IMG/VR virus record: IMGVR_UViG_3300021091_000050
Source of the DNA: an uncultured virus (IMG/VR IMGVR_UViG_3300021091_000050)
Lineage: Duplodnaviria; Heunggongvirae; Uroviricota; Caudoviricetes
Strand: one strand, 5' to 3'
DNA: 64,000 nt
Shown here: piece after piece, positions 1 through 64,000 of the stretch
Layout: the number at the start of each line of letters is the position of its first letter
Position numbering within the stretch: position 1 is the stretch's first letter
Program-made: the position numbers and the translations under genes
Notes under the pieces: generated by a model
What the model was told of the DNA's origin: nothing
Database searches by the model: none
What the model saw: only the letters and a program-made list of their open reading frames with translations

Positions 1-234
1 ATGGCTACCTACTGGCACCACCGCACGGTGGAGCGCATGGACCTTGAGACGGCGGCTGAGGCTGTCTCACTGGCCATGTCGCTCTCGCTCCTCGACGCTC
101 CGAGCGTCAGGAGTGAGGGCGCTCGCTGGGGCAATCGCTCCCGTGAGACGCTCCGCCAGATGGAGACCTACTACGGGGCTTGGCTCCGTGGGGAACTCCA
201 TCGGGCGGAGGCCAAGCCTGCCCCCCAGAAGTGA
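1..234 (+). CDS. hypothetical protein, cargo of cassette 0 (5' context outside window)
   Basis: 77-aa ORF followed directly by a GC hairpin (241-260), like the other cassette cargo genes. Confidence 0.6.
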   Translation: MATYWHHRTVERMDLETAAEAVSLAMSLSLLDAPSVRSEGARWGNRSRETLRQMETYYGAWLRGELHRAEAKPAPQK

Positions 235-240
235 GCAATG

Positions 241-260
241 CCCCCGCCTTCGGGCGGGGG
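241..260 (+). terminator. hairpin terminator, cassette 0
   Basis: CCCCCGCC-TTCG-GGCGGGGG just after the stop codon; no U-tract. Confidence 0.65.
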
Positions 261-400
261 CAACTCCAATCCATCCGATACGGTCAGCTCTCAAGATTGA
301 ATATACGTTCGCAAACGTATCCCATTGCGTGCTTGGCGTGCTAGAAAGGCTTCAGCTTTCTAAACGCCAACTGGTACGGTACTCATCCATTTTCACTTTT

Positions 401-429
401 AGTGCATCCCCAAACATACTTGCTATAGT
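401..429 (+). promoter_or_regulatory. cassette 1 promoter AGTGCA-N17-TATAGT
   Basis: Same motif and spacing in all 8 cassettes; extended -10 TG. Confidence 0.8.
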
Positions 430-436
430 GGTTGAT

Positions 437-630
437 GTCGGACAGTAGCGCACGCGAGCAGCGTCTCGGTGTCGGGGAACGCGACCTTTACCCCTGAGGG
501 AACCTAGGGGGTAACGGAAATAACGGTTCCCCTGTAACGCCCGCTCCGCGGGGCGTTGCAGGAAAGATGGCGGAGACCCACGTGGGGGTGTGGCGGCTAT
601 CTTGCCGCCGCCCCCACGGGGTTTACTGCA
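437..630 (+). ncRNA. candidate structured ncRNA (cassette 1 cargo)
   Basis: Occupies the cargo slot with no ORF over ~31 aa; stems 474-480/526-532, 488-494/508-514, 533-542/551-560, 581-588/611-618, 592-597/604-609; closing 443-448/623-628. Confidence 0.6.
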
Positions 631-759
631 ACCCAATCCATGCGGTCTATCTGCAAAGTTGAATATATGTTCATTCACTATGCATAAGGCGCTGGTGTGC
701 AAGGACGCTTCAGCGAACTGAAACACCAGCCAGCGTGGATACACAGTTCAGACGTTTTT

Positions 760-788
760 AGTGCATAGTCGAACTCACTTGGTATAGT
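760..788 (+). promoter_or_regulatory. cassette 2 promoter AGTGCA-N17-TATAGT
   Basis: Conserved motif and spacing. Confidence 0.8.
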
Positions 789-837
789 CTTTATTGTCAG
801 TAATAACTAGACCCCACACGGGGAGAATGGACAAGAA

Positions 838-1077
838 ATGGCAACAAAGGACTACACGCTCAGCGAACTACTAGCGGAGCATTACATAAGCATCGGAGCG
901 AACGGGCACGACATCATCGTCAGCATTCTTGACGACCTGCGTACAGGTGCAGTCATGGAAACGGTTCGCAACATCGGTGAAAGCGAGACCGCCGCTATCA
1001 ACGAGCTAACGAGCATCATCGTGAGCATCGTTCAAGGTAACCACCTAGACGACACACGCTCGGGAGACGGTTGGTGA
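838..1077 (+). CDS. hypothetical protein (cassette 2)
   Basis: 79-aa ORF between cassette promoter and hairpin 1085-1117. Confidence 0.8.
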   Translation: MATKDYTLSELLAEHYISIGANGHDIIVSILDDLRTGAVMETVRNIGESETAAINELTSIIVSIVQGNHLDDTRSGDGW

Positions 1078-1084
1078 CAGTTCT

Positions 1085-1117
1085 CCCCCGCCCTGCGCCC
1101 CCCGCAGGGCGGGGGAA
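1085..1117 (+). terminator. GC-rich hairpin, cassette 2
   Basis: CCCCCGCCCTGCG / CGCAGGGCGGGGG inverted repeat after stop. Confidence 0.65.
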
Positions 1118-1249
1118 CTTCAACCCATTCGGTACGATCAGTCGAGATGATTGAGCATATATTCTCTCACCATACAAACACTGGTGTGCAAGGCAGTCTT
1201 CAGCGAACTGAAACACCAGCGATTAAGGGGTCACCTAATGTTCTCTTTT

Positions 1250-1278
1250 AGTGTATGTCTAAACCCACATGGTATAGT
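1250..1278 (+). promoter_or_regulatory. cassette 3 promoter AGTGTA-N17-TATAGT
   Basis: Conserved motif and spacing. Confidence 0.8.
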
Positions 1279-1285
1279 GTTTGAC

Positions 1286-1543
1286 ATGGGGAACAACCTG
1301 GTGACCGTGAATGCGGAACCGAACCTATACCCCATCAGGCCAATCCTGATGGAGGCTCTCGCAAGGGATACCAGCACAGGCTGGACCTTGCTAGACGGGG
1401 TAATCGTCATGGAGGAAAGGAATACTCTCCAAGACGAATACGTTCGTCTGGTCGCCGACGAAAAGGCGACAGGGCAAACCCACGCAGGCAAAAAGCGAGA
1501 CATTGCTCGCCGCCTGCGGACAATCGCCAGACTTCTGGCGTGA
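1286..1543 (+). CDS. hypothetical protein, leaderless (cassette 3), starts MGNNLVTVNAEP
   Basis: ATG 7 nt after -10; N-terminus shared with cassette 4; start revised from 1151. Confidence 0.85.
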   Translation: MGNNLVTVNAEPNLYPIRPILMEALARDTSTGWTLLDGVIVMEERNTLQDEYVRLVADEKATGQTHAGKKRDIARRLRTIARLLA

Positions 1544-1547
1544 AATC

Positions 1548-1580
1548 GGGCGGGGTCGAAAGACCCCGCCCTTTTTCTTT
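1548..1580 (+). terminator. intrinsic terminator, cassette 3
   Basis: GGGCGGGGTC-GAAA-GACCCCGCCC then T-tract. Confidence 0.85.
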
Positions 1581-1711
1581 GTCTTTGGATGGCGTTCATG
1601 CATAGGACACGATTCTTTGAATATATATTTCTCATTACATCGCTGGCGTGCAGAGGGTGCTTCAGCGCACTCAAGCGCCAGCCGTACTGGACTCGTTCCA
1701 TTTTCACTTTT

Positions 1712-1740
1712 AGTGCATAGTTGGACTCACTTACTATAGT
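1712..1740 (+). promoter_or_regulatory. cassette 4 promoter AGTGCA-N17-TATAGT
   Basis: Conserved motif and spacing. Confidence 0.8.
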
Positions 1741-1747
1741 ACTGGTT

Positions 1748-2065
1748 ATGGGAAACAACCTGGTGACCGTGAATGCGGAGCCGAAAGAACACAAAAGCAT
1801 CAATGAGGCACTACTGGCGGCGGTTGAGCGTAGCGGTTGGGTCAAGCCCGACCGCCCGATGTCTCGCCTTCCAAAAGGCGGGGCAACCGTGGGCGACATC
1901 ATTACCCTGAATGAGGAGCGCCTAGAAGCGCTTTGGAAACTGGGCAACCTCCGAACGGAGGCGGCACGGGGCGCAAAGAATGCCACTCTTCAGGCGAAAC
2001 TGGTCAGGAGAATAAACACGATTACCCGAATAATCAATGCGTTTGACGACGCACAACGCCGATAG
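1748..2065 (+). CDS. hypothetical protein, leaderless (cassette 4)
   Basis: ATG 7 nt after -10; first 12 aa identical to cassette 3. Confidence 0.85.
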   Translation: MGNNLVTVNAEPKEHKSINEALLAAVERSGWVKPDRPMSRLPKGGATVGDIITLNEERLEALWKLGNLRTEAARGAKNATLQAKLVRRINTITRIINAFDDAQRR

Positions 2066-2080
2066 TCTCCCCAGACGGAT

Positions 2081-2114
2081 AACCCCCTCGCCCTGTTGCT
2101 CGGGCGAGGGGGTT
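2081..2114 (+). terminator. GC-rich hairpin, cassette 4
   Basis: AACCCCCTCGCCC / GGGCGAGGGGGTT. Confidence 0.65.
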
Positions 2115-2249
2115 CCGCCAACCCGTCCCGTGCGGTGCAATCAAAAAATTAAATGAATATTCTCTTCACTCACTATTCGGCTGGTGTGCGAGAGGTGCTT
2201 CAGTTCTCTTAAACACCAGCGTTGTTTATAATGGTCTATTTTCTCTTTT

Positions 2250-2278
2250 AGTGCATAACCTAGGTCACTTGTTACTAT
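2250..2278 (+). promoter_or_regulatory. cassette 5 promoter AGTGCA-N17-TACTAT
   Basis: Conserved motif and spacing. Confidence 0.75.
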
Positions 2279-2315
2279 TAGTCCTGTCAGTAATAACCCC
2301 AACCGAAAGGCGATT

Positions 2316-2681
2316 ATGTTTGGAGAAAATGCAAAGAATGAGCAAGTCGGATTAGTGATGGAAATGTCAGTAGGTGTTACGGAGTATGCCGACAAATTGG
2401 CTGCACAATCGACACCGCTTGCACGGCACGCAGCGTTGCAATTACACAATTCCATGCGGTCGGTAGCGGTTCTCACCGTACTCAACGCAGTGAGGCAGGA
2501 ACCGATTACGAAAGACTACCTTTATCGCATTGTGTTCATTTTCCAAGACATTCTCAAGAATGTCTTGGAATACGAAAATGCAGGTCTGATTGTCGAAGTC
2601 GACAACCTTGACAACGAAGATGTGAAGATGAGCGACTTTCTTTCGGCACTGATGTACGAATTCACCGAATTGATGGATTGA
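2316..2681 (+). CDS. hypothetical acidic protein (cassette 5)
   Basis: 121 aa; GAAAGG RBS; leader GTCAGTAATAAC shared with cassette 2. Confidence 0.85.
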   Translation: MFGENAKNEQVGLVMEMSVGVTEYADKLAAQSTPLARHAALQLHNSMRSVAVLTVLNAVRQEPITKDYLYRIVFIFQDILKNVLEYENAGLIVEVDNLDNEDVKMSDFLSALMYEFTELMD

Positions 2682-2713
2682 AAAATGGGGGGCTTCGGCC
2701 CCCCATTTTTTTT
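2681..2713 (+). terminator. intrinsic terminator, cassette 5
   Basis: AAAAATGGGGGGC-TTCG-GCCCCCCATTTTT then T-tract. Confidence 0.85.
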
Positions 2714-2850
2714 GTCTTGATGAATGGTGTTCATCAACGGCATGGCTTTCTTGAGTATGTATTCTTTCAATACCTGGATGTGCTGGTGTGCGAGGAAGCT
2801 TCAGCTGCCTTAAACACCAGCGCTGTTAGGGGGTAGGTGTTCTTATTTTT

Positions 2851-2879
2851 AGTGAATAGCCAAGGTCACTTGTTATAGT
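2851..2879 (+). promoter_or_regulatory. cassette 6 promoter AGTGAA-N17-TATAGT
   Basis: Conserved motif and spacing. Confidence 0.8.
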
Positions 2880-2886
2880 GTTTCAC

Positions 2887-3210
2887 ATGAGCGACAAGCC
2901 CAAGGTGACTGCTAAGGCAGAACCGAACCGCAAGGTGAACCTTGCGGAACTGCAAGGAAAGATTGCCAAGAAAGGCAAGCCCCCGTACCGTGACCCTGCG
3001 TTGGCGCAAGACCTGCTGACTCTTGGTGATGGCGAGGCAATCTTGTGGGTTCAGGCAACCGTGAACGTCACGGGAACCGACCCCAAGGCAATCAACGCCG
3101 AAAAGATGAAGTGGCGCCAACGTGCTATTTCGGTTGCCGAGGGTGTGAACCTCAAGGTTCAGATCAACTGGTCAACCAATGGCGAGATGTACATCTCGCT
3201 CAAGAAGTAA
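2887..3210 (+). CDS. small basic protein, paralog family A copy 1, leaderless (cassette 6)
   Basis: ATG 7 nt after -10; KVNL..LQG..KKGKPPY.D.ALA and RQRA.SVA shared with the next two ORFs. Confidence 0.9.
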   Translation: MSDKPKVTAKAEPNRKVNLAELQGKIAKKGKPPYRDPALAQDLLTLGDGEAILWVQATVNVTGTDPKAINAEKMKWRQRAISVAEGVNLKVQINWSTNGEMYISLKK

Positions 3211-3224
3211 AAGAAAGGAAAAAG

Positions 3225-3256
3225 AAAAGGGAACCCGAAAGGGTTCCCTTTTTTTT
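3225..3256 (+). terminator. intrinsic terminator, cassette 6
   Basis: AAAAGGGAACCC-GAAA-GGGTTCCCTTTT; identical to 4502-4534. Confidence 0.9.
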
Positions 3257-3462
3257 GCCCAAAGTCGCTGGCGTTCTGGTCGCGCTAAAGCGCTTTGAAC
3301 GCCAGCGCTGTTGGACAAACCTTTGGTCTCTCTTTATTACACAATTACTAATTCCTTGTAATAATTTAATATTACTCACAATATGTAATCGGGCTGGCGT
3401 GCGAGCGTGTCTTCAGCGCGCTTAAACGCCAGCGGAATCGTACTCATCTATTCTTCATTTTT

Positions 3463-3491
3463 AGTGCATTTCCAAACCCGCTGGGTATAGT
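3463..3491 (+). promoter_or_regulatory. cassette 7 promoter AGTGCA-N17-TATAGT
   Basis: Conserved motif and spacing. Confidence 0.8.
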
Positions 3492-3498
3492 TCTAGTC

Positions 3499-3825
3499 GT
3501 GGCAACACAACAGCCGACCGCTAAGGCGGAGGCAAACCGTAAGGTGAACCTGAAAGACCTGCAAGGCAGTTTGTCTAAGAAGGGCAAACCTCCCTATCAG
3601 GACAAGGCACTAGCGGCAGACATTCTGTCGCTGGACCCAAACGACGCTAACGACGCATTCGTTTGGTCAAAGGCGGCGGTCGTTCTGACGGGAGACCCAA
3701 AGAAGGACAACGCCAACAAAATGCTGTGGAGACAGCGCGCCATTTCGGTTGCAAAGGCTACGGGTATCGTAATCCGTATTCAATGGACCAATAATGGAGA
3801 AATGGTTATTTCACGTAAGGGGTGA
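3499..3825 (+). CDS. paralog family A copy 2, leaderless GTG (cassette 7)
   Basis: GTG 7 nt after -10; clear similarity to 2887-3210. Confidence 0.9.
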   Translation: MATQQPTAKAEANRKVNLKDLQGSLSKKGKPPYQDKALAADILSLDPNDANDAFVWSKAAVVLTGDPKKDNANKMLWRQRAISVAKATGIVIRIQWTNNGEMVISRKG

Positions 3826-3839
3826 AATAATCAAAAAAG

Positions 3840-3870
3840 AAAGGACCGCCTTCGGGCGGTCCTTTTTTTT
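3840..3870 (+). terminator. intrinsic terminator, cassette 7
   Basis: AAAGGACCGCC-TTCG-GGCGGTCCTTT then T-tract. Confidence 0.9.
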
Positions 3871-4075
3871 GCCCAAAGTTGCTGGTGTTCTGGTCGCGCT
3901 AAAGCGCTTTGAACACCAGTTTGTTTGTCTTCAAGTTGGGGTATGGTTTATTACAAATTTACAATTTACATGTAATAAATTACATGATGTTTCAAATCCT
4001 AATTCGATTGGCGTGCATGGAGGCTTCAGCTCCATTGTGCGCCAACCAAATTGGACTCTAATGGTTATTATTTTT

Positions 4076-4104
4076 AGTGCATATCTGGGGTCACTTGTTA
4101 GAGT
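4076..4104 (+). promoter_or_regulatory. cassette 8 promoter AGTGCA-N17-TAGAGT
   Basis: Conserved motif and spacing. Confidence 0.75.
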
Positions 4105-4111
4105 AGTACCC

Positions 4112-4486
4112 GTGAGCACAAACAAGGTGACCGCTAATGCGGAACCAAAGAATACTCATGGCAATACCCCGAATGTCCGAGTCAACCTTTCCCAAATGGC
4201 TGGCAAACTTTCCCGCAAAGGAAAGCCTGCATACAAGGATGAGGCATTGGCAAAGGATATTCTGTCGCTAGACCCGACCGACCCCAATGATGCTTTCACC
4301 TGGGGAAAAGCAAAGGTTTCCCTTGTGGATGCCAACGGCGAGTCCCGTGACGAAGCCCAAATCAATAAGGAAAAAATGAAGCACCGCCAGCGAGCATTTT
4401 CGGTCGCAAAGCAGTTGCAAATCGAAATCCGTGTGATTTGGATGGTCGATGGTCAAATGGTCATCGCACTCAAAAACGACAAGTAA
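4112..4486 (+). CDS. paralog family A copy 3, leaderless GTG (cassette 8)
   Basis: GTG 7 nt after -10; homology begins here; start revised from 3794. Confidence 0.9.
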   Translation: MSTNKVTANAEPKNTHGNTPNVRVNLSQMAGKLSRKGKPAYKDEALAKDILSLDPTDPNDAFTWGKAKVSLVDANGESRDEAQINKEKMKHRQRAFSVAKQLQIEIRVIWMVDGQMVIALKNDK

Positions 4487-4501
4487 TTAGAAAGGAAAAA
4501 G

Positions 4502-4534
4502 AAAAGGGAACCCGAAAGGGTTCCCTTTTTTTTT
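4502..4534 (+). terminator. intrinsic terminator, cassette 8
   Basis: Identical hairpin to cassette 6 terminator. Confidence 0.9.
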
Positions 4535-4672
4535 GTCTAAAGTCGTTGGCGTGCGGTCGGCGCTAAAGCGCCTTGCACGCCAATTAGTTTTAGAATTATC
4601 TTTTGCAAAACTTTAATATTTATTCAAATTACAATTAATAATGTAAAGACTAATTAAGTTTTTCAATATACG

Positions 4673-4714
4673 ATGGTGTTCAAACGATAACTTTATTTAT
4701 CGTTTGAACACCAT
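4673..4714. repeat. perfect 18-bp inverted repeat with TGGTGT/ACACCA arms
   Basis: ATGGTGTTCAAACGATAA-N6-TTATCGTTTGAACACCAT. Confidence 0.9.
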
Positions 4715-5280
4715 TTGGATTTGAATTATTATTATCTATACTTTAGCACACTGTCAAATCAGATTCACTCTTTGTTACACAAAAGTTACAATTCTAATTA
4801 GATTCACTATTAGGCCGCCGATACCCTTGGGATAGACCTGTGATAACTATGATCTTTCCCCCCGCTTTCTACACTACAATTTTGCCGGTCTTTAGGCAAC
4901 AGTTTCACCATAAGAATACCCCTAGAGAGTATTCACCATTATAAACCTCAAATTACAGCGGGGTAAGTCTGTAACTATCTATACCAGAGTCTGGAGTAGA
5001 ATAAATACAATTAAATTCATGATTAGGTCCATAATTAGATTCGTAATTAAATTTGTAGTCGCCAATTATTTACCTTAACGCAAAATTCGGCCTTCACAAT
5101 ATATGAGCATCAAAAATATATTAAAATTCGGGTTAGATATGTCTATATTCTCCTCTAGAGATAGAGAGTAGATAGAAAGCAAACAAATGTTCGCTTTTTT
5201 GATAGAAAATGATAGCATTTTGCTATATTTTTACTATAAATATTATAATTTTCTTTATTTTTATGCTGTTTTTAGGCACA

Positions 5281-5323
5281 AAAAAAAGGCTTAAGAATAA
5301 GTTTTACCTTACTCTTAAGCCTT
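5281..5323 (-). terminator. probable terminator ending the minus-strand gene cluster
   Basis: AAGGCTTAAGA / TCTTAAGCCTT stem preceded by an A-tract (U-tract on minus strand). Confidence 0.6.
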
Positions 5324-5399
5324 AAATTTGGGCACGCACACCCATATAAATATAATAAATATATTTATAGTTGTGTACGCTTCACTTGCTTTTGATTAG

Positions 5400-5438
5400 T
5401 TATCCACAGGTTTTGCTAGTCATTCACAGTCATCCACA
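5400..5438 (+). promoter_or_regulatory. DnaA box TTATCCACA (5400-5408) plus near matches (5420-5428, 5430-5438)
   Basis: Perfect consensus beside AT-rich tract 5344-5369; the near matches overlap a CDS end. Confidence 0.5.
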
Positions 5439-5584
5439 GGTATATCTATATCTTCATCTAATTCACTGAAGTAAAAATATTCGAAAGTATCTCTATCCAT
5501 ATTCTCTACTTTAGCGATAGATTCATCTTCAGACCCCGCCGATACATAGATATTAGCTATGATTGTTACCCTATAGTTATTCAT
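5420..5584 (-). CDS. small acidic hypothetical protein (54 aa, not in ORF track)
   Basis: MNNYRVTIIANIYVSAGSEDESIAKV...PVDDCE; resembles 10064-10282. Confidence 0.6.
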   Translation of the reverse strand: MNNYRVTIIANIYVSAGSEDESIAKVENMDRDTFEYFYFSELDEDIDIPVDDCE

Positions 5585-5789
5585 CAGTACCCGATTTTTT
5601 CAAACACCTATGGGTAAAGATATCATCTATGTCTAATCTCTCCTTGCAACGACTACAAAAGAACCCCATTAACCTTTGTCCCGCGTCTGGAGGACTAACA
5701 GAATTAACCTTTGCATTTCCCTTAAGGATTCTCATCTCTTCAGGGGTAGCAAAATCCAAGAATCCGTTTTTATAAATAAGAGTAGTCAT
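5577..5789 (-). CDS. hypothetical protein with CxxC..H.C motif
   Basis: Tight operon packing. Confidence 0.6.
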   Translation of the reverse strand: MTTLIYKNGFLDFATPEEMRILKGNAKVNSVSPPDAGQRLMGFFCSRCKERLDIDDIFTHRCLKKSGTDE

Positions 5790-6055
5790 TTCCCGCCGTT
5801 ATCCTTTCCGATAATTGAAAGCCTACTGATAAGCTCAGAAGCAATTTCAAGATCAAAATTTTCAATTTGATCCCATATATCTGGACTGGTATTAATTGTA
5901 ATCCAATCATCTTTGGAAAGGTCAAAAATAAAATTTCCTCCCCGCAATTCTTGCTCTGTAGCAATCATAAAACGAATCTGATCACCATCAAAATAGCCGA
6001 CTACGGGGAAATAAAATTGGTAGTTTTCCTTATTGAAATCACTTGAAATGGACAT
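5786..6055 (-). CDS. hypothetical protein
   Basis: ATGA overlap with next gene. Confidence 0.7.
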   Translation of the reverse strand: MSISSDFNKENYQFYFPVVGYFDGDQIRFMIATEQELRGGNFIFDLSKDDWITINTSPDIWDQIENFDLEIASELISRLSIIGKDNGGK

Positions 6056-6116
6056 AGTATTTTGCCACCCTTCGCTGTCATTTTCCTAATGATAATTAAC
6101 CCTGAATATTGGGACA

Positions 6117-6332
6117 TTAAATTATAGAATCTTGGTATTGAATTTGATTCATTTTTTCCAACCAAGCCTGTGTATTGAGACTTCTGCAATATGTATTAGC
6201 TTGGTACTGCCAGTCAAATACTTTTTCTATTTGAACTTTTTCCTTATTAATACACCTCCAGACTTCCCATTGGAAAGCCGCTGGGCTTTTATGTACTTCA
6301 TAATAAATACGCGATATTTCTTCTGTTATCAT
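6117..6332 (-). CDS. hypothetical protein
   Basis: AAGGAAAG RBS. Confidence 0.6.
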   Translation of the reverse strand: MITEEISRIYYEVHKSPAAFQWEVWRCINKEKVQIEKVFDWQYQANTYCRSLNTQAWLEKMNQIQYQDSII

Positions 6333-6383
6333 ATCTTTCCTTTTTAAGAATTTAAACCGCAGTTTTGATATTAAATTTCATAA

Positions 6384-6572
6384 TTAAATCCTATCATCAT
6401 ATCTGGCAAGATAGGGGTTTATTCTAGCCTCAAATTCTCTATCATCATATTCTTTTTTCTGGAATCCACCATCGTCCTCGCAGTCATGACCATAATAAAA
6501 TTCACTTGCTTCTTCTTCATTAAGAAGATCAAAAATTCTTCCACACTCACCGCATACTGTTTTTGTTTTCAT
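6384..6572 (-). CDS. small Zn-finger-like protein
   Basis: CGEC...HDC; ATGA overlap. Confidence 0.65.
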   Translation of the reverse strand: MKTKTVCGECGRIFDLLNEEEASEFYYGHDCEDDGGFQKKEYDDREFEARINPYLARYDDRI

Positions 6573-7075
6573 TGGTACACATCCTCAGTATTTTTTCTAA
6601 TATCTCCGTATTTCCACTTAGGCAAATCACTAATTGGGTATTTATTTATCCAAGATTCATGAATTCTCGTATAATACATATTGTCAAAATATTTGAATTC
6701 TCCATTTTCTGCAAAAATCCAGTTCTTTTCATCTAGAGCAACTTTCCATTGCCAAATATGAAAACTGTCATGGATTCCCTGCAATTTCTCAAGCATTGAA
6801 AGTGCTTTCTTACCCATATCCCATTCTGGATTAGATTTTATAACAGCATCCTTAACCGGGGTTGCATAAACTGATGCATTTTCTAATTCAGTGTTATACC
6901 AATTCTTGTCAATAATGCAGCCAACTGCACACATTAGTAATGGACCAGTTTCACCATTAAGTCCAGGTCTTGCTCTATATGAGCAAGAACCTTCAGGATT
7001 AATGCTTTTTTGATTTTGAGTTAAAAGGTGATTTTTAACCTTAAGAAAAATATCTTTATCTGTTATTGTTTTCAT
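6569..7075 (-). CDS. hypothetical protein, paralog of 7241-7921
   Basis: CSYR...CAVGCII motif. Confidence 0.8.
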   Translation of the reverse strand: MKTITDKDIFLKVKNHLLTQNQKSINPEGSCSYRARPGLNGETGPLLMCAVGCIIDKNWYNTELENASVYATPVKDAVIKSNPEWDMGKKALSMLEKLQGIHDSFHIWQWKVALDEKNWIFAENGEFKYFDNMYYTRIHESWINKYPISDLPKWKYGDIRKNTEDVYQ

Positions 7076-7240
7076 TGATTAATACTCCCTATGATAATTA
7101 ATTGTTACTTCTAATTGTTTAAATACAAAATAACTGCACAAGATATAACAACAATTACTCCATATTGCGATAAAGTACGCAACATGAATACCTCCTAATT
7201 TAGCTGGATTAGCCTGTATTTTGCCGTCTGGCTGTTCTAA

Positions 7241-7921
7241 TTAATCTTCTCTGCTGATGAAGTCAAAAAGATATGGTAGAAAACTATAAACTTTATTTTT
7301 ACTATAAGTAGTATAATTTTCTTCAATTGATGCATCAATTTTACCACTACGTTTCATAGCACTTTTTGATGAATCCAATACAAGCCTGTCGAGGTCGAAC
7401 ATGCTTTCAGCAGTAAAATACTGCTGCATTTTGTTAAACGTTACCTCCCAATTTTCAACAGGAGACGTATCATGGATTCTTTGAACAAGAGTAAGCATAA
7501 CTCTAGATTCATGGTTTGGGCTCCAGTTAGGATTTGAATTACAAATTGCATCCCAAACTAATCCATCATCAATGTTCACCCCCTCAAGACCTGCACTATA
7601 ATACCGACCAGAAATAATTTGACCAATAGCACACTTTTTCAATCGATTATCATCATCAGGCATATGTTCAATGTATGAATTAATTCTGTCATTGATATTA
7701 TCAAAATAACTGTCAGACATTTGGTAATCATTAAGGTCTTCATAAACTGAATCTTCGATAACTTCAGCAGTCACCTTTGCTTCAATTGCTTCGTATGTTG
7801 ATTCAGATAAACCGCGATAAGAGCAATCTCCATTCCTCATTACAGACTTGCAACCTTGCACTAAAAGACCATCTTTAATCTTTTCAAAAATGTCATAATC
7901 AGTAACTACTTGAACGCTCAT
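7241..7921 (-). CDS. hypothetical protein, paralog of 6569-7075
   Basis: CSYRG...CAIGQII motif; start revised to MSVQVV. Confidence 0.8.
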   Translation of the reverse strand: MSVQVVTDYDIFEKIKDGLLVQGCKSVMRNGDCSYRGLSESTYEAIEAKVTAEVIEDSVYEDLNDYQMSDSYFDNINDRINSYIEHMPDDDNRLKKCAIGQIISGRYYSAGLEGVNIDDGLVWDAICNSNPNWSPNHESRVMLTLVQRIHDTSPVENWEVTFNKMQQYFTAESMFDLDRLVLDSSKSAMKRSGKIDASIEENYTTYSKNKVYSFLPYLFDFISRED

Positions 7922-8205
7922 TTTGCTTCCACCTCTTTCTTTTGGAACTGGTTTAACCACTCTACTTTGTTCATAAAAGCCTCTCTGCCTTTTTCGCTGT
8001 AGACACCTAAAAGATTTCCATCAAGAAGGCTGTTGATTTCTTGTTTGATTTTATTGATATCACGGGTTGACCAGTCTTCAGACTTTGAATCTGAAATCAT
8101 CTTGTCAATTTCTATACGACCTCTGTTGTATTTGCTGTAGTCATCGCTCATTTCATGTGTCCAGTCAGCACCAACAATTCTCTTTGCCCATTCTTTATGA
8201 TCCAC
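7918..8205 (-). CDS. hypothetical protein
   Basis: Operon packing. Confidence 0.7.
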   Translation of the reverse strand: MDHKEWAKRIVGADWTHEMSDDYSKYNRGRIEIDKMISDSKSEDWSTRDINKIKQEINSLLDGNLLGVYSEKGREAFMNKVEWLNQFQKKEVEAK

Positions 8206-8206
8206 T

Positions 8207-8467
8207 TTATGCCTCCGATAGAGTAATTACAAAACTGTTTTTGTCTTTGTTGCCAAAGAATTGACCAGGCCCATTACCTTCAAAATCGCGTGAAGGATAC
8301 AGAACTGAACCATCAGATAAAACAAGACAAGTTGGGTTAATTCTTTCATAATAAAAAGAATCCCATCCCTCTTTTCGCATCTCGGTATCAGTCATTGTTC
8401 TAATCATTACAATACTTTCACCACAAGGCCATTGTGAGTCTGTTCTAAGATTAATAGTGTCTTTCAT
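8207..8467 (-). CDS. hypothetical phage protein
   Basis: Operon packing; SRDxEGNGPG motif. Confidence 0.7.
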   Translation of the reverse strand: MKDTINLRTDSQWPCGESIVMIRTMTDTEMRKEGWDSFYYERINPTCLVLSDGSVLYPSRDFEGNGPGQFFGNKDKNSFVITLSEA

Positions 8468-8468
8468 T

Positions 8469-8777
8469 TTATCCTTCTGTCTTTAGTCTTTCGATATAAA
8501 TTTGTTGATACTTGTCTGTTTGTATTTCTCCATCTACAGAAACGAGATAAGCAGTAGCCGTAATAATCTTTTTATGCATATAAAAATTAATATCTACTTG
8601 ATCACAATACGCACACCATTCATCAAATTCATCATCTAATGAATAAGATTCAAGCTTGTCTCTATAGGCAGAGATATAACCTCTAGCGAATTGTCTTAAA
8701 TCAAAGGTGGAAATATTTTTATGCAACCGTTTGAACTGGCTCTCCACTAAAACAACCTTTCTGAACAAGAATTTCAA
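8469..8777 (-). CDS. hypothetical protein
   Basis: Operon packing. Confidence 0.6.
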   Translation of the reverse strand: MKFLFRKVVLVESQFKRLHKNISTFDLRQFARGYISAYRDKLESYSLDDEFDEWCAYCDQVDINFYMHKKIITATAYLVSVDGEIQTDKYQQIYIERLKTEG

Positions 8778-9090
8778 AAAGCAAACCCCAGGCTGGGTCA
8801 GTATTTTTTGTAAGATTATTAAAATCTTTTACAAGTTTATCGCCAAGACCCATATTTGAAAGATTTTTCAAATACTCAGTCAAACCTGACTTTTCAATCT
8901 TCTCAGTTGTTGAGACATCGAAATGCTTTAAAATTCCACTCACAGGATTCTTTACATAAAGAGCAACACAATTCTGAATAGGAATGATTAAACTAAATGA
9001 GCCATTAATTGCACTTTGAATTAATTGTTCCGATTCTGCTTTTTCATCTTTTTTTGCAACGAATTTCTTATTTGCTGGTTTAGTTGCCAT
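8719..9090 (-). CDS. hypothetical protein
   Basis: Operon packing. Confidence 0.65.
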   Translation of the reverse strand: MATKPANKKFVAKKDEKAESEQLIQSAINGSFSLIIPIQNCVALYVKNPVSGILKHFDVSTTEKIEKSGLTEYLKNLSNMGLGDKLVKDFNNLTKNTDPAWGLLFEILVQKGCFSGEPVQTVA

Positions 9091-9544
9091 TTACTTTTTC
9101 CTCTTCTTTCTGCGTCATTTCTTTAAATTCAAACTTATAATAAAAAAGCAAGCCTTTTGCATCACTAAGTGAGAGTGACGGCCTACGCTTAACAAATCTT
9201 TTAATCCAATTAGTAGATGACTCATATCCAACATTGGTAGAAAGATTAATATGCTTAGTAATAACTTCTGGAGAGAGATAGACGCGAGACGTATTCACTC
9301 CATCGAATTTGCTATACAAAAAGAAGTCATCAAACCTTTCATACATCTTCCATCTTGCATACCATTCAGAACAATTTGTCTCAGTAATATTTCCAATACC
9401 TACTGATATAGAGCCAAAAATAAGACTCTTTGTTTCTGCATTAACATCTGAAACTTCTTTTCCGTTTTCCTGCCAAGTGACCCAAAGTTTATCTGGATTG
9501 TCTTTAAAAAACTTAACTTCTTCGGTACTCCAATTAAGGCTCAT
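9080..9544 (-). CDS. hypothetical protein
   Basis: ATGA overlap at 9541-9544. Confidence 0.7.
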   Translation of the reverse strand: MSLNWSTEEVKFFKDNPDKLWVTWQENGKEVSDVNAETKSLIFGSISVGIGNITETNCSEWYARWKMYERFDDFFLYSKFDGVNTSRVYLSPEVITKHINLSTNVGYESSTNWIKRFVKRRPSLSLSDAKGLLFYYKFEFKEMTQKEEEKVNGN

Positions 9545-9885
9545 GAGTAAATCTTTTCCCACTCATAAGAAATTGCATCAACAATTTCAACAGGTACTTC
9601 TGTATTATTTCCCTCTTCATCAACTTGACCAAAGAGTACAATGTCGCCAGCAATATAATCTCCAAGCAAAATTCTTGCACCAGAGTTATACCAAGCATTT
9701 GTTGCTAAAATATTCTCATCAAGACTAAGAATTTTTCCCTCTTCGTTTATATAACCCTCTGCTTTGTAATTGGGAAAATAAACTGCTTCAATCAAACCTC
9801 CTACTGCTTTATTGATTTGATCATAATTCCATTCTTTATTAATTACTTCATATGTGCCATCTGTTCTTACCAGTAAAGCTTTCAT
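9541..9885 (-). CDS. DUF3846-like phage protein
   Basis: VGGLIE, INEEGK, N.LAT, IAGD motifs. Confidence 0.75.
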   Translation of the reverse strand: MKALLVRTDGTYEVINKEWNYDQINKAVGGLIEAVYFPNYKAEGYINEEGKILSLDENILATNAWYNSGARILLGDYIAGDIVLFGQVDEEGNNTEVPVEIVDAISYEWEKIYS

Positions 9886-9888
9886 TTA

Positions 9889-10071
9889 TTACCGCTCCTG
9901 TCTCATATGTTTAAACATTTCATCCATTGCAAGCCTATTTGCTCTTTGATAACTAAGTTCGTGATTCCTAAACTCTTTTATAACAACACCGTCAACAATA
10001 ACGTTTGCATCAAAAGAGTTCCATTCAATCAGGATTCTATCCGTTATTTGCTCTACAGCCATATCATCCAT
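9889..10071 (-). CDS. hypothetical protein
   Basis: GGAGG RBS, operon packing. Confidence 0.6.
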   Translation of the reverse strand: MDDMAVEQITDRILIEWNSFDANVIVDGVVIKEFRNHELSYQRANRLAMDEMFKHMRQER

Positions 10072-10282
10072 TTGTTAACCTCCAATTTATTTCTTCATGA
10101 TCTATTGAATGGATTGTTCCATCTGCGACAAACATAACGCTTTCGTATATTTCTCCATTAGATAGAATTCCATCATTATCATTGCCAAGCATAGCTTCAT
10201 AAACAATACTTTTTGCTTCATCTTTGCTTTCTGCGTTTACGAAGTATCTTGCAAAAGTAACAACTGTATACGGTTTTGTCAC
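10064..10282 (-). CDS. hypothetical protein
   Basis: VNAESKDEA motif; operon packing. Confidence 0.65.
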   Translation of the reverse strand: MTKPYTVVTFARYFVNAESKDEAKSIVYEAMLGNDNDGILSNGEIYESVMFVADGTIHSIDHEEINWRLTNG

Positions 10283-10506
10283 AACTCCTCTCCATTTTCA
10301 TCTGTGAATATGAGTTCTTTTATATTTGCTTGGTGCCCATAGCCACAAGAAAAATCATCTTTAGCCCATTCTTCAATTTGTTCCATTACATCTTCCATGT
10401 CTGGTTCTTCCTTATTATCGGCTCTAAGCATATCTACAATATCTTGAACTTGATAAGTGATACTTTTTATTACATTTACTCTCTCAGGAAATTCATTAGA
10501 GTTCAC
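10279..10506 (-). CDS. hypothetical protein
   Basis: Operon packing. Confidence 0.65.
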   Translation of the reverse strand: MNSNEFPERVNVIKSITYQVQDIVDMLRADNKEEPDMEDVMEQIEEWAKDDFSCGYGHQANIKELIFTDENGEEL

Positions 10507-10720
10507 GACAATACCCCGAGCAACTTATTCTTCCACATAGTGGGCATCCATCATCATAATCATCCTCATCACTATCTTCATCATATTCATATGAATCAGC
10601 AGCGTCATCTAGTGCCTGCCTTTGCGCTTCTTCTTTTGCATCAAGATAATGATTTCTAACTACTTCCCGATAATCTTCATCGGCAAGAGTATAATCATCT
10701 CTATCTCTTTGTTCTATCAT
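10496..10720 (-). CDS. acidic Cys-rich hypothetical protein
   Basis: GAGG RBS; CPLC..C..YC. Confidence 0.6.
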   Translation of the reverse strand: MIEQRDRDDYTLADEDYREVVRNHYLDAKEEAQRQALDDAADSYEYDEDSDEDDYDDGCPLCGRISCSGYCREL

Positions 10721-11010
10721 TAGTTGTCCTCTGGAATACATTTCTCACAAATAAAAGAACCGTCTGGTTTTTGAAATACATCCATATACATCCAGTTTTG
10801 ATAAACTGTATTGCAAGTATTGCATTCTATATCTTCATCTAAATTTATTCTTTCAGAGATATCTCTGCCAGTTGCTTCAATTATTTCAGATATGTCTACC
10901 ATAGAAATATCTCCCCAGTCAGGAGTTTTAAACATATTTGCAAGTAAATCCATTGCATGAGCATCAGAAATAATCATCACTTCTAAACCTTTTAAAAATT
11001 TTGACTCCAT
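10720..11010 (-). CDS. hypothetical protein with two CxxC
   Basis: CNTC...CEKC. Confidence 0.6.
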   Translation of the reverse strand: MESKFLKGLEVMIISDAHAMDLLANMFKTPDWGDISMVDISEIIEATGRDISERINLDEDIECNTCNTVYQNWMYMDVFQKPDGSFICEKCIPEDN

Positions 11011-11329
11011 TATCTCTTAGCAAATAAGCAATCTGATCAATACATTCCCCATCATCAACTGTTGATGGCTGCTCTAAAATTTCTACAATTTTATTTACAA
11101 TGTACTCATTGTTCTTATGCTGGAATTCTAATTTGACTCTTTCTTTCCAAGCATAAAGTTCTGCAACAATCTCATCAAAAGATTGTTTTAATGGATACTC
11201 ACCTTTATCATTAAGTAAATTTTGAAGATCATTATCAAGGGATATCCAAGATTCATATAAACTAGATGCACCATCTACAAAACATTCAAGATTATACAAG
11301 AACGTATTTGTTTTATTTTCTCTACTCAA
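10964..11329 (-). CDS. hypothetical protein
   Basis: AAGG RBS. Confidence 0.65.
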   Translation of the reverse strand: MSRENKTNTFLYNLECFVDGASSLYESWISLDNDLQNLLNDKGEYPLKQSFDEIVAELYAWKERVKLEFQHKNNEYIVNKIVEILEQPSTVDDGECIDQIAYLLRDNGVKIFKRFRSDDYF

Positions 11330-11437
11330 TGCTTTACCTTTCTTTGTGTATATATAAAAAAAGAACTAGGCGAGCGTCAATATCGCTTCTTACATTATTA
11401 GATGAAAGGGGGAAATCTAATACGTTACCTAGTTTCG

Positions 11438-11510
11438 TGCTTTTAGTAGGACTCGAACCTACAACCTACAGATTAGAAGTCTGTTGCTCTATCCATTGAG
11501 CTATAAAAGC
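11438..11510 (-). tRNA. tRNA-Arg(TCT)
   Basis: Cloverleaf; anticodon arm ACAGA-CTTCTAA-TCTGT; GTTCGAG T-loop. Confidence 0.95.
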
Positions 11511-11570
11511 AATTAGCATATTTATAATATATATACTAAGCATATGCCAGACTTAGTATAAGTTTTATAA

Positions 11571-12056
11571 TTACACTTTGAATCCCCAGTTATTAAGTCC
11601 ACTTGTTGTTTGTTCCAAAAGAAACTTTGCAACTTTAAGATTGCAGTGTACATCAAATAAAACTTGCAAATTTTTTGTACTACAAGTTTGTTCAGTTAGA
11701 GTTCTCCAACTGCTGTTGATTTGAACAAGACCAGAATCATAAGTTCCGTTCTTGTTTAGAGTCCAAACAATCTTGCCGTTCTTAAATTTTGCATTAATTG
11801 CCTTGGGATTGCATCGTGATTCTCTCCAAGCAATGTAAGAGAAAATCTCAACAGGAAGCCCGTATTGTTCAAATGTCTTTTCAAACTTAGGACACCTTTT
11901 TTGTTTATCGGTAGATATTATTTTATTAACAATTGCAATCTGCTTGTCAAGTCTTTTATTTAAAATCTCTTCTTTTGCTGCAGCATGACCGTACCACGAC
12001 GAAAATACAATTAAAGCAAGAAGAGTTCCACATAGAAATTTATTTATGCGCTTCAT
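11571..12056 (-). CDS. secreted lytic transglycosylase (SLT/lysozyme-like)
   Basis: N-terminal signal/TM segment; IAWRES catalytic Glu; DSGLVQIN..W. Confidence 0.8.
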   Translation of the reverse strand: MKRINKFLCGTLLALIVFSSWYGHAAAKEEILNKRLDKQIAIVNKIISTDKQKRCPKFEKTFEQYGLPVEIFSYIAWRESRCNPKAINAKFKNGKIVWTLNKNGTYDSGLVQINSSWRTLTEQTCSTKNLQVLFDVHCNLKVAKFLLEQTTSGLNNWGFKV

Positions 12057-12263
12057 TTTCGCTCCTTTAGTTTAGTTCCTTTTCCCAAAGTGTTTTCTTT
12101 ACACAATGGTATTAGCTTTCGCTAAGGTGTGCGAAACGAGGTCATAGCATATTTATCTACAATTCAATGCTCACTCGCTTCACGTTATATTTTGAATAGG
12201 CATCACCTCCATAAAATGAATAAATACAATTATATCAGTTAGAGTTTTAGGCTCATATATAGT

Positions 12264-12728
12264 TTAATCAAAATCAAAAACTACACGACCAACAGATGTT
12301 TTCATTTCCCCATTGTCAAATACATTTTTCCAAACGTGCCCATCTTCTCCACGCCAAACAATATAACTATTATCTCTTACATATGGCGCGATGACTCCTA
12401 GGAATAAATCTTGTTGACCGGTTTTATCATCGTAATGTAAATTAATTATATTTCCATATTCATCAAAACTAAGATCAAAACCAAGGCTTTGTAGTATCTC
12501 TGTTGCTGTCTTCAATTTTGCTGGATAATCTGCATCCATCCAAGAAAACCATTTTTCTGGGTGATAATCTAAACCAGCAGGTCTAGAAGATTTTACATCA
12601 GGACCAAAACGGCCTCCTGATTTGAGTTTGTCATACTTGTTTAACAAACACATATCTTTGTATGCTGATGGAAAGTGGCGCTTACTCATATAAAAATCAA
12701 CTTCTTCTGTGCTAATGTAATACCCCAT
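12264..12728 (-). CDS. hypothetical phage protein
   Basis: AAAGGA RBS; WRGEDG..W motif. Confidence 0.75.
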   Translation of the reverse strand: MGYYISTEEVDFYMSKRHFPSAYKDMCLLNKYDKLKSGGRFGPDVKSSRPAGLDYHPEKWFSWMDADYPAKLKTATEILQSLGFDLSFDEYGNIINLHYDDKTGQQDLFLGVIAPYVRDNSYIVWRGEDGHVWKNVFDNGEMKTSVGRVVFDFD

Positions 12729-12760
12729 TATGTTTCCTTTCTGTTGTTTACTTTATAAAG

Positions 12761-12835
12761 TACCGCATCAGGGAATTGAACCCTGCAAATGGATGTTTAT
12801 AAGACATCTGTGTTCAACCAGCTCACCCATGCGGT
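12761..12835 (-). tRNA. tRNA-Ile(TAT)
   Basis: ACCGCAT/ATGCGGT acceptor; GATGT-CTTATAA-ACATC anticodon arm; CAGGG-TTCAATT-CCCTG; D-arm atypical. Confidence 0.8.
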
Positions 12836-12857
12836 AAGATTTACTTACAGATTAATT

Positions 12858-13238
12858 TTACTCTTTTGTGTCTAATCCATCGATGAAGTTTTCAATAAGA
12901 AACTTTGCATACTCTGGTCTATTTCCAAGCATCTTGCTAAGATTTTTTCTGCTTTGGTTGTACATATTATTATAAAACTTAATAGTTTCTTCCGTTGATT
13001 CAAGACGAGACTCAGCAATCATTTGTATCATCATGTACATATGTACCATTGAACCAAAGATAATACCAGGAAGAAAAACTGGATTATCAACAGCATCGTT
13101 CTTATAAGAATCCATCAATGTTGATAACATAGAACTACTATCTGGTGATGTATGTGCATTAAAAATTTGCATCGCAAAATCTGTAAACAAATCGTCTTGA
13201 TGCTCTTTGAATGGTTTGACTTCCATATCTAAATTCAT
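12858..13238 (-). CDS. hypothetical protein
   Basis: Start revised to MNLDMEV to avoid the tRNA. Confidence 0.7.
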   Translation of the reverse strand: MNLDMEVKPFKEHQDDLFTDFAMQIFNAHTSPDSSSMLSTLMDSYKNDAVDNPVFLPGIIFGSMVHMYMMIQMIAESRLESTEETIKFYNNMYNQSRKNLSKMLGNRPEYAKFLIENFIDGLDTKE

Positions 13239-13273
13239 ATTATCATATCTGCTTCCTTTTTGCTTGGTTTCCG

Positions 13274-13347
13274 TGGGCATAGTGGGATTCGAACCCACAC
13301 TTTATTGATTTTAAGTCAATTGTCTCTGCCTATTGGACTATATGCCC
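13274..13347 (-). tRNA. tRNA-Leu(TAA), short variable loop
   Basis: GGGCATA/TATGCCC acceptor; ATTGA-CTTAAAA-TCAAT; GTTCGAA T-loop. Confidence 0.9.
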
Positions 13348-13373
13348 CAACCTTTATTTACGGGTACATACTA

Positions 13374-13817
13374 CTAATAGTGCTGTAGTTTTTCCAGTTT
13401 GCTAATATATTTTGTAAATTTATCATAAAAGTTTTCGTGCCCTTCTTCATGCACTTTAGAGTGACATGATTTACATAAGAGAATCAAATTACTAAGACTG
13501 TCACTACCACCAATAGAAACTGGTTTAATGTGATGGACTTGCATATTATGTTGTTCTATTTCATTAAAGCATGACCTACATATTTTTTGATCTCTCTCTT
13601 GCACAATAGTTTTCAAATCAATTGGCACACCATGTCTGTATTTACCATTCTTTCTCTTACGTTCTTGTTTTTTGTAATTGGAATTTGTTACTTTTTTATC
13701 TATAGCTTTGATGCATTCTGGATTATTACAACATCTTTTCTTACGGTAAATAAAAGTATTTGACGATGAAAATCTTTCCATGCATCCAGCACAAATAACA
13801 AATCTATCTTTCGTCAT
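13374..13817 (-). CDS. HNH endonuclease
   Basis: RD..ICRSC; VHHI.P...GG.D...NLILLCKSCH..H. Confidence 0.9.
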   Translation of the reverse strand: MTKDRFVICAGCMERFSSSNTFIYRKKRCCNNPECIKAIDKKVTNSNYKKQERKRKNGKYRHGVPIDLKTIVQERDQKICRSCFNEIEQHNMQVHHIKPVSIGGSDSLSNLILLCKSCHSKVHEEGHENFYDKFTKYISKLEKLQHY

Positions 13818-14181
13818 TATTTTCCTTATAGACGATTTTTATTTCCGAAGAAGCGTCTAATTTATTGAAGACTTCTTCATAGTTTGCAACGTCTTCAATT
13901 GTTTTTCCATCTTTAATTATTTGAGAAAAATAATTAAAGTTTTTTGTTATCTCTCTATAAGTTGTTGAATTTGGATTATAGAAATATTCTTTGACGAGTC
14001 CAGGGTCTTTTTGCTTTGTCGAATATTCAAATATTCTTGCAAACCAATTATCTGGTTTAAAACCAAACTGACGTTCGCAAATACGATTGGCTTTAGACAT
14101 TACTTCTTGGACTGCGCTTACGTCATCAATTTTAATTGGGAATCTGTACTCAACTACAAAATAGTTTTCAAACTTAGGCAT
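13804..14181 (-). CDS. hypothetical protein
   Basis: Operon packing. Confidence 0.65.
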   Translation of the reverse strand: MPKFENYFVVEYRFPIKIDDVSAVQEVMSKANRICERQFGFKPDNWFARIFEYSTKQKDPGLVKEYFYNPNSTTYREITKNFNYFSQIIKDGKTIEDVANYEEVFNKLDASSEIKIVYKENNDER

Positions 14182-14286
14182 TATGCACCGCCCCCCATAA
14201 TAACAGCAGCCATTATAACTAATACGATAATAGCAAGGAAAGGGAATAGAACAAAAAATAAAATTGCCATAGTAAACCAGAAGAAT

Positions 14287-15984
14287 TTACCGTACACCAT
14301 CGTTAATATCTCCAATACTAAATGCTCCCCGAACTGGGAAATAGATGCCATCACCATCACTTGTGATTTGACAAACGCCCTGTGGGTCAATTGCTCCAGC
14401 ATTTGCATTGACAATGACAATGTTATTACCTACATTTACAATATATGCATTAAGCGTTTTTGAATATTCAGCTAGGTATTTGAAGTTATCTAAAAAATAA
14501 GTATTCTTATTTAAGATAATAACTCCACCCTGTGCTTCTTCAAAAATAGAATCTTTATAGAAGTCGGTCATCAATTTGCCAATTCTTGTATCTGCCAAAT
14601 CTCTGAATTTTTTCCCAGCGATATCGTGGGAATCATTAATACCCGATGAATAATGATCATATTCATGAATGATTGTTGCAACAATTTCAGAAACTGAACC
14701 GTAATTTGCATGGCTCTCATCAATCACAATAATTCTTTCTTTATTTTCATTTGTAATCAACATGCCAAGAACGCTTTCTTTTTTTGTTTTAAAGGTTGCA
14801 ATTTTATCCCTTATATGGAAAAGACCTGGCTCAAAATAAGTAGCAATATCAATTGCCTTAGTAAGTTTAGGATATTTTGAAGTGTCAAAGTCTGTCTCAT
14901 AATCAATATGCTCTCCAAGAATGCTCGTCACATTTTTGAAATTGAAAGCTTTCATGATATTAAGAGCAGAACGATTTTTAACAATTACGGGTTTGTACCC
15001 ACGCTGAGTAATTGACAGAATTGATGAATCAGAATTAAAATTACCATCAACGATGATACCCTTTCCATCAGTCATTTTATTCCAAACGTCAATCCATGAT
15101 TTACGGGCATCTTCATTGATATGATATTCAAAACTTTGGCTCAGAGTTGAAAGCCTTGCAAGTTCCCAAATATCTGATTCAGTATCTGCATCTATAAATT
15201 TCTCTAGATACTTTTCAATAACTTTTTCATCGGTTGTATTACCAATAATTTTTACAATAGCCCAGTCTAAATCCCACAATGTTTTAATAGTACGCTCTTC
15301 ATTAAGTTCAATGTCATCGATTTGGTAATCAAATATACTGTGGTATTCTTGATCAGTTTTTACAAGAATATTCTTGCAATAGAACCTTGAATCCGAATCA
15401 ATTTTTTCTAAGATTTTACCCCAACACATGTCAGCAAGAACATTACGATTCACAGAAAAGTAGTTGTCGTACTTTTTAATAATGCTCATCAATTCAGGAC
15501 TCGCTGAAATATAAACAGAAAATTGACCCTCAACTGGTTTAAGCTTTTCCATTGAAGTTTCGTCATCTGTATTAACAGTAATGACGCATACATTGTACCA
15601 ACCATTATCTATAATTTTTGCGTTGTCCATTGCATTAGCGATTGGTTCACGCAAAATTTGAAATGGGTCTTCCCAAGAAAGAATACCTGCGTCAAGAGTG
15701 AAAGATGAAGACTTTTTGTAATCATCATATTGATAAACTACACAATCAATACCGTCTTCTTCTTCAACAACATAACGCAAAGTAAATGGACCGTTCTTGT
15801 CATATCCAGTAAAAAACCATTCAAGGCCTTTTCTCAAAGCAGCAATTGGTGCATATTTAATACCAGAACCAAATTGTCCAATTGTATTATCATCATTTCT
15901 TTTGGTGCTAAAGCCAAGTTTTTCTAATGCAATCCTACTGACTTCATCTGCCTTGTTTGTAATTACAATATAATCTAGAAGCAT
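14287..15984 (-). CDS. GHKL-type ATPase-like protein with C-terminal HExxH motif
   Basis: LGFSTK, IGQFGSGIK, LREPIANAMD, IIHEYDH; start revised to MLLDY. Confidence 0.7.
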   Translation of the reverse strand: MLLDYIVITNKADEVSRIALEKLGFSTKRNDDNTIGQFGSGIKYAPIAALRKGLEWFFTGYDKNGPFTLRYVVEEEDGIDCVVYQYDDYKKSSSFTLDAGILSWEDPFQILREPIANAMDNAKIIDNGWYNVCVITVNTDDETSMEKLKPVEGQFSVYISASPELMSIIKKYDNYFSVNRNVLADMCWGKILEKIDSDSRFYCKNILVKTDQEYHSIFDYQIDDIELNEERTIKTLWDLDWAIVKIIGNTTDEKVIEKYLEKFIDADTESDIWELARLSTLSQSFEYHINEDARKSWIDVWNKMTDGKGIIVDGNFNSDSSILSITQRGYKPVIVKNRSALNIMKAFNFKNVTSILGEHIDYETDFDTSKYPKLTKAIDIATYFEPGLFHIRDKIATFKTKKESVLGMLITNENKERIIVIDESHANYGSVSEIVATIIHEYDHYSSGINDSHDIAGKKFRDLADTRIGKLMTDFYKDSIFEEAQGGVIILNKNTYFLDNFKYLAEYSKTLNAYIVNVGNNIVIVNANAGAIDPQGVCQITSDGDGIYFPVRGAFSIGDINDGVR

Positions 15985-16000
15985 GTTTGCCTTTCTTTTA

Positions 16001-16028
16001 GGAGTGGGGGGTTTTACCCCCCACTCCA
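16001..16028. terminator. intergenic hairpin
   Basis: GGAGTGGGGGG / CCCCCCACTCC inverted repeat. Confidence 0.55.
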
Positions 16029-16037
16029 TTGATTGAA

Positions 16038-16697
16038 TTAAGCTATGTTGTTATTAAGATTATTCAGAGGAATAATCGGTGCTTCGGCTGTGTTTGAACC
16101 AAGCAGTTCTTTGGCTTTTTGGATTTCAAGTTCTTTGAAATACTCGTTTAACTGAAGATTATAGTTGTGAATAATATCTGGAGTTGCAATCTGAATCCAA
16201 TAATTTTTTTGTTCTTCAATGATTTTTTTCTCAAATATTCTTTTCTTTGCCTTGTCCAAAGCACGTTGAATATCTTCTGCAAAGTCATCGTTTGTGAGGC
16301 AGAGATATCTAAAGGCTTTCTCAACTGCTGCTGTAAAAGCAGAACCTAGACTACAAGTATAAGAAGGAGCATAATTATTTAGCAACTCTTCTGCTTTATT
16401 ATCAATAATTGCCAAATCTACATAATCATCTAAATCTATATTTCTAAGATGACTTTCAATATCAAAGTTGTAACTCATCCAATTTTCAATATCATTGGTA
16501 ATATCTAAAGTTTCCACAACAGAATTATGAACAGACTCTGAAATTTCTTCTTTCAACTCATCTTTCATTTCATCAAAATTAATATGAGTAGTTACTTCAG
16601 TAGCAAGATGATCGTAATCAATTCTTTCATCAATGATATTGCCAATGTAAGTCTCGAAATCAGTTTCGCTTACGCTAATATTTGCATTAAAATCCAT
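16038..16697 (-). CDS. acidic hypothetical protein
   Basis: 219 aa; AAGG RBS. Confidence 0.75.
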   Translation of the reverse strand: MDFNANISVSETDFETYIGNIIDERIDYDHLATEVTTHINFDEMKDELKEEISESVHNSVVETLDITNDIENWMSYNFDIESHLRNIDLDDYVDLAIIDNKAEELLNNYAPSYTCSLGSAFTAAVEKAFRYLCLTNDDFAEDIQRALDKAKKRIFEKKIIEEQKNYWIQIATPDIIHNYNLQLNEYFKELEIQKAKELLGSNTAEAPIIPLNNLNNNIA

Positions 16698-16713
16698 TTT
16701 ATTTTTCCTTTAT

Positions 16714-17085
16714 CTAATTTTTAATAATTTGAATATAGTCAGTCCAGCCAATTAATTCACTTGCATATTGCCATAAATAACTACCTTTACGGACAGGTTT
16801 ATCTGCATAATCGAACCAGTCCTGATAGACATATTTCATACTTAATATTTCATTATCGTCATCGACCGTTACCTCAATCCAATCGGCAGGTCCACCCGTT
16901 GACAATAAAATTTTAATAACTCTATAGGAAGAAACTTCTAGTGCAAGACTTATAATTTCTTCATACCCCTCAGACGATATTTCTTCATTATCTGATGATA
17001 ATTTTTCATAAATTTCTTCAAGATCATTTTGTCTCGAAGACATTGCACCATCAATTCTTTCAGCACACGTTGGGTTAGATTCCAC
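16714..17085 (-). CDS. hypothetical phage protein
   Basis: LSTGGP motif; operon packing. Confidence 0.7.
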   Translation of the reverse strand: MESNPTCAERIDGAMSSRQNDLEEIYEKLSSDNEEISSEGYEEIISLALEVSSYRVIKILLSTGGPADWIEVTVDDDNEILSMKYVYQDWFDYADKPVRKGSYLWQYASELIGWTDYIQIIKN

Positions 17086-17263
17086 TTTTTATATCCTTTT
17101 CTGCTGATTCAATTCCTGATTCATACTCTTTTAATATGTCAACATTGAAGCGTTCATAGTATGCACCAATCATTGCTTCCGATGGAACTTCAATTTCATT
17201 TATTCTTTTGTGGTAATAACCAACAGCAAACCAATATTTCTGAGCGTATTTTGCCCCTTTCAT
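17075..17263 (-). CDS. hypothetical protein
   Basis: Operon packing. Confidence 0.6.
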   Translation of the reverse strand: MKGAKYAQKYWFAVGYYHKRINEIEVPSEAMIGAYYERFNVDILKEYESGIESAEKDIKSGI

Positions 17264-17463
17264 TACTCAACCTCTTCCAACTCAACAATATCTTGGGTTC
17301 TGCAATACCAACAAGTTGTTTCAATTGTTTTTCTGAATAGAAAGAATAGTTGTTCTTCTTCGTATTTTGCACAATTTGGGCACGTGAATTCGTTGAAGAA
17401 TTCATCAGGACCAGTGATTTCAATTTCATTACCAGATACCCCAGGCGGATAGTTTGAAGACAT
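17263..17463 (-). CDS. small Zn-ribbon protein
   Basis: NYPPGV start; CPNC, CWYC. Confidence 0.65.
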   Translation of the reverse strand: MSSNYPPGVSGNEIEITGPDEFFNEFTCPNCAKYEEEQLFFLFRKTIETTCWYCRTQDIVELEEVE

Positions 17464-17465
17464 TT

Positions 17466-18401
17466 TTACTTCCAGATTTTATTTACTTCAGTTGACATAT
17501 TGAAAGATTCAATTCTATTGACTCTTAACTTAGAGTTGTAACTTTCAACAATAATGAATGGAAGAGTCGTATACTTAATAGGGCCTGTATTACGAACATT
17601 CATGATTTTTGCTTGATTAAGCATTCCATCAATTGAGTTAAACTTTTTGAGAGTATTTACAATCCTGTCTCCATCAATTGCTTTGCCATACTTCTTAAAT
17701 ATTATTGCAAGCGCAGTAACTGCATCGACATTGAATGAAGAAGAATGTTCACCAAAAGCACTCTTTAATGATATTAGAGCATACCCAGTATTTAGATGAC
17801 CGGCATTTTTATAAATTTCTTTAAGCGTTCCAATGCCGCGAACGACACCATTACCAGGAGCATTAGATGCTTTTAATCCAAGACTTGAAAGAATGGAATT
17901 AAGACCCATAGCATCCTTATCATTTGCTGCAACTTGTGCTTTAAAAATATCAGAAGTTTTCGGCTTCGTCCTGTCTTGATTAATCAATGTAAAAATTCTT
18001 GCCTCATCTTCAATAGAAAGATTAAAATAGACAAGAGCATTTACAGTTTTATTTTCAAAACCAAGAAGCCGCAATGCTGCTATTCTATGACCACCGTCAA
18101 TTATTGCAATAACATTGTCTTCACGCGCTGAACAGATAATAATACCAAATGCATCAGGATCAAAATTCCGAGCAATGCTTGAAACTTTTACTTCATTAGG
18201 AAACCTCTGATAAGTTGAATCCAAATACAAATCACTTACTTTAACAAGTGACTCCATTGTTGAATACGAACCATCATCAAAAGATTTTGCTCCTTTGACT
18301 ATATTTTTTCTAGTGACAATAGGTACATGAAGATTATTTTTTACTTCTGACTTTGAAAGTTTCCCATCGAAGTTCAGTTCAACTTTGTTTTGGCTTTTCA
18401 T
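17466..18401 (-). CDS. ParB/sulfiredoxin-like domain protein
   Basis: YQR and IIDGGHR motifs; EA.IF..IN. Confidence 0.8.
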   Translation of the reverse strand: MKSQNKVELNFDGKLSKSEVKNNLHVPIVTRKNIVKGAKSFDDGSYSTMESLVKVSDLYLDSTYQRFPNEVKVSSIARNFDPDAFGIIICSAREDNVIAIIDGGHRIAALRLLGFENKTVNALVYFNLSIEDEARIFTLINQDRTKPKTSDIFKAQVAANDKDAMGLNSILSSLGLKASNAPGNGVVRGIGTLKEIYKNAGHLNTGYALISLKSAFGEHSSSFNVDAVTALAIIFKKYGKAIDGDRIVNTLKKFNSIDGMLNQAKIMNVRNTGPIKYTTLPFIIVESYNSKLRVNRIESFNMSTEVNKIWK

Positions 18402-18402
18402 T

Positions 18403-18747
18403 TCACTCTCCTGTGAAAATTGTGTTTTTGAATATTTCTTTTACTTCAGTAACGCTTTTGTTTACAAACAAAGATGCTTGCAACTTTGTAATTTTTTTGA
18501 TTTTTAAATTCTTTTTTATAGATGATCTTTCTTTTGAAGAAAATGAACCCCAAATTCCATAAACTTCTTCATTATTAATTGCAAAGGTAAGACAGTCAGC
18601 AACAACTGTGCACGCTAAACACATTGCTTTTGCTTGAATTGAACTTTTTTTATTACTGATAGGTGAGTTTGTTTCTGCAAAAAAGATTTCTCCTTTGCCT
18701 ATACATAAAGCTTCATCCATCCAATTGTTATTGCTAACTGTCATCAA
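18403..18747 (-). CDS. whiB: WhiB-family transcription factor
   Basis: W...ALC, FF, AKAMCLAC.V..DC, GIWG....ER. Confidence 0.92.
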   Translation of the reverse strand: MMTVSNNNWMDEALCIGKGEIFFAETNSPISNKKSSIQAKAMCLACTVVADCLTFAINNEEVYGIWGSFSSKERSSIKKNLKIKKITKLQASLFVNKSVTEVKEIFKNTIFTGE

Positions 18748-18752
18748 ACCTC

Positions 18753-19100
18753 CTACTGATTTTTTTCAAAACTATTAATCATTGGAATAATTACATTATT
18801 ATCAAATTGTTCAAGATAAGATTCTTTATTATTTTGTATAACTTTAAACAGCGCAATTACGTGCGAACAAAGTGCACTAATTACATCAAGAGATTTATCA
18901 TCATACTCTTTCCCCTCATCAACTGCTGCATTAATCATATGCATAATAAATGCAGCAGTTTGACTAGGGTCCTCAAAATTTGTATCTTTAATAATACGAG
19001 TTACTGTAATGAAGCGATTGAGAAATTCATTGTCATCATCATTCAGACTCATAACGTGATTGCTTGTATTCAAATTATCAAAATCATCCATGTCAAACAT
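18753..19100 (-). CDS. hypothetical protein
   Basis: Operon packing. Confidence 0.65.
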   Translation of the reverse strand: MFDMDDFDNLNTSNHVMSLNDDDNEFLNRFITVTRIIKDTNFEDPSQTAAFIMHMINAAVDEGKEYDDKSLDVISALCSHVIALFKVIQNNKESYLEQFDNNVIIPMINSFEKNQ

Positions 19101-19600
19101 TAGTACCAAATTTCCGAGCCATTTGCGTTTTTACTAATAAATTCTAACCACCATGAAGCATAAATCCAATCATTGATAAGACTATTTTCTTCTTCAAGAT
19201 TTCCTTTAACTTCACTGTAATTCTTTACATAATTAATCCACTCTTCTGTATAATCTCTCATTGTCCACGAAAGATTTAGACAGTAACTTTCAGAAAGTCC
19301 TTCACCATCATCTGTTCCTTCCCCATAAAAAGCTGAACTATCATATGGAAAATCAGAATTGAAATTTGACATACTGCCAGTAAGATAATTTCCATACTTA
19401 CCTCTATACCAACAATCTGTACCAAACATTCCTAAAGTTGCTGCTGCATCTTTAGTAAGAGGATTTGATTCTTTTTGATTTTTCCAAGGACAACCTCCAC
19501 TCTTTTGAGTTTGTTGACAATCAATTTGTTCTTCTTCATTTATAATAGCTGTACCATGTTTTTTACATGGATATACTTTTGGTATGTTGTCAAGTCCCAT
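19100..19600 (-). CDS. hypothetical protein
   Basis: MGLD start; operon packing. Confidence 0.7.
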   Translation of the reverse strand: MGLDNIPKVYPCKKHGTAIINEEEQIDCQQTQKSGGCPWKNQKESNPLTKDAAATLGMFGTDCWYRGKYGNYLTGSMSNFNSDFPYDSSAFYGEGTDDGEGLSESYCLNLSWTMRDYTEEWINYVKNYSEVKGNLEEENSLINDWIYASWWLEFISKNANGSEIWY

Positions 19601-20022
19601 TATGCAATTAACTTTCTCAAATGATCCATCAAAGGACCACTTGCTGTGACATCTTCATCAAATATAGAATCTTCACCACTAATTTCGAGTGCGGAACCAA
19701 TAATCTTTGAATCCTTTACAGAAGCAGCAAGCATTAAACGTACTCGTCTACGTTCTGGATTTTTACTTGGTGCTATTTCTTCATCACTATCATTATTAAT
19801 TGGCGCAGCCCAGCCATAAGTAATAAGGCCAAGATAATCGAAACTGGCATGGAGTTTGTCGTCATCAACATCATCAATTAGTGAATAAATATCACCATGT
19901 TGGTGAATTAATTTAAATTCAAATTGATTATTAAGACTATTAAGCCCATACATTTTTGCATTTTTTTCATTACGATCAAACAAAAGTGTTTCGTGGATTT
20001 GTTCAAGAATTGTATTGTTCAT
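19600..20022 (-). CDS. hypothetical protein
   Basis: GWAAP..PS..PERRRVRL motif. Confidence 0.7.
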   Translation of the reverse strand: MNNTILEQIHETLLFDRNEKNAKMYGLNSLNNQFEFKLIHQHGDIYSLIDDVDDDKLHASFDYLGLITYGWAAPINNDSDEEIAPSKNPERRRVRLMLAASVKDSKIIGSALEISGEDSIFDEDVTASGPLMDHLRKLIA

Positions 20023-20600
20023 TCGCTTTCTTCTTCCTTTGAGTAGTATTCGTATAAGTATTCTTCATCAAAATAATTAGATATAATGTCTCCCTCTGTT
20101 CTTTCGACTTCTTGTCCATTAGCCCAAATATTTCTACCACAAAATCCCATTCCTGGTTCTTCATAATAAAGACAGAATATAAGATTAGGATAATCGCCTG
20201 AGGCTTTGTTGAACAAATCTAATGCAGGACCCCATGCTGTATCAAAATTAAATCCAATACTGGCAATACCACCACGTTCAGAAACATGCTTTTCTTGAGC
20301 AACAAACAAATTGCTTTCTTGCCATTTGGTTCCCCAATTGTCAATTCGCCAACTATACCAATCAGCATAACCATACTTTTCCAGGTTAGCTTTTTGTTCA
20401 TCTGTTGGATTCATTGGAGCATTACCAATTAGCAAATCAGCAGGTGTTGGATAAAAGTTTTCAAAGAGACAATATCCATCTACAGATTTGTATTCCTTTT
20501 CAGAAAGGTGACTTGGGACTTCTTTGATTTTAGAAATCAAAATATCTAAGTCTTTTTCTTTACCAGCAATTACTAAATGATTTTCACACCAATTAGGCAT
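20019..20600 (-). CDS. DUF1281/YubB ferredoxin-like domain protein
   Basis: MPNWCEN, NWGTKW, FDTAW, YEEPG..FCG. Confidence 0.8.
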   Translation of the reverse strand: MPNWCENHLVIAGKEKDLDILISKIKEVPSHLSEKEYKSVDGYCLFENFYPTPADLLIGNAPMNPTDEQKANLEKYGYADWYSWRIDNWGTKWQESNLFVAQEKHVSERGGIASIGFNFDTAWGPALDLFNKASGDYPNLIFCLYYEEPGMGFCGRNIWANGQEVERTEGDIISNYFDEEYLYEYYSKEEESE

Positions 20601-20767
20601 TATTATTCTCCCTTTTAAATATAATCTTTGTCTGTAGTTGATGATTTTAAATATTAAAGTTGTAATTCATTTATTTATCTTCTTTATTTCGATAATGATA
20701 ATTTTTAATTAAAAACATTAAAGAGATTCCAATTGAAATTAATGATATGACTAATGTAGTTTTCATA

Positions 20768-21457
20768 TTAATCAAAAAGTGAAAGTTGATTTTTATTTGC
20801 TATGATTATTTTAATGTTTGTAAGTTCTTTTTGATTTGTCCATTCATCCCATTCCTCTATTGATTCAAGATTCCACAATTCTAAGTGATAAACGGCGGTT
20901 AAGATTTCATCATCACTTGGATAAACATCGGCATCCACATCAACACAAATTCCTAGTTCATCCGACAAATATCTGTAGACTTGAGAAGACCAAGATTCAA
21001 TGTTCGTATCAACCATTGATTTAATTGAGAAATGAAGATCTTCTAATGCATTAATTGCAGCATCATATGATCTTTCACTATATTCTCCATCATCCCATAC
21101 TGGGTAATCCAGTAGTTCGTCTTTACAAGACATAGCTTTTATGAAAGCTTTTGTAATATTGTCTTCTGTTATTTGTTTGTTTTCTTTTAGAACACGAACA
21201 CACAACCTATCGACATGACCTACAGCCCAATGATTATAAGTTTCAATTCTAAAATCATCAGGGAATTCTGCCATTAATTCTCTAGACATTAAATCAAAGT
21301 TCATTTCATCTAGAATGCTAGAGTCTCTGTTTTTGTCAATACCACAAAAACCCCAGGTTACAAACATATCATTTGAACCCCAGTAACCGAAGTCCTCTGG
21401 TTTCTCAATAGCATCATTTGCACACCGTAAAAGGTTTTCAGAATAGGACCAATTCAT
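20768..21457 (-). CDS. hypothetical phage protein
   Basis: 229 aa; HWAVG motif. Confidence 0.75.
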   Translation of the reverse strand: MNWSYSENLLRCANDAIEKPEDFGYWGSNDMFVTWGFCGIDKNRDSSILDEMNFDLMSRELMAEFPDDFRIETYNHWAVGHVDRLCVRVLKENKQITEDNITKAFIKAMSCKDELLDYPVWDDGEYSERSYDAAINALEDLHFSIKSMVDTNIESWSSQVYRYLSDELGICVDVDADVYPSDDEILTAVYHLELWNLESIEEWDEWTNQKELTNIKIIIANKNQLSLFD

Positions 21458-21460
21458 TCT

Positions 21461-22084
21461 TTAATCTTCGTTTCCGTTGGGGGGGATTACCAACCATTCA
21501 TTTTGTTCGTCATTAATATTGTTATATCCATTAAGTTTTAGTTCACCATTAGCAATACGCCTTAAAACATCTGCTGCGTGCTTATTGTCAATATTCCAAC
21601 TTTCATTTATCATTGGCAGAAATTCAAACTTGTATTCTTCTTTGACTTGAGTCCAGATAGATTCGACTCCGCAAAAGAAAAGATTTGTCGCTTCTTGATC
21701 ATTTAGACCAAGATATTCTGTAGCAAAGTTTCCGACACTATGAGAATTATAGTCTGTATCACACATTTCTAAAAATTCATCATATTTTTTTCTATCTTCG
21801 TAATAGAAAGTTGTTGCAGCCCAGCCAGCAATACATGCTGTTGTACCACAATTCAATTGTTTAGGGAAAGCATCACGAGTAAAGTTTTGAATATCAAACA
21901 TTTCATTACATGGAGAGTCTTCCCAATAATCTCTAGAGTCATATTCAATTATTTCATTAGTATCTGTATCGCATTCTTGAACCGTATCTTCAAAGTAATT
22001 GCCAAACCATGCACCCATATGAAATTGTTCTTTTGGAGCATTTTCAATATAGTCTGCAACTTTGAGCATATTCTCTACATTCAT
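21461..22084 (-). CDS. hypothetical protein, paralog of 22741-23322
   Basis: CGTTACIAGWA. Confidence 0.8.
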   Translation of the reverse strand: MNVENMLKVADYIENAPKEQFHMGAWFGNYFEDTVQECDTDTNEIIEYDSRDYWEDSPCNEMFDIQNFTRDAFPKQLNCGTTACIAGWAATTFYYEDRKKYDEFLEMCDTDYNSHSVGNFATEYLGLNDQEATNLFFCGVESIWTQVKEEYKFEFLPMINESWNIDNKHAADVLRRIANGELKLNGYNNINDEQNEWLVIPPNGNED

Positions 22085-22336
22085 TGTTTTCTCCTAACTT
22101 TGAGTATATTTTCTACATTCATTGTTTTCTCTGTTTCAGTTATTCTTCTCGCCAAATTGAATTTTGCAAAATGATAGATTTATTTTGGACTGGAGCAGGT
22201 TCAGATTTATTTGAAAACAAACAAGGCTCAGATTCCATCATCAATTTAATTAAAAGATTTGGTTGAACATTTATAATTTTTAATTCTTTTTGCTGTTCTT
22301 TAGCATATTCTTCTATGTCATAAGTATCTCTGCTGG

Positions 22337-22534
22337 TCATTTTGATTTTGCTTTCTGTATAGAAGAAACAACACCATTGGGTGAAACTTCCCAAGGTTTG
22401 GATTTCTTTGGTTTTGTTTCTTTTAAAAACCGTTGTTCAGTAGCAGACATACCATAAAGAATTGCTCCTGTAAAAGCAATAAGAAAAATCACCGCTCCAA
22501 AACAAAAAAGAGTTGCTTCAGACACGATTACCAA
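22337..22534 (-). CDS. small membrane protein
   Basis: One hydrophobic helix. Confidence 0.6.
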   Translation of the reverse strand: MVIVSEATLFCFGAVIFLIAFTGAILYGMSATEQRFLKETKPKKSKPWEVSPNGVVSSIQKAKSK

Positions 22535-22719
22535 TCCCTATCTTTTAATGCAAGCATAAAAGTACCAAGAGCAAGAATTGATGGCACCCAAATACCAACA
22601 TAAATGCCATTAAGTTTATCTTCGTTAGTGTCACTACTGAAGAATAGTGAAATGCTCAAAATCAAGCCAGCAAATGCTGCAAGAATTGTTGTTGATTTAA
22701 GTATCTTTGTAGGTTTCAT
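22528..22719 (-). CDS. small two-TM membrane protein
   Basis: Two hydrophobic helices; GIYVGIWVPSIL. Confidence 0.7.
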   Translation of the reverse strand: MKPTKILKSTTILAAFAGLILSISLFFSSDTNEDKLNGIYVGIWVPSILALGTFMLALKDRDW

Positions 22720-22740
22720 TTTTTTCTCCGTTTTGTTTAG

Positions 22741-23322
22741 TTATTGATAATAGCCATCAAGGTCGTATTCAATTTGTTCATTTTCACTGATAATGGTATC
22801 TACATAGGCATTAGACAAATCAATTTCTTTATTTGCAATTCTTCTCAAAAGATGAACAACATCTTTCTTTGGGAAAACCCAACTATCGGTATTACCTGTA
22901 TCAAAATCCCAATCGTATTCATCCCGAAAGGCATGCCAAATAGAAGGATTTTCACAATAAAATAAGTTGCCGTATTCTTCAACACCAAGATCTAGATAAT
23001 TAATCGCGGTATCTAAAACATTTAAACCAGCAACGTAAGTTTTGATATCATTGTCTATCAGATAGGAATAAAAAGCCCAACCTGCAATACAAGCAGTAGT
23101 TCCGCAATGCATTCCAAGAATTTCAAATGAACCTGTTTTGTCATCTATTTCAATCTCAAGGACACTTGTTTCACCTTCAACAATTTGTTCCAATGTAGTG
23201 ATTGCAGTTGCTTCATATTCATCTGTATTAATGTACTTGCCGAACCATGAGCCCATATGAATTTCTTCATTTGGTGAATTTGCAATAAGGTCAGCAACTT
23301 TTAAAATGTTTTCTTTATTCAC
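22741..23322 (-). CDS. hypothetical protein, paralog of 21461-22084
   Basis: CGTTACIAGWA. Confidence 0.8.
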   Translation of the reverse strand: MNKENILKVADLIANSPNEEIHMGSWFGKYINTDEYEATAITTLEQIVEGETSVLEIEIDDKTGSFEILGMHCGTTACIAGWAFYSYLIDNDIKTYVAGLNVLDTAINYLDLGVEEYGNLFYCENPSIWHAFRDEYDWDFDTGNTDSWVFPKKDVVHLLRRIANKEIDLSNAYVDTIISENEQIEYDLDGYYQ

Positions 23323-23669
23323 AAAACACCTGCTTTCTGTAATTCTTCCAATGCTTCATTATCCCAATGCTCTGGGAGATTTTTATCAATTACATCAAAA
23401 ACATAATTATAGCCAGATTCGTTGTCATCTACATATTTTGCAACAACTTCACCGTATTGACCAAAATCATGTTCAAACCATTTAATTGAAAACTGAACAT
23501 CATGTTCTTCTGCTTCTGGAAAAATTCTCTCAAGCTGATTGATATACGCTTCCATTTCGATTTTTGCAATTCTTTTAAAATCGTCATGGTTTATTTGTAC
23601 ACAATCTTCTTCACAAGGAACAGGACCAAGTGTATTATAATCAACTCTTGATTTAGCCATTCTAATCAC
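23319..23669 (-). CDS. hypothetical phage protein
   Basis: P.EE.CVQ, HDFG.Y.EV. Confidence 0.75.
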   Translation of the reverse strand: MIRMAKSRVDYNTLGPVPCEEDCVQINHDDFKRIAKIEMEAYINQLERIFPEAEEHDVQFSIKWFEHDFGQYGEVVAKYVDDNESGYNYVFDVIDKNLPEHWDNEALEELQKAGVL

Positions 23670-23844
23670 CTAATTCTTTGTAGTAGTTAATCCATTTATT
23701 TATAATTGAACGTAGCGTTATATTGTTATAAATATCATGTTCGTATCCATCAGAGATGCTTTTCCAATCAAAAATTTCTGGATTCAAGCCCTCATTTAAT
23801 GCTAACTCTGTTAGTTGTTTTTCAAAAATTTCCCAGTTATCCAT
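23662..23844 (-). CDS. hypothetical protein
   Basis: Operon packing. Confidence 0.55.
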   Translation of the reverse strand: MDNWEIFEKQLTELALNEGLNPEIFDWKSISDGYEHDIYNNITLRSIINKWINYYKELGD

Positions 23845-23986
23845 TAGTATCCACCACCGCTTTCTTCATCTTCAAAATAGTAAGTATTGCTTGGATAAAC
23901 AGATTGGTCATAACAAACTGGACAAATATTATCGTCAGGTTCTTCTTCAAACACTTCGTAACAAATGAGGCATTTATAAACTTTCA

Positions 23987-24181
23987 TCAACGCCCCCATC
24001 TAAAAACTGCCATTTCCAATTCCCATTCCTCAAAATCAAAATTGTAAGCAATGTCATAATTAATGTCGTATATTGGCAGTTTTTCTCTTTCAGGGAATTT
24101 AATTGGATTGGCAGAACCAAACTTATCGCGGATTTCTTTACGCCAAGAGTTGAGCATTTTTTCTGAAATATTGTTTTTCAC
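23987..24181 (-). CDS. hypothetical protein
   Basis: Operon packing. Confidence 0.55.
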   Translation of the reverse strand: MKNNISEKMLNSWRKEIRDKFGSANPIKFPEREKLPIYDINYDIAYNFDFEEWELEMAVFRWGR

Positions 24182-24423
24182 TTATTTACCACCTTATGAA
24201 TATCGATTCTTGCATCATACTTAAGTCTATAATTTGTACTAGATTCAGCAACAAAAGACTTTTCTATATTAGGAAGTTCATCTCTACTAATGAACAAAAT
24301 TGTATCTTCAATTGCAATATCTAGGCGATAGCCATCGTATGAAAGAAATTCTTTAACTGCTTGTTCAATTGAATCATGTTCTTCTATTTGTCCGTATTGA
24401 TTTCTTGTATAAAACTCAGTCAT
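24178..24423 (-). CDS. hypothetical protein
   Basis: Start revised to MTEFY after AGGAG RBS. Confidence 0.65.
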   Translation of the reverse strand: MTEFYTRNQYGQIEEHDSIEQAVKEFLSYDGYRLDIAIEDTILFISRDELPNIEKSFVAESSTNYRLKYDARIDIHKVVNK

Positions 24424-24424
24424 T

Positions 24425-24790
24425 TTATTTACTCCTTTTATCAAAGTGATCTTTTGTGCCATAAATTGTTTCTGTTGTCCCCTCTTCAAAAGTCCAAGAG
24501 TATTCGCAACACAATGGATAATCGTTTGCTCTATACGAAACAGAATGCCAACCTTTTTGATTAGCGTACTTTGGAATCATTCTAATTAGCTTCAAAGAAC
24601 AATCATGGCAAAGAGTAATTTTCTTTTGACAACTGTTCTCAATATCATCATGGAACAATCCATAACCACCAATTAAATATACATCCAATCCTCTTTCTGG
24701 AGTTGGAGCATTGAATTCATCTACTTCATATTGTTTTTGACACATGTCGCATATTGTTATATTCATGCCCTTTTCCTTTTTCCTTCCCAC
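24425..24790 (-). CDS. hypothetical Zn-binding protein
   Basis: CDMC...CHDC. Confidence 0.65.
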   Translation of the reverse strand: MGRKKEKGMNITICDMCQKQYEVDEFNAPTPERGLDVYLIGGYGLFHDDIENSCQKKITLCHDCSLKLIRMIPKYANQKGWHSVSYRANDYPLCCEYSWTFEEGTTETIYGTKDHFDKRSK

Positions 24791-24793
24791 AGT

Positions 24794-25027
24794 TCAAAGT
24801 TCATTTATGACTTTAACAAAGTCATTTGCTTTTGACCAAAAAACTCTAACTTGAAGATTGTTATAGTGAGCAGATTTACGAATTGCTTTATTAACATCTT
24901 CTTTTTCTTCTTTAGAAGAAGCTGTTATTTCAATTTGCATACATTCACCAACTCGAATTGCAGATACTTTTCGATGAATGTATTTTTCTAAGTCTGTGCT
25001 AAATTCAACATACTTTTGCATCGTCAA
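24794..25027 (-). CDS. hypothetical protein, possible distant relative of family A
   Basis: AIRKSA...LQVRVFWS resembles family A C-terminus. Confidence 0.6.
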   Translation of the reverse strand: MTMQKYVEFSTDLEKYIHRKVSAIRVGECMQIEITASSKEEKEDVNKAIRKSAHYNNLQVRVFWSKANDFVKVINEL

Positions 25028-25039
25028 ATTTACCTTTCT

Positions 25040-25417
25040 TTATTGTGGATATTCATCATAGTCATTTTCAAGCTGAACACAAAGATAGTCTTTGTCAAGA
25101 CAGTCTTGACAAAGATTTATTTCATGCTTTGGGCTTCGATAATTTGCAATTGCCATTTCTTTGTATGTCTTTGTTTGAAGACATTCATGACAAACGCATT
25201 CTTTGTTTGCAAGATTTTTTTTGAAATACCTTGCTCGTTGTTTTGCATTTTTGGAATTACGCTTACGCTCTGATTCAATTTTTTCAAGCATTTCAGAAAT
25301 CAGTTGAGCTTTGAGTTTGGTTTTTTCAGCCCTTGTCAAGGTTTTAATGTATTCAACTCTGAGCCCTTTTGTTTTCATGAAGCTAATGATTTGATCTGAA
25401 GTGAATTTATTATTCAT
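25040..25417 (-). CDS. hypothetical protein with C-terminal CxxC pairs
   Basis: CHEC, CQDC. Confidence 0.65.
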   Translation of the reverse strand: MNNKFTSDQIISFMKTKGLRVEYIKTLTRAEKTKLKAQLISEMLEKIESERKRNSKNAKQRARYFKKNLANKECVCHECLQTKTYKEMAIANYRSPKHEINLCQDCLDKDYLCVQLENDYDEYPQ

Positions 25418-25737
25418 GATTGTTTCTCCACATTCTTTACTGCTCGGTACATCTCAACTGTTTTTTCAATCAATTCGATTGCGCGATGATTGAAACCACC
25501 AATATGCCAATAATATTTGCCATACGGTGTCTCACACATTTTCCAATCGTAAATGGTTGCAATTGTCCCATCTTCAAATTGAACTACCCATTCGCAAGTT
25601 ACTTTTTCAAAGGAATAATCTTGAGGGCCATAATTTGGTTTACCAAAAATTTCAACAATTTCATCAAATGTTGATTGGACATAGCCTTGAAGACAAGTAC
25701 CATTTGCTTTAATATTTTCTGCTGTATTAAATTTCAT
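25414..25737 (-). CDS. conserved phage protein
   Basis: KVT.EW, ATIYDWK, WHIGG motifs. Confidence 0.75.
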   Translation of the reverse strand: MKFNTAENIKANGTCLQGYVQSTFDEIVEIFGKPNYGPQDYSFEKVTCEWVVQFEDGTIATIYDWKMCETPYGKYYWHIGGFNHRAIELIEKTVEMYRAVKNVEKQS

Positions 25738-26039
25738 TATTTTCTCCAGTTTTCAATGACATAGGCATTAATTTTTTTATCAATAGTTTCACAATGAAAT
25801 GGGTCATAAGGAGTTGAACGAATTTCATTTGCAAGTTTTGGATTAACTTGCCTAAGGACATTGAAATAAGTTTGCCCCTCTTTACATTTTGGATTTTCAA
25901 GTTTTGCTTGTTCAAATTTTGTCGCAAAAATTGAAAACTCAAAGAAAACATCGTACAAATCTTCAATTTCTTTTTCTGTCATGTGTACTTCTTTATTTCG
26001 AATTTTTCTTATAATTTTTTCAAAGTTATCATCATTCAT
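25737..26039 (-). CDS. hypothetical protein
   Basis: GQTYFN..DPF; operon packing. Confidence 0.7.
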   Translation of the reverse strand: MNDDNFEKIIRKIRNKEVHMTEKEIEDLYDVFFEFSIFATKFEQAKLENPKCKEGQTYFNVLRQVNPKLANEIRSTPYDPFHCETIDKKINAYVIENWRK

Positions 26040-26048
26040 TTTTTTCCC

Positions 26049-26276
26049 CTAATCGTTTGTAATCAAGTCATTTCTGACATTGAGAGTTTTTAATTCATCT
26101 TTTTTAATCCAGAAATAGTTGCTCTTATGCAAAAGAGCGGGAGTATAGATTTTTCTAAACTCCCGCTCTGACTTATCAAGTCCTATTTTTTGACAGGTTT
26201 CTGATAAACAATACTCATAGCCTGCTTCTAATCGTTCATCAATGAATTCCGACGAACAATAAATACAAATTGCCAT
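26049..26276 (-). CDS. small Zn-finger protein
   Basis: CIYC...ERL.AGY..C...C. Confidence 0.65.
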   Translation of the reverse strand: MAICIYCSSEFIDERLEAGYEYCLSETCQKIGLDKSEREFRKIYTPALLHKSNYFWIKKDELKTLNVRNDLITND

Positions 26277-26447
26277 TTGAATTACCTCATTGCTTCCCTA
26301 CGAATATCTTTGAGTTTATCTGGGTAACTATGCCATTCTTTTGCAGCATCAAAACCAACGCCTTCACCTGGATGATTATCTTTGATAATCTTTTCAAGAG
26401 CAATCATTTCTTTGATTTTCTCTTGTTCTTTTTTGCTCAGTATCATT

Positions 26448-26801
26448 TTATCCTTTCTGAATAAGCCATTTACCCTCATCATTCTGAACAATTTGAATTG
26501 ATGTATCAATTTGCAAATCAGCAAGCAACTGCAACTGATAATCAATCAGTTCTTTTCTTTTTTCACTATCAAGTACAAGATAGAACTTCTCATTATCAAA
26601 ATCAAAGAGAAAACCATCATTTAATGATTTACGAATTGCATTACGATTCCAACTCATAAGCAACTCTGTGCCTTTGTCATTACCCCAATAATTTCTTTCA
26701 CTCAATGGAGTATCAAACAAACTCTTTGTCTTTTTCTTTGCTTTGCCACGCCGAATAAGTTTGTCTTGTATTTGAGCAAGGTTTACTTTTGTGTTTTCCA
26801 T
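26448..26801 (-). CDS. hypothetical protein, homolog of family A
   Basis: KVNLAQIQDKLIRRGK matches KVNLAELQGKIAKKGK. Confidence 0.7.
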   Translation of the reverse strand: MENTKVNLAQIQDKLIRRGKAKKKTKSLFDTPLSERNYWGNDKGTELLMSWNRNAIRKSLNDGFLFDFDNEKFYLVLDSEKRKELIDYQLQLLADLQIDTSIQIVQNDEGKWLIQKG

Positions 26802-26802
26802 G

Positions 26803-27261
26803 TTACTCACCAGCCTTTTGATTTTCTTCAGGAAATTCATTACTTGAAGTCAAGTGACTTGTAATATTGATTACTTCATTACCAATTTTAGCAATGTTCA
26901 TTGTATTTATACACTCACTTGCAATAGCACTAGCAGTATGTTTTCTGCGAGGACCAAATGAGGATTTAGAATAACGACTGCCATCTGGATAACCAACGGG
27001 CAATACTTTAACATTCTCATCATCATTTGAAATGACTTGTTCTGTAAGGTTTGCTAGACTCAATGCATTAAGGATAATACCAGCATTGAATGTATAACCA
27101 AGGTTTGTGTAAACCTGATACCATTCGCAACCATTATCTAGCATTGCATCTACACGAATGACAATACCATACTCATTATCATCGTCAGAAATGTCAATAC
27201 CAATAAGTTTGTCACAAATGACATTATACTTGGACTTTGAGTTTGCATTACGATTACTCAT
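26803..27261 (-). CDS. hypothetical protein, first gene of the accessory cluster
   Basis: 152 aa, downstream of strong promoter. Confidence 0.7.
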   Translation of the reverse strand: MSNRNANSKSKYNVICDKLIGIDISDDDNEYGIVIRVDAMLDNGCEWYQVYTNLGYTFNAGIILNALSLANLTEQVISNDDENVKVLPVGYPDGSRYSKSSFGPRRKHTASAIASECINTMNIAKIGNEVINITSHLTSSNEFPEENQKAGE

Positions 27262-27344
27262 AGAACCCCCGTTCTAAATGATTTATCTATGGATTTGCAA
27301 AACATTATCATTTGGGTATCAAATGATACCCCAACGACCCCAAA

Positions 27345-27373
27345 ATAGTATCACAGTCGGGTTCCAAAGTCAA
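27345..27373 (-). promoter_or_regulatory. sigma70/SigA-type promoter TTGACT-N17-TACTAT
   Basis: Near-consensus with extended -10 TG in an intergenic gap. Confidence 0.75.
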
Positions 27374-27643
27374 GCCAAATTGAAACAAACCAGAAATTTT
27401 TTTTACCCTGCAGGAAACTCTGCATTATTTATTAGTGAGAATATTAACGAGCTAATAAATGATTTGGTGGAGCTTCATGATCGCTCAAATAAAAGATTGC
27501 CAAAGAGCTTGATAATCGGTTGATAAATGATTAAATAAATAATTTACGGGGCCCTATTTGAATTAGATTTATCTTAATTTTTAGTATGCAGTTCACAAGC
27601 CATACACACTTTTTATGTAAACCTGATTTCCAAACACATTTCA

Positions 27644-28513
27644 CTATTTCTTTCGTTTATTTTTTTTCTTCGGAAAAGAAGGCGCAGGCTTGTCTACATT
27701 ACCTTTTATTACATTGTCTTCAAGAAATGTAAGCATTGTTGCTTTATATTTCATCCTGCCAATATGAGTCATTTCTATTGATGGATCAACCCATACTTTA
27801 CCACCGATTTCTTGCCAGTATCTACAAAATCCATAATCTTCAGAAAGAAAACGATTCTTCACAGGTTCAACATAAGAATTGAAAAAAGCATAAGACCAGT
27901 TTTTTTCTTCTTCTGTAAGCGAACCAGTATCGTCACTATACTTGAGTTCTGGATACTTCTCAATCATCTTTTCAAAAACCGATCTTTTAATAAGCATAAA
28001 ACCAGTTCCTGCATCATAAATCTCTATAGCACCATTATCAACATTTAAATTAAGATTCTCTACGCCTGCAACCGGATTAACAACAAATCTCAAACTTCTT
28101 TCTAGCAATTTATCTGCCGGAATACCGCGTTTAACATTTGCTTCAACACGATTCCAAAGGACATCTTTTATTGGATACGAGCCAGTCATTATCTCTTTAT
28201 TATGCCATAAAAGTTTTAAAATATCTTCTGGTGAGAAACCTAAATCAACATCAATAAACATGATATGAGTAAACTCTGGGTTAGCCAGAAATTTGGCAAC
28301 TATGTTGTTTCTAGCTCTATTTATAAGAGAATCAGAAATTGTTGCAACAGAAAAAGTCAAGCCAATTTCTTTGAACATCATTGCTGTTCTCATCATTGAC
28401 ATAAAAGTAGGTTCTGTAATTAGTTGATCATAACATGGCATTGCAATCATTGGATGCCATGATTTGATTTGTTCATTTGTAATTTCAATTTCTTTTTGTT
28501 CAAAAATTGTCAT
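27644..28513 (-). CDS. glycosyltransferase (GT-A fold)
   Basis: RARN, FIDVD (DxD), GTGFMLI, SEDYGFC..W...GGKVW.D; start revised to MTIFEQ. Confidence 0.8.
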   Translation of the reverse strand: MTIFEQKEIEITNEQIKSWHPMIAMPCYDQLITEPTFMSMMRTAMMFKEIGLTFSVATISDSLINRARNNIVAKFLANPEFTHIMFIDVDLGFSPEDILKLLWHNKEIMTGSYPIKDVLWNRVEANVKRGIPADKLLERSLRFVVNPVAGVENLNLNVDNGAIEIYDAGTGFMLIKRSVFEKMIEKYPELKYSDDTGSLTEEEKNWSYAFFNSYVEPVKNRFLSEDYGFCRYWQEIGGKVWVDPSIEMTHIGRMKYKATMLTFLEDNVIKGNVDKPAPSFPKKKNKRKK

Positions 28514-28527
28514 ACCGTGATTATACA

Positions 28528-28564
28528 CAAAAAAAAGGCCCTGCATTGCTGCAGGGCCTTTTTT
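28528..28564. terminator. bidirectional intrinsic terminator
   Basis: A-tract GGCCCTGCA-TTGC-TGCAGGGCC T-tract. Confidence 0.85.
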
Positions 28565-28577
28565 GTTTACTTCTTTG

Positions 28578-28922
28578 TCAGGCTTTTGTCTTGACGTTTG
28601 TCTTGACGGACTTTATATCCTTTGCAGTAACTGCAACATCTGCCTTCTTGTTTCCGTTAGTCTGGACTTTGAAAAACAAAGAATTAGTCTTGCGGTCAAA
28701 GTGAATAGTAACCTTAAGATTAAGCTTCTTTGCTTGAGCACGAATTCTCTGCTGGAGAGAGTTGAACTTTTTGCCTTCTTGAACATTTTCAATTTGAAAT
28801 GCTTCTCCATTTTTTGAAGATGCAGTCAAAGAGTCAATAATCATCTGCAATTCTGCACTGGTTCTACCAGTACGGGTAATTTCAGGAAAAGTATCAACTT
28901 TTTTGATGCTCATTGTGGACAT
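28578..28922 (-). CDS. small basic protein, possible nucleic-acid binder related to family A
   Basis: LQQRIRAQAKKLNLKVTIHF resembles HRQRAFSVAKQLQIEIRVIW. Confidence 0.75.
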   Translation of the reverse strand: MSTMSIKKVDTFPEITRTGRTSAELQMIIDSLTASSKNGEAFQIENVQEGKKFNSLQQRIRAQAKKLNLKVTIHFDRKTNSLFFKVQTNGNKKADVAVTAKDIKSVKTNVKTKA

Positions 28923-28997
28923 TTTTGGCTCCTTTATCTTTTATGTTTTGGTTTATATTTTTGTTAATTGTGGGTAGAGACACCCTTGCAGTTACTA

Positions 28998-29025
28998 ACC
29001 CTAGCACCTACGTTCGCAGATGCAA
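28998..29025 (-). promoter_or_regulatory. putative promoter TTGCAT-N16-TAGGGT
   Basis: Intergenic, extended -10 TG, upstream of 28922. Confidence 0.45.
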
Positions 29026-29054
29026 GTCGAACAGCAAAATTATTTAAAAAATTA

Positions 29055-29270
29055 TTATTCTTCTAATGTATCTATTGAAGATTCTTTTGAATACTGAACA
29101 AAATCTCTTAGCTTATTAAAAGAAATCTTAAGTGCAATATTTTCCATCATTAATCTAGAGTTAAGCAGCAACAATTCGTTTATGATTTCGTCTGCTGTCG
29201 GTGACAAATCTTCTGTTTTATTTTTATTATCTGTTTTATTGTTATTAGCCATCATAGCGATTCTAACCAT
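29055..29270 (-). CDS. hypothetical coiled-coil protein
   Basis: Follows terL. Confidence 0.55.
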   Translation of the reverse strand: MVRIAMMANNNKTDNKNKTEDLSPTADEIINELLLLNSRLMMENIALKISFNKLRDFVQYSKESSIDTLEE

Positions 29271-30991
29271 CTTTCTATATCGTTTGCTCCCACTTGCTTT
29301 TTGCTGTAGGCAGGGGTCATGTGTTTGACAGAACCATTATACAGGTTGACATTGCCGAATTCTGGTATATCTTCATCAAATTCATAGTCAAAATCTGAAC
29401 CAAGGATTTCTATTGTAACTTCTGATTCAACTCCAATATTTTGAATACAATTGTAAGTGGCACCAGCAAGAGAGTCGGCTAAATCTTTTGAACCAGAATT
29501 CGGGTGATCGATTTTATTATTAGAAAATAATCTAAGTTTGAGCAGTTCTTCTTCAACAAGAAGTTCACTCCAATAACCCCTAAGTCTTGTATCATAAATT
29601 GATGTCATTAATGTGTCATAATCTGTTTTTTTAACGCTATGGAAGTCGGCATTGATGCCTTGTGCTCTTAAACTTTGTATCATTTCAATTGACTGCCATC
29701 TATCAAATGTTACTAATCCAACATCGAATTTACGGCACAAATCAACAATCATTTGTCTTACAGAAGCAAAATTAATTTCTTCACCTGGTTTAGCTTCCCA
29801 AGAATAAATTAAATCAACATTTACAACAGGAAGATTTTCTACACCCATTGATGTTTTAACTTCTTTTAGTCCTGAACAATGAACCATACATAGAGCAGAT
29901 CTATCTCTTTTAAATCCAAGATCTATATGTATGAAACGAGTATGAGCATCTTTGTTATTAAACCACTTTTTAAAATTGCCCTCCTCGTCTATTGGGTCTT
30001 CTCCATAAACAAAAGCTTTTCTCACAAGATCCGCATCTCTAAAATATGCGTCTTCCATATTTGGTGGTTCACATTCAAATCTTGCTTTTGCTTCAATTGG
30101 ATTTCTTATGTATTCAGATTCTAATTGTTCTCTCTCAATTGTTGGATTCACTTCCCAAGTGGCAGCTTTTATAAACCAGGTTTTTGGTTCGTTCTTGTCT
30201 TTTGCACCAAAATATCTTTGCTGAATAAAATCACCTTTGTATCGCGGGAAAGAGAGCAAAATAACTTTGCCCACTTCTGGGAACCTTGACATTACAGATA
30301 ATTTACTCATATTATAAATAGCAGAAGCGGAGCCTTTAGATCTTGTATCTCCTCTTACTTCGGCATCTGTTTTGAATGCTGATATCTCATCCAAAATAAT
30401 TGACATAACTTCATAACCTTCCCATCCTTCACTTTCTGAGTGACCTGAGAAACAACGTACTGGTCTAGAGAAAAAGAATATTTCAGAAACACGTGGTTCA
30501 AAGCCAACCGAATTGAAATATGGTGAAGAAAGTAGTAGATTCTTCAACGGCTCAAAGAACACTCTTTGAGCTTGCTGTGCGTTTACAGCAAGATTTAACA
30601 AATCAATATAAACACCTTTAGCTTTACCAAAATAATTTAAAGGATCTCTAAGACAATGAAGTTGATAGGCAGTATACGCAATAGATATTCTGGCACAGTG
30701 GTCTTTGCCAGAACCTTTACCTAACATGCAAATTACTTCATTGTCTGTATATTCTTTATAATATTCAAACCCCTTTTTTTCTCCCATTATTTTGGCCAGA
30801 GTAGGTGCTTTAAATATTTGAGTGCTGTGACGGACAATCTCTAATTGAATTGGCGATAGTGGAGGTAAACCTAAATATTTTTTATCTGTTACAAATATTT
30901 CAATTGGAACAGGTTCTTCAACTAATTCATCTTGTTTTAACAATTTATCAAAATCATCAAAATTTAAATTTATACCAAGATAATCAGGCAT
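29252..30991 (-). CDS. terL: terminase large subunit
   Basis: GKGSGKD Walker A, IILDE Walker B, HIDLG and KDLADS nuclease motifs. Confidence 0.9.
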   Translation of the reverse strand: MPDYLGINLNFDDFDKLLKQDELVEEPVPIEIFVTDKKYLGLPPLSPIQLEIVRHSTQIFKAPTLAKIMGEKKGFEYYKEYTDNEVICMLGKGSGKDHCARISIAYTAYQLHCLRDPLNYFGKAKGVYIDLLNLAVNAQQAQRVFFEPLKNLLLSSPYFNSVGFEPRVSEIFFFSRPVRCFSGHSESEGWEGYEVMSIILDEISAFKTDAEVRGDTRSKGSASAIYNMSKLSVMSRFPEVGKVILLSFPRYKGDFIQQRYFGAKDKNEPKTWFIKAATWEVNPTIEREQLESEYIRNPIEAKARFECEPPNMEDAYFRDADLVRKAFVYGEDPIDEEGNFKKWFNNKDAHTRFIHIDLGFKRDRSALCMVHCSGLKEVKTSMGVENLPVVNVDLIYSWEAKPGEEINFASVRQMIVDLCRKFDVGLVTFDRWQSIEMIQSLRAQGINADFHSVKKTDYDTLMTSIYDTRLRGYWSELLVEEELLKLRLFSNNKIDHPNSGSKDLADSLAGATYNCIQNIGVESEVTIEILGSDFDYEFDEDIPEFGNVNLYNGSVKHMTPAYSKKQVGANDIERWLESL

Positions 30992-31030
30992 TGCAATAGT
31001 TATCCTTAAAAATATAACATGTAAAGGCCT

Positions 31031-31088
31031 TTTTTGACTTCACAAATCCTAGGTAAAGACCGTTTTTGACTTCACAAATCCTAGGTAA
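31031..31088. repeat. 26-bp perfect direct repeat x2 (period 32)
   Basis: TTTTTGACTTCACAAATCCTAGGTAA at 31031-31056 and 31063-31088. Confidence 0.9.
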
Positions 31089-31110
31089 TGGCAAAAAAAT
31101 AGGTCTCAAA

Positions 31111-31692
31111 TTATGAATCATCATCGACCTCATCTACATCAATTGGTTCTTGTTCATCCATTATTTCAAATGCAATTGCCAATTCTTTACGAACTTCTTC
31201 TGCAACTTCTGGGAATTTAGAAATAACATCACGCAAAACCCTTGAAAGCACTTGATTAACATTTTCAGCCTTTTGCATCCGACCAATGTATTCAGCATCG
31301 GAGTTATTTCCTCCCATTAATTTATGCAATTGGGCTTTTTTTGTAGCAAGTTCTCCAGCAAGTTTAATTGCTTGAATTCTTGCAGCAACCATTCCGTGGT
31401 CAGTTGCAATGTTAATTGTTTCCCAAGCCTCTTTGCTCAATTCATCAAATTCTTTAAGAGCTTTAATTGTATTAAACTGTATTCTTTCAAGAAAATAAGG
31501 GTCTTCTTCTGCTTGCCTGCTAATTATTTTTTTATATTCTTCAATATGTTCTTTGACAGCATCAACATTGATTGACATTAAAGAAGCAATTTCATGCAAC
31601 GAATATCCTTTGACATGCATTAGGCCAACATCTTCAACATCTTTTATTTTTTCAATTAAATTTTTACTTTTTACTTTTTCAATATCTGACAT
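31111..31692 (-). CDS. HTH/coiled-coil protein, candidate terminase small subunit
   Basis: KGYSLHEIA HTH; directly upstream of terL. Confidence 0.55.
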   Translation of the reverse strand: MSDIEKVKSKNLIEKIKDVEDVGLMHVKGYSLHEIASLMSINVDAVKEHIEEYKKIISRQAEEDPYFLERIQFNTIKALKEFDELSKEAWETINIATDHGMVAARIQAIKLAGELATKKAQLHKLMGGNNSDAEYIGRMQKAENVNQVLSRVLRDVISKFPEVAEEVRKELAIAFEIMDEQEPIDVDEVDDDS

Positions 31693-32738
31693 ATTCTGTC
31701 GTAATATTCCTTTGTTATGTTTTCCCAAGACCATTGATCAAAATAAGAAATAGCATTGTCATATGTAAATTTAGAGATTTTATCGTAATTATTAATTACA
31801 TACAACATTTTATCACACAAATCATCGAAATTTGGCAAAGCCCATTGCCCACAACCAGCATATATGCCTGACATTTTATTTGTGCCCCATGAATAATCTA
31901 AAGGAATTGATAAATGTGCATATTCAGTACAGGAAGTAGCGTTTGTACAAATTGTAGGAATGCCTTTAGCAATCGCTTGAAAAGGCAACATACCCCAACC
32001 CTCACCGCTAGTTGGATAAATCAAACAGTCTGCTTTGTCGTATATTTCAGCCAATTCTTTAATTGAAACATCTTTTTCAATAACTTCAATATTTGGATGA
32101 TTGTATATTGAAACCATTTGCCCAGAAGAGTCGTAAAGACGAGCGTCGGGAGCATCTGTGCTTTTATAGATTAATTTATACCGATCATCTTGACCAAAAA
32201 GTTTTACAAATGCATTTACCGCAATCTGGCTATTCTTTCGTGTTGATGGAGAGCCTATGCTAAGAAAAGTAAATTGATAGTTTTTTAATTTTCTTAAAAC
32301 TGGAAAAAAGAATTCAGAATGAACTCCTAATTTAAAATTGTAAACATCTTTGTTAACACCAGAGTCTATAAAAACATCTTGGGCCCATTTAGATGTAGTC
32401 CAAATTTCATCCATTTGATTCATTCTTTCAACCCACTCCTCTGGAAGGCGGGTCGTTTCCCAATAAGTAAAACCAACATTATGGTTGGCTCCACTTGCAT
32501 AATCAAGCGGAAGTTTGTTATTTATTAATAAATCACAAGATGTATCTAAATTATTTTGTGATTCGTACAGTAAATTTATGCGATTATCTAAACAATGCTG
32601 AATGCTTGGTGGTATTGCACAGTTTCGTTCAATATTTAAACCAAGAGATATAAGATTTTTATAAATTTCGTCTGTTGAAACTTTATATCCTTCATTGCGA
32701 GTTTGTGTAGCGCTTATACTATTCCATATAATTTTCAT
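31671..32738 (-). CDS. glycosyltransferase family 4 (GT-B)
   Basis: RKN; D..IYPTSGEGWG...QAIA.G.P.I. Confidence 0.85.
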   Translation of the reverse strand: MKIIWNSISATQTRNEGYKVSTDEIYKNLISLGLNIERNCAIPPSIQHCLDNRINLLYESQNNLDTSCDLLINNKLPLDYASGANHNVGFTYWETTRLPEEWVERMNQMDEIWTTSKWAQDVFIDSGVNKDVYNFKLGVHSEFFFPVLRKLKNYQFTFLSIGSPSTRKNSQIAVNAFVKLFGQDDRYKLIYKSTDAPDARLYDSSGQMVSIYNHPNIEVIEKDVSIKELAEIYDKADCLIYPTSGEGWGMLPFQAIAKGIPTICTNATSCTEYAHLSIPLDYSWGTNKMSGIYAGCGQWALPNFDDLCDKMLYVINNYDKISKFTYDNAISYFDQWSWENITKEYYDRICQILKK

Positions 32739-32740
32739 TA

Positions 32741-33496
32741 TTATTCTTTTGGATCAAATGCTAGGACTTTACCGCCCTCGCCAGCAGCTTTTTCTAGTTC
32801 TTCAATTGAATACCCATGTTGTTTAGTAAATTCAACACGATAATTAAACCATCCAGACGTTCCAACCCAAAATTTTGGATCAGTATCTTTTGCCAATTTT
32901 TCCAATTCCTCCGATTCTAGAAGAAAACTAAGAACGCCAAGAGGCATGTAGAGCGTCATATCATAATTTTCATGTTTATCTTTTGCATAATTACGAATTA
33001 TATCCTGGAATTCTTTAACTATTTTTTGGACAGGCTGGCCAGAATAAAAATCAATATTGCCATAAGCATTTCTTTCTCTTGGGCAATAATTATCAACTGG
33101 AGTTACTGTGCCAAAAGAGCGACATACAAACGGCCTAAAGCCATATATGCTACACCCACCTTTATAAAAAGCACAATATCTTTTAGATTCACCACCAGGC
33201 TTCCATGTGTCATCATACATAGCTTCTTTCAAGGAAGTAACAACATCATCCATCCACTGGTTTGCATACTCTTCGTTTTTATCTTCTACATAAAGATAAT
33301 ATTGCTGAGTGAGTCTAAAAGCTATGTTTGCACATTCAAACATAGGTATAACTAAACCAATATGACAGCATTCGCCAGAACCAAGGCACTTGTATTTTGT
33401 TTGATTTTGTTTAGCCTCAATAATCCTGATTTGATTATAAATCATATCAAGCCGTGTAAAATTTACAATATCATTAGCAGTAACGCTTCTTTTCAT
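32741..33496 (-). CDS. YkgJ/CxxCxxCC-family putative Fe-S or Zn protein
   Basis: C..SGECC; CAFY..GCSIY..RP..CR.F. Confidence 0.75.
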   Translation of the reverse strand: MKRSVTANDIVNFTRLDMIYNQIRIIEAKQNQTKYKCLGSGECCHIGLVIPMFECANIAFRLTQQYYLYVEDKNEEYANQWMDDVVTSLKEAMYDDTWKPGGESKRYCAFYKGGCSIYGFRPFVCRSFGTVTPVDNYCPRERNAYGNIDFYSGQPVQKIVKEFQDIIRNYAKDKHENYDMTLYMPLGVLSFLLESEELEKLAKDTDPKFWVGTSGWFNYRVEFTKQHGYSIEELEKAAGEGGKVLAFDPKE

Positions 33497-33792
33497 TTCC
33501 AGTTCCCAAAACCTTTTTTTCTTACTCTATTGAGTTTTCTTTGTTCTCTTCTTTTCTTTTCAACTTCTTGTTGCATTGGTGATTTAGGCTTTCTTAAGGA
33601 AGTTGAAGAAAGATTTCTTCCTTTTCCTCTGTATTTAAGTAAATCATATTTTTTACACCAGTTATATACAGCTTGTGGAGTAACTTCAATATTATAAGTC
33701 TGTTTTAGAAGTTTACAAATATCTGTAAGATTCATTCTTTTCTGAACGTAGTGTTCGTATAACCATGATTTATCTTTATAAACATCAGCCAT
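33493..33792 (-). CDS. HTH DNA-binding protein
   Basis: WLYEHY, VTPQAVYNW, basic tail. Confidence 0.65.
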   Translation of the reverse strand: MADVYKDKSWLYEHYVQKRMNLTDICKLLKQTYNIEVTPQAVYNWCKKYDLLKYRGKGRNLSSTSLRKPKSPMQQEVEKKRREQRKLNRVRKKGFGNWK

Positions 33793-34363
33793 TTTGTGTT
33801 TTCCAATACCAGATTGCTATACCTACTGCGTCAACAATATCGTCATCACCAAAGTCCAACTCATCCGTGTTAAAGTATTCTTCAATTATAACACGAACTC
33901 TTCTTTTTCTTTCTTCTTTTTTTTTCAATTCAATATTTTTTTTACGACCATCATTAGATAAAATTTCTTTATCTTTTGTTGTTAGGTTTTTATAACCAAC
34001 ACCACTTCTCCAAACTAGAGGACTAACATCAAAAACGCGCTTGCAAGAAAGAGAAGTAATACCCCAAGTGTAGCCAATAATATAAGAAAGAAGCCTGCTG
34101 GTTTGAAAATTTTGAATATAAACTGATTGCTCTATAATACAAACATCTGGATTATATAATTTACAAATACCGGAAATACCTATTTTTATTTGAGAAAATT
34201 TTTCTTCAATTGAAGCACTTTTTAAAAAAGAAATTTTATCAGATTTAATCAATCTGATTTTTTCCCCGTCGCGTTCTGTAATGCACCAAGCAAGAGAGTG
34301 TGAAGCTGGATCAACGGAAAGAATACGATTAACTTTGTCTTTTTTTAAATAACCCAAGGCCAT
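33785..34363 (-). CDS. ruvC: RuvC-like Holliday junction resolvase
   Basis: LSVDP, IIE, DD..DAVGIA. Confidence 0.8.
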   Translation of the reverse strand: MALGYLKKDKVNRILSVDPASHSLAWCITERDGEKIRLIKSDKISFLKSASIEEKFSQIKIGISGICKLYNPDVCIIEQSVYIQNFQTSRLLSYIIGYTWGITSLSCKRVFDVSPLVWRSGVGYKNLTTKDKEILSNDGRKKNIELKKKEERKRRVRVIIEEYFNTDELDFGDDDIVDAVGIAIWYWKTQNG

Positions 34364-34365
34364 AC

Positions 34366-34674
34366 CTATACTTCGCCTCTAAGTTTTTTTTCATCCCAAC
34401 CCCAAGAAACAAGTCTTTTTATATATCTCTCTTGCTTACAGGATTCACAAACATCTTCTTTATTATATGAAGACAATATAGTTGTGCAATTTTTTGTCTT
34501 GCATATTCTTTTTTTATTTTTATTATTTTTTTTTGCGTGATAGGCTTCAAGTAATTTTTTGTTAGTTACAATTTTCCTACATTCTGCGCTACAGTAGATC
34601 GAGTTATATACTTTTGCTATAAAAACTTTACCGCAATCTTCGTTTTTACAGAATCTTTTCTCTTCATTGAACAT
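34366..34674 (-). CDS. Cys-rich Zn-finger protein
   Basis: Multiple Cys pairs incl. YCSAEC. Confidence 0.65.
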   Translation of the reverse strand: MFNEEKRFCKNEDCGKVFIAKVYNSIYCSAECRKIVTNKKLLEAYHAKKNNKNKKRICKTKNCTTILSSYNKEDVCESCKQERYIKRLVSWGWDEKKLRGEV

Positions 34675-34692
34675 TTAAATATTTTTAGCATC

Positions 34693-35442
34693 CTAGAAAG
34701 ACTCTTCATCCGATACTGAATTAACTCCATCTTCACCCCAACACATATTTGCAAGATCGCAAGCAACACAGTTAGCAGACGATCTCTTATATGGTTGTTT
34801 AGGTATTTTCTTATCCAAGAAGTTAGTATAGATTTTACTATACTTAATAAATAGTTTACCAATAAATTCGTTGTCGCGTTCTATATAAATGGGTAAAATT
34901 TCTTGATTATTCTTATTCTCATAAATAACATAACCACTTGGTAAGTCCAAGCATTTCATATATATTTGAGCCTGTCTATAATGCTCATCTTTAGGCTTAT
35001 TATACAATTGCCGATAATGGAAGCCTTCTGAAGAAATTGACTTAAGCTCAATTAATTTATGCCCATACCAGTCAATTATTCCGTCAGCAGTCCCCTCAAT
35101 CGGAGGATTCTTATAAGTAATGGGAATTTCTTCATCAACAAGAATACCCATTTCTCTAAAATAACCATAAAGCCTTTCATGGACAGCGTGACCATTGTCA
35201 AAAATACGGTATGTCTGGGGCTTAAAAGAGGCCTGAACATCTGCGCCTTCAAAAAGATAATACCAGTATCTCGCACATTGGTTTGTATAACTTGGATGAA
35301 ACCCATTTACTTTTTTATGAGTTACGATATTCCTTTTAATCAAATGGTCATCAATAGCGTCCTGGAGTGATACTTCTATTTTTTGTTCTGATATTTCGTC
35401 TTTAATTGGATTTTTTAATTGTTTAAGAGATTTTAACATCAT
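34693..35442 (-). CDS. Cas4-like PD-(D/E)XK exonuclease
   Basis: N-terminal C; G.A.H; GTADG; ELKS; QAQIY; C..C.....C. Confidence 0.85.
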   Translation of the reverse strand: MMLKSLKQLKNPIKDEISEQKIEVSLQDAIDDHLIKRNIVTHKKVNGFHPSYTNQCARYWYYLFEGADVQASFKPQTYRIFDNGHAVHERLYGYFREMGILVDEEIPITYKNPPIEGTADGIIDWYGHKLIELKSISSEGFHYRQLYNKPKDEHYRQAQIYMKCLDLPSGYVIYENKNNQEILPIYIERDNEFIGKLFIKYSKIYTNFLDKKIPKQPYKRSSANCVACDLANMCWGEDGVNSVSDEESF

Positions 35443-35753
35443 ATAACCTTTGCTGCTATTTTAAGTGCGTTAATATTCTCCAATAGGGCTTCATACATTG
35501 TTTTCCATACGTCATTTACAAACTTATCTTGTTCTGACATAGAACTAGATTTACGTTTAAAAGCCTGAGATTTAATAATCATCATAGTTCTGTAACCAGA
35601 AAGTTTATTAAGATATTTAATTGCTTGCATTCCTACATAATGCTCTGGATGGTCAATAATATCTTCAATTATTTTTATGCATTCAATAAATTCTTCTGCT
35701 CTGTCTCCCATTTGTTTAGAGAGCCATTCTGTATCTACAAGAATATCTGGCAT
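35439..35753 (-). CDS. hypothetical protein
   Basis: GGAG RBS; operon packing. Confidence 0.7.
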   Translation of the reverse strand: MPDILVDTEWLSKQMGDRAEEFIECIKIIEDIIDHPEHYVGMQAIKYLNKLSGYRTMMIIKSQAFKRKSSSMSEQDKFVNDVWKTMYEALLENINALKIAAKVI

Positions 35754-35768
35754 CTATGTCTCCATTTT

Positions 35769-36068
35769 TTATTCATATTCTGATCCTTCAATAAGTTCTT
35801 TTAAAACATTCCAATCAATAATTCCAACCTTTATATCGGAATCTTCGCCTAGAACAACGGAAATAAGGGGATGTTTATAATTAGATTTCCAGGCATCTTT
35901 GCGAAGTTTAATCCATGCATCCCTGGTAAGAGTAAATGTCTTGCCATTATGTTTATAATCAATAACAAACTGATTCATTGTTGCATCCCCTTTTTTAAGA
36001 CCCCTGCCTGAATTTTTTACAGGTTTAGCACGATCACGTTTGGCTTCTTCTTTTTCGGTTCTTTTCAT
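35769..36068 (-). CDS. small PD-(D/E)XK nuclease/resolvase-like protein
   Basis: NSGRG..KGD, IDYK. Confidence 0.6.
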   Translation of the reverse strand: MKRTEKEEAKRDRAKPVKNSGRGLKKGDATMNQFVIDYKHNGKTFTLTRDAWIKLRKDAWKSNYKHPLISVVLGEDSDIKVGIIDWNVLKELIEGSEYE

Positions 36069-36190
36069 TTTAATTAATTTCTGTATCTGAAGATTTAGAT
36101 ATTTCTTTATGAAGTTGATAAATATTATATGTGACCATTACAACAATAGATATTATTAGTATCAATAGAATTAGCATATATTTAACCTTT

Positions 36191-36472
36191 TTACACTGTA
36201 GAGGCGTACTTGTACACCGCTTCCTTTGCCCAAAGATAAGCATCTCCATTTTTTTTAATTTCAATATTTTCATATGGAACAGCTATTCTTCGGTATAATT
36301 CCATTTTAGCGCATTCAATAGCGCCAATAATTGAATTGATTGTACTATATGACAATCCTTTTTTTTCAAGGTAATCATCACATAATGCAGTAATTATAAA
36401 ATTCAATTCTCCTTCATTTTCAACACCTCTTTCTGGGATTTGGTGTCTAATTTCTTCTTTTATATAAGGCAT
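36191..36472 (-). CDS. conserved hypothetical protein
   Basis: MPYI, GELN, ELYRR..PYE. Confidence 0.75.
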   Translation of the reverse strand: MPYIKEEIRHQIPERGVENEGELNFIITALCDDYLEKKGLSYSTINSIIGAIECAKMELYRRIAVPYENIEIKKNGDAYLWAKEAVYKYASTV

Positions 36473-36479
36473 AAAACTC

Positions 36480-36890
36480 CTATGCTGGGTAGTGCGTAAT
36501 TATATAATCAACAGCCTCATCTAATGTTGGAACAATTTTTGTAGCCATGTATTTCATATATATACGATTTTTATTATCATTTGGACAAATTACAATGATT
36601 GGCTGATTATGCATCTTGGCCCAAGCCATTTCAAAATCTGTACCAATATAAGGTCTATTTTCTAGAATATATTCCACTAATAATAAATCTGAGCGTTCTT
36701 GCATAAAAATATTTTTTTGTGCAATCTCTTCTGGAGACATATATTCATGCTCTGGTATTGCTGTTGGGTCGTAGACGTTATATTCAAATTGTTGCAATTT
36801 AAAGCCAGCGTCTTTGCGCCATACTGTTGCAAAACTCCCTACGTGGTCAATAGCCCCAGCAAGATATACAGTAGTTTTTAAACGAACCAT
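36480..36890 (-). CDS. nucleoside 2-deoxyribosyltransferase-like protein
   Basis: VYLAG, GT.FEMAWA. Confidence 0.8.
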   Translation of the reverse strand: MVRLKTTVYLAGAIDHVGSFATVWRKDAGFKLQQFEYNVYDPTAIPEHEYMSPEEIAQKNIFMQERSDLLLVEYILENRPYIGTDFEMAWAKMHNQPIIVICPNDNKNRIYMKYMATKIVPTLDEAVDYIITHYPA

Positions 36891-36909
36891 TTATATTCCA
36901 GACACCTTT

Positions 36910-37824
36910 CTATGTAAGTATGCTTTTTGAGATCTGAAGTCTATCATGGTCGCTCAGGTCAATTGAAGAGAGACCGTTCCATTTTTTATCACCATAGTTG
37001 TACCAAGCACCACGACGTTGAATAATATCCATTTCAATAGCAATATCTATTAACTCACGAACTATATCTATTTTCCCTTCTTGTGGAAGAACATAGTAAT
37101 AACCGCTCGCTCCAATAGTAGGAATTTGTTTTGTCTTTTCAATTGTCCACACCGCTCTCTGAGAGGTGATAGTGTTGGTGTCATCTCTTTCCATTTCTTT
37201 CTGCGACATAGAAAGAAATAGTTTAATAATATTATGCATATTGTGATGGACAGTATTGCCCATCTTTGCTTTTGTTACCGCATACATACCGCTAAGATCG
37301 ACGGTTTGATGGGCAATAAAAAGCATCAAATTACGTTCTTTATGCAGATAGTTAACAAGTTTTTGCAATAAGAAACCTTGAGATCTTGACTGTAGACCCA
37401 TCGCCTTGCCGCCTTCGGGCTTGTCATAAAACTCTTCTTTGATGATGTTCGAAAGTGAATCAAACAAGAAAATATGTTTTTCAACATCATTATTTAAATA
37501 CTGGTGAATGGACTTCATAATCTCTTCAACAATTGTTGATTGAACAACAACAATATCACTTACATCAATACCGCATTTTTGTGCATATTCATCATTATAT
37601 GAATATTCAGAATCCACAATGACTGGACGGTAGCCCCTTGTTTGAGCCTCTGCCAGAATCCTAAATGACATTGTAGTTTTACCTACAGATGGGGTCCCCC
37701 AGAATAAATGAGTTGCACCAGTATTTAATCCACCACCTAAAGCTCTATTTAAACCAATGCTTGGTGTTGGGATTACCTCATGCACAGGCATGAGATCGCC
37801 TTTGCGTTTATCTACTAATAGCAT
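36910..37824 (-). CDS. recA: RecA/UvsX-like recombinase
   Basis: LGGG, G.PSVGKT Walker A, VDSE, FDSL, GAWY. Confidence 0.9.
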   Translation of the reverse strand: MLLVDKRKGDLMPVHEVIPTPSIGLNRALGGGLNTGATHLFWGTPSVGKTTMSFRILAEAQTRGYRPVIVDSEYSYNDEYAQKCGIDVSDIVVVQSTIVEEIMKSIHQYLNNDVEKHIFLFDSLSNIIKEEFYDKPEGGKAMGLQSRSQGFLLQKLVNYLHKERNLMLFIAHQTVDLSGMYAVTKAKMGNTVHHNMHNIIKLFLSMSQKEMERDDTNTITSQRAVWTIEKTKQIPTIGASGYYYVLPQEGKIDIVRELIDIAIEMDIIQRRGAWYNYGDKKWNGLSSIDLSDHDRLQISKSILT

Positions 37825-37856
37825 TTCTCTCCTTTTTTGATGTTTTAATTATATCT

Positions 37857-40800
37857 TTATACATTTTTTAATCCTTTTCTTTCAATATAGTCATCAATAG
37901 AAATAATTCCGCTGTCGCTTTCAATCTTGTATGAATCAAGTCGAGTAAGTGCATTCTGATCCTCAATCTTTTCAAGCCGTGCTGCAAACCATGTATTTGT
38001 ATTTAACAGGTGCCTAACCTTTTTAAGTGTATTGGGGAATACGACAACCTTGAAAATTCGTTTTCCGTCCCAGCAATAAAGGTTTGCCATTTCTTTCTTG
38101 GTGGATGTGATGAATTTTCTCATATTAAAGACATACATTAGTGTTTTTTCATCTTCAACATAGCCTAATCCTGTGTTGTGTAACCAGCCATATTCATGGT
38201 CATCATGCTTTTTCCAGAGCATTGCTAAATCATAAAGAGTCGTACCGTAATATTCATAGGCATCACAGAAATCATGCAATGTGCGATCACCAATCAATGC
38301 ATAAACATAATCCCTTGTGGCAAGCTCTGTATTTCTATCCGCAAATACGGTTGATGATCCGGAATTATCCTCAAACTCAATGCGAAGATATTGGGGGGTC
38401 TTTTTGGTGGAGCGCACAACGGCTTTTACCAACGTCAATGGCGAAGCCGTTTCATGAAAGTCTACAAGTTTGCCAACGAATTCGTCCATCTCATTCGGTT
38501 CAGCGTTGCTATTCAATGAGAACCCCAAAACGGGCAGATAGTACTTCTCATGGTCATATGACGATATATGGCCCAATGAGCAGAACGCTCCGACTTTTTC
38601 TAAGTTTTCTCGCACGTTTGCACGCACCGAAGTCTTTTTACATCTATTGACAAATTCTTCATAAGAATTAAAAGGACGCTTTGCAAATATTTCTTGAATT
38701 GCCGATTCACCACAAAGGGCAACGTTAGACAATCCAAACTGGATGTATTCTTCATCACCATTCATTCCAACAGAAAAGTATTCATTTGATGTATTTATAT
38801 CAGGGGGAACAATCTTAACCCCAATACGCTGGGCTTCCATAAGATAAGCAGTAATCTTATCACCTGCTGTTTCATTGTAAAGCATCGACCAAACGAATTC
38901 AAGAGGGTAGTTTATTTTCAGCCACATAGTCTGGTAAGACAACATAGAATAAGCGACCGCATGGGACTTGTTAAACATATAGAGGGCTGCAAGCTCAAAC
39001 TCAGACCAGATTTTTTTTGCCTCTGATTTAGAGATATATTGATTATTTACAAACTTCTCTTTGAATTCATCAAAGCCAGCAGCATCACGCTTCTTACCAA
39101 TTATCTTTCTAAGCCTATCTGCTTCTGACCACGAAAACCCCGCCATAACGACAGCCATTTGCATTAACTGTTCTTGAAAAATGACTGTGCCGTATGTTTC
39201 TCTAAGGATATCTTGAACAATCGGATGAGGATACCTTGGCTTCTCAATACCTTTCTTGCAATCAATATATCTTTGACCCTGTGACAATAAAGCACCTGGT
39301 CTAACAAGAGCGTTAGAAACAACTAAGTCATTAAAATTATCAATACCCATCCGCTCAATTAGATTGCGGTAGGCGGCAGCATCTGCTTGGAAAATGCCAA
39401 CAGTATTGCCTTCATTAAAGTTTAAATAAACATTTGAGTCATCTAAAGAAAGAGATTGCTGTGTAACATCTATACCACGAAGTTCTTTGATCTTGGCAAT
39501 GCAGTCTTTTATAACAGAAACCGTTTTAAGACCCAAAATATCAATCTTGATTAACCCGACAGACTCTGCGTCTTCCATATCGAACGCTGTAACAATAGAC
39601 CTGCCCTCTCCGTTAGTATCCTTTTTTGTTTCTACGGGGCAGACACTACTAAGAGGTATCGATGAGACAACCATTCCAGCAGCATGGACACCTGCATTTC
39701 TAATCCGACCCTCAAGTTTCTTTGCAATTTTTGGAATATCAGGATACTTGGAACAAAAGACCTTGCCTTTTGGTGAACTCTCTAGTTCTTCAAGTGTTTC
39801 AAAGTAAGGAGTGATGTTATTAATTTCCTCAAATGGAACCTGATAAACGCGAGATATGTCTTTAATTACAGACTTTGGTTTAAATGTTCCATATGTCGAA
39901 ATTGCAGCAACGTTATCATGACCCCATTTATCTCTTAGATAGTTCCTTACCTCTGTTCTACGCTTATCCTCAAAGTCTAAGTCAATGTCTGGATAGTCAT
40001 TTCTTTCTGGATTAATAAATCTTGAGAACAGTAGGCCATACTTAATAGGATCTACTTTTGTTATGTCCAACAGGTAGGCAAGGACAGAACCACCAACAGA
40101 GCCTCGACCCGTCCCTCTGCCAATGTGATTATTATCAGCCCACTTAACAAGATCCCAAACAATCAAGAAATAGTCAGAAAAACCAAGCTGTTCAATTATT
40201 TCCAATTCTTCATTAAGACGAGTTTTGTATTCATCTCCAAGCTTTTGGGTCTGAATTGTAAATTCCGCAACCTCACGAAGATAGTGATTAGAATCAAGAA
40301 CTTTAGAATACTTAGGCAATAAATTTCTTTTTGTTATGATCTTTGCTGTGCACTTGTCAGCAACTTCCATTGTATTTTCTAAATACTCCTGATCATCAAA
40401 TCCAGATTCTGTAAACCATGAGTAAACAGTTTCTGCATCTGCAACATATGGATTGATCTTGTCAAACCGCAAAAACCGTTCTGGGTACATAGCATTGATT
40501 TTGTCAATAATGTCTGCATTTTTATCATGGATAATACTCAAATTATTCCGAGCAACACGCACATCACCAGCATTAAGACTGGGGTACTGAGAAACCATCA
40601 ATAGAACCTCTTCTGTTCCCCGATCTTCATGGGATGGGAAATGGCAATCAGCAGTTGCTACAACCTTTTTGTTATAAGCATCAGCAAGAGATATTAATGA
40701 CTCATTTAGAGACTTGGGATTCCATGCTTGGATTTCATAGTAAAAATCATCACCGAATATTTTAATGAATTTTTCTGATAGAGCCTGGGCTTTAGCAAAG

Positions 40801-41246
40801 TCATTTGCTTCTATTGCTTTAGATATTGCTCCACCCATGCAACCAGAAAGAGCAATAATGTCATTATCCACCACCTCTGACAGCAGATCGAAATCAACTC
40901 TTGGCCTATAATAAAAGTTCTTTGTCCAGCCAATCTGTGATATTTTAAATAACTTCTCAAGACCGGCATTGTTCTTAGCCAATAGAATTAAATGAAACCG
41001 TTCGTATTTTGTTTGAGAATCTGAATTAACAGATGGAACAAAATAAGCCTCAACACCAAATAATGGTTTTACCCCGTGTTTTTCACAGGCACTTTGGAAC
41101 TTTAATACACCACCCATTGTGCCGTGGTCTGTTATTGCTGCTGCATACTGACCGTTGGTACTTGTAATTTTTGCTATTTCAGTTGGTGTTGACATTCCAT
41201 CAAGCAAGGAATATTCGCTATGGCAATGAAGATGGACAAAATCCAT
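37857..41246 (-). CDS. dnaE: DNA polymerase III alpha subunit
   Basis: HLHCHSEYSLLDG PHP domain, GRGS, PDIDLD, FNKSH. Confidence 0.97.
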   Translation of the reverse strand: MDFVHLHCHSEYSLLDGMSTPTEIAKITSTNGQYAAAITDHGTMGGVLKFQSACEKHGVKPLFGVEAYFVPSVNSDSQTKYERFHLILLAKNNAGLEKLFKISQIGWTKNFYYRPRVDFDLLSEVVDNDIIALSGCMGGAISKAIEANDFAKAQALSEKFIKIFGDDFYYEIQAWNPKSLNESLISLADAYNKKVVATADCHFPSHEDRGTEEVLLMVSQYPSLNAGDVRVARNNLSIIHDKNADIIDKINAMYPERFLRFDKINPYVADAETVYSWFTESGFDDQEYLENTMEVADKCTAKIITKRNLLPKYSKVLDSNHYLREVAEFTIQTQKLGDEYKTRLNEELEIIEQLGFSDYFLIVWDLVKWADNNHIGRGTGRGSVGGSVLAYLLDITKVDPIKYGLLFSRFINPERNDYPDIDLDFEDKRRTEVRNYLRDKWGHDNVAAISTYGTFKPKSVIKDISRVYQVPFEEINNITPYFETLEELESSPKGKVFCSKYPDIPKIAKKLEGRIRNAGVHAAGMVVSSIPLSSVCPVETKKDTNGEGRSIVTAFDMEDAESVGLIKIDILGLKTVSVIKDCIAKIKELRGIDVTQQSLSLDDSNVYLNFNEGNTVGIFQADAAAYRNLIERMGIDNFNDLVVSNALVRPGALLSQGQRYIDCKKGIEKPRYPHPIVQDILRETYGTVIFQEQLMQMAVVMAGFSWSEADRLRKIIGKKRDAAGFDEFKEKFVNNQYISKSEAKKIWSEFELAALYMFNKSHAVAYSMLSYQTMWLKINYPLEFVWSMLYNETAGDKITAYLMEAQRIGVKIVPPDINTSNEYFSVGMNGDEEYIQFGLSNVALCGESAIQEIFAKRPFNSYEEFVNRCKKTSVRANVRENLEKVGAFCSLGHISSYDHEKYYLPVLGFSLNSNAEPNEMDEFVGKLVDFHETASPLTLVKAVVRSTKKTPQYLRIEFEDNSGSSTVFADRNTELATRDYVYALIGDRTLHDFCDAYEYYGTTLYDLAMLWKKHDDHEYGWLHNTGLGYVEDEKTLMYVFNMRKFITSTKKEMANLYCWDGKRIFKVVVFPNTLKKVRHLLNTNTWFAARLEKIEDQNALTRLDSYKIESDSGIISIDDYIERKGLKNV

Positions 41247-41776
41247 TACGACCTTTCAAGGTTTAATTCATAAAGACTGCCCACACTCGGCAAGTCATCC
41301 CAATATTCGCTATTGTACCATGCCCGTCTCAAGACTGCGTTCATATTGTTTTCTTTTAAAAACTCAACAAAGAAAGGACTATCTTCTATAAAAATAGAAT
41401 TTTCATTATCGACATTTGATATAAAAGAATATTTGTTTTCAAAATTAGAATAAATTGGCAATGAACACGGTATACGCCAGTCATCAATGTTTTTATTTAA
41501 AATACTTTGATGGTCAGGAACATCTCGCTCGCTAACAGCGCATATGTTATGGCCATACAAAAACCAAGAATTTAATTGATGATAAGCATCTTCAAAACAT
41601 TTAATATTTTTCCAAAAAATATTTTTTTTTATTATTTTTGAAATAATATCGTCATGCTCATTATTCAATATCCAATTTGAATAATCATATTTATCATGAC
41701 CTTCTTTTTCACAAGCCCTGTCTAAGGTTGCTACTATATCAAAAATAACGCCATCCGCATCAACATAAATTTTCAT
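41246..41776 (-). CDS. HAD-family 5'(3')-nucleotidase-like protein
   Basis: YVDADGV; FIEDS; WYN. Confidence 0.7.
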   Translation of the reverse strand: MKIYVDADGVIFDIVATLDRACEKEGHDKYDYSNWILNNEHDDIISKIIKKNIFWKNIKCFEDAYHQLNSWFLYGHNICAVSERDVPDHQSILNKNIDDWRIPCSLPIYSNFENKYSFISNVDNENSIFIEDSPFFVEFLKENNMNAVLRRAWYNSEYWDDLPSVGSLYELNLERS

Positions 41777-41791
41777 TAAGACCTCTCAATC

Positions 41792-41822
41792 TGAATGGGG
41801 GGGGGTACCCCCCCCCCATTCA
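41792..41822. terminator. hairpin with homopolymeric G/C stem
   Basis: TGAAT-G9-TA-C10-ATTCA after the SSB stop. Confidence 0.55.
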
Positions 41823-41828
41823 ACAACA

Positions 41829-42479
41829 TCACCAAGTGTCTTTTGTAATTTCACCAGTTGTAAAATATGCCTGCTGCTTTTCATACGGAAGAGTTAAATA
41901 CATATTTTCCAAATCGTGCATTGGCAACTTCTTAATATCTTCTGGGGCATCTGCCACAGACAGAGGGATTAAACTATAACTGGTGTCTGAAGCAGATGAG
42001 CCAGTTCTGGAATACTTATAATACTTATCAGTAATTGTTCCAAATTCCTTAGCATACTCAATGAGTACAAGCCCAATATGATTTTTGCTAAATGTAGTGT
42101 CAAGAACACGCGGTTCCCAAACACCAGGCTCTATCTCAACAGCAATATTAATAAGAAGATGCGGTTTTGGCTTCCAAGCCTTGTCGTGGACTGACTGTTC
42201 CGTTGCCCAGCAACGGTAGTTAAATTTTTCAAGGGAAGAAGTCGATGCCGCTCGCCACTTCCAATTAATTGGAGAAGTAACGACTGGAATAGTAATCCCA
42301 GTCCCTAACTCTTCATTAAAATTAGTGGAGTCTTCGGTAAGTTCTTGGCGGAAACGAATCTTAAAAGAGTCGCCAGCGGACAGGGTTAAGTATTTCTTAA
42401 ACCCAGAACCTTGTTTTGATTGTGATGGTACTGCTGTTTTTTCTAATTCTTTAAGTGTTTTAATGCTTGAAAATGTCAT
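41829..42479 (-). CDS. single-stranded DNA-binding protein (gp32-like)
   Basis: G....IRF, RTG....T.Y.L.P; next to primase. Confidence 0.65.
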   Translation of the reverse strand: MTFSSIKTLKELEKTAVPSQSKQGSGFKKYLTLSAGDSFKIRFRQELTEDSTNFNEELGTGITIPVVTSPINWKWRAASTSSLEKFNYRCWATEQSVHDKAWKPKPHLLINIAVEIEPGVWEPRVLDTTFSKNHIGLVLIEYAKEFGTITDKYYKYSRTGSSASDTSYSLIPLSVADAPEDIKKLPMHDLENMYLTLPYEKQQAYFTTGEITKDTW

Positions 42480-42489
42480 GTTGTTTCCT

Positions 42490-43383
42490 TTATATGATTT
42501 GAATTGTATTCTCAATTGAGAATTGTATTTGTTGTTTTGTCATTTCGCCTGGGTCTTTGCAGCCTTCGGCTATCTTTGCTTCAGTAATTTTTTTACCTCG
42601 ACAGAGATCTATTATATCAGAGCGCATGGCAAAACCTGCTTCATCATTGTCTGAAAAAATAATGATGTGATCAAAATATCTTTTCAACATTTTTATTTGA
42701 TTTGAAGACACTTGAGCGCCCAGAGTTGCGACCACGTTGTAATATCCAGCTTGATAAACCATCATTGCATCAACAGAGCCCTCAGTAATTATACAAGAAG
42801 GGTAATACTTTGCATTTTGTATATTAAACAAAACATCTGCTCTTTTAAATCCCTTATTGTAAAGGTATCTTGGCTGCTGGTGGTCCATCGTTGCTCTACC
42901 AATAAAACCAACTAATTTATAATTAGCATCACGAACTGGAATGACTATTCTTTTTTTAACATCAGAATACCCGACTTCAAAATATTCCAATGTTTCTAAG
43001 TCTATGCCTCTTTCTACAAACTGGTCGAGAACTTCTATTTCTTCCTTGTTTGAATAGTTAATTAATATATTATCTATATCAAGTTCGTTTGAATTTTGTT
43101 CTGATTTAAAGCCACGTTCTATTTCTTTTGCAAGAGCAACTGGGTCGATAGCAATATTTTTAGAATAAGATTTACCAGTAATTTGACGATAAAGCTGTCT
43201 AAAATTACCACGCTTGGCGCAAGATGGATTAAAACACTGCCACAGTCCCGTTTTTTTATTTATATAAAAAGCAGCACTATTTAAATTCTTATGGAATGGG
43301 CAAAAAATATTGAGTTCACTACCACTATCAGTAATAACGTCAATATTATAATTCTTGAATAGTTCAAGAATTTGGTTCTCCAT
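42490..43383 (-). CDS. dnaG: DNA primase
   Basis: CPFH zinc finger; TEG..D and DND.AG TOPRIM; KDP. Confidence 0.9.
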   Translation of the reverse strand: MENQILELFKNYNIDVITDSGSELNIFCPFHKNLNSAAFYINKKTGLWQCFNPSCAKRGNFRQLYRQITGKSYSKNIAIDPVALAKEIERGFKSEQNSNELDIDNILINYSNKEEIEVLDQFVERGIDLETLEYFEVGYSDVKKRIVIPVRDANYKLVGFIGRATMDHQQPRYLYNKGFKRADVLFNIQNAKYYPSCIITEGSVDAMMVYQAGYYNVVATLGAQVSSNQIKMLKRYFDHIIIFSDNDEAGFAMRSDIIDLCRGKKITEAKIAEGCKDPGEMTKQQIQFSIENTIQII

Positions 43384-43384
43384 A

Positions 43385-43609
43385 TTACTTATAAAAAACG
43401 ATTTTGAATTTGAAGATGTTTGCATTTGCATCATAATCAGTAAAAAGCTCACTTTTTTTAAAAGCACCGTGCATTATTCTATATTCGTCTTCTATCCAAG
43501 GCCTCAACCTTACAACAGTTTCAATGTCACGGGCTTCGCCATTAATGAACTTTTTAGTTTGATTTAAATATCCCACTCTTCTGACCACTTTCCTGTTTCG
43601 AGGTTCCAT
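43385..43609 (-). CDS. hypothetical protein
   Basis: Fills the gap between helicase and primase. Confidence 0.5.
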   Translation of the reverse strand: MEPRNRKVVRRVGYLNQTKKFINGEARDIETVVRLRPWIEDEYRIMHGAFKKSELFTDYDANANIFKFKIVFYK

Positions 43610-44781
43610 CTAAGATAGAAACCAAAATGAGTAGAACGTCTTACTTTTCTGGATACAACTTGAAATAGATCCGAATTGTATTCTCTGTGTATAGCAAGAA
43701 CAAGGTCTGCGTCATAGGCAAGTTGTTTACTCCATGCGACCTCTTCTAATTCTGGTGGTCGTTCAGAATGACCATCACTCATCGTTACAGCAGCAACATC
43801 GATGATAGGAATACCATTTTTAACTGCCATTCTCTTGAAAGCCTTAGACAAGTTTTTGGCTTTTTCGGTTTCATTTCTAGCACCACTAGCATCATCAAAA
43901 AGACTATGATAATCAAGAATGACAACATCTGGCTGATACTGATCGATCTTTGCCTGAACCATATTTTGATCTGCTGTTTCAAGGCCCTCAGAAGTAACAA
44001 GATGAATAGCGTGCTTACCAGAAAAAGTAGCCTCTGCCCACTGTTTATACTTATCTACAACTAATGGGTTAGCACGAACAAGATCTGAATTTGTAAAATT
44101 ACCTTCTCCATTGTTAAGCAAAGTATCAAGTCTTTGCCCCTCTTGCTGCTTATTCATTTCTAGAGAAATTATTAGCGGTCTATACCCAGCCTTCCATGCA
44201 TTTACTGCAAAAAGTCGCGCAATAAAAGATTTGCCAACACCAGTCCAACCAAGCAACACAACAAAATCTCCTGATTGCCAACCACCAAAAGATTTATCAA
44301 TTACGCCAATACCACTAGGTATGCCTTGAAGTTCTTGATTACCTTTTTCTGCTCTGGCTCTCAGATCATCAAAGCGATCACGCCATTCACCTACTAAATC
44401 TGTATCTTTGAGGTTACTGGAATATTTATAAAGCTTTGATGTATTTTCCATCAAATAAGATAGGGCTTCCCTAGGGCCAACGTCGCCAAGCATTGAATTT
44501 GCTTTGGATACAATGACTCTGGTTTGATATGCTAAAGATTCTTTTTTAGCATCATCAATATAATACTCCAAAGGCTCTGGAGTAGAAATAAATTCAAACT
44601 CAGGGTGGTGCTGTTTTACTGTTTCTCTTGATGGCACTTTCTTATGGCTGTCGTAATGAGAAACGACAAAATTCCATATATCACGATATTCAATGAAGAC
44701 ATTCTCTACGCCTCCATTTACTGCTCCGACAAAATCATTAGTTGAAATTATTGAATTTAAAAGACGAACTTCGTAGTTCAC
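43564..44781 (-). CDS. dnaB: replicative DnaB-like helicase
   Basis: G.TGVGKS, SLEM, ILDY, DAD. Confidence 0.92.
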   Translation of the reverse strand: MNYEVRLLNSIISTNDFVGAVNGGVENVFIEYRDIWNFVVSHYDSHKKVPSRETVKQHHPEFEFISTPEPLEYYIDDAKKESLAYQTRVIVSKANSMLGDVGPREALSYLMENTSKLYKYSSNLKDTDLVGEWRDRFDDLRARAEKGNQELQGIPSGIGVIDKSFGGWQSGDFVVLLGWTGVGKSFIARLFAVNAWKAGYRPLIISLEMNKQQEGQRLDTLLNNGEGNFTNSDLVRANPLVVDKYKQWAEATFSGKHAIHLVTSEGLETADQNMVQAKIDQYQPDVVILDYHSLFDDASGARNETEKAKNLSKAFKRMAVKNGIPIIDVAAVTMSDGHSERPPELEEVAWSKQLAYDADLVLAIHREYNSDLFQVVSRKVRRSTHFGFYLRWNLETGKWSEEWDI

Positions 44782-45080
44782 TCATTTACCATTCTGTCGT
44801 GGGTTTCCTTAACTAAATTCTTAAATCTATTTTTGGCTTCTTCTTCAAATTTTACCTTGTCAATTAATGACCTTGATTCAATTGCAAAATCAAAAACCAA
44901 AAATGGACCATGATTTACCTTAATAAAAACATCAACTGCTTTCTTTAAGAATTCTGCATCATAGTGCTTCGCCAAAGCGTCTGCAACCGCTTCCTGCCGT
45001 GGAGAATCGGGTATGAAAAGTTTACGATATTTGTCGCATAAACTTTTGAAGTACTCTATCAGTTCTGGCCCAGTTATCAT
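44778..45080 (-). CDS. hypothetical protein
   Basis: Overlaps dnaB start. Confidence 0.65.
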   Translation of the reverse strand: MITGPELIEYFKSLCDKYRKLFIPDSPRQEAVADALAKHYDAEFLKKAVDVFIKVNHGPFLVFDFAIESRSLIDKVKFEEEAKNRFKNLVKETHDRMVNE

Positions 45081-45357
45081 CAGTATCTTTCTTTGTCTCC
45101 TTCCATATTCCTAATAAAAATTCATATTCAGATATACCACCATTTACTCCGTAAAACCCAGTTTTATCAGAAACGTCAGATTCCCATGCTTGTAAAAAAC
45201 ATTCACGGCGAACCGTGCATTTCTCACATCCAATTTTGGCATATACAATATCTTCTTTATTATAAGACAACCACGCTTCTGATTTTGGGTCAGAAGCACA
45301 AACTGCTTTTTTTGCCCAATCGTTATTTATATAATCATTTAGAAGGTTCATTATCAA
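45022..45357 (-). CDS. whiB: WhiB-like protein (divergent)
   Basis: W...AVC, AK.GC..C.VRREC, GVNGG. Confidence 0.75.
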   Translation of the reverse strand: MIMNLLNDYINNDWAKKAVCASDPKSEAWLSYNKEDIVYAKIGCEKCTVRRECFLQAWESDVSDKTGFYGVNGGISEYEFLLGIWKETKKDTDDNWARTDRVLQKFMRQIS

Positions 45358-45541
45358 GCTCTAAAAGCTTGGTTTCAATCTGGGCATCAATCGCTTCCCA
45401 TAGTTTCTTCCAAGCCGTATCGTCATCGACAGACGAGGCTTTTGTTTTTGCACCCGCATCAAGCCTCAAGGATTCATAATTACCAAGATTCTTAGTAATC
45501 CCAATAGAAGCCCAGATTTCAATTTCATTTTGATTTGACAT
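45335..45541 (-). CDS. conserved phage protein
   Basis: T.NLGNYESLRLD motif. Confidence 0.7.
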   Translation of the reverse strand: MSNQNEIEIWASIGITKNLGNYESLRLDAGAKTKASSVDDDTAWKKLWEAIDAQIETKLLELDNEPSK

Positions 45542-45983
45542 TGTTTTCCTTAATCGTTAATTTTACTTTGTTATTAAGATTTTTAATTTTTGTATCAAGA
45601 TTTTTTACTTTTTCCAAAACTGGTCGCCCTCTGTTTCTAGACCCAAAAAATTCTACCATCTCATATACTGCTTCTTCACTATAGTACCGCCAAGAAGAGT
45701 AACCAGTATATTCATCACCAAATTTTTGTGCGCCTGGGATTAAGCCGCGTTTTTCATATTTCCTGATGGTATCTGGTCTTCTTTCTACAATTTTAGCGAC
45801 CTCTCCAACCGTATATATTCTTTTTAACAAAAGTTCATTTTGCTGGTACGGAATAAGAACAGTTTTATTATTTTTTAAAGATTGGATAAAAATTTTATTT
45901 CCTGATCTATTAATTCTTTTAATTTTGACAATTGAACCAGAGTATAAATAAAATTTATTTTGAATCAGTTTTGTTGTTAACAA
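45525..45983 (-). CDS. MerR-type HTH protein
   Basis: YTVGEVA, TIRKYE..GLI, R.Y. Confidence 0.85.
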   Translation of the reverse strand: MLTTKLIQNKFYLYSGSIVKIKRINRSGNKIFIQSLKNNKTVLIPYQQNELLLKRIYTVGEVAKIVERRPDTIRKYEKRGLIPGAQKFGDEYTGYSSWRYYSEEAVYEMVEFFGSRNRGRPVLEKVKNLDTKIKNLNNKVKLTIKENNVKSK

Positions 45984-46188
45984 TCTGCTTCCTCCGTTGT
46001 TTTGCCTTTTTTAATTTAGTTAACAGGGAATCTAGCTCAACAATACTTATATCTTTGCTATCTGAGCATTTGATACAGGTAATATCCACCCACATTTCAC
46101 CAAGCGCATAATAGTCTTCACCTACTGTTTTTATACCCCCACATTTACTACATGTGAATCGTACTGAAGCATATTTTCCCAATGCCAT
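45955..46188 (-). CDS. Zn-ribbon protein
   Basis: CSKCGG, CIKC. Confidence 0.6.
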   Translation of the reverse strand: MALGKYASVRFTCSKCGGIKTVGEDYYALGEMWVDITCIKCSDSKDISIVELDSLLTKLKKAKQRRKQIVNNKTDSK

Positions 46189-46189
46189 G

Positions 46190-46405
46190 TTACTTTAATG
46201 TTGCAGCACTATTTGGATCGCCAATTTTCGTAGCAACAAATCCTTTCAAGACACTAAGGCCTGCAGCAGCAGCAGCAGTTGCTGCTGACTTTAATTCATC
46301 AACTCCACCAATGGTATAAATAGCAATGAAAGTCTGGACTGCTGTCCAGAATGCTCTTTCAACAATATCTTTTGTCAATTTAATATTCATATTTCTCCTA
46401 ATCAA
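46190..46405 (-). CDS. holin (r1t-like)
   Basis: ERA..T..QTFIA; AA.LSVLK; two TM helices. Confidence 0.75.
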   Translation of the reverse strand: MIRRNMNIKLTKDIVERAFWTAVQTFIAIYTIGGVDELKSAATAAAAAGLSVLKGFVATKIGDPNSAATLK

Positions 46406-47570
46406 GCCAGCAGTTATATTCTGCTGTAACTATTCCTCGCTCTGGATGAACATACATAAGCGGTTGTGAAGGTCTTCCTATTGAAGCAAGACTTTCCATT
46501 GCATATGTATTTGTTGATTCAGGGCTTCCAGATATTCTCATCTGAACTGTATTAAATGTCATTTTAGTTGGAGTATGGAAGTGCCCACAATAAACATCTG
46601 TAAAATCTTCCTGTATTGCCCCAACTTTCCATCCATAAACTTTTTTCTGGAAAGAATAAAAAGTTGAAAGACTGCCAAATTGATCACCATGAATTAGTAA
46701 TGACTTATAGTTACCAATTTTATCAATTGCGTACCAGTTTCTTTCTCCATGACCATCTGGTATAACAAATTTAATTCTTTTTTCTTTTTCAAAAATTAAT
46801 TGCGTAATACGATAGAGCATTCGATCAGCATTAGTTTCTGGATCGTGATCTCTTCTTGCTCTACCACCAATTGAACCATGATTACCAATTATTCCAAAAA
46901 ATGTAATTGTTTCAAAATTTTCCAACATTGATGTAATAAAATTTTTCATGATTCTTGGACCATCAACTGTAATTTGTCGATAAAGACCGCCATCAACCAA
47001 AAAAGATTGACCTGGGAATATCAATTCACCTTCAACAATATCACCAAGACACCAGATGTGAAGATGCTTAACAGGATGATTTTGACGTTGAATTTCTGTT
47101 AGATTAATAATTTTATCTGCATATTTCTTAATTCTATCTTCACATACAGTTGAGTTATAATCAGGTGTAACTTTTGCAAGCTGCCAGTCCGCAAGAATCG
47201 CAACCGCAACCTCCTCTCCAGATTTTCTTTTGTCGCTTTCTGGCTTAGGAACAGGATTGTATTTCCAATCAGATATTTCTAAATTATCTTTTACTGCTCT
47301 ATAAACAGCGTCAGCAAGATGATCTTCTTTTGCCTTGAGTTTTTCATACTCTTGCAAAAGTTTTGTATATGAAATCTTCAACTCTGTTTCTGTCTTTGGT
47401 TCTTCACCAGAAAAAACGTCCTTGGGAGTAGGCACTATTCCATTCTCTTTTCTAAATCGGCAGAGCCCCGTGGAGTCAATTGTCTTTCTACAGGTTGGGT
47501 CTGCATATCTTTGATTTGCCGTGTTTGGCTCAAATTCCATTGGGCACTCATCGGCTTCGCAAATCTTCAT
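46398..47570 (-). CDS. metallophosphoesterase/nuclease
   Basis: ADWQ, GD.VEG, GNH, HGD, GHFH. Confidence 0.8.
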   Translation of the reverse strand: MKICEADECPMEFEPNTANQRYADPTCRKTIDSTGLCRFRKENGIVPTPKDVFSGEEPKTETELKISYTKLLQEYEKLKAKEDHLADAVYRAVKDNLEISDWKYNPVPKPESDKRKSGEEVAVAILADWQLAKVTPDYNSTVCEDRIKKYADKIINLTEIQRQNHPVKHLHIWCLGDIVEGELIFPGQSFLVDGGLYRQITVDGPRIMKNFITSMLENFETITFFGIIGNHGSIGGRARRDHDPETNADRMLYRITQLIFEKEKRIKFVIPDGHGERNWYAIDKIGNYKSLLIHGDQFGSLSTFYSFQKKVYGWKVGAIQEDFTDVYCGHFHTPTKMTFNTVQMRISGSPESTNTYAMESLASIGRPSQPLMYVHPERGIVTAEYNCWLD

Positions 47571-47601
47571 AGGGATAATTATACACCAATAATGGGCGAT
47601 A

Positions 47602-48042
47602 TCAATCGAAATAGGGCGGTTTTCTTATGGGGTCTAATCTTTTATTTAAGGGTTTTTTTATTATTTTTTTTCTTTGTTTCATATTGGCCCGAAGTTTTTC
47701 TCTATGTTTCTCAGAAGGTCTTTTCCCTTCCCTATGAATTGCGCTATGCTCTGAATGAGAGCAAAGAAAAAGATTCTCTAAACGATTGTCGCTTTTAATT
47801 TCATTAATGTGATGGACAGTTTCCCATTGATTTAAATATCTATTTACATAGGCTTCCATGACCGCACGATGTTCGTATATATAACCTTTAATGTTTGCGG
47901 GATGATCTGGCATTAATATTCTTACATAGCCTTTATCATCAATATATTTACCGCCCCCATAGTTTGGGTTCATTTCTCCAAGAGCCGTTCTCTCAGACCA
48001 ACTTATATCTGTCCTTTGAGAAGCAAGTGGGCGTTTTGTCAC
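47602..48042 (-). CDS. HNH endonuclease
   Basis: EHR.VME; VHHIN....DNR..NL. Confidence 0.9.
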   Translation of the reverse strand: MTKRPLASQRTDISWSERTALGEMNPNYGGGKYIDDKGYVRILMPDHPANIKGYIYEHRAVMEAYVNRYLNQWETVHHINEIKSDNRLENLFLCSHSEHSAIHREGKRPSEKHREKLRANMKQRKKIIKKPLNKRLDPIRKPPYFD

Positions 48043-48045
48043 AAA

Positions 48046-48711
48046 TTAAACCGATCCACCAATATCTTCAACATAAAATTGTATTCTTTCAGTCCCTAAA
48101 ATAGAAAAGGACGGAGCGTTATTTACTTGAGGTGTTCCATCATCTCTTATAACACTTACATAATATCTTTTATTCGTAATACCAGAACTAAGACTATCAG
48201 CAACAAAGCTGTATGTTCCAGCGCCAATTTTTGATGGATAAGAAGATGGGGTTTTTAATATATGATTTGAAATATTTGCATTTGCAGAAGCTACATTGAT
48301 AAAACTATAAGTGTGTGGTGTAACTTTCCAAGTAATAACCTCTAATGGAGCAGATGTTGTACCTTCACTAATCCGAATAAGAAATGTTGAATCTTCAGCA
48401 CCAGCATTATTGATAGTAATCCCTGGAAATGAAAGCATAAATCTATAATATCTATTAGCACCAACTGTAATTAAATTATTAACCCCTCCACCGCCTTCGT
48501 TTTCAAGAGCAATAATTTCATTTTCTGTATTAAAATTAGTGTAGGGTCCAAGAGTTCCTGTTATGGTTGTTTTTATTTTGATAAGCCCTTTTGGACTATC
48601 ATCAGTGGCATCTTTTACCTGACTGATATTTGTTGACATTTGTTGGAGTCGTTCGCTTGTAATCGGGGTAACGCCCGACCAAGAAACAAATGAATAATTT
48701 TCGTAAGCCAT
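48046..48711 (-). CDS. minor tail/structural protein
   Basis: End of tail operon; W....PIT..RL and VEDIG motifs. Confidence 0.55.
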   Translation of the reverse strand: MAYENYSFVSWSGVTPITSERLQQMSTNISQVKDATDDSPKGLIKIKTTITGTLGPYTNFNTENEIIALENEGGGGVNNLITVGANRYYRFMLSFPGITINNAGAEDSTFLIRISEGTTSAPLEVITWKVTPHTYSFINVASANANISNHILKTPSSYPSKIGAGTYSFVADSLSSGITNKRYYVSVIRDDGTPQVNNAPSFSILGTERIQFYVEDIGGSV

Positions 48712-48720
48712 ATCTATCTA

Positions 48721-50586
48721 TTATACTCCATTTTCTAATATTTCTATCTTTTTGTATAATTCCTGAATTAAATGCATCATTGCTGGGATAATTGTTAAAT
48801 AATTCCATGCTTCTGGACGACCCTCTTCATCAACTGTTGCACCGATTGGATATTTATCAAACATATCTTCAGCAATAAATCCTATAAGATATTTATTCAA
48901 AAAGGAATCATCCTCTGACAAACATTCATTTTTGTATTTGAATTGTTTTACTCCTACAGATAGCAATCTCATTGGATCTAACAGATCCATGTTTATATCA
49001 GAAATTTGTTCTTTATATCTGATTGATGAAGGTGCCGCTTTACGAAGAAAACCGCCCGTTTGTGCATTGACCCACCATGCAGCAGCACCGTTTGCTGTGC
49101 CTATATTATTTGTTGCAGTCCTAAAAAAATCACCATCAGCATTTATATTTCCACTATTTGTAGTAGAAAGAGACCTTCCAGTTATCCCAGCACTGCTGGT
49201 TACAGCACCGCCATCAAATGTTCCTTTGAAAGTACCAAAATAATTTGGTGCGGTGATAGTATCTGTGGTTATTGACGATCCAGTAATTGAAGTTCTAGCA
49301 CCATATGCATAAACGCTAAATGCTCCTGGATAAATATATGCTTCAGCATATGAATCATCATAAATTCCATATTGAAAAATTCCACTTGTTGGAGAAATAA
49401 ATGTAGTATAGTTTGTTCCACCAACATTAACATCTTTTTGAAGTCTTGTAGAAGTAATATCCCAGCCACCAATTGAACCAGAACCCGCTGTCACGCTACC
49501 GCTAAACGAACCAGAGCCAGCAAAAGAAACATTTCCAGAACTATCTATCCTAAAATTTTTAGATACAAATTGACCACCATCAAGATCCAATCTTGTTCCC
49601 GCAGTTGAATATGTATCTGTCCCATTCCAATTAAAGTTAGTTGAATCAACAGAACCTGTTCTTATTTTTCCACCACTAATCGTAGTCGCTCCAGCATTAA
49701 TTCTCCCTGCTGGATCAGATGCCCCTGTTGCAGCATTAGAAACAACAGTTGAGGCAGCGGTTGCGCCAATTGTAACGCTATTGCTAATTACACCAGTAGA
49801 AAAATTTATATAACCATTGCTATATAATACTGTTGACCCGCCAGTGATATTAGATGTGTTAATTGTCCATCCACCAATTGTTCCTGAGTTAGAAGTTATT
49901 GTTCCCGAAATCGATGCAGATGTTGCAGATAACGTACCACTCGCTGATACAGTGAAGTCTCCATTTGTGATTCTACCATTAGAAAAAACTGTTGTATTAC
50001 CAAATGTTGCTGCTCCATTGCTATAGAGGATTGTAGATCCACCAGTAATATTTGATGTATTAATCGTCCAACCAGCAATATTACCAGAAGTCGCTGCAAC
50101 AGTTCCTCTTACCGTAACATTGTTAAACTCAGCAGAGCCTGTATTTGATATAATCCAACCAGAATTCCCTGACGAGTAGTTATTGCTTTGAATAATATTG
50201 TTAACAAGAATAATGTTTGAAACAAGCTCATCAGCAGTTATTGTATTTGCAGAAATTTCGTTTGCAGTTATTGTGTTTGCTCTAATTATATTTCCATTAA
50301 AAGCACCTGGTTCTAATCTAATTCCTGCAGGTTCTAGTATTGATGAGTTAACAACTCTTTTAATTAATTCTTCAAATGCAATTCTATTGTTTTCTTGTTT
50401 TATTGCTCTATCTCTATTAATATCTGTTCCAACAAATGTTGGAGAAAAGTCATAAACTGAATACACATTTGTATCTATTAATGATGAATTTTGTCCACTA
50501 TGTGAGTGACCACCTGATGGAAAAAATACAATTGAATTTTCTGACGCCCCAATTGAACCAGAAATTGTTTGTCTAATTCTTGCCAC
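48721..50586 (-). CDS. tail fiber/spike with C-terminal intramolecular chaperone (S74)
   Basis: ANTITA and G.IGGW.I repeats; SSIRYKEQI, GFIAE, coiled-coil end. Confidence 0.85.
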   Translation of the reverse strand: MARIRQTISGSIGASENSIVFFPSGGHSHSGQNSSLIDTNVYSVYDFSPTFVGTDINRDRAIKQENNRIAFEELIKRVVNSSILEPAGIRLEPGAFNGNIIRANTITANEISANTITADELVSNIILVNNIIQSNNYSSGNSGWIISNTGSAEFNNVTVRGTVAATSGNIAGWTINTSNITGGSTILYSNGAATFGNTTVFSNGRITNGDFTVSASGTLSATSASISGTITSNSGTIGGWTINTSNITGGSTVLYSNGYINFSTGVISNSVTIGATAASTVVSNAATGASDPAGRINAGATTISGGKIRTGSVDSTNFNWNGTDTYSTAGTRLDLDGGQFVSKNFRIDSSGNVSFAGSGSFSGSVTAGSGSIGGWDITSTRLQKDVNVGGTNYTTFISPTSGIFQYGIYDDSYAEAYIYPGAFSVYAYGARTSITGSSITTDTITAPNYFGTFKGTFDGGAVTSSAGITGRSLSTTNSGNINADGDFFRTATNNIGTANGAAAWWVNAQTGGFLRKAAPSSIRYKEQISDINMDLLDPMRLLSVGVKQFKYKNECLSEDDSFLNKYLIGFIAEDMFDKYPIGATVDEEGRPEAWNYLTIIPAMMHLIQELYKKIEILENGV

Positions 50587-53500
50587 TACATAACCTTCCT
50601 TAATGTTACTGAATGATCCAATGAATCACCAACATTCAAACTGTGACCAACAACCCAATAATCAGTATTTGATATATCCATTGTATCAAGAGAAGTTATC
50701 TTTACGCGGTCTCCGAGCTGAATTGTTGGTAAAGCTATCGATGATATTGTCAAAATTGGTACTGGTTCTGAGAGTTTTGAAATAAAAAAATCTGCAATCT
50801 TGGTTGCATGCAAAGCATCTGTAATATATGAATTATCTATAATAATTTCTTTTAATCCATACTTTTTGACATCTGAGGCAAGACTTGAACTTTGTTTTCT
50901 TACCTGGGCTGCCTGCTCTGTTGTCACAATGGGTGTTCCAGCAATAGAAGTCAACTGGACCTCACCTGTTAGTGGGTTTGTTCCTTGTAGGAAAACAAAT
51001 TCGCCAGAGCTGACTGAATTAGAAGCAACAATGATTAACTCCGCGCCATACGATGTTGGTTTAAAACTGTGAATCTCAACAAGATTGGGATCTTCATACT
51101 GTATTGCGCTAATAAATGGAAGTTGGATATTAAATGCCGGTGCCTTATCAAACTTAGCATCAAAATATTTTACTTCTCTAACTTTTGTATTTGCATTATG
51201 TGTTGTTGCTGTTGTGTTAAACTGAGATCTCTCAACACCCAAAAATGATGTTGAGTTTATTGAAGTATACTTAACTATCTCATTATCAATTTTAAGATAT
51301 CCATTTTTAGAAAATGGAGGATCATCTGTTGTATTTACTATTACAGTATTTGAATTAGATGTTAAGTTTGCTGCAAGAGTAACAACTCCAAGCGTTGTGG
51401 GGTCTGGAGCATTCCAAAGCCCTTGGCGACCCTGCAGTGAGGATGCCAGACCCGACACGTTCACAGTTACTTTATTAGTAATCAATTGAACATTGTAATC
51501 ACCAGAAATAATATTTGTATTACCAGACAATGACTGTTGTACTTGAGAATGCTGGGGTATAGAAGATTCAAAGAATCTATAGAAGTGATCGTATCTTGCT
51601 CTATCTAGTTCATCAATATACATTCTTCCAAAATCAGCTAATGAAACAGTATCTATAATATCTCTAACACTTGTATCATTGCCATAAAAGAAAGGGAATA
51701 CAGTTAATGGTTGAATCTTTGTTGTAATATATCTATTTAATATTTGATCACCAGTTAATGCTTTATTATAAATAGTAAATTCATCAATTGTAAAAGATCT
51801 TTTTGTTGAAGACATTGTTTCACCATAAGGCGTGCTTGGATTCGTGTATTCAACATAACTAGCACCTCTACCACCTATCGTTATATCCAAATTAGCCCAA
51901 GAGTTAATATTGTGTACAGAGCCTTCAGTATCTAAATGTTGACCATTAATATAATATTTTAAACTTGATCCATCCTTGACAACAACAATATGACTAAACT
52001 CAGAAGTAGAAAGAGCAATGTCTGAAGATACGGTTTTGGTCCCGCCAGATGTTTTTAATTTAAATCCATGACCAGAAGAGTTGTTAAAGAATTCAAACCC
52101 AGCAGTTGGGTTTGAATTTGCCCAGTTGCTTATATATTCTCCATCACTACTAAATACAGTTGGTAATTTTGCATAAATTTCAATTGTCCAATCACCTGTG
52201 TATGTATTGCTAGAACTATTCACAATATTTAAAGCATTAGAGTATGGAATTCTTATATATGCATTATTTTCCAATAAAACAGATTTATTATCAACCTCAG
52301 AAACCAAGCCAGTTGTTTGACCAAGTTTTGGAGAAGATACATAGACTCCATAATTTCTATGATGATTACAGTTTTTATTAGCAATTAAAGGAGAAGCATC
52401 ATTTGCACCAAGTGAATCAAAAGCACATATTGTATAACAATCATCGGCATCAATAATGAAATCAGAACCTCCAGTATTACCCCATAATTCTAGAGAGAAA
52501 TTGTTTGTAGTATAGAAAAACTCTATTCTGATCTTGTATGGCTTACCAGCGTCTAAATCAAGATTTTGAGATATTGAACTAGATACATCAGTCAAAGAAC
52601 CTGGATGATCAAACCATTCATTAATAATTAAATTATCATCTAAGTAAAGTCTCGTACCACCATTTTTTATTCTTAAGAAAATTTCTTGGACACCAGACTC
52701 ACTAGGGACATAAAAACCATCTATAATTCCGTTGTAATATGAATCAATCAATTCACCGCCATATGATGTGAATGAATAATCAGAAAGTTCAAGAGCTGAT
52801 GTTGTTGGTGATGAAATGCTTTTACTTAATGCAACATAGTCTGGGGCTACAAAAGATTTCTGCCCCAAAGCTTTTTCTAATTCAGAAAGTTGACGATCAA
52901 TGGCATCTCCAAGAATATCTTTGACAAGAGATTCTTTCCCAGTAGGCATAGCCCAAAATCTTGCTCTTAATCCAGATGATGGAACTATTTGATTTGATGA
53001 TCTATCAATCGTTGGCTCGTTAAATGAATATTGAGCAATACCGCCAATTCTTCTTGGTTCATCAGTATGTCTTACAAGTTGATCATAATCCGCTTGTGGG
53101 AAATGACAAGAGAGTAATAATGATCGAATCGCATCACCAGCAGTAACGCTTTCTTCAAAATAGCCTAATGTTATTTGTTTTTCTGAAAGATATTTACTCC
53201 AGTCATTGCATTTAATAGATACCTGCATTGAGCTTCCACCAGACCACTCATCAACATAGAAAGTTCCTGCATGAACATATTCATATGGGTCGAATGTAAC
53301 AACAGCACCTACTGTATGGCCCTTGGCAGTGGTATTGTTGTAGCCCCTTTCTGCTATTTGTAAAATTTTATCACTTGTCTTTTGACTAATAAGCAGCATC
53401 TCTTCAGACTGAGTGTCTTTATCTACAAATACTGTATAGTAAGTCCCAACATCACCCCCATCTGGAAAAATATTGGTATCCTCAACGGTCAGGGTTGAAG

Positions 53501-54461
53501 AGTTTGCGGCTATATTTGCTTTTAAAATGGTATTTGAAAGTATATTTTCTGTTTTTTTAATTCTCCAACCATTTGCTATAGTTATTTTTAAATCTTTTTT
53601 CATATATTTACCATAGTCAGATGACTGATTGAATGGATTAAATATTTTTGTTGAGTTATCCAAACTTATCGAAGCGGATGACGATCCAGACCCCGCGATG
53701 GGAAGGCTTGTTTCATGTAAATCCCTTGTTCTCTCAACAGAGTGGTTTATTACATAATCAGAAATATCTGTTTCATAAATTGGAGAAACTTCTTGCAATC
53801 TTGCATAGTCTTGAGGATTCACCGTTGAATGAACAACAACTTTAATTTTATACACATCCTGTGATGCCAAAGAAGCCGACACGTTATGATCTCTAAAATA
53901 TTCACCATCTGCAATAGAGCCGTCTTCTTGTAAGATTAAAGTTAAAGATTGATTATATACATATAATGTATAATCACTAATTCTTCCATAATATTCAGAA
54001 GTAGCTATTCTAATTCTATTAACTTTTCTTTGAGTGAATTGCCACTCTGCATATGGATCTGTAGCAAACCCATAGCCAGTATATGTATTTGAAGCAGATG
54101 AAGAACTTACAGAACCTGACCACCACCCATATTTGTAACCATCATCAAGATTTGACGGGACTGTATACCATTGACCATTTGCTGTAATTACCTTGCCATC
54201 AACATCTTTTGCATCACAAACACCCCATGTAAAAGATTGACGATCTTTACCACTCATCCCGTCTATTGGAGAGAAATAATACCCAAGATCCCCGACTGAA
54301 TTAGAAGCATGACTGCTATTTGTTGTCGCTGTCAGTGAGTCCACATGACGACTATCAAGCCATTGAATTACAATTTTTGGCTTAACTTTTTGGGCATAGG
54401 AAGTTATAGCAGATGTAAATGTGTTAGATAAAGTTTTACCATATATATCGCTCGAAATCAT
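50586..54461 (-). CDS. large minor tail protein with PA14-like and LamG-like domains
   Basis: RLYLDDNLII..W / LDAGKPY.IRIEF; WTIE, HIVVV, YYING, IDEF.IYNKALT. Confidence 0.75.
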   Translation of the reverse strand: MISSDIYGKTLSNTFTSAITSYAQKVKPKIVIQWLDSRHVDSLTATTNSSHASNSVGDLGYYFSPIDGMSGKDRQSFTWGVCDAKDVDGKVITANGQWYTVPSNLDDGYKYGWWSGSVSSSSASNTYTGYGFATDPYAEWQFTQRKVNRIRIATSEYYGRISDYTLYVYNQSLTLILQEDGSIADGEYFRDHNVSASLASQDVYKIKVVVHSTVNPQDYARLQEVSPIYETDISDYVINHSVERTRDLHETSLPIAGSGSSSASISLDNSTKIFNPFNQSSDYGKYMKKDLKITIANGWRIKKTENILSNTILKANIAANSSTLTVEDTNIFPDGGDVGTYYTVFVDKDTQSEEMLLISQKTSDKILQIAERGYNNTTAKGHTVGAVVTFDPYEYVHAGTFYVDEWSGGSSMQVSIKCNDWSKYLSEKQITLGYFEESVTAGDAIRSLLLSCHFPQADYDQLVRHTDEPRRIGGIAQYSFNEPTIDRSSNQIVPSSGLRARFWAMPTGKESLVKDILGDAIDRQLSELEKALGQKSFVAPDYVALSKSISSPTTSALELSDYSFTSYGGELIDSYYNGIIDGFYVPSESGVQEIFLRIKNGGTRLYLDDNLIINEWFDHPGSLTDVSSSISQNLDLDAGKPYKIRIEFFYTTNNFSLELWGNTGGSDFIIDADDCYTICAFDSLGANDASPLIANKNCNHHRNYGVYVSSPKLGQTTGLVSEVDNKSVLLENNAYIRIPYSNALNIVNSSSNTYTGDWTIEIYAKLPTVFSSDGEYISNWANSNPTAGFEFFNNSSGHGFKLKTSGGTKTVSSDIALSTSEFSHIVVVKDGSSLKYYINGQHLDTEGSVHNINSWANLDITIGGRGASYVEYTNPSTPYGETMSSTKRSFTIDEFTIYNKALTGDQILNRYITTKIQPLTVFPFFYGNDTSVRDIIDTVSLADFGRMYIDELDRARYDHFYRFFESSIPQHSQVQQSLSGNTNIISGDYNVQLITNKVTVNVSGLASSLQGRQGLWNAPDPTTLGVVTLAANLTSNSNTVIVNTTDDPPFSKNGYLKIDNEIVKYTSINSTSFLGVERSQFNTTATTHNANTKVREVKYFDAKFDKAPAFNIQLPFISAIQYEDPNLVEIHSFKPTSYGAELIIVASNSVSSGEFVFLQGTNPLTGEVQLTSIAGTPIVTTEQAAQVRKQSSSLASDVKKYGLKEIIIDNSYITDALHATKIADFFISKLSEPVPILTISSIALPTIQLGDRVKITSLDTMDISNTDYWVVGHSLNVGDSLDHSVTLRKVM

Positions 54462-55522
54462 TACACTTCTTCCAAAGTCAAATTACAATCCCAATAGTAT
54501 ACATCATTTTGTAAATCTCTTCTTACAAGAGTCTCTGAGTAATCTCTTATAAATACATTATATGATGTTTCTGTATATGGTGTTGCGTCATCTGAATCAT
54601 TATTTATAACTTTTAAAACGTGAACATCTGGATCTGAAGCCAGCTCTCTTATGAAGTCTCTTGCATATCTTTTATCAACTGTGTCATATCTTGAACTTGG
54701 TAAGAACACCCAGGAAAGACTAAAAGAGTTCCGACCAGCGGAAGAAGATCTTTTGTAATATCTTGATTTAAGATTATTCCAATTTTTATTTTCAACAAAT
54801 ACCATAGATTGATCGCTTGTTAAAGTGCGGCCTTGATTTGTTAAAGGTTTATCATCAATCACAAAAAGCGTCCTGTAGTGTGATGTATCTGGTACGTCAT
54901 TGACAGCAAATTTAATAGCTGTTGCAAGAATCTCAACACCAGTCGTTATATTTATTTGTGCAAGAAGAATCTCTCCAGCAATGGTGGTGACAATGGTAAA
55001 TGGATTTATAGAACAAGAAGCTGCTATTAATCTTCTTCCTGTGAAGTTTGCTGTGACCTCGCCAGACAGAGCACATATTGCTTTTGCTGATTTTATTGAT
55101 GTTGCTTGTAATGAGCTATCACAAGGTATTGCAATAGCAAATAAAGCTTCTTTATACACTAGAATTTGCAAATTAGAAATAATATTAATTGAAGAAGAAA
55201 GTAATTGAATTTTATAAGCAATAACGTTCAAATTAGATTGAATGCTTGTTGAACTTGAGGCTGAAGTTATTTTAGACGTATTAGTGGATACATCCGAAGT
55301 AACATTAATATTACAAGACGCAGATTTTACTGCAAGACCAAGACTTACATTATATCCTTGACATTCAATATTGACTGATGCGTTTGCAATTTTTAAAACT
55401 GATACTGAAACATTTGAAGTGCAATTTATTGACGATGACCCAAGTTCGACACTAATATCATTATAAAAATCAACACCGCTTTTAAAAGATTCTGTTATAT
55501 TATAATAAAATTGAGATGACAT
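54461..55522 (-). CDS. minor tail protein
   Basis: C-terminal domain similar to 55522-55920; S/T/A-rich repeats. Confidence 0.65.
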   Translation of the reverse strand: MSSQFYYNITESFKSGVDFYNDISVELGSSSINCTSNVSVSVLKIANASVNIECQGYNVSLGLAVKSASCNINVTSDVSTNTSKITSASSSTSIQSNLNVIAYKIQLLSSSINIISNLQILVYKEALFAIAIPCDSSLQATSIKSAKAICALSGEVTANFTGRRLIAASCSINPFTIVTTIAGEILLAQINITTGVEILATAIKFAVNDVPDTSHYRTLFVIDDKPLTNQGRTLTSDQSMVFVENKNWNNLKSRYYKRSSSAGRNSFSLSWVFLPSSRYDTVDKRYARDFIRELASDPDVHVLKVINNDSDDATPYTETSYNVFIRDYSETLVRRDLQNDVYYWDCNLTLEEV

Positions 55523-55920
55523 TAAACTTCCTCAAAACCCATTGAAACATCATAATAAGCACATCTATTTTCGACATCTCTTTTTATTAATGTTTCTGAA
55601 TAACTTGTGGCATACACAGTGAATGACTCGTCTGAGGATTCTGGGGACAATTTAGTGACTAAGGAAATAGTGCCTCTTTTTTGAGCAAGAGACTTGAGAA
55701 AATCCCTACCAGCTCTGCCATCCACTGTGTACGCCGCCAAGTTTGGCAAATATGTAAAAGATAGGTTAAAAACCTTCTTATTCTTTCGAATATATCTTTT
55801 ATTAATGCCTGAATCTAATTCCACATCAGATGCAGAAATAGATTCATTATCACTGAACTTTTTACCGTGCTCAGTAATTTCTGTACCGTCTAACGTAACC
55901 ATTTTAGTAATTGACATCAC
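55522..55920 (-). CDS. minor tail protein (distal-tail-like)
   Basis: Directly downstream of tape measure gene. Confidence 0.6.
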   Translation of the reverse strand: MMSITKMVTLDGTEITEHGKKFSDNESISASDVELDSGINKRYIRKNKKVFNLSFTYLPNLAAYTVDGRAGRDFLKSLAQKRGTISLVTKLSPESSDESFTVYATSYSETLIKRDVENRCAYYDVSMGFEEV

Positions 55921-58900
55921 ATACCCCGATTAATCCCGTTATACGTCCTAACAACTCTGCTTTCTAATCCAGCAGCTTTTTGTCTATTAGGCAAAACTTT
56001 AACATTGTAATTTTTCATCATAGAATCAAACCATTGGTCTTCACCGATAAAATTATCAACATAAAAATTGTAATTATGAATTGTTTCATTTTCTGTCTTG
56101 ATAATCTCAGTTTTGAATTGATTGCCTATTTGAGGCATCCCAATATTTGGAGCTTTATATCTTGGAATGCCAAATTTAAATCCATTTACATAGTCAAGGA
56201 ACATTTGTCCAAGGCCAGATACTGCTTTTGCATTTATTACATATTCTCCACCATGCAATAACGCTGGGACACCTTGCTGTGAGAATCCAGGAACAGAACC
56301 GCCAATAGCCATAGACTTTTTGATAGATCCTCCATAATATTTCTTTTGAACACCAGCGCTACCAAAAAGCCCCAGAGCCTTTGCAGTAACAGCACCAAGA
56401 TTTCCCTGCGGATCTTTGACTTCTTTTGCCAAATATTTTTTCTGGAATGCAAGAACAGCTTTTTTCATTGGTTGATCAAATTTTTGACTCAAGTTGCTAT
56501 CTGCGGAAAGCATCTGATATTCAATGAGTTTAGCCTTAGCTGCTGATATGATTGGGTCTGTATCACCAAGTTTAAATACTTTATCTTTGCCAGCTTCTGT
56601 TAGGAACATCTTTCTAGAGATACCCATAGCAGAAGACTTTTCTCCAGCTCCACCAGCTTCTGCTTTTTCAGCAGCTGCTCTTCTCTCTGCTTTCACCTGT
56701 TCTTCATCAAGTTGTTCAGTAGCAGATCTTATTGCTTCAGCTACAGCAAGATTTTTTACTTCCTCGTTTAAACTTTTAATAACTTCTGCAAATGCCGACC
56801 CCGCTTCGGTCTTCATCTTGTAGAATTCTGCTTTTATAGCCTCAGTTGCATCGTTAATTGCTTTTGCATAAACTTTCTCTGGACTATTTGGATTGTTTGG
56901 ATCTGCAAAATCTGTTCCTATTTTTGTAATTTCAGCAATACCTGCGCTATATGCAGGAATAATAGAATTATTAAAGCCATCAGTGTAAGCTTGGCTTGTT
57001 CCAGATAGCATTAATCCAGTTATTCCCAAAAGAGATGCTGGATCTTTTGAATTGACATCTGTACCGTATTTTGTTGTTGCAGCCTGAATTAATGTGTCAA
57101 GACTCATATTGAATGAGCCAACTGTTGGATCTGTATTTTGCTGTATCAACCCAGGAAGAGCGGAATAATATGTCTGGAATGAGCCCTTCATAGCATCTGA
57201 TGTTTTTGTAGCTTCATCTTGTAATGCTTTAAATTGTTTTGTTAATTCCTCTTTTGTGAGGGTTCCGTTTTTACCAATACTTTCTACAAAATCTTCAAAA
57301 CTCTTTATGTCTTTATCAAATTTTTCTGATAATTGTTCTTTTTGCTGCTGAATAACCTTCTTTGCCTGTTCGCGATTTTGAGATTGAAGTGTTTTATTGC
57401 GATCTTCATCCATTTTGCTAAGATCTTTATTAAACTCTTTATTATCTTTTTCTTCTTGCAACCCTAGCAATCTTGCATCATCAATCCTGCCTTCATAAAT
57501 TGCAAGAGCTCTTTGCTTGATATAACCATCTCTCTGGAGGGCTCGCTCTGCAATTTTTAATCTTCTATTTTCTTCATACTCTTTTGTTGCAGTAAGGCGC
57601 TCTTCTGCTTCAGCAAGAGCATCGATTGCCGCAACTTGATCATCAAAGAATTTAAGAACGTCTTGTTTTTGTTTTTCAAGACCTTCTCTAAATTTATCTT
57701 TAAACTTCCCAATAGCCTCACTAAGACTATTGATAACTTTATCAAAGAAATTAGCTTTTAATGCTTTTGCTCCCTCGTCAATCGCCTCAGCAATTGTTAT
57801 ACCTCTAGCAGTAGCCTGAGATGGTGTTTGTGCATCTGGTTTTTTATCTTTTCCTCCGACATCTTTGCCAATTCCTTTGCCTATGGTTTCTGCGGTTTTT
57901 AAGCCACTGATCCAGTCTTTTATACCCCTACCAATACCAACAACCCAATCACTCGCACTCCCTATGGCATCCATAGTGCTGTTTGCAACGCTATCAACAC
58001 CACCAAGAATTTTATCTTGAATATTCTTTAAAACGTCATCCCCCATTTCGGTAATATCTCTAATAGAACCAAGAACTGCTTTAACTCCATTACCTATACC
58101 CTCAGTTACGGCTATCGCTTTCTCTTCTGCGGTTTCCAGACCAGAGTTAAGTCCGCTAGTTGCTTCATTTGCGATACCTTTCACTGAATCGCCAACTTTT
58201 TCAAAAATATTTCCTATTGCATCAGCTGGTTTTGCCAGGATATCAACAGCCATACCAACAAGGCTATCCAAACCAATTTTGTCATAAAACCATCCAAGTC
58301 CAAAACCCAATTTCTTTGGTAAATCAACAAGAATTGTTCTTAAAAATTCAGCAAACATTTCTGCCATTTTTTGAAGAATCTTTCCCCATCCAGAAATCAA
58401 TCCGCCAAAAATACCTACCAATTTACCGACTAATGTTATTGCCCCACCAGTTAATGTAAACAATGCTTTAATCATCAACTGTACGGATTCTTTGATCAAA
58501 TCAACAAGTGCTTTTTGTAGATTTGTCCATATCCGTACAACTTCTTGGACTAGCGCAACAACAGCTCTTGGTATTGCAAAAAATGCATTAATAATTCCTT
58601 TGAGTAAATATTGAATAACAATTATTACAGCATCTGCCATTCTTTCAAATATATTTGTTATTAGACCAAGAACTTTAAATACAATATCAATTAAGAATAT
58701 AAATGGAGTTTTAAATATTGTAATTAAACCTGTAAATACCTTACTTGCTGCTTCTTTCATTCCATCGAAAGCTTTACCCATAGCCTTCTTGGACTCCTCT
58801 CCACCGCCCTTGAAATAACCAATAAGATTTCTTATGAACTGAATTATTGGACCAATAAATCCAATAATTCCCTTAACTGCCAGAGATACACCGCTCAAAA

Positions 58901-61900
58901 CTCTTCTGATCACTGGTTCAAGAGTCTTTTCAAAGAAGGCTTTAAATTTCTCAGTAAATGCCAAAACTTTTTCAGAAATTGAACCAACGACTTGTCTTAT
59001 GTTTTCACCACCATCTTTTGCATCTTTAGCACCACTGCCAAACAAAGAAGCAAAGAAGTCTTTAAAGACTCCGACAAGAACTCCAAAGATAGCTTTAATA
59101 TTTTCAAAAGCGGCTTTAAAGTTATCCATAATATTTTGGGCTTTACCACCCATATTCTCAAATGTCTTTTTAAGAACCATTATTGCAAGCGCAATTGCTG
59201 TAATTATAATCAATATTGGAGCACTAACCTTAGAGAATCTTTGCATCAATCCAATTACTTTATTCATAGGACCGGCAAGAAGCATTCCTGCTGGGCCAAG
59301 TTGATAGGTGAGCATGCTCGCCATAGAACCGCCCATTCTGATGGCTCCCTTAAATGCCTTCCCAACCCCACCCATTGTCTTTCCAATCATTCCAGCGCCG
59401 CGAGATGTCGTACCGTCTTGATTTGTAATAACATCTCTTCTGAAGAGACCCTTCTTTGTTATAGTGCTTCCATTTGCGCCTTCAACTGTTCTTGCTTGAC
59501 CGCCGACCCCGAACAACCCTTGCGTGACTGCAAATACTGGTCTTGTAATTGCCCGACCAGCGGCTTTAAGAGGAACTGCAGCAACCCTGCCAGCAGCTAG
59601 TGCAATCTCCTTAGCACCGTTCGCTAGAACCTTCCCAGCAGCCGTCAAACCCCTTCCAGCCATATTTAAAGCTTCTTTTGGATCAGTGAACGCTTTATGG
59701 ATAAATTTAGCTGTATTTGAACCAGCAACCAGTAAACCGCCAACCCCTAGTTGCAACATCTGGACTGTCTTGAGGAATACCTGTCCAGCTTGTGTATTCT
59801 GAATAAAATCAAGACCGCCAAGAGCAATGAATATTTTTTTAGCAGTGTTTACAACTTGTGGCATAACTGACTGAATCTGTGCGCCTGCTGCTATTAAACC
59901 TTTCGCCATTATGATTGTAGAAGTAACTGGCGATTTGATAATTTCTTTTTCAATTTGATAAGCAGTCTTTATCATCTTTTTACCAATTGAAATTGTTGTA
60001 GTTTTAGCAGTCTCCATTGCATTCAGTATGGGAGGACCATAAAGGTTTCCAATTGCCTGAATGTTATCTTTAATTGGAATAAGTTTCATTGCAAACTTTG
60101 ATGGAATTACCCCAACAACTTTAGAGAGTCTTGTTATTGGAGCAAATAAGAGACTCTCTGCTTTAGCAATTTGTCTTGCTTCAATTTCTGTTTTTCTTAT
60201 CTGCCTAGAGGAACTTGCTGGACCAATACCTCTTTCTTTTTCAACTCTTGCTTTCGCCATTTCATAGCGTTCTCTTGGATTTAATGCATATCTAACTTGC
60301 TGAGCATCTGTGCCAATTTTTTTAGCAATAATATTCTTTAACAAAACGGCAATTTCGCTAAGTCCGCCAGTTGCAACAGCAGATCCAACTCTTGCAACAC
60401 CTCTTCCTGTTATTGGGATGCCAGCAATTTCACGAACTTTTGGTGTAGGTGGTACATATTTATCTTTACTTGGGCGTGGTGGGATAAGAGCCTTAAGTTG
60501 ATCAAAACTACTCATACCCATTGCAATAGGGGTTAGACCAGACGTTCCTGCTGCCGCAGCAGCAAGCTTGGCTTCTGCTGCAGCCCTTCTTGTGTTTGTC
60601 CAAACTGGATTTATTGTGGAGATGCTTGCTCGCTCAGCCAAATTGCGAACACGATCACGGACTGTCTTTAATTCATTTGTAGCACTTACTGAATCAAGAA
60701 GCTTTTTACGCAAAAGATCTGCAGCATTAACATACACTGGTCCAGATGGGGGCTTCGCTGCATTTTCTTCCATAAGTTTTTTCAAACTTGCTGGGGTTAA
60801 TATTGGCTGTTGTGGAATAGCAGATGATGGAACATCTCGCTCAGGGGGTGAAGCCTGTGGGGTTGTTGTTGTGGGTTTTGGAGCTCTTGGAAGTTGAGGA
60901 ATAGCTGGAGTTGTTTGAGCTGCGGCTTGTGTTGCTTTTTCTATTGGTTTAACTGCTACTTGTTGAATTGCAACATCTGTTGCAACCCCGAGTTCAGAAA
61001 GTTTGTCAATAATAATTTTCTTATAATCTTTTGCTTGTCTTTGTTTTCCTGTCTCGTCTCTAGTTTTTGCACCAGCTACATACTCTGCAAGATATCTTAA
61101 TTCTTGAACTGTATATTGTTTTAATGAATCCATGCTTGCGCCATATACTTTAACTTGTTCAGCGACCTGCTGCATTCTTGCTCTTATTTGTTCTCTTGTT
61201 TCTCCAGCAACTTTAGTAGTTGTTTCTTTTGGAGTTATTGGTATAACTTTTCCTTTATTAGGACCAAATTGAGGCGTGACCTGTCCAGCAGCCTGCTCGC
61301 CAAATTTCTGTAATTTGGCTCTTTGTTGCATTACAGCAGCATAAAGTGATTCAAGACTTCCGTTTCCGGCAACAACTGTAGCCTTAATTGCTTCTACGAC
61401 TTTTGTAACATCACCTTTGACTTTTGAAATTGGAGCATCAAGACCTGCTGCTGCTTTTGGTGCTCTGTTTCTAAGTTCAGCAATAAGCGCTTCAAATTGT
61501 TTAGCTGGTAAATTAAGAGTAGCTTGAAGTTGCTGAAGAACTGTATCAAAACCAAATGCTCCACCGCTAATTTTTGGAAGACTAGCTAGAGCTTTTGCTT
61601 GTGCTTGTTCCATTTCAGCTTCTAATTTAGTTTTTACTTTTGAAAGAATGCCTATTTGCTTTTTATATCCTTTACCTTTAACTTCACCAAGTCTATTTAT
61701 TTCAGCTATTAATTCTTGAATTTGTTCTTCAAATTCATTAACTTGTTTTATCAAAGCCCTTCTTTGAGCAGTATCAAGTTTTTCTAAACCCTTTTGCGGA
61801 ACTGGTCTTGTAGAAGCAGCAGGCATTGGATAACCGCCGAGGGCTCGTGGTTTTATTGGCTTTGGAGTAGGAGCTTCTCCAACAACTTTTATAGCCGCTT

Positions 61901-64000
61901 GCGCTTCTGTAAGTTCTTTCCTACCTAAACTAATTTCTTCATCAATTTTTTTTATTTCTTTTTTTAAAGAAAGAATTTGTTTTTCTCGTGCAGACATTGT
62001 TGCTTTTAATTTTTCTTTAGCCTCAGTAGCTTCATCTTTTGCAACAATCGTTTGTTCTTTCAATTTAACATCGGCAGCAGTATGTGTTACCTGTTTAGCT
62101 AGACTAGCTAAAGTTGCTTTTCCTTCTTCTATTGTTAAAAGCAGTTCCGTTTCTTTGCCTTGTTCTTTTCTTTGTATACTTTCAAGTTTATGCAAAGTTG
62201 CAATTTTTTTTGTATGTTCTGCTTCTGATTTTCCTATTGCTGCAGCAATTTTATTAATATTTTTTAATGTCTCACCGACAAGAATTTTCGCAGCAACAGG
62301 TCTTGCTGCTACCATTGCTGATTTGATTAAACGATCATATGTCGCTCTTTGTTTTTTATTTAAAGAAGCAATTTTTTGTTCTATTGCTTTATCTTGAGCA
62401 ACAGTATCTAATTCTTCAAATGCTTCTGGTTCTTTAATCTTACCCAATTGTTCTAAAAGCTCAATTTTTCTTTCTCTGACTAATTTATTAATTGTTTCTG
62501 TTAATTTATCTTCTGGTATTACAATTGGTGCAAACTGTGCAGACGTAGCAAGTGGCAAATCAGTGTCGTATGGGCTTATCTTTGGGCCTGTTGGTACTGT
62601 CGGTATTTTTGGATATGCACCTAATTCTTCTTCGTGTGATGCATAAGGTGAATATTGTCGACTTGCCATAGGCAATGTTGGCTTTATTTCTTTTTGTCTA
62701 TTTAATATACTAAATAATTTATTCCTTGATTCTGTTGTATACGGAGTAAGTTGTTGTTTAGTACTTACTCCAGTCTCTGGATTCTCCACCATCTCGAATG
62801 GTGTTCTTATTTGCTCAAAAGCTATTCTAAGCTGTCTTCTAGCTGAAGAAACACCTTCAGCAACGCGATCCATGCGTTCTCTTAATGGAGCAAGTCTTGC
62901 TCTAATTACTGAATCAATAACAACTTCAGAAGCAGTTGGCATTGATGCAATAACTTTTTGTATAACTCGTTGAACTTCTAAATCAAGTTTTTTCTGAAGG
63001 CCTTCATAATATTTTAATTTTTTACGAAGACCTGTAACAATTCGGGCATGCATTTTCCCTTCAACAGCAGTCATCTCTCTTGGAGGCACACCTTCTTCTG
63101 CAGGTTTGCCTTCTATCATTTCTTTTTCATATTTTGCATCAGCTGTTGCTTGTCTTGCTGTTGTGTGTCCTAAAGCTGCAAATAAAGGATTAAGATAGGT
63201 TGCTGATCTGATATTAAGAGCTGTTTTCTGTCCACCAGCAAATGCGTTTAGCCTTTCTTGTGCGCCAGCACCAGAAAGTGATCTTTTAAGTGTTTCAAAA
63301 GTTCTTTTTTGTATAGAAACTGCAAAGTCACTCATTTGTGCGACAGTAGAGGGTATCTCAAGCCCAAGGTTTGTTAGCAATTCAATAAAAGATTGTTTTG
63401 TAAGTTTAATTTTTTTAGAAACAGATACAGCAGTTTTCTTAGCTTCAGATACTTTTGTTTCTGTTTCTTTGGCAACGGTTTCTGCTTGTTTAATATCATT
63501 TGATGCCTGTTGAGCAACTTGATTTTGAGAAGATGTTGCTTGAGTTGCAGCAGGTACAAGTGGTGCTGGTTGTGTTGTTGCTGCTGCTTTGGTCTGATTT
63601 TTAGATTGTGCAACAGCCGTTGGAGATGCTGTTATACCTAATTTACGTCTTTGGGCAGAATTGGCTATTTCTTGATCTCTTTCGGCTTTCCTTGCGACAA
63701 CAAAAGGAATCGATCCAAACATTCCACCCATACGACGCTGCGCTTGTGCGGCAAAATTTTTGAAGTCCATCACGTCGAAAGCGAGATCTTTTAGATTTTT
63801 TAGCGTAGATGGCAAAATTTTTGAAGTAACTCGTTCGACAGCCTCTGCTACTTGTGGAATTGCTGGTCTTAATGGTCTTTTTCTTGTTCTTGTTCCACTA
63901 GAAGCATTCTGTCCGCCTCCTGTGGGTTGTGGTGCTGGTTGTGTTGTTGTTGGCTGTGCTGGTCTAGAAGTCGTTGTCTGCTGAGCTGGAGGTGCGTTTG
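55917..64000 (-). CDS. tape measure protein (5'-truncated, >2,690 aa) with peptidoglycan-binding-like domain
   Basis: Frame stays open to window end; amphipathic repeats, TM segments, AIGG / ALLHGGEYVI motifs; AVLAFQKK..G.LG..T..AL. Confidence 0.9.
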   Translation of the reverse strand, partial: NAPPAQQTTTSRPAQPTTTQPAPQPTGGGQNASSGTRTRKRPLRPAIPQVAEAVERVTSKILPSTLKNLKDLAFDVMDFKNFAAQAQRRMGGMFGSIPFVVARKAERDQEIANSAQRRKLGITASPTAVAQSKNQTKAAATTQPAPLVPAATQATSSQNQVAQQASNDIKQAETVAKETETKVSEAKKTAVSVSKKIKLTKQSFIELLTNLGLEIPSTVAQMSDFAVSIQKRTFETLKRSLSGAGAQERLNAFAGGQKTALNIRSATYLNPLFAALGHTTARQATADAKYEKEMIEGKPAEEGVPPREMTAVEGKMHARIVTGLRKKLKYYEGLQKKLDLEVQRVIQKVIASMPTASEVVIDSVIRARLAPLRERMDRVAEGVSSARRQLRIAFEQIRTPFEMVENPETGVSTKQQLTPYTTESRNKLFSILNRQKEIKPTLPMASRQYSPYASHEEELGAYPKIPTVPTGPKISPYDTDLPLATSAQFAPIVIPEDKLTETINKLVRERKIELLEQLGKIKEPEAFEELDTVAQDKAIEQKIASLNKKQRATYDRLIKSAMVAARPVAAKILVGETLKNINKIAAAIGKSEAEHTKKIATLHKLESIQRKEQGKETELLLTIEEGKATLASLAKQVTHTAADVKLKEQTIVAKDEATEAKEKLKATMSAREKQILSLKKEIKKIDEEISLGRKELTEAQAAIKVVGEAPTPKPIKPRALGGYPMPAASTRPVPQKGLEKLDTAQRRALIKQVNEFEEQIQELIAEINRLGEVKGKGYKKQIGILSKVKTKLEAEMEQAQAKALASLPKISGGAFGFDTVLQQLQATLNLPAKQFEALIAELRNRAPKAAAGLDAPISKVKGDVTKVVEAIKATVVAGNGSLESLYAAVMQQRAKLQKFGEQAAGQVTPQFGPNKGKVIPITPKETTTKVAGETREQIRARMQQVAEQVKVYGASMDSLKQYTVQELRYLAEYVAGAKTRDETGKQRQAKDYKKIIIDKLSELGVATDVAIQQVAVKPIEKATQAAAQTTPAIPQLPRAPKPTTTTPQASPPERDVPSSAIPQQPILTPASLKKLMEENAAKPPSGPVYVNAADLLRKKLLDSVSATNELKTVRDRVRNLAERASISTINPVWTNTRRAAAEAKLAAAAAGTSGLTPIAMGMSSFDQLKALIPPRPSKDKYVPPTPKVREIAGIPITGRGVARVGSAVATGGLSEIAVLLKNIIAKKIGTDAQQVRYALNPRERYEMAKARVEKERGIGPASSSRQIRKTEIEARQIAKAESLLFAPITRLSKVVGVIPSKFAMKLIPIKDNIQAIGNLYGPPILNAMETAKTTTISIGKKMIKTAYQIEKEIIKSPVTSTIIMAKGLIAAGAQIQSVMPQVVNTAKKIFIALGGLDFIQNTQAGQVFLKTVQMLQLGVGGLLVAGSNTAKFIHKAFTDPKEALNMAGRGLTAAGKVLANGAKEIALAAGRVAAVPLKAAGRAITRPVFAVTQGLFGVGGQARTVEGANGSTITKKGLFRRDVITNQDGTTSRGAGMIGKTMGGVGKAFKGAIRMGGSMASMLTYQLGPAGMLLAGPMNKVIGLMQRFSKVSAPILIIITAIALAIMVLKKTFENMGGKAQNIMDNFKAAFENIKAIFGVLVGVFKDFFASLFGSGAKDAKDGGENIRQVVGSISEKVLAFTEKFKAFFEKTLEPVIRRVLSGVSLAVKGIIGFIGPIIQFIRNLIGYFKGGGEESKKAMGKAFDGMKEAASKVFTGLITIFKTPFIFLIDIVFKVLGLITNIFERMADAVIIVIQYLLKGIINAFFAIPRAVVALVQEVVRIWTNLQKALVDLIKESVQLMIKALFTLTGGAITLVGKLVGIFGGLISGWGKILQKMAEMFAEFLRTILVDLPKKLGFGLGWFYDKIGLDSLVGMAVDILAKPADAIGNIFEKVGDSVKGIANEATSGLNSGLETAEEKAIAVTEGIGNGVKAVLGSIRDITEMGDDVLKNIQDKILGGVDSVANSTMDAIGSASDWVVGIGRGIKDWISGLKTAETIGKGIGKDVGGKDKKPDAQTPSQATARGITIAEAIDEGAKALKANFFDKVINSLSEAIGKFKDKFREGLEKQKQDVLKFFDDQVAAIDALAEAEERLTATKEYEENRRLKIAERALQRDGYIKQRALAIYEGRIDDARLLGLQEEKDNKEFNKDLSKMDEDRNKTLQSQNREQAKKVIQQQKEQLSEKFDKDIKSFEDFVESIGKNGTLTKEELTKQFKALQDEATKTSDAMKGSFQTYYSALPGLIQQNTDPTVGSFNMSLDTLIQAATTKYGTDVNSKDPASLLGITGLMLSGTSQAYTDGFNNSIIPAYSAGIAEITKIGTDFADPNNPNSPEKVYAKAINDATEAIKAEFYKMKTEAGSAFAEVIKSLNEEVKNLAVAEAIRSATEQLDEEQVKAERRAAAEKAEAGGAGEKSSAMGISRKMFLTEAGKDKVFKLGDTDPIISAAKAKLIEYQMLSADSNLSQKFDQPMKKAVLAFQKKYLAKEVKDPQGNLGAVTAKALGLFGSAGVQKKYYGGSIKKSMAIGGSVPGFSQQGVPALLHGGEYVINAKAVSGLGQMFLDYVNGFKFGIPRYKAPNIGMPQIGNQFKTEIIKTENETIHNYNFYVDNFIGEDQWFDSMMKNYNVKVLPNRQKAAGLESRVVRTYNGINRGM

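Follow-up and report, generated by a model that had tools for sequence, protein, structure and literature searches.

The gene array at the start of the window (the whole stretch of 64,000 nucleotides analysed, from an uncultured lake phage) is probably the earliest-expressed region of this phage, lying in a direct terminal repeat some 6 kb long and composed of units that carry promoters for the host polymerase and are exchanged by ordinary recombination. The location in a terminal repeat would make the early region the first DNA to enter the cell, regardless of which end goes ahead. Each unit would be transcribed on its own by the host RNA polymerase, from a promoter of actinobacterial type; most transcripts would have a short leader or none and would terminate at the following hairpin. 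We propose that the cargo has host-like codons because its translation has to precede the synthesis of the phage's own tRNAs. When relatives infect one cell, homologous recombination would replace, add, and delete whole units without changing their order, and we propose that it acts by unit because every gene is flanked by similar control sequences. Codon use, the probable terminal repeat, and the layout of the Streptomyces phage Bmoc led us to infer, as the original prediction had, an early cassette region driven by the host polymerase.

The phage has a GC content of about 34% and carries WhiB, with two matches above the cut-off in each of the three records searched, including G001, the nearest record. 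By its genes it is a phage with DnaE, a tape-measure protein, and WhiB, and not of the T4 type. Its DnaE best matches Streptomyces phages (37–38%), and the closest cultured relatives by this protein are BE/BK phages. As part of the same explanation, it is probably a large actinobacterial siphovirus-like phage. The GC content steps at about 4500; a mis-join there was ruled out, since three other assemblies cross the step at 99.8–99.96% match. A search of cultured-phage DNA with positions 241–4750 returned nothing but 1% chance matches, to a terminator, and Rfam at gathering score gave three tRNAs only (the weaker matches in the array are terminators).

Layout of the array

The region had been described as eight consecutive units sharing one layout. 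All eight are in the window and 8/8 have the promoter box, the upstream inverted repeat, and a hairpin after the cargo (Table 1), but the bounds of the array have to be moved: two more units lie upstream, on locus L034 (promoters at 6449 and 6980), making ten. The module is restricted to one cluster per record in the three records. The promoter-like site consists of an 11-nt box, 15 nt, and TANNNT, with AGTGCA exact in six of the eight boxes. These boxes are the sole matches with at most one mismatch in the 64 kb; allowing two gives 13 matches where 3.5 are expected, and 13 was reached in none of 100 shuffles. An ATG or GTG lies exactly 8 nt past the -10 box in five of the eight window units, which are thus predicted to be leaderless. 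None of the eight sites was called by a sigma70 scan using the E. coli consensus. Among relatives, ten of 33 matching stretches were examined, of which five were not arrays, and the 30 single matches of a first DNA pattern were taken as chance. The promoter matrix missed one unit of L036, recognised by eye, and its false promoter calls led to L048–L050 being left out of the six-phage tests.

Table 1. Features of the array and of the adjoining genome end, in window coordinates.
Feature	Position	Strand	Remarks
Unit 0 cargo, last 77 codons of a 93-aa ORF	1–234	+	L034 7067–7348, promoter 6980
Unit 0 start, promoter, and hairpin	all upstream of window		on L034
Terminator-like hairpin without U-tract, then CAAC box	239–271	+	
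Upstream box resembling promoter box	297–310	+	similar at 659, 1151, 1617, 2751
Inverted repeat A, unit 1	core 335–368	+	
Promoter-like site 1	398–429	+	box at 397; predicted start 437
Unit 1 cargo, predicted structured non-coding RNA	437–628	+	several hairpins
Inverted repeat A, unit 2	core 694–727	+	
Promoter-like site 2	757–788	+	box at 756; predicted start 796
Unit 2 cargo, 79 aa	838–1077	+	short leader; U-less hairpin about 1084–1120
Inverted repeat A, unit 3	core 1183–1217	+	
Promoter-like site 3	1247–1278	+	box at 1246
Unit 3 cargo, 85 aa	1286–1543	+	leaderless; distant unit 4 paralog; terminator 1548–1577
Inverted repeat A, unit 4	core 1645–1679	+	
Promoter-like site 4	1709–1740	+	box at 1708
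Unit 4 cargo, 105 aa	1748–2065	+	leaderless; U-less hairpin about 2081–2114
Inverted repeat A, unit 5	core 2183–2217	+	
Promoter-like site 5	2247–2278	+	box at 2246; predicted start 2286
Unit 5 cargo, 121 aa	2316–2681	+	short leader; terminator 2680–2713
Inverted repeat A, unit 6	core 2785–2818	+	
Promoter-like site 6	2848–2879	+	box at 2847
Unit 6 cargo, 107 aa, conserved paralog family F0	2887–3210	+	leaderless; terminator 3221–3256
Empty module	3270–3364	+	hairpin B (3270–3303), decayed promoter box at usual distance
Inverted repeat A, unit 7	core 3396–3430	+	
Promoter-like site 7	3460–3491	+	box at 3459
Unit 7 cargo, 108 aa, family F0	3499–3825	+	leaderless (GTG); terminator 3835–3870
Hairpin B and decayed promoter box	3884–3978	+	hairpin B 3884–3917
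Inverted repeat A, unit 8	core 4010–4043	+	
Promoter-like site 8	4073–4104	+	box at 4072
Unit 8 cargo, 124 aa, family F0	4112–4486	+	leaderless (GTG); terminator 4497–4534
Two more empty modules	4548–4752	+	hairpin B 4548–4581; perfect hairpin 4673–4714; each then decayed box
Conserved end hairpin and probable physical genome end	5276–5344	.	hairpin 5276–5333; end near 5344

Some elements of the layout had to be amended. The hairpins after the cargo, described as terminators, are strong (-23 to -41 kcal/mol), but those after units 0, 1, 2, and 4 lack a U-tract. The AT-rich box said to open each unit was found by pattern in only five of the eight (1, 2, 3, 4, and 6) and resembles the promoter box. 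The three types of linker are placed as claimed, with the CAAC box after units 0, 1, 2, and 4 and TTTGTCTT..ATGGYGTTCAT after units 3 and 5. Hairpin B follows units 6, 7, and 8; it belongs to the same family as the inverted repeat and precedes a decayed promoter box, at about the usual repeat–promoter distance.

Cargo genes and their turnover

The codon use of the cargo is host-like: GC3 is 0.53–0.80 in all nine cargo ORFs and 0.21–0.33 in all ten other genes tested. No cargo matches any family of PHROGs, Pfam, NCBIfam, or PADLOC at E ≤ 0.001. Units 6, 7, and 8 encode the conserved paralog family F0, of which two or three copies are always nearest the genome end; a search of cultured phages found no match to it. 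The structure model of F0 (pLDDT 83.5, pTM 0.64) matches nothing in the PDB at E ≤ 0.001; the highest Z over 48,161 chains was 5.5. It has one uncharacterised viral match (TM 0.67) and Atlas matches below 0.9, and these comparisons establish neither a new nor a known fold. The other ORFs had been called unrelated, which needs correcting for units 3 and 4 (32% identity over 99 columns, E 2e-8): they have their first residues in common, with no detectable membership in F0. A VTxxAE-like start is common to five cargos. The unit 4 cargo retrieved its own cluster only and that of unit 5 one relative at 75%. The unit 1 cargo, described earlier as non-coding, is predicted from this single sequence to be a structured RNA (fold z = -4.49, reached in none of 200 shuffles) and has no Rfam match at gathering score.

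We also observed that 4-bp palindromes are at their lowest in the array (0.70 against 0.77–0.95 in ten other 6-kb stretches), as are those containing G/C (0.62 against 0.69–0.82 in ten such stretches). This deficit is modest and gives no strong evidence of restriction-site purging.

Six relatives have six distinct cargo lists, in which common cargo keeps one order with zero conflicts. This agrees with the predicted turnover by unit and speaks against the free shuffling that was also proposed, for which a comparison of cargo order between relatives had been suggested. Homology boundaries fall outside cargo interiors in 45 of 58 cases, against about 52% expected, an excess that may reflect faster divergence of intergenic DNA alone (and the 58 are not independent). 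The role of recombination handle proposed for the inverted repeat is not supported: the repeat stays with its cassette, and the clearest switches of cargo map to the start site or the leader (+4/+5, -5, and about +45). The reported lack of an integrase extends to the three records searched (82%, 96%, and 58% complete), in which PF00589 and PF00239 are both absent; the PF00589 control was positive in 14 of 14 genomes. A check for circles and junctions listed four joints over four runs, none in the array and none skipping a unit, in assembled contigs, which drop rare variants.

Integron arrays also have a hairpin-forming repeat for each small cargo, together with the tyrosine recombinase IntI, a bottom-strand bias, and attC core sites (RYYYAAC..GTTRRRY) around the hairpin. 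Our array resembles them in its single imperfect hairpin per cargo, with variable inner stem and conserved arms, and in its gain and loss by unit. Yet it is hardly credible that the repeat is a site-specific recombination site for the excision and insertion of cassettes, given the absence of integrases even from the 96% complete record, attC cores in none of 11 repeats on either strand, the lack of reordering in six relatives, switch points that do not coincide with one base of the repeat, a bias towards the sense strand, and cassettes that each have their own promoter and terminator. The searches turned up neither an integrase nor an attC core nor a circle, so the exchange looks like ordinary recombination of the PeSL kind and not site-specific shuffling. 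Conversion between modules was considered for a strain in run X12 that has a cluster of differing sites in the unit-0 promoter; it is no closer to any other unit there and gives no sign of conversion.

Probable terminal repeat and known counterparts

Most likely, the array takes up a direct terminal repeat that is about 6 kb long and ends near 5344. The depth of contigs on L034 is 12.9–14.5 over the array against 5.8–8.9 on the flanks in run X9, 11.9–14.5 against 5.3–6.8 in X12, and 25.5–38.2 against 18.5–21.1 in X1, which may be the source sample. The rise is 1.6–2x in X9 and X12 and 1.2–1.9x in X1; in all runs depth is one figure per assembled contig, not from raw reads, and is not a copy number. 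X24 covered too little. Contig ends point to the same position: an X12 contig and locus L035 both end at 5343–5344, L046 and L067 end at equal distance from the end hairpin, and 10 of the 19 loci with this hairpin stop 69–474 nt past it, although AT-rich or low-complexity sequence alone can break assemblies. The other nine continue past the putative end, which is expected for collapsed repeats and is no test. Such assemblies, like the local duplication seen in the three F0 paralogs and the unit 3/4 pair, would also fit an internal variable island grown by tandem duplication of a promoter–gene–terminator unit, with no terminal repeat and the hairpin as a passenger. This is very unlikely, in view of the step in depth, the clustered contig ends, inner stems that keep their pairing as their sequence changes, a spacing that is fixed across at least four clades, and a position equal to that of the Bmoc repeat.

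PeSL elements and the SPO1 and T5 regions had been put forward as loose precedents; the terminal repeat of Streptomyces cluster BE (Stanwilliamsviridae; Bmoc, MT310865) is closer. These phages have a related DnaE and replication gene set. Positions 1–10,400 of Bmoc hold, like the array, small genes that each have a terminator, a shared motif, and a promoter (14 promoters, with the motif ahead of each). In both, the genes (leftward in Bmoc) are read towards the genome end and opposite to the structural genes, about 0.9 kb at the end is non-coding, and GC content exceeds that of the rest of the genome (52–61% against 46–49% in Bmoc). The differences are in size (about 6 kb and 10 units here, about 11 kb and 20–25 ORFs in BE), in the promoter box, and in the motif, which in Bmoc lies at a variable 34–76 nt from the -10 end. 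The repeat of the window type is absent from Bmoc 1–10,400 and BillNye 105,000–127,084. The BE repeat holds an lsr2-like gene, whereas F0 occupies the end position here; Lsr2 had no match among the window cargo in Pfam, PHROGs, and NCBIfam, or in the two upstream ORFs in the NCBIfam/PADLOC scan given to them. Terminal repeats of about 11 kb are reported for BE1 phages in a paper that gives no account of repeated control modules (PMC5764925). Our literature search, with most subscription journals outside its reach, found no description of such modules in BE phages, and nothing on a fixed-distance hairpin element.

The host-takeover module of SPO1 consists of small genes that are expressed first and lie in a long terminal repeat. 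The first-step-transfer region of T5 is built likewise (bioRxiv 10.1101/866236; repeat lengths in PMC5764925). The array shares with both its small genes in a probable long terminal repeat and its many predicted host-type promoters. T5 has the TTATCCACA box at the inner end of its repeat, whereas the only such box in the window, at 5400, is outside the probable repeat; two-step injection or a host shut-off function would be hypothetical for the array. PeSLs are intergenic terminator-plus-promoter units of roughly 100 bp that precede orphan genes and bound gene gain, loss, and replacement; T4-type phages of Gram-negative hosts carry about 50 of them per genome, spread over several regions, with the E. 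coli sigma70 consensus, a Shine-Dalgarno at the 3' end, and a stem-loop at variable positions that works as terminator, and mini-circles were shown (PMC2839356, PMC4122927). The likeness lies in the intergenic promoter and terminator stem-loop before orphan genes, in all eight window units, and in the element bounding the gene differences between relatives. Unlike PeSLs, the units form one cluster, in a phage of an actinobacterial host, are mostly leaderless, combine the terminator with a second hairpin at fixed distance, and showed no circles.

The fixed-distance hairpin

Early-gene regions of this kind are known; the less ordinary part is the hairpin. All 69 distinct copies have the right arm 60–63 nt from the -10 end, with the inverted repeat at about -69 to -103 relative to each start site; the terminator that precedes the repeat lies at distances differing by more than 100 nt. 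The arm span depends on the clade (34 or 37 nt), and the inner stem varies in sequence. Arms fold better with their own partner than when mixed within the genome in 53 of 67 cases. The hairpin moves with its cassette, while the 32-nt promoter core goes with the genome, a pattern seen mainly in two phages. The inverted repeat is most likely a site for a protein that would boost or insulate the adjacent promoter. A plain double-stranded binding site does not predict, however, that the sense strand is the better-folding one, as it is in 59 of 69 copies. It forms 120 G-U pairs, the opposite strand 39, and the inner stems of 15 symmetric copies have 21 G-T against 2 A-C.

This bias would suit a repeat acting as RNA in read-through transcripts of the same cassette region, as a second, U-less terminator, a pause, or a processing site insulating the next promoter, much as RNase III sites separate the early genes of T7. 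Read-through is plausible because four upstream hairpins lack U-tracts, and transcription of the following repeat could start from the decayed promoters that come after hairpin B. We nevertheless think this unlikely: a distance fixed within 3 nt to the downstream -10 and variable to the terminator better fits a DNA site, the repeat is also present before the first unit of each array, and a DNA hairpin of the sense strand would give an equal bias. Such a hairpin, with its foot at -69, is a further and equally doubtful candidate: a structure-dependent element, read by a host factor or F0, that would activate host-polymerase promoters on incoming DNA, the 32-nt core being re-tuned per phage across all cassettes. 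In Frpo-type single-strand promoters, a single long stem makes both the -10 and the -35 box double-stranded. Here, no consistent pairing of the boxes was found in the eight units on either strand, and about 30 nt separate the end of the repeat from the promoter box downstream.

If such a structure-dependent element exists, it would define a hairpin-gated class of early promoters for a multisubunit polymerase across a family of freshwater actinophages, and cassettes would move between genomes with their own hairpin; proven necessary, the hairpin would be a new promoter element. The array as preferred here, an early region in a terminal repeat, marks from its sequence what are probably the first-expressed genes of widespread uncultured freshwater actinophages and connects them with the Streptomyces BE phages and their long terminal repeats. 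Its fast-changing cargo provides a list of candidates for screens of host-takeover and counter-defence functions.

Position of the array in the phage genome

The window is a piece of a large tailed phage; its minus strand holds genes for DnaE, DnaB, primase, SSB, a RecA-like protein, Cas4, RuvC, terminase, tail and tape-measure proteins, and three tRNAs were found. Among the cultured phages searched, the top DnaE matches are Streptomyces phages, including Bmoc and BillNye (37-38%). WhiB, a marker of actinobacterial hosts, has two matches in the nearest record and two in each of two relatives. GC content is ~34% across the window except for the first 4.5 kb (47-55%), a step that is not a mis-join because three other assemblies span it and match the window at 99.8-99.96%. 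Behind the terminase, an ORF of 207 aa has a weak match to sigma-factor region 4 and is, from its sequence, a candidate phage transcription factor. Two further paralog pairs lie outside the array.

A terminal repeat of ~6 kb probably contains the whole array, given the rise in contig depth and the clustering of contig ends, both indirect signs, and the precedent of Bmoc and the BE1 phages. On L034, another assembly of the same phage, contigs across the putative repeat have 1.6-2x the depth of their neighbours on either side in runs X9 and X12, and 1.2-1.9x in X1, the X24 data being too thin. One X12 contig and the assembly L035 stop at the same place, and of the 19 loci with the conserved end hairpin, 10 stop ≤474 nt from it and 9 continue. 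BE1 phages have direct terminal repeats of ~11 kb with 20-25 ORFs (PMC5764925). The first 10.4 kb of Bmoc comprise ~0.9 kb of non-coding DNA and then small leftward genes of raised GC, most of them preceded by a terminator, a shared motif and a promoter, a plan that matches this array. Just past the inferred genome end lies a single perfect TTATCCACA box with near copies, which we take to be a DnaA-type motif. In eight related loci (L031, L032, L036, L037, L040-L043) the end hairpin lies between two boxes of this type; none were found in the other clades.

Coordinates of the features discussed
Feature	Record	Position
Unit 1	window	437-628
Empty-module hairpin	window	4673-4714
End hairpin	window	5276-5333
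Stop of X12 contig and L035	window	5343-5344
TTATCCACA box and near copies	window	5400-5440
Paralog pairs outside array (phrog_17693, phrog_889)	window	6569-7075 + 7241-7960; 21461-22084 + 22741-23322
207-aa ORF	window	31114-31734 (-)
Region of raised depth	L034	6849-12457
5' leader hairpins	L034	6488-6520; 7019-7050
Unit-0 promoter changes	L034	6970-7012
Unit without good ORF at its start	L049	7608
Diverged F0-like genes	L031	9432-9734
Diverged F0-like genes	L036	~3965-4390
CCGCCCCGG-type motif	Bmoc (L057)	937-9992

The cassette and its fixed-distance hairpin

Inspection of the window units bore out the repeated layout of the original prediction: an upstream terminator, a variable linker and an inverted repeat are followed by ~30 nt, an 11-nt box, 15 nt, TANNNT, 7 nt and the start. 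In five of the eight window units the predicted start coincides with the cargo's ATG or GTG; in the remaining three it is GTC. The predicted count of eight units holds for the window but not for the array, which totals ten, with two more upstream on L034. Hairpin B and one further hairpin are the same element as the inverted repeat with decayed boxes behind, and are empty modules close to the array end. Leadered units often open with a 5' hairpin containing GAAAC..AAGTA (also in leaders of L049, L041 and L032), which resembles a loop-E motif. In one strain of run X12, eight base differences and two one-base gaps all fall inside the unit-0 promoter; this local patch makes up half of all differences along a 4.5-kb contig.

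The distance from the end of the right arm to the end of the -10 box is 60-63 nt in 69/69 distinct copies from 14 loci, with a script that accepted about 50-82 nt, and the right arm lies at ~-69 relative to the predicted start. In most copies the arms span 34 or 37 nt, depending on the clade. The inner stem varies in sequence with pairing kept: own arms outdo arms mixed within a genome in 53/67 cases, and the sense strand gives the better fold in 59/69 copies, counts that are non-independent because the phages are related. The fixed phase points to a DNA element acting on the promoter, and the strand bias suggests that the hairpin does fold, whether in RNA or in the sense strand of the DNA. 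Most likely, the hairpin is a protein-bound, promoter-coupled element; an RNA insulator is our second reading. It is conjecture that F0, the family of paralogous cargo proteins, is its ligand or an Lsr2-like binder of AT-rich DNA; many family members have RGR, but the window copies have KGK.

We compared six related phages (L031, L032, L036, L040, L041, L044), whose common stretches are mostly 80-95% alike. In 29/31 units the repeat resembles its counterpart from the same cassette of a different phage more closely than the remaining repeats within its genome; for the leader this holds in 26/31, whereas the 32-nt promoter core is nearer to its own genome in 29/31. Leaving out L036 and L044, which have their own promoter dialect, the figures become 19/20 for the repeat, 18/20 for the leader and 13/20 for the promoter core, so the tendency of the core to follow the genome rests mainly on these two phages.

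Cargo and its turnover

The cargo had been described as unrelated ORFs, three paralogs and one non-coding unit. The three paralogs stand as the F0 trio (units 6-8), but units 3 and 4 also prove to be distantly paralogous. No convincing ORF was seen in unit 1, which folds far beyond its shuffles (z -4.49) and, as judged from sequence, looks like a stand-alone structured RNA. In L049, too, one unit lacks a good ORF at its start. One F0 search gave 35 proteins and a second 32 representatives, a few of them long chance-like matches. F0 has no Pfam family; its predicted structure is an alpha/beta model whose N-terminal arm is basic and extended, and structure searches with it gave no clear relative. 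GC3 is 0.53-0.80 in 9/9 cargo ORFs versus 0.21-0.33 in 10/10 other genes, as would be expected of genes expressed ahead of the phage's tRNAs. Palindrome avoidance is just modestly stronger in the array than elsewhere.

The F0 query fetched two viral and 20 metagenome loci, three of these belonging to the phage of the window, and the module pattern fetched more arrays. Two or three F0 genes close every examined array that reaches the downstream end. In several phages, diverged F0-like genes directly precede the F0 pair, including the third-last units of L067 and L081. The non-F0 cargo of the window matched no cargo of the related loci compared. In the six-phage set, 36 called units give six distinct cargo lists with zero order conflicts; the predicted 'shufflable' cassettes are therefore gained, lost and replaced, but not reordered. 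Homology boundaries fall outside cargo interiors in 45/58 distinct cases against ~52% expected, although they are non-independent and fast intergenic drift adds to the excess. Clear cargo switches sit at the start site or the leader end. We found no tyrosine or serine recombinase in three records, no attC core in 11 repeats and no joint skipping a unit in contigs of four runs. Given this, the constant order and the phage's own RecA-like, Cas4 and RuvC genes, homologous exchange is the simplest route for turnover. Passages of PMC2839356 and PMC4122927 likewise propose it for PeSLs, the promoter-early stem-loop cassettes of T4-type phages.

Relation to known systems

The array works like a PeSL region and is positioned like the terminal-repeat regions of BE, T5 and SPO1. 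It differs from PeSLs in both promoter type and phage group and falls outside them on both counts; nor does it qualify as an integron, with no integrase found in three records and no attC core in 11 repeats. In Bmoc, 15 copies of a CCGCCCCGG-type motif follow the terminators of terminal-repeat genes; they are not phased, and the first 10.4 kb have no fixed-distance repeat. PMC5764925 makes no mention of a repeated motif of this type, and a literature search with most subscription journals outside its scope gave no paper on the repeated element of the array. The array is real and conserved, and belongs as a variant to an already known kind; it would be more significant if the hairpin proves to gate promoters.

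Follow-up and report, generated by a model that had tools for sequence, protein, structure and literature searches.

An array of short, promoter-led cassettes in an uncultured lake-water phage contains one unit that carries the promoter of its neighbours and no gene. This gene-less cassette, at 397-630 of the window (the whole 64,000-nt stretch of DNA analysed here), is real and an orphan, and it probably yields a small RNA of putative function. Judged from the sequence, a discrete and stable transcript is likely made from position 437, and the chances that this RNA is under selection look about even. The reading we favour, tentatively and with somewhat less than even confidence, is that of a young, lineage-specific, stand-alone early noncoding RNA of ~190 nt that would act as a protein-binding decoy.

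The window takes in positions 20034-84033 of the linear virus record G001 (85,125 nt; 82% complete), and sequence of this phage is present in 24 sequencing runs, all of lake-water DNA and none of RNA. It codes for DnaE, RecA, DnaB, a primase and tail proteins. The terminase shares ~38% identity with its counterparts in large Streptomyces phages (127/132 matching records), making an actinobacterial host likely, and the nearest other phages found share at most 83% terminase identity. Two tRNA genes have the anticodon TAT, which is rare in bacteria (window 12760-12835, minus strand; L175:17085-17158, plus strand).

A gene-less unit in an array of cassettes

The window opens with a GC-rich island of 4.6 kb (42-56% vs ~33% elsewhere) made of repeated units. 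The array comprises 10 of them, i.e. eight cassettes with a CTTCAG repeat counted in the window and two more that start upstream of it. Each is laid out as a TTGAATA-type box, a CTTCAG-centred inverted repeat, a TTTTAGTG box, a -10 element, a start 7 nt further on and an end hairpin, a layout that suggests expression early in infection. The inverted repeat occurs in 8/8 window cassettes (333-370, 691-730, 1181-1221, 1643-1683, 2181-2221, 2782-2821, 3394-3434 and 4007-4046), where none would be expected. It lies 47-48 nt ahead of the promoter box and outside the predicted transcripts, shows compensatory changes between copies and has equivalents with different centres in related phages; it could be a DNA hairpin or a protein site that marks early promoters.

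The contents of the cassettes turn over almost completely between related phages. ORF 838-1077 is 90% identical to P0002 (16 cluster members), which comes from the same lake runs and has different flanks, indicating that cassette genes move between elements; genomes were searched with P0002 for a host, and its carrier was not found among them. The ORFs at 2887-3210, 3499-3825 and 4112-4486 code for three paralogous proteins of ~100 aa, whose family is multicopy in most related arrays; the family has no Pfam match, and its confident structure model (pLDDT 80) has an uncharacterised viral protein as its sole structural match. In run X19, a contig fuses 3211 to 4489 across near-identical terminators and skips 3212-4488; either two cassettes may have been lost naturally or the assembly took a shortcut.

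Many cassettes have, by eye, a leader hairpin with GAA facing AGUA right before the Shine-Dalgarno (SD) sequence (L176:2939-2965, L291:12030-12065 and 12655-12685, L337:5790-5830, L339:3775-3810, L296:12925-12950, L331:8335-8365). We take this hairpin to resemble a loop E or sarcin-ricin motif, and a shared protein-binding site is possible. One cassette of a relative (L331:6690-6840) has a 150-nt leader with a 15-bp closing stem, followed by an ORF.

In the gene-less unit, the TTGAATA-type box common to the cassettes (repeat family D18, recognised by its position relative to the promoter) lies at 297-309 on the plus strand, as do all features of the unit described below. The inverted repeat at 333-370, with its CTTCAG centre intact, reaches -11.6 kcal/mol as DNA (siblings -8.7 to -16.9) and precedes the promoter box by 47 nt, compared with 48 nt in nine siblings. 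The putative promoter (397-429) consists of the TTTTAGTG box at 397-404 and a TATAGT -10 at 424-429. Upstream hairpin, spacing and -10 are as intact as in the coding siblings, and the initial annotation had likewise called the promoter intact. The predicted +1 is position 437, which reads GTC and lies 7 nt after the -10, and the predicted ORF-less transcript of ~190 nt would span 437-629. The likeness of this start to the leaders of cassettes 796 and 2286, also claimed at the outset, holds for the offset, which is shared as well by the leaderless starts at 1286, 1748, 2887, 3499 and 4112. It does not hold for the bases, as GTC alone is common and 437 reads GTCGGACAG instead of GTCAGTAATAAC.

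Three other assemblies agree with this sequence, which is not an assembly error: L166 and L167 are identical to it over the RNA, and L171 differs by A565G alone, the only variant seen, at an unpaired position. Elsewhere, the same three assemblies vary at 2692, 2699 and 2705, inside the end hairpin of cassette 2286, where the changes at 2692 and 2699 seem to compensate each other.

The absence of a gene was assessed with a permissive rule, under which a unit must hold an ORF of at least 30 aa that is SD-led or leaderless and ends 100 nt before the next promoter box. Nine of the ten units in the phage's own array pass and 397-630 does not; no SD-led or leaderless ORF of that length ends within it, in line with the original description of a cassette without a gene. 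Across 11 related arrays 95/96 units pass, the sole failure being an end-of-array box (the count excludes four hits in which one promoter had been given a second box, and for G010 and L255 the arrays were inspected only by eye). That a single unit lacks an ORF against such a background counts in favour of a noncoding RNA.

Fold of the predicted RNA

The region 437-630 has a minimum free energy of -108.1 kcal/mol (z -5.5). Strong structure had initially been offered as the distinguishing mark of this RNA, and the value is real but typical of cassette ends: the final 190 nt of each of the window's eight coding cassettes give z -3.3 to -9.1. The argument from folding therefore fails its control, and of the initial case for a noncoding RNA it is the discrete transcript without an ORF that stands. 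The end hairpin accounts for ~60 of the RNA's 190 nt; with it left out, 437-573 gives z -2.1, and fixed windows over the RNA body range from -0.3 to -3.5. The best inner stretch (474-566, z -4.5) was picked after the fact, and 8/204 windows of 93 nt from 26 cassette ORFs reach z -4.5 or lower, these coming from 5/26 ORFs. Per base, the ORF immediately upstream is the stabler one (-0.58 vs -0.45 kcal/mol per nt). In two ORFs of the array, 1-234 and 1286-1543 (-0.58 and -0.45 kcal/mol per nt, with windows down to z -6.1), one long hairpin follows another, and the models suggest that their mRNAs may be armoured against nucleases.

The predicted fold is a series of three or four hairpins, three of them stable, and not the set of nested helices within a closing stem that had been proposed; the stem 443-448/623-628 has a probability below 0.004 and costs 4-6 kcal/mol. 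From the 5' end, a weak hairpin (441-473; z +0.8, no better than shuffles) is followed by hairpin 2 (474-532; z -3.6), in which most pairs have probabilities above 0.9 and an asymmetric internal loop rich in A lies at 518-523. Next come hairpin 3 (533-560; 10 bp, 8-nt loop, z -3.7), a linker of purines and an end hairpin of 25 bp (570-629). This last hairpin is the longest of the array (-48.7 kcal/mol vs -23 to -34 in the siblings) and stands at the place of their terminator-like hairpins, without a long U tract.

Hairpin 3 could also serve as stem 1 of an H-type pseudoknot at 533-575. The candidate stem 2 (544-575) would join loop 544-549 to 570-575 by six Watson-Crick pairs, with 561-569 as a long loop. 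Such a geometry, found after the fact, arises in 4-6% of shuffles, and stem 2 costs 3-6 kcal/mol of nested structure. Only 1 of 38 comparable hairpins in six arrays has a loop partner of this kind, the other 37 having none. The pseudoknot is possible according to these models, and together with the longest end hairpin of the array it counts for a functional noncoding RNA.

In our best reading, the host RNA polymerase would start at G437 early in infection and stop past the end hairpin, giving an RNA that would be stable because its ends are folded like those of the sibling mRNAs. Almost fully paired, it would work by shape, as a decoy for a host RNA-binding protein or a defence nuclease, with the A-rich bulge of hairpin 2 and the possible 533-575 pseudoknot as contacts. 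A CsrA-type sponge was considered and rejected, as 6 GGA in 196 nt compare with ~5 estimated from composition.

Origin of the slot and competing readings

No homologue of the RNA was found. Rfam 15 gives no match at gathering score, only four chance hairpin matches (E 0.47-8.9), in agreement with the initial annotation, which had recognised no family. Blastn over phage and plasmid collections returned chance matches of 25-30 nt, and blastn plus nhmmer over 329 loci found no homologue. A covariance model (R1), weak for being built on two near-identical sequences, matched only the RNA itself over 100 loci, 0/50 virus records (a scan without a positive control) and 0/151 genomes of the phylum of G060. 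A pattern scan of viral sequences gave 61 single matches and no array, another gave none, and one of metagenomes gave 11 matches, four being this phage and seven unrelated by eye. Of 62 viral and 16 genome matches from pattern scans, only 1/78 obtained a score with the model (L355, E 0.038), and it was rejected because it lies antisense to a long ORF and folds at only z -1.2. An apparent homologue proved to be the phage's own cassette two units upstream, and short matches in L146, L309, L317, L327 and L051 were set aside as coding or unrelated sequence, which one in L325 probably is too. Given how completely cassette contents turn over between relatives, this absence points to a young or lineage-specific RNA without implying that it is inert. 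Along with coding neighbours that fold as strongly, the lack of a homologue nevertheless counts against the best reading.

The promoter at 397-429 is closest to that two cassettes upstream (39/46 nt; 27-33 for the others). A 15-nt word at 455-469, in the frame of a 20-aa micro-ORF, is likewise part of the ORF of that upstream unit (19638-19652 of G001; E 0.013 in its own record), a shared length reached by 1/2000 shuffles. Beyond this word, the RNA body does not align to the upstream cassette (19/200 shuffles score equally). A second short match links 560-575 to the tRNA-Ser(tga) that the phage itself encodes, whose 5' end agrees in 15/16 nt (3/1000 shuffles) or 16/16 in L171 (0/1000). The remainder of the tRNA does not align (269/2000 shuffles), and the match, obtained after about a dozen target sets had been tried, is only suggestive. 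A degenerate or permuted tRNA is not supported, as only 16 nt match. The probability of acceptor-like pairing in the RNA is ~0, and ARAGORN finds no tRNA at 437-630 by default and merely an untyped minus-strand call in a relaxed run. These alignments give the unit the look of a patchwork that fills a duplicated slot; the promoter two cassettes upstream was probably duplicated to create the slot, which was then rebuilt.

The same history could have left nothing but a transcribed relic—a duplicated cassette stripped of the ribosome-binding site and of most of the gene, with leftover hairpins and an inert RNA. We consider this rather unlikely, and it is the alternative that survives best. The related promoter and the in-frame word fit it, as do sibling ORFs that are equally folded and the absence of the RNA from all relatives searched. 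One frame, that of the micro-ORF, is moreover open for 75 codons save a single TGA, behind which lies a 31-aa ORF (567-662). The word and the coding-like first 20 codons thus weigh against the best reading. A relic is harder to reconcile with the missing alignment past the word, with the stretch 498-569, which scores as noncoding (3/74 in-frame pieces score equally low), and with a read-through peptide that has no real relative, its one match among 1.8 billion proteins being of low complexity (E 3.5e-4). The promoter parts, too, have diverged and yet are intact, which counts for a functional noncoding RNA in an array that may lose cassettes by recombination.

Improbable in our view is that the product is a leaderless 20-aa peptide encoded by the micro-ORF (435-497), with 498-629 as a protective 3' UTR. 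The initial annotation had named this ORF the only leaderless coding alternative; it is present, and with the 31-aa ORF at 567-662 it is not the only coding alternative. Its codon score (0.32, mean of real ORFs 0.34) is equalled by 54/500 shuffles. Five siblings are leaderless, and cassettes of equal unit size with ORFs of 33 aa exist in G002 and G004, but the ATG of the micro-ORF precedes the predicted +1 by two bases and is spaced 5 nt from the -10, where all five leaderless siblings have 7. An ATG at -2 is also common where the true gene begins further downstream (11/92 automatic promoter calls in relatives, some of which took the wrong hexamer), and this counts for a noncoding RNA, as does the noncoding score of 498-569.

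The origin of the slot also allows a bolder version of the decoy, which we rate as a long shot: a new counter-defence RNA recently pieced together from a cassette ORF and the 5' end of tRNA-Ser, which would fold with a pseudoknot and, as a decoy, draw off a ribonuclease toxin or an RNA sensor of the host. The tRNA-like bases overlap those of the candidate pseudoknot, and as both features were found after many looks and in the same bases, they count against the best reading as well.

Slightly less probable still is a base-pairing sRNA that would act on a host mRNA or stable RNA via the weakly folded 5' 37 nt or the linker at 561-569. The weak folding of the 5' part would suit such a role, and an RNA that relatives appear to direct against 23S rRNA (see below) is absent from the 85 kb of this phage (in a record that is 82% complete), making a replacement conceivable. 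The predicted RNA offers little unpaired sequence, its complementarity or mimicry to rRNA is at chance for the E. coli set and one actinobacterial set, and its own record holds no antisense match over 10 nt; this favours action by shape over base pairing. The likelihood is lowest for a cis element, a leader or attenuator either for the 31-aa ORF 567-662 or for read-through into the next cassette, as an AGGA before ATG 567, two pairing options for 570-575 and an end hairpin without a long U tract are set against an ATG that abuts a hairpin of -48 kcal/mol with a 3-nt spacer, an ORF that runs through this hairpin to end in the next cassette's boilerplate, is unlikely to be translated and has no exact counterpart in the protein collection, and a next cassette with its own promoter.

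Known phage RNAs and a 23S-complementary element in relatives

Two reports describe abundant stable noncoding RNAs from the early Pleft promoter of the cluster A mycobacteriophages L5, D29 and StarStuff (PMC5712189) and an ORF-free noncoding RNA of the Pleft type in Rhodococcus phage WC1 (PMC10986025). By analogy, the 437-629 RNA seems most similar to these ORF-free early transcripts, with which it would share an actinophage setting, an early-type promoter of its own (active, if the sequence is read correctly), the absence of an ORF, a mechanism that is not known and poor conservation (PMC5712189, PMC10986025). Pleft RNAs are described there as ~500 nt long, processed, abundant, toxic and located at the genome end (PMC5712189, PMC10986025), whereas the RNA considered here is ~190 nt long, occupies one array slot and is a prediction. 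No sequence match to the Pleft RNAs was found in the phage collection.

RNA decoys as such have precedents in phages (PMC3475682, PMC10651486). With pseudo-ToxI of phage TE, a mimic of a type III antitoxin, the predicted RNA shares the decoy idea, a possible pseudoknot and a purine-rich long loop; ToxI consists of 36-nt tandem repeats (PMC3475682), in contrast to the one 43-nt candidate found here, whose first stem has 10 bp. There is no internal repeat family in 437-630, no Rfam match for the RNA and no known toxin. The RNA anti-CRISPRs (Racrs) are likewise small phage RNAs with their own promoter among accessory genes, but they are mimics of solitary CRISPR repeats (PMC10651486). No Rfam CRISPR repeat family matches the 437-629 RNA at E up to 10.

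Phage SPO1 has a host-takeover module of single-promoter units. That of Kayvirus also resembles the present array in being an array of small orphan genes, each with its own promoter (PMC7698491). Unlike in these modules, every unit here also has a hairpin upstream and a leader that forms a hairpin, and one of the units is gene-less.

Related phages have a conserved ORF-free element, preceded by a -10 and followed by hairpins. It comes after a conserved small gene that lies upstream of the island. The element was located at L150:14740-14890 (minus strand) and, on the plus strand, at L146:17750-17860, L296:11510-11610, L312:9510-9630, L317:12520-12620, L291:8785-8900 and L255:8055-8170, and others exist. 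Its core, in 13 distinct versions, pairs with 15-29 nt of 23S rRNA within 1911-1942 (E. coli record L340) when pairing is extended from a 12-nt core with one mismatch allowed, a target that we take to be helix 69-71. The copy in G010 matches the 23S genes of 5426/5426 E. coli genomes. The element is a candidate phage small RNA against the intersubunit region of the ribosome, the alternative being an rDNA-like DNA site. The 437-629 RNA has no such complementarity of 15-29 nt near 23S 1911-1942. The literature searched contained no paper on the element and no description of the 437-629 RNA. Four short motifs and two record numbers were absent from the part of the supplements of PMC10690425, a catalogue of structured viral RNAs, that was searched, and the rest of these supplements may list either RNA. 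Conserved and directly testable, the 23S-complementary small RNA looks like a stronger lead than the 437-629 RNA.

If the counter-defence reading is true, early cassette arrays would act as nurseries in which not only proteins but also functional RNAs are newly formed. More generally, if the 437-629 RNA is functional, it would bring an RNA into the set of early host-takeover tools known from abundant, uncultured freshwater actinophage-like viruses, and would represent an RNA gene caught near its birth.
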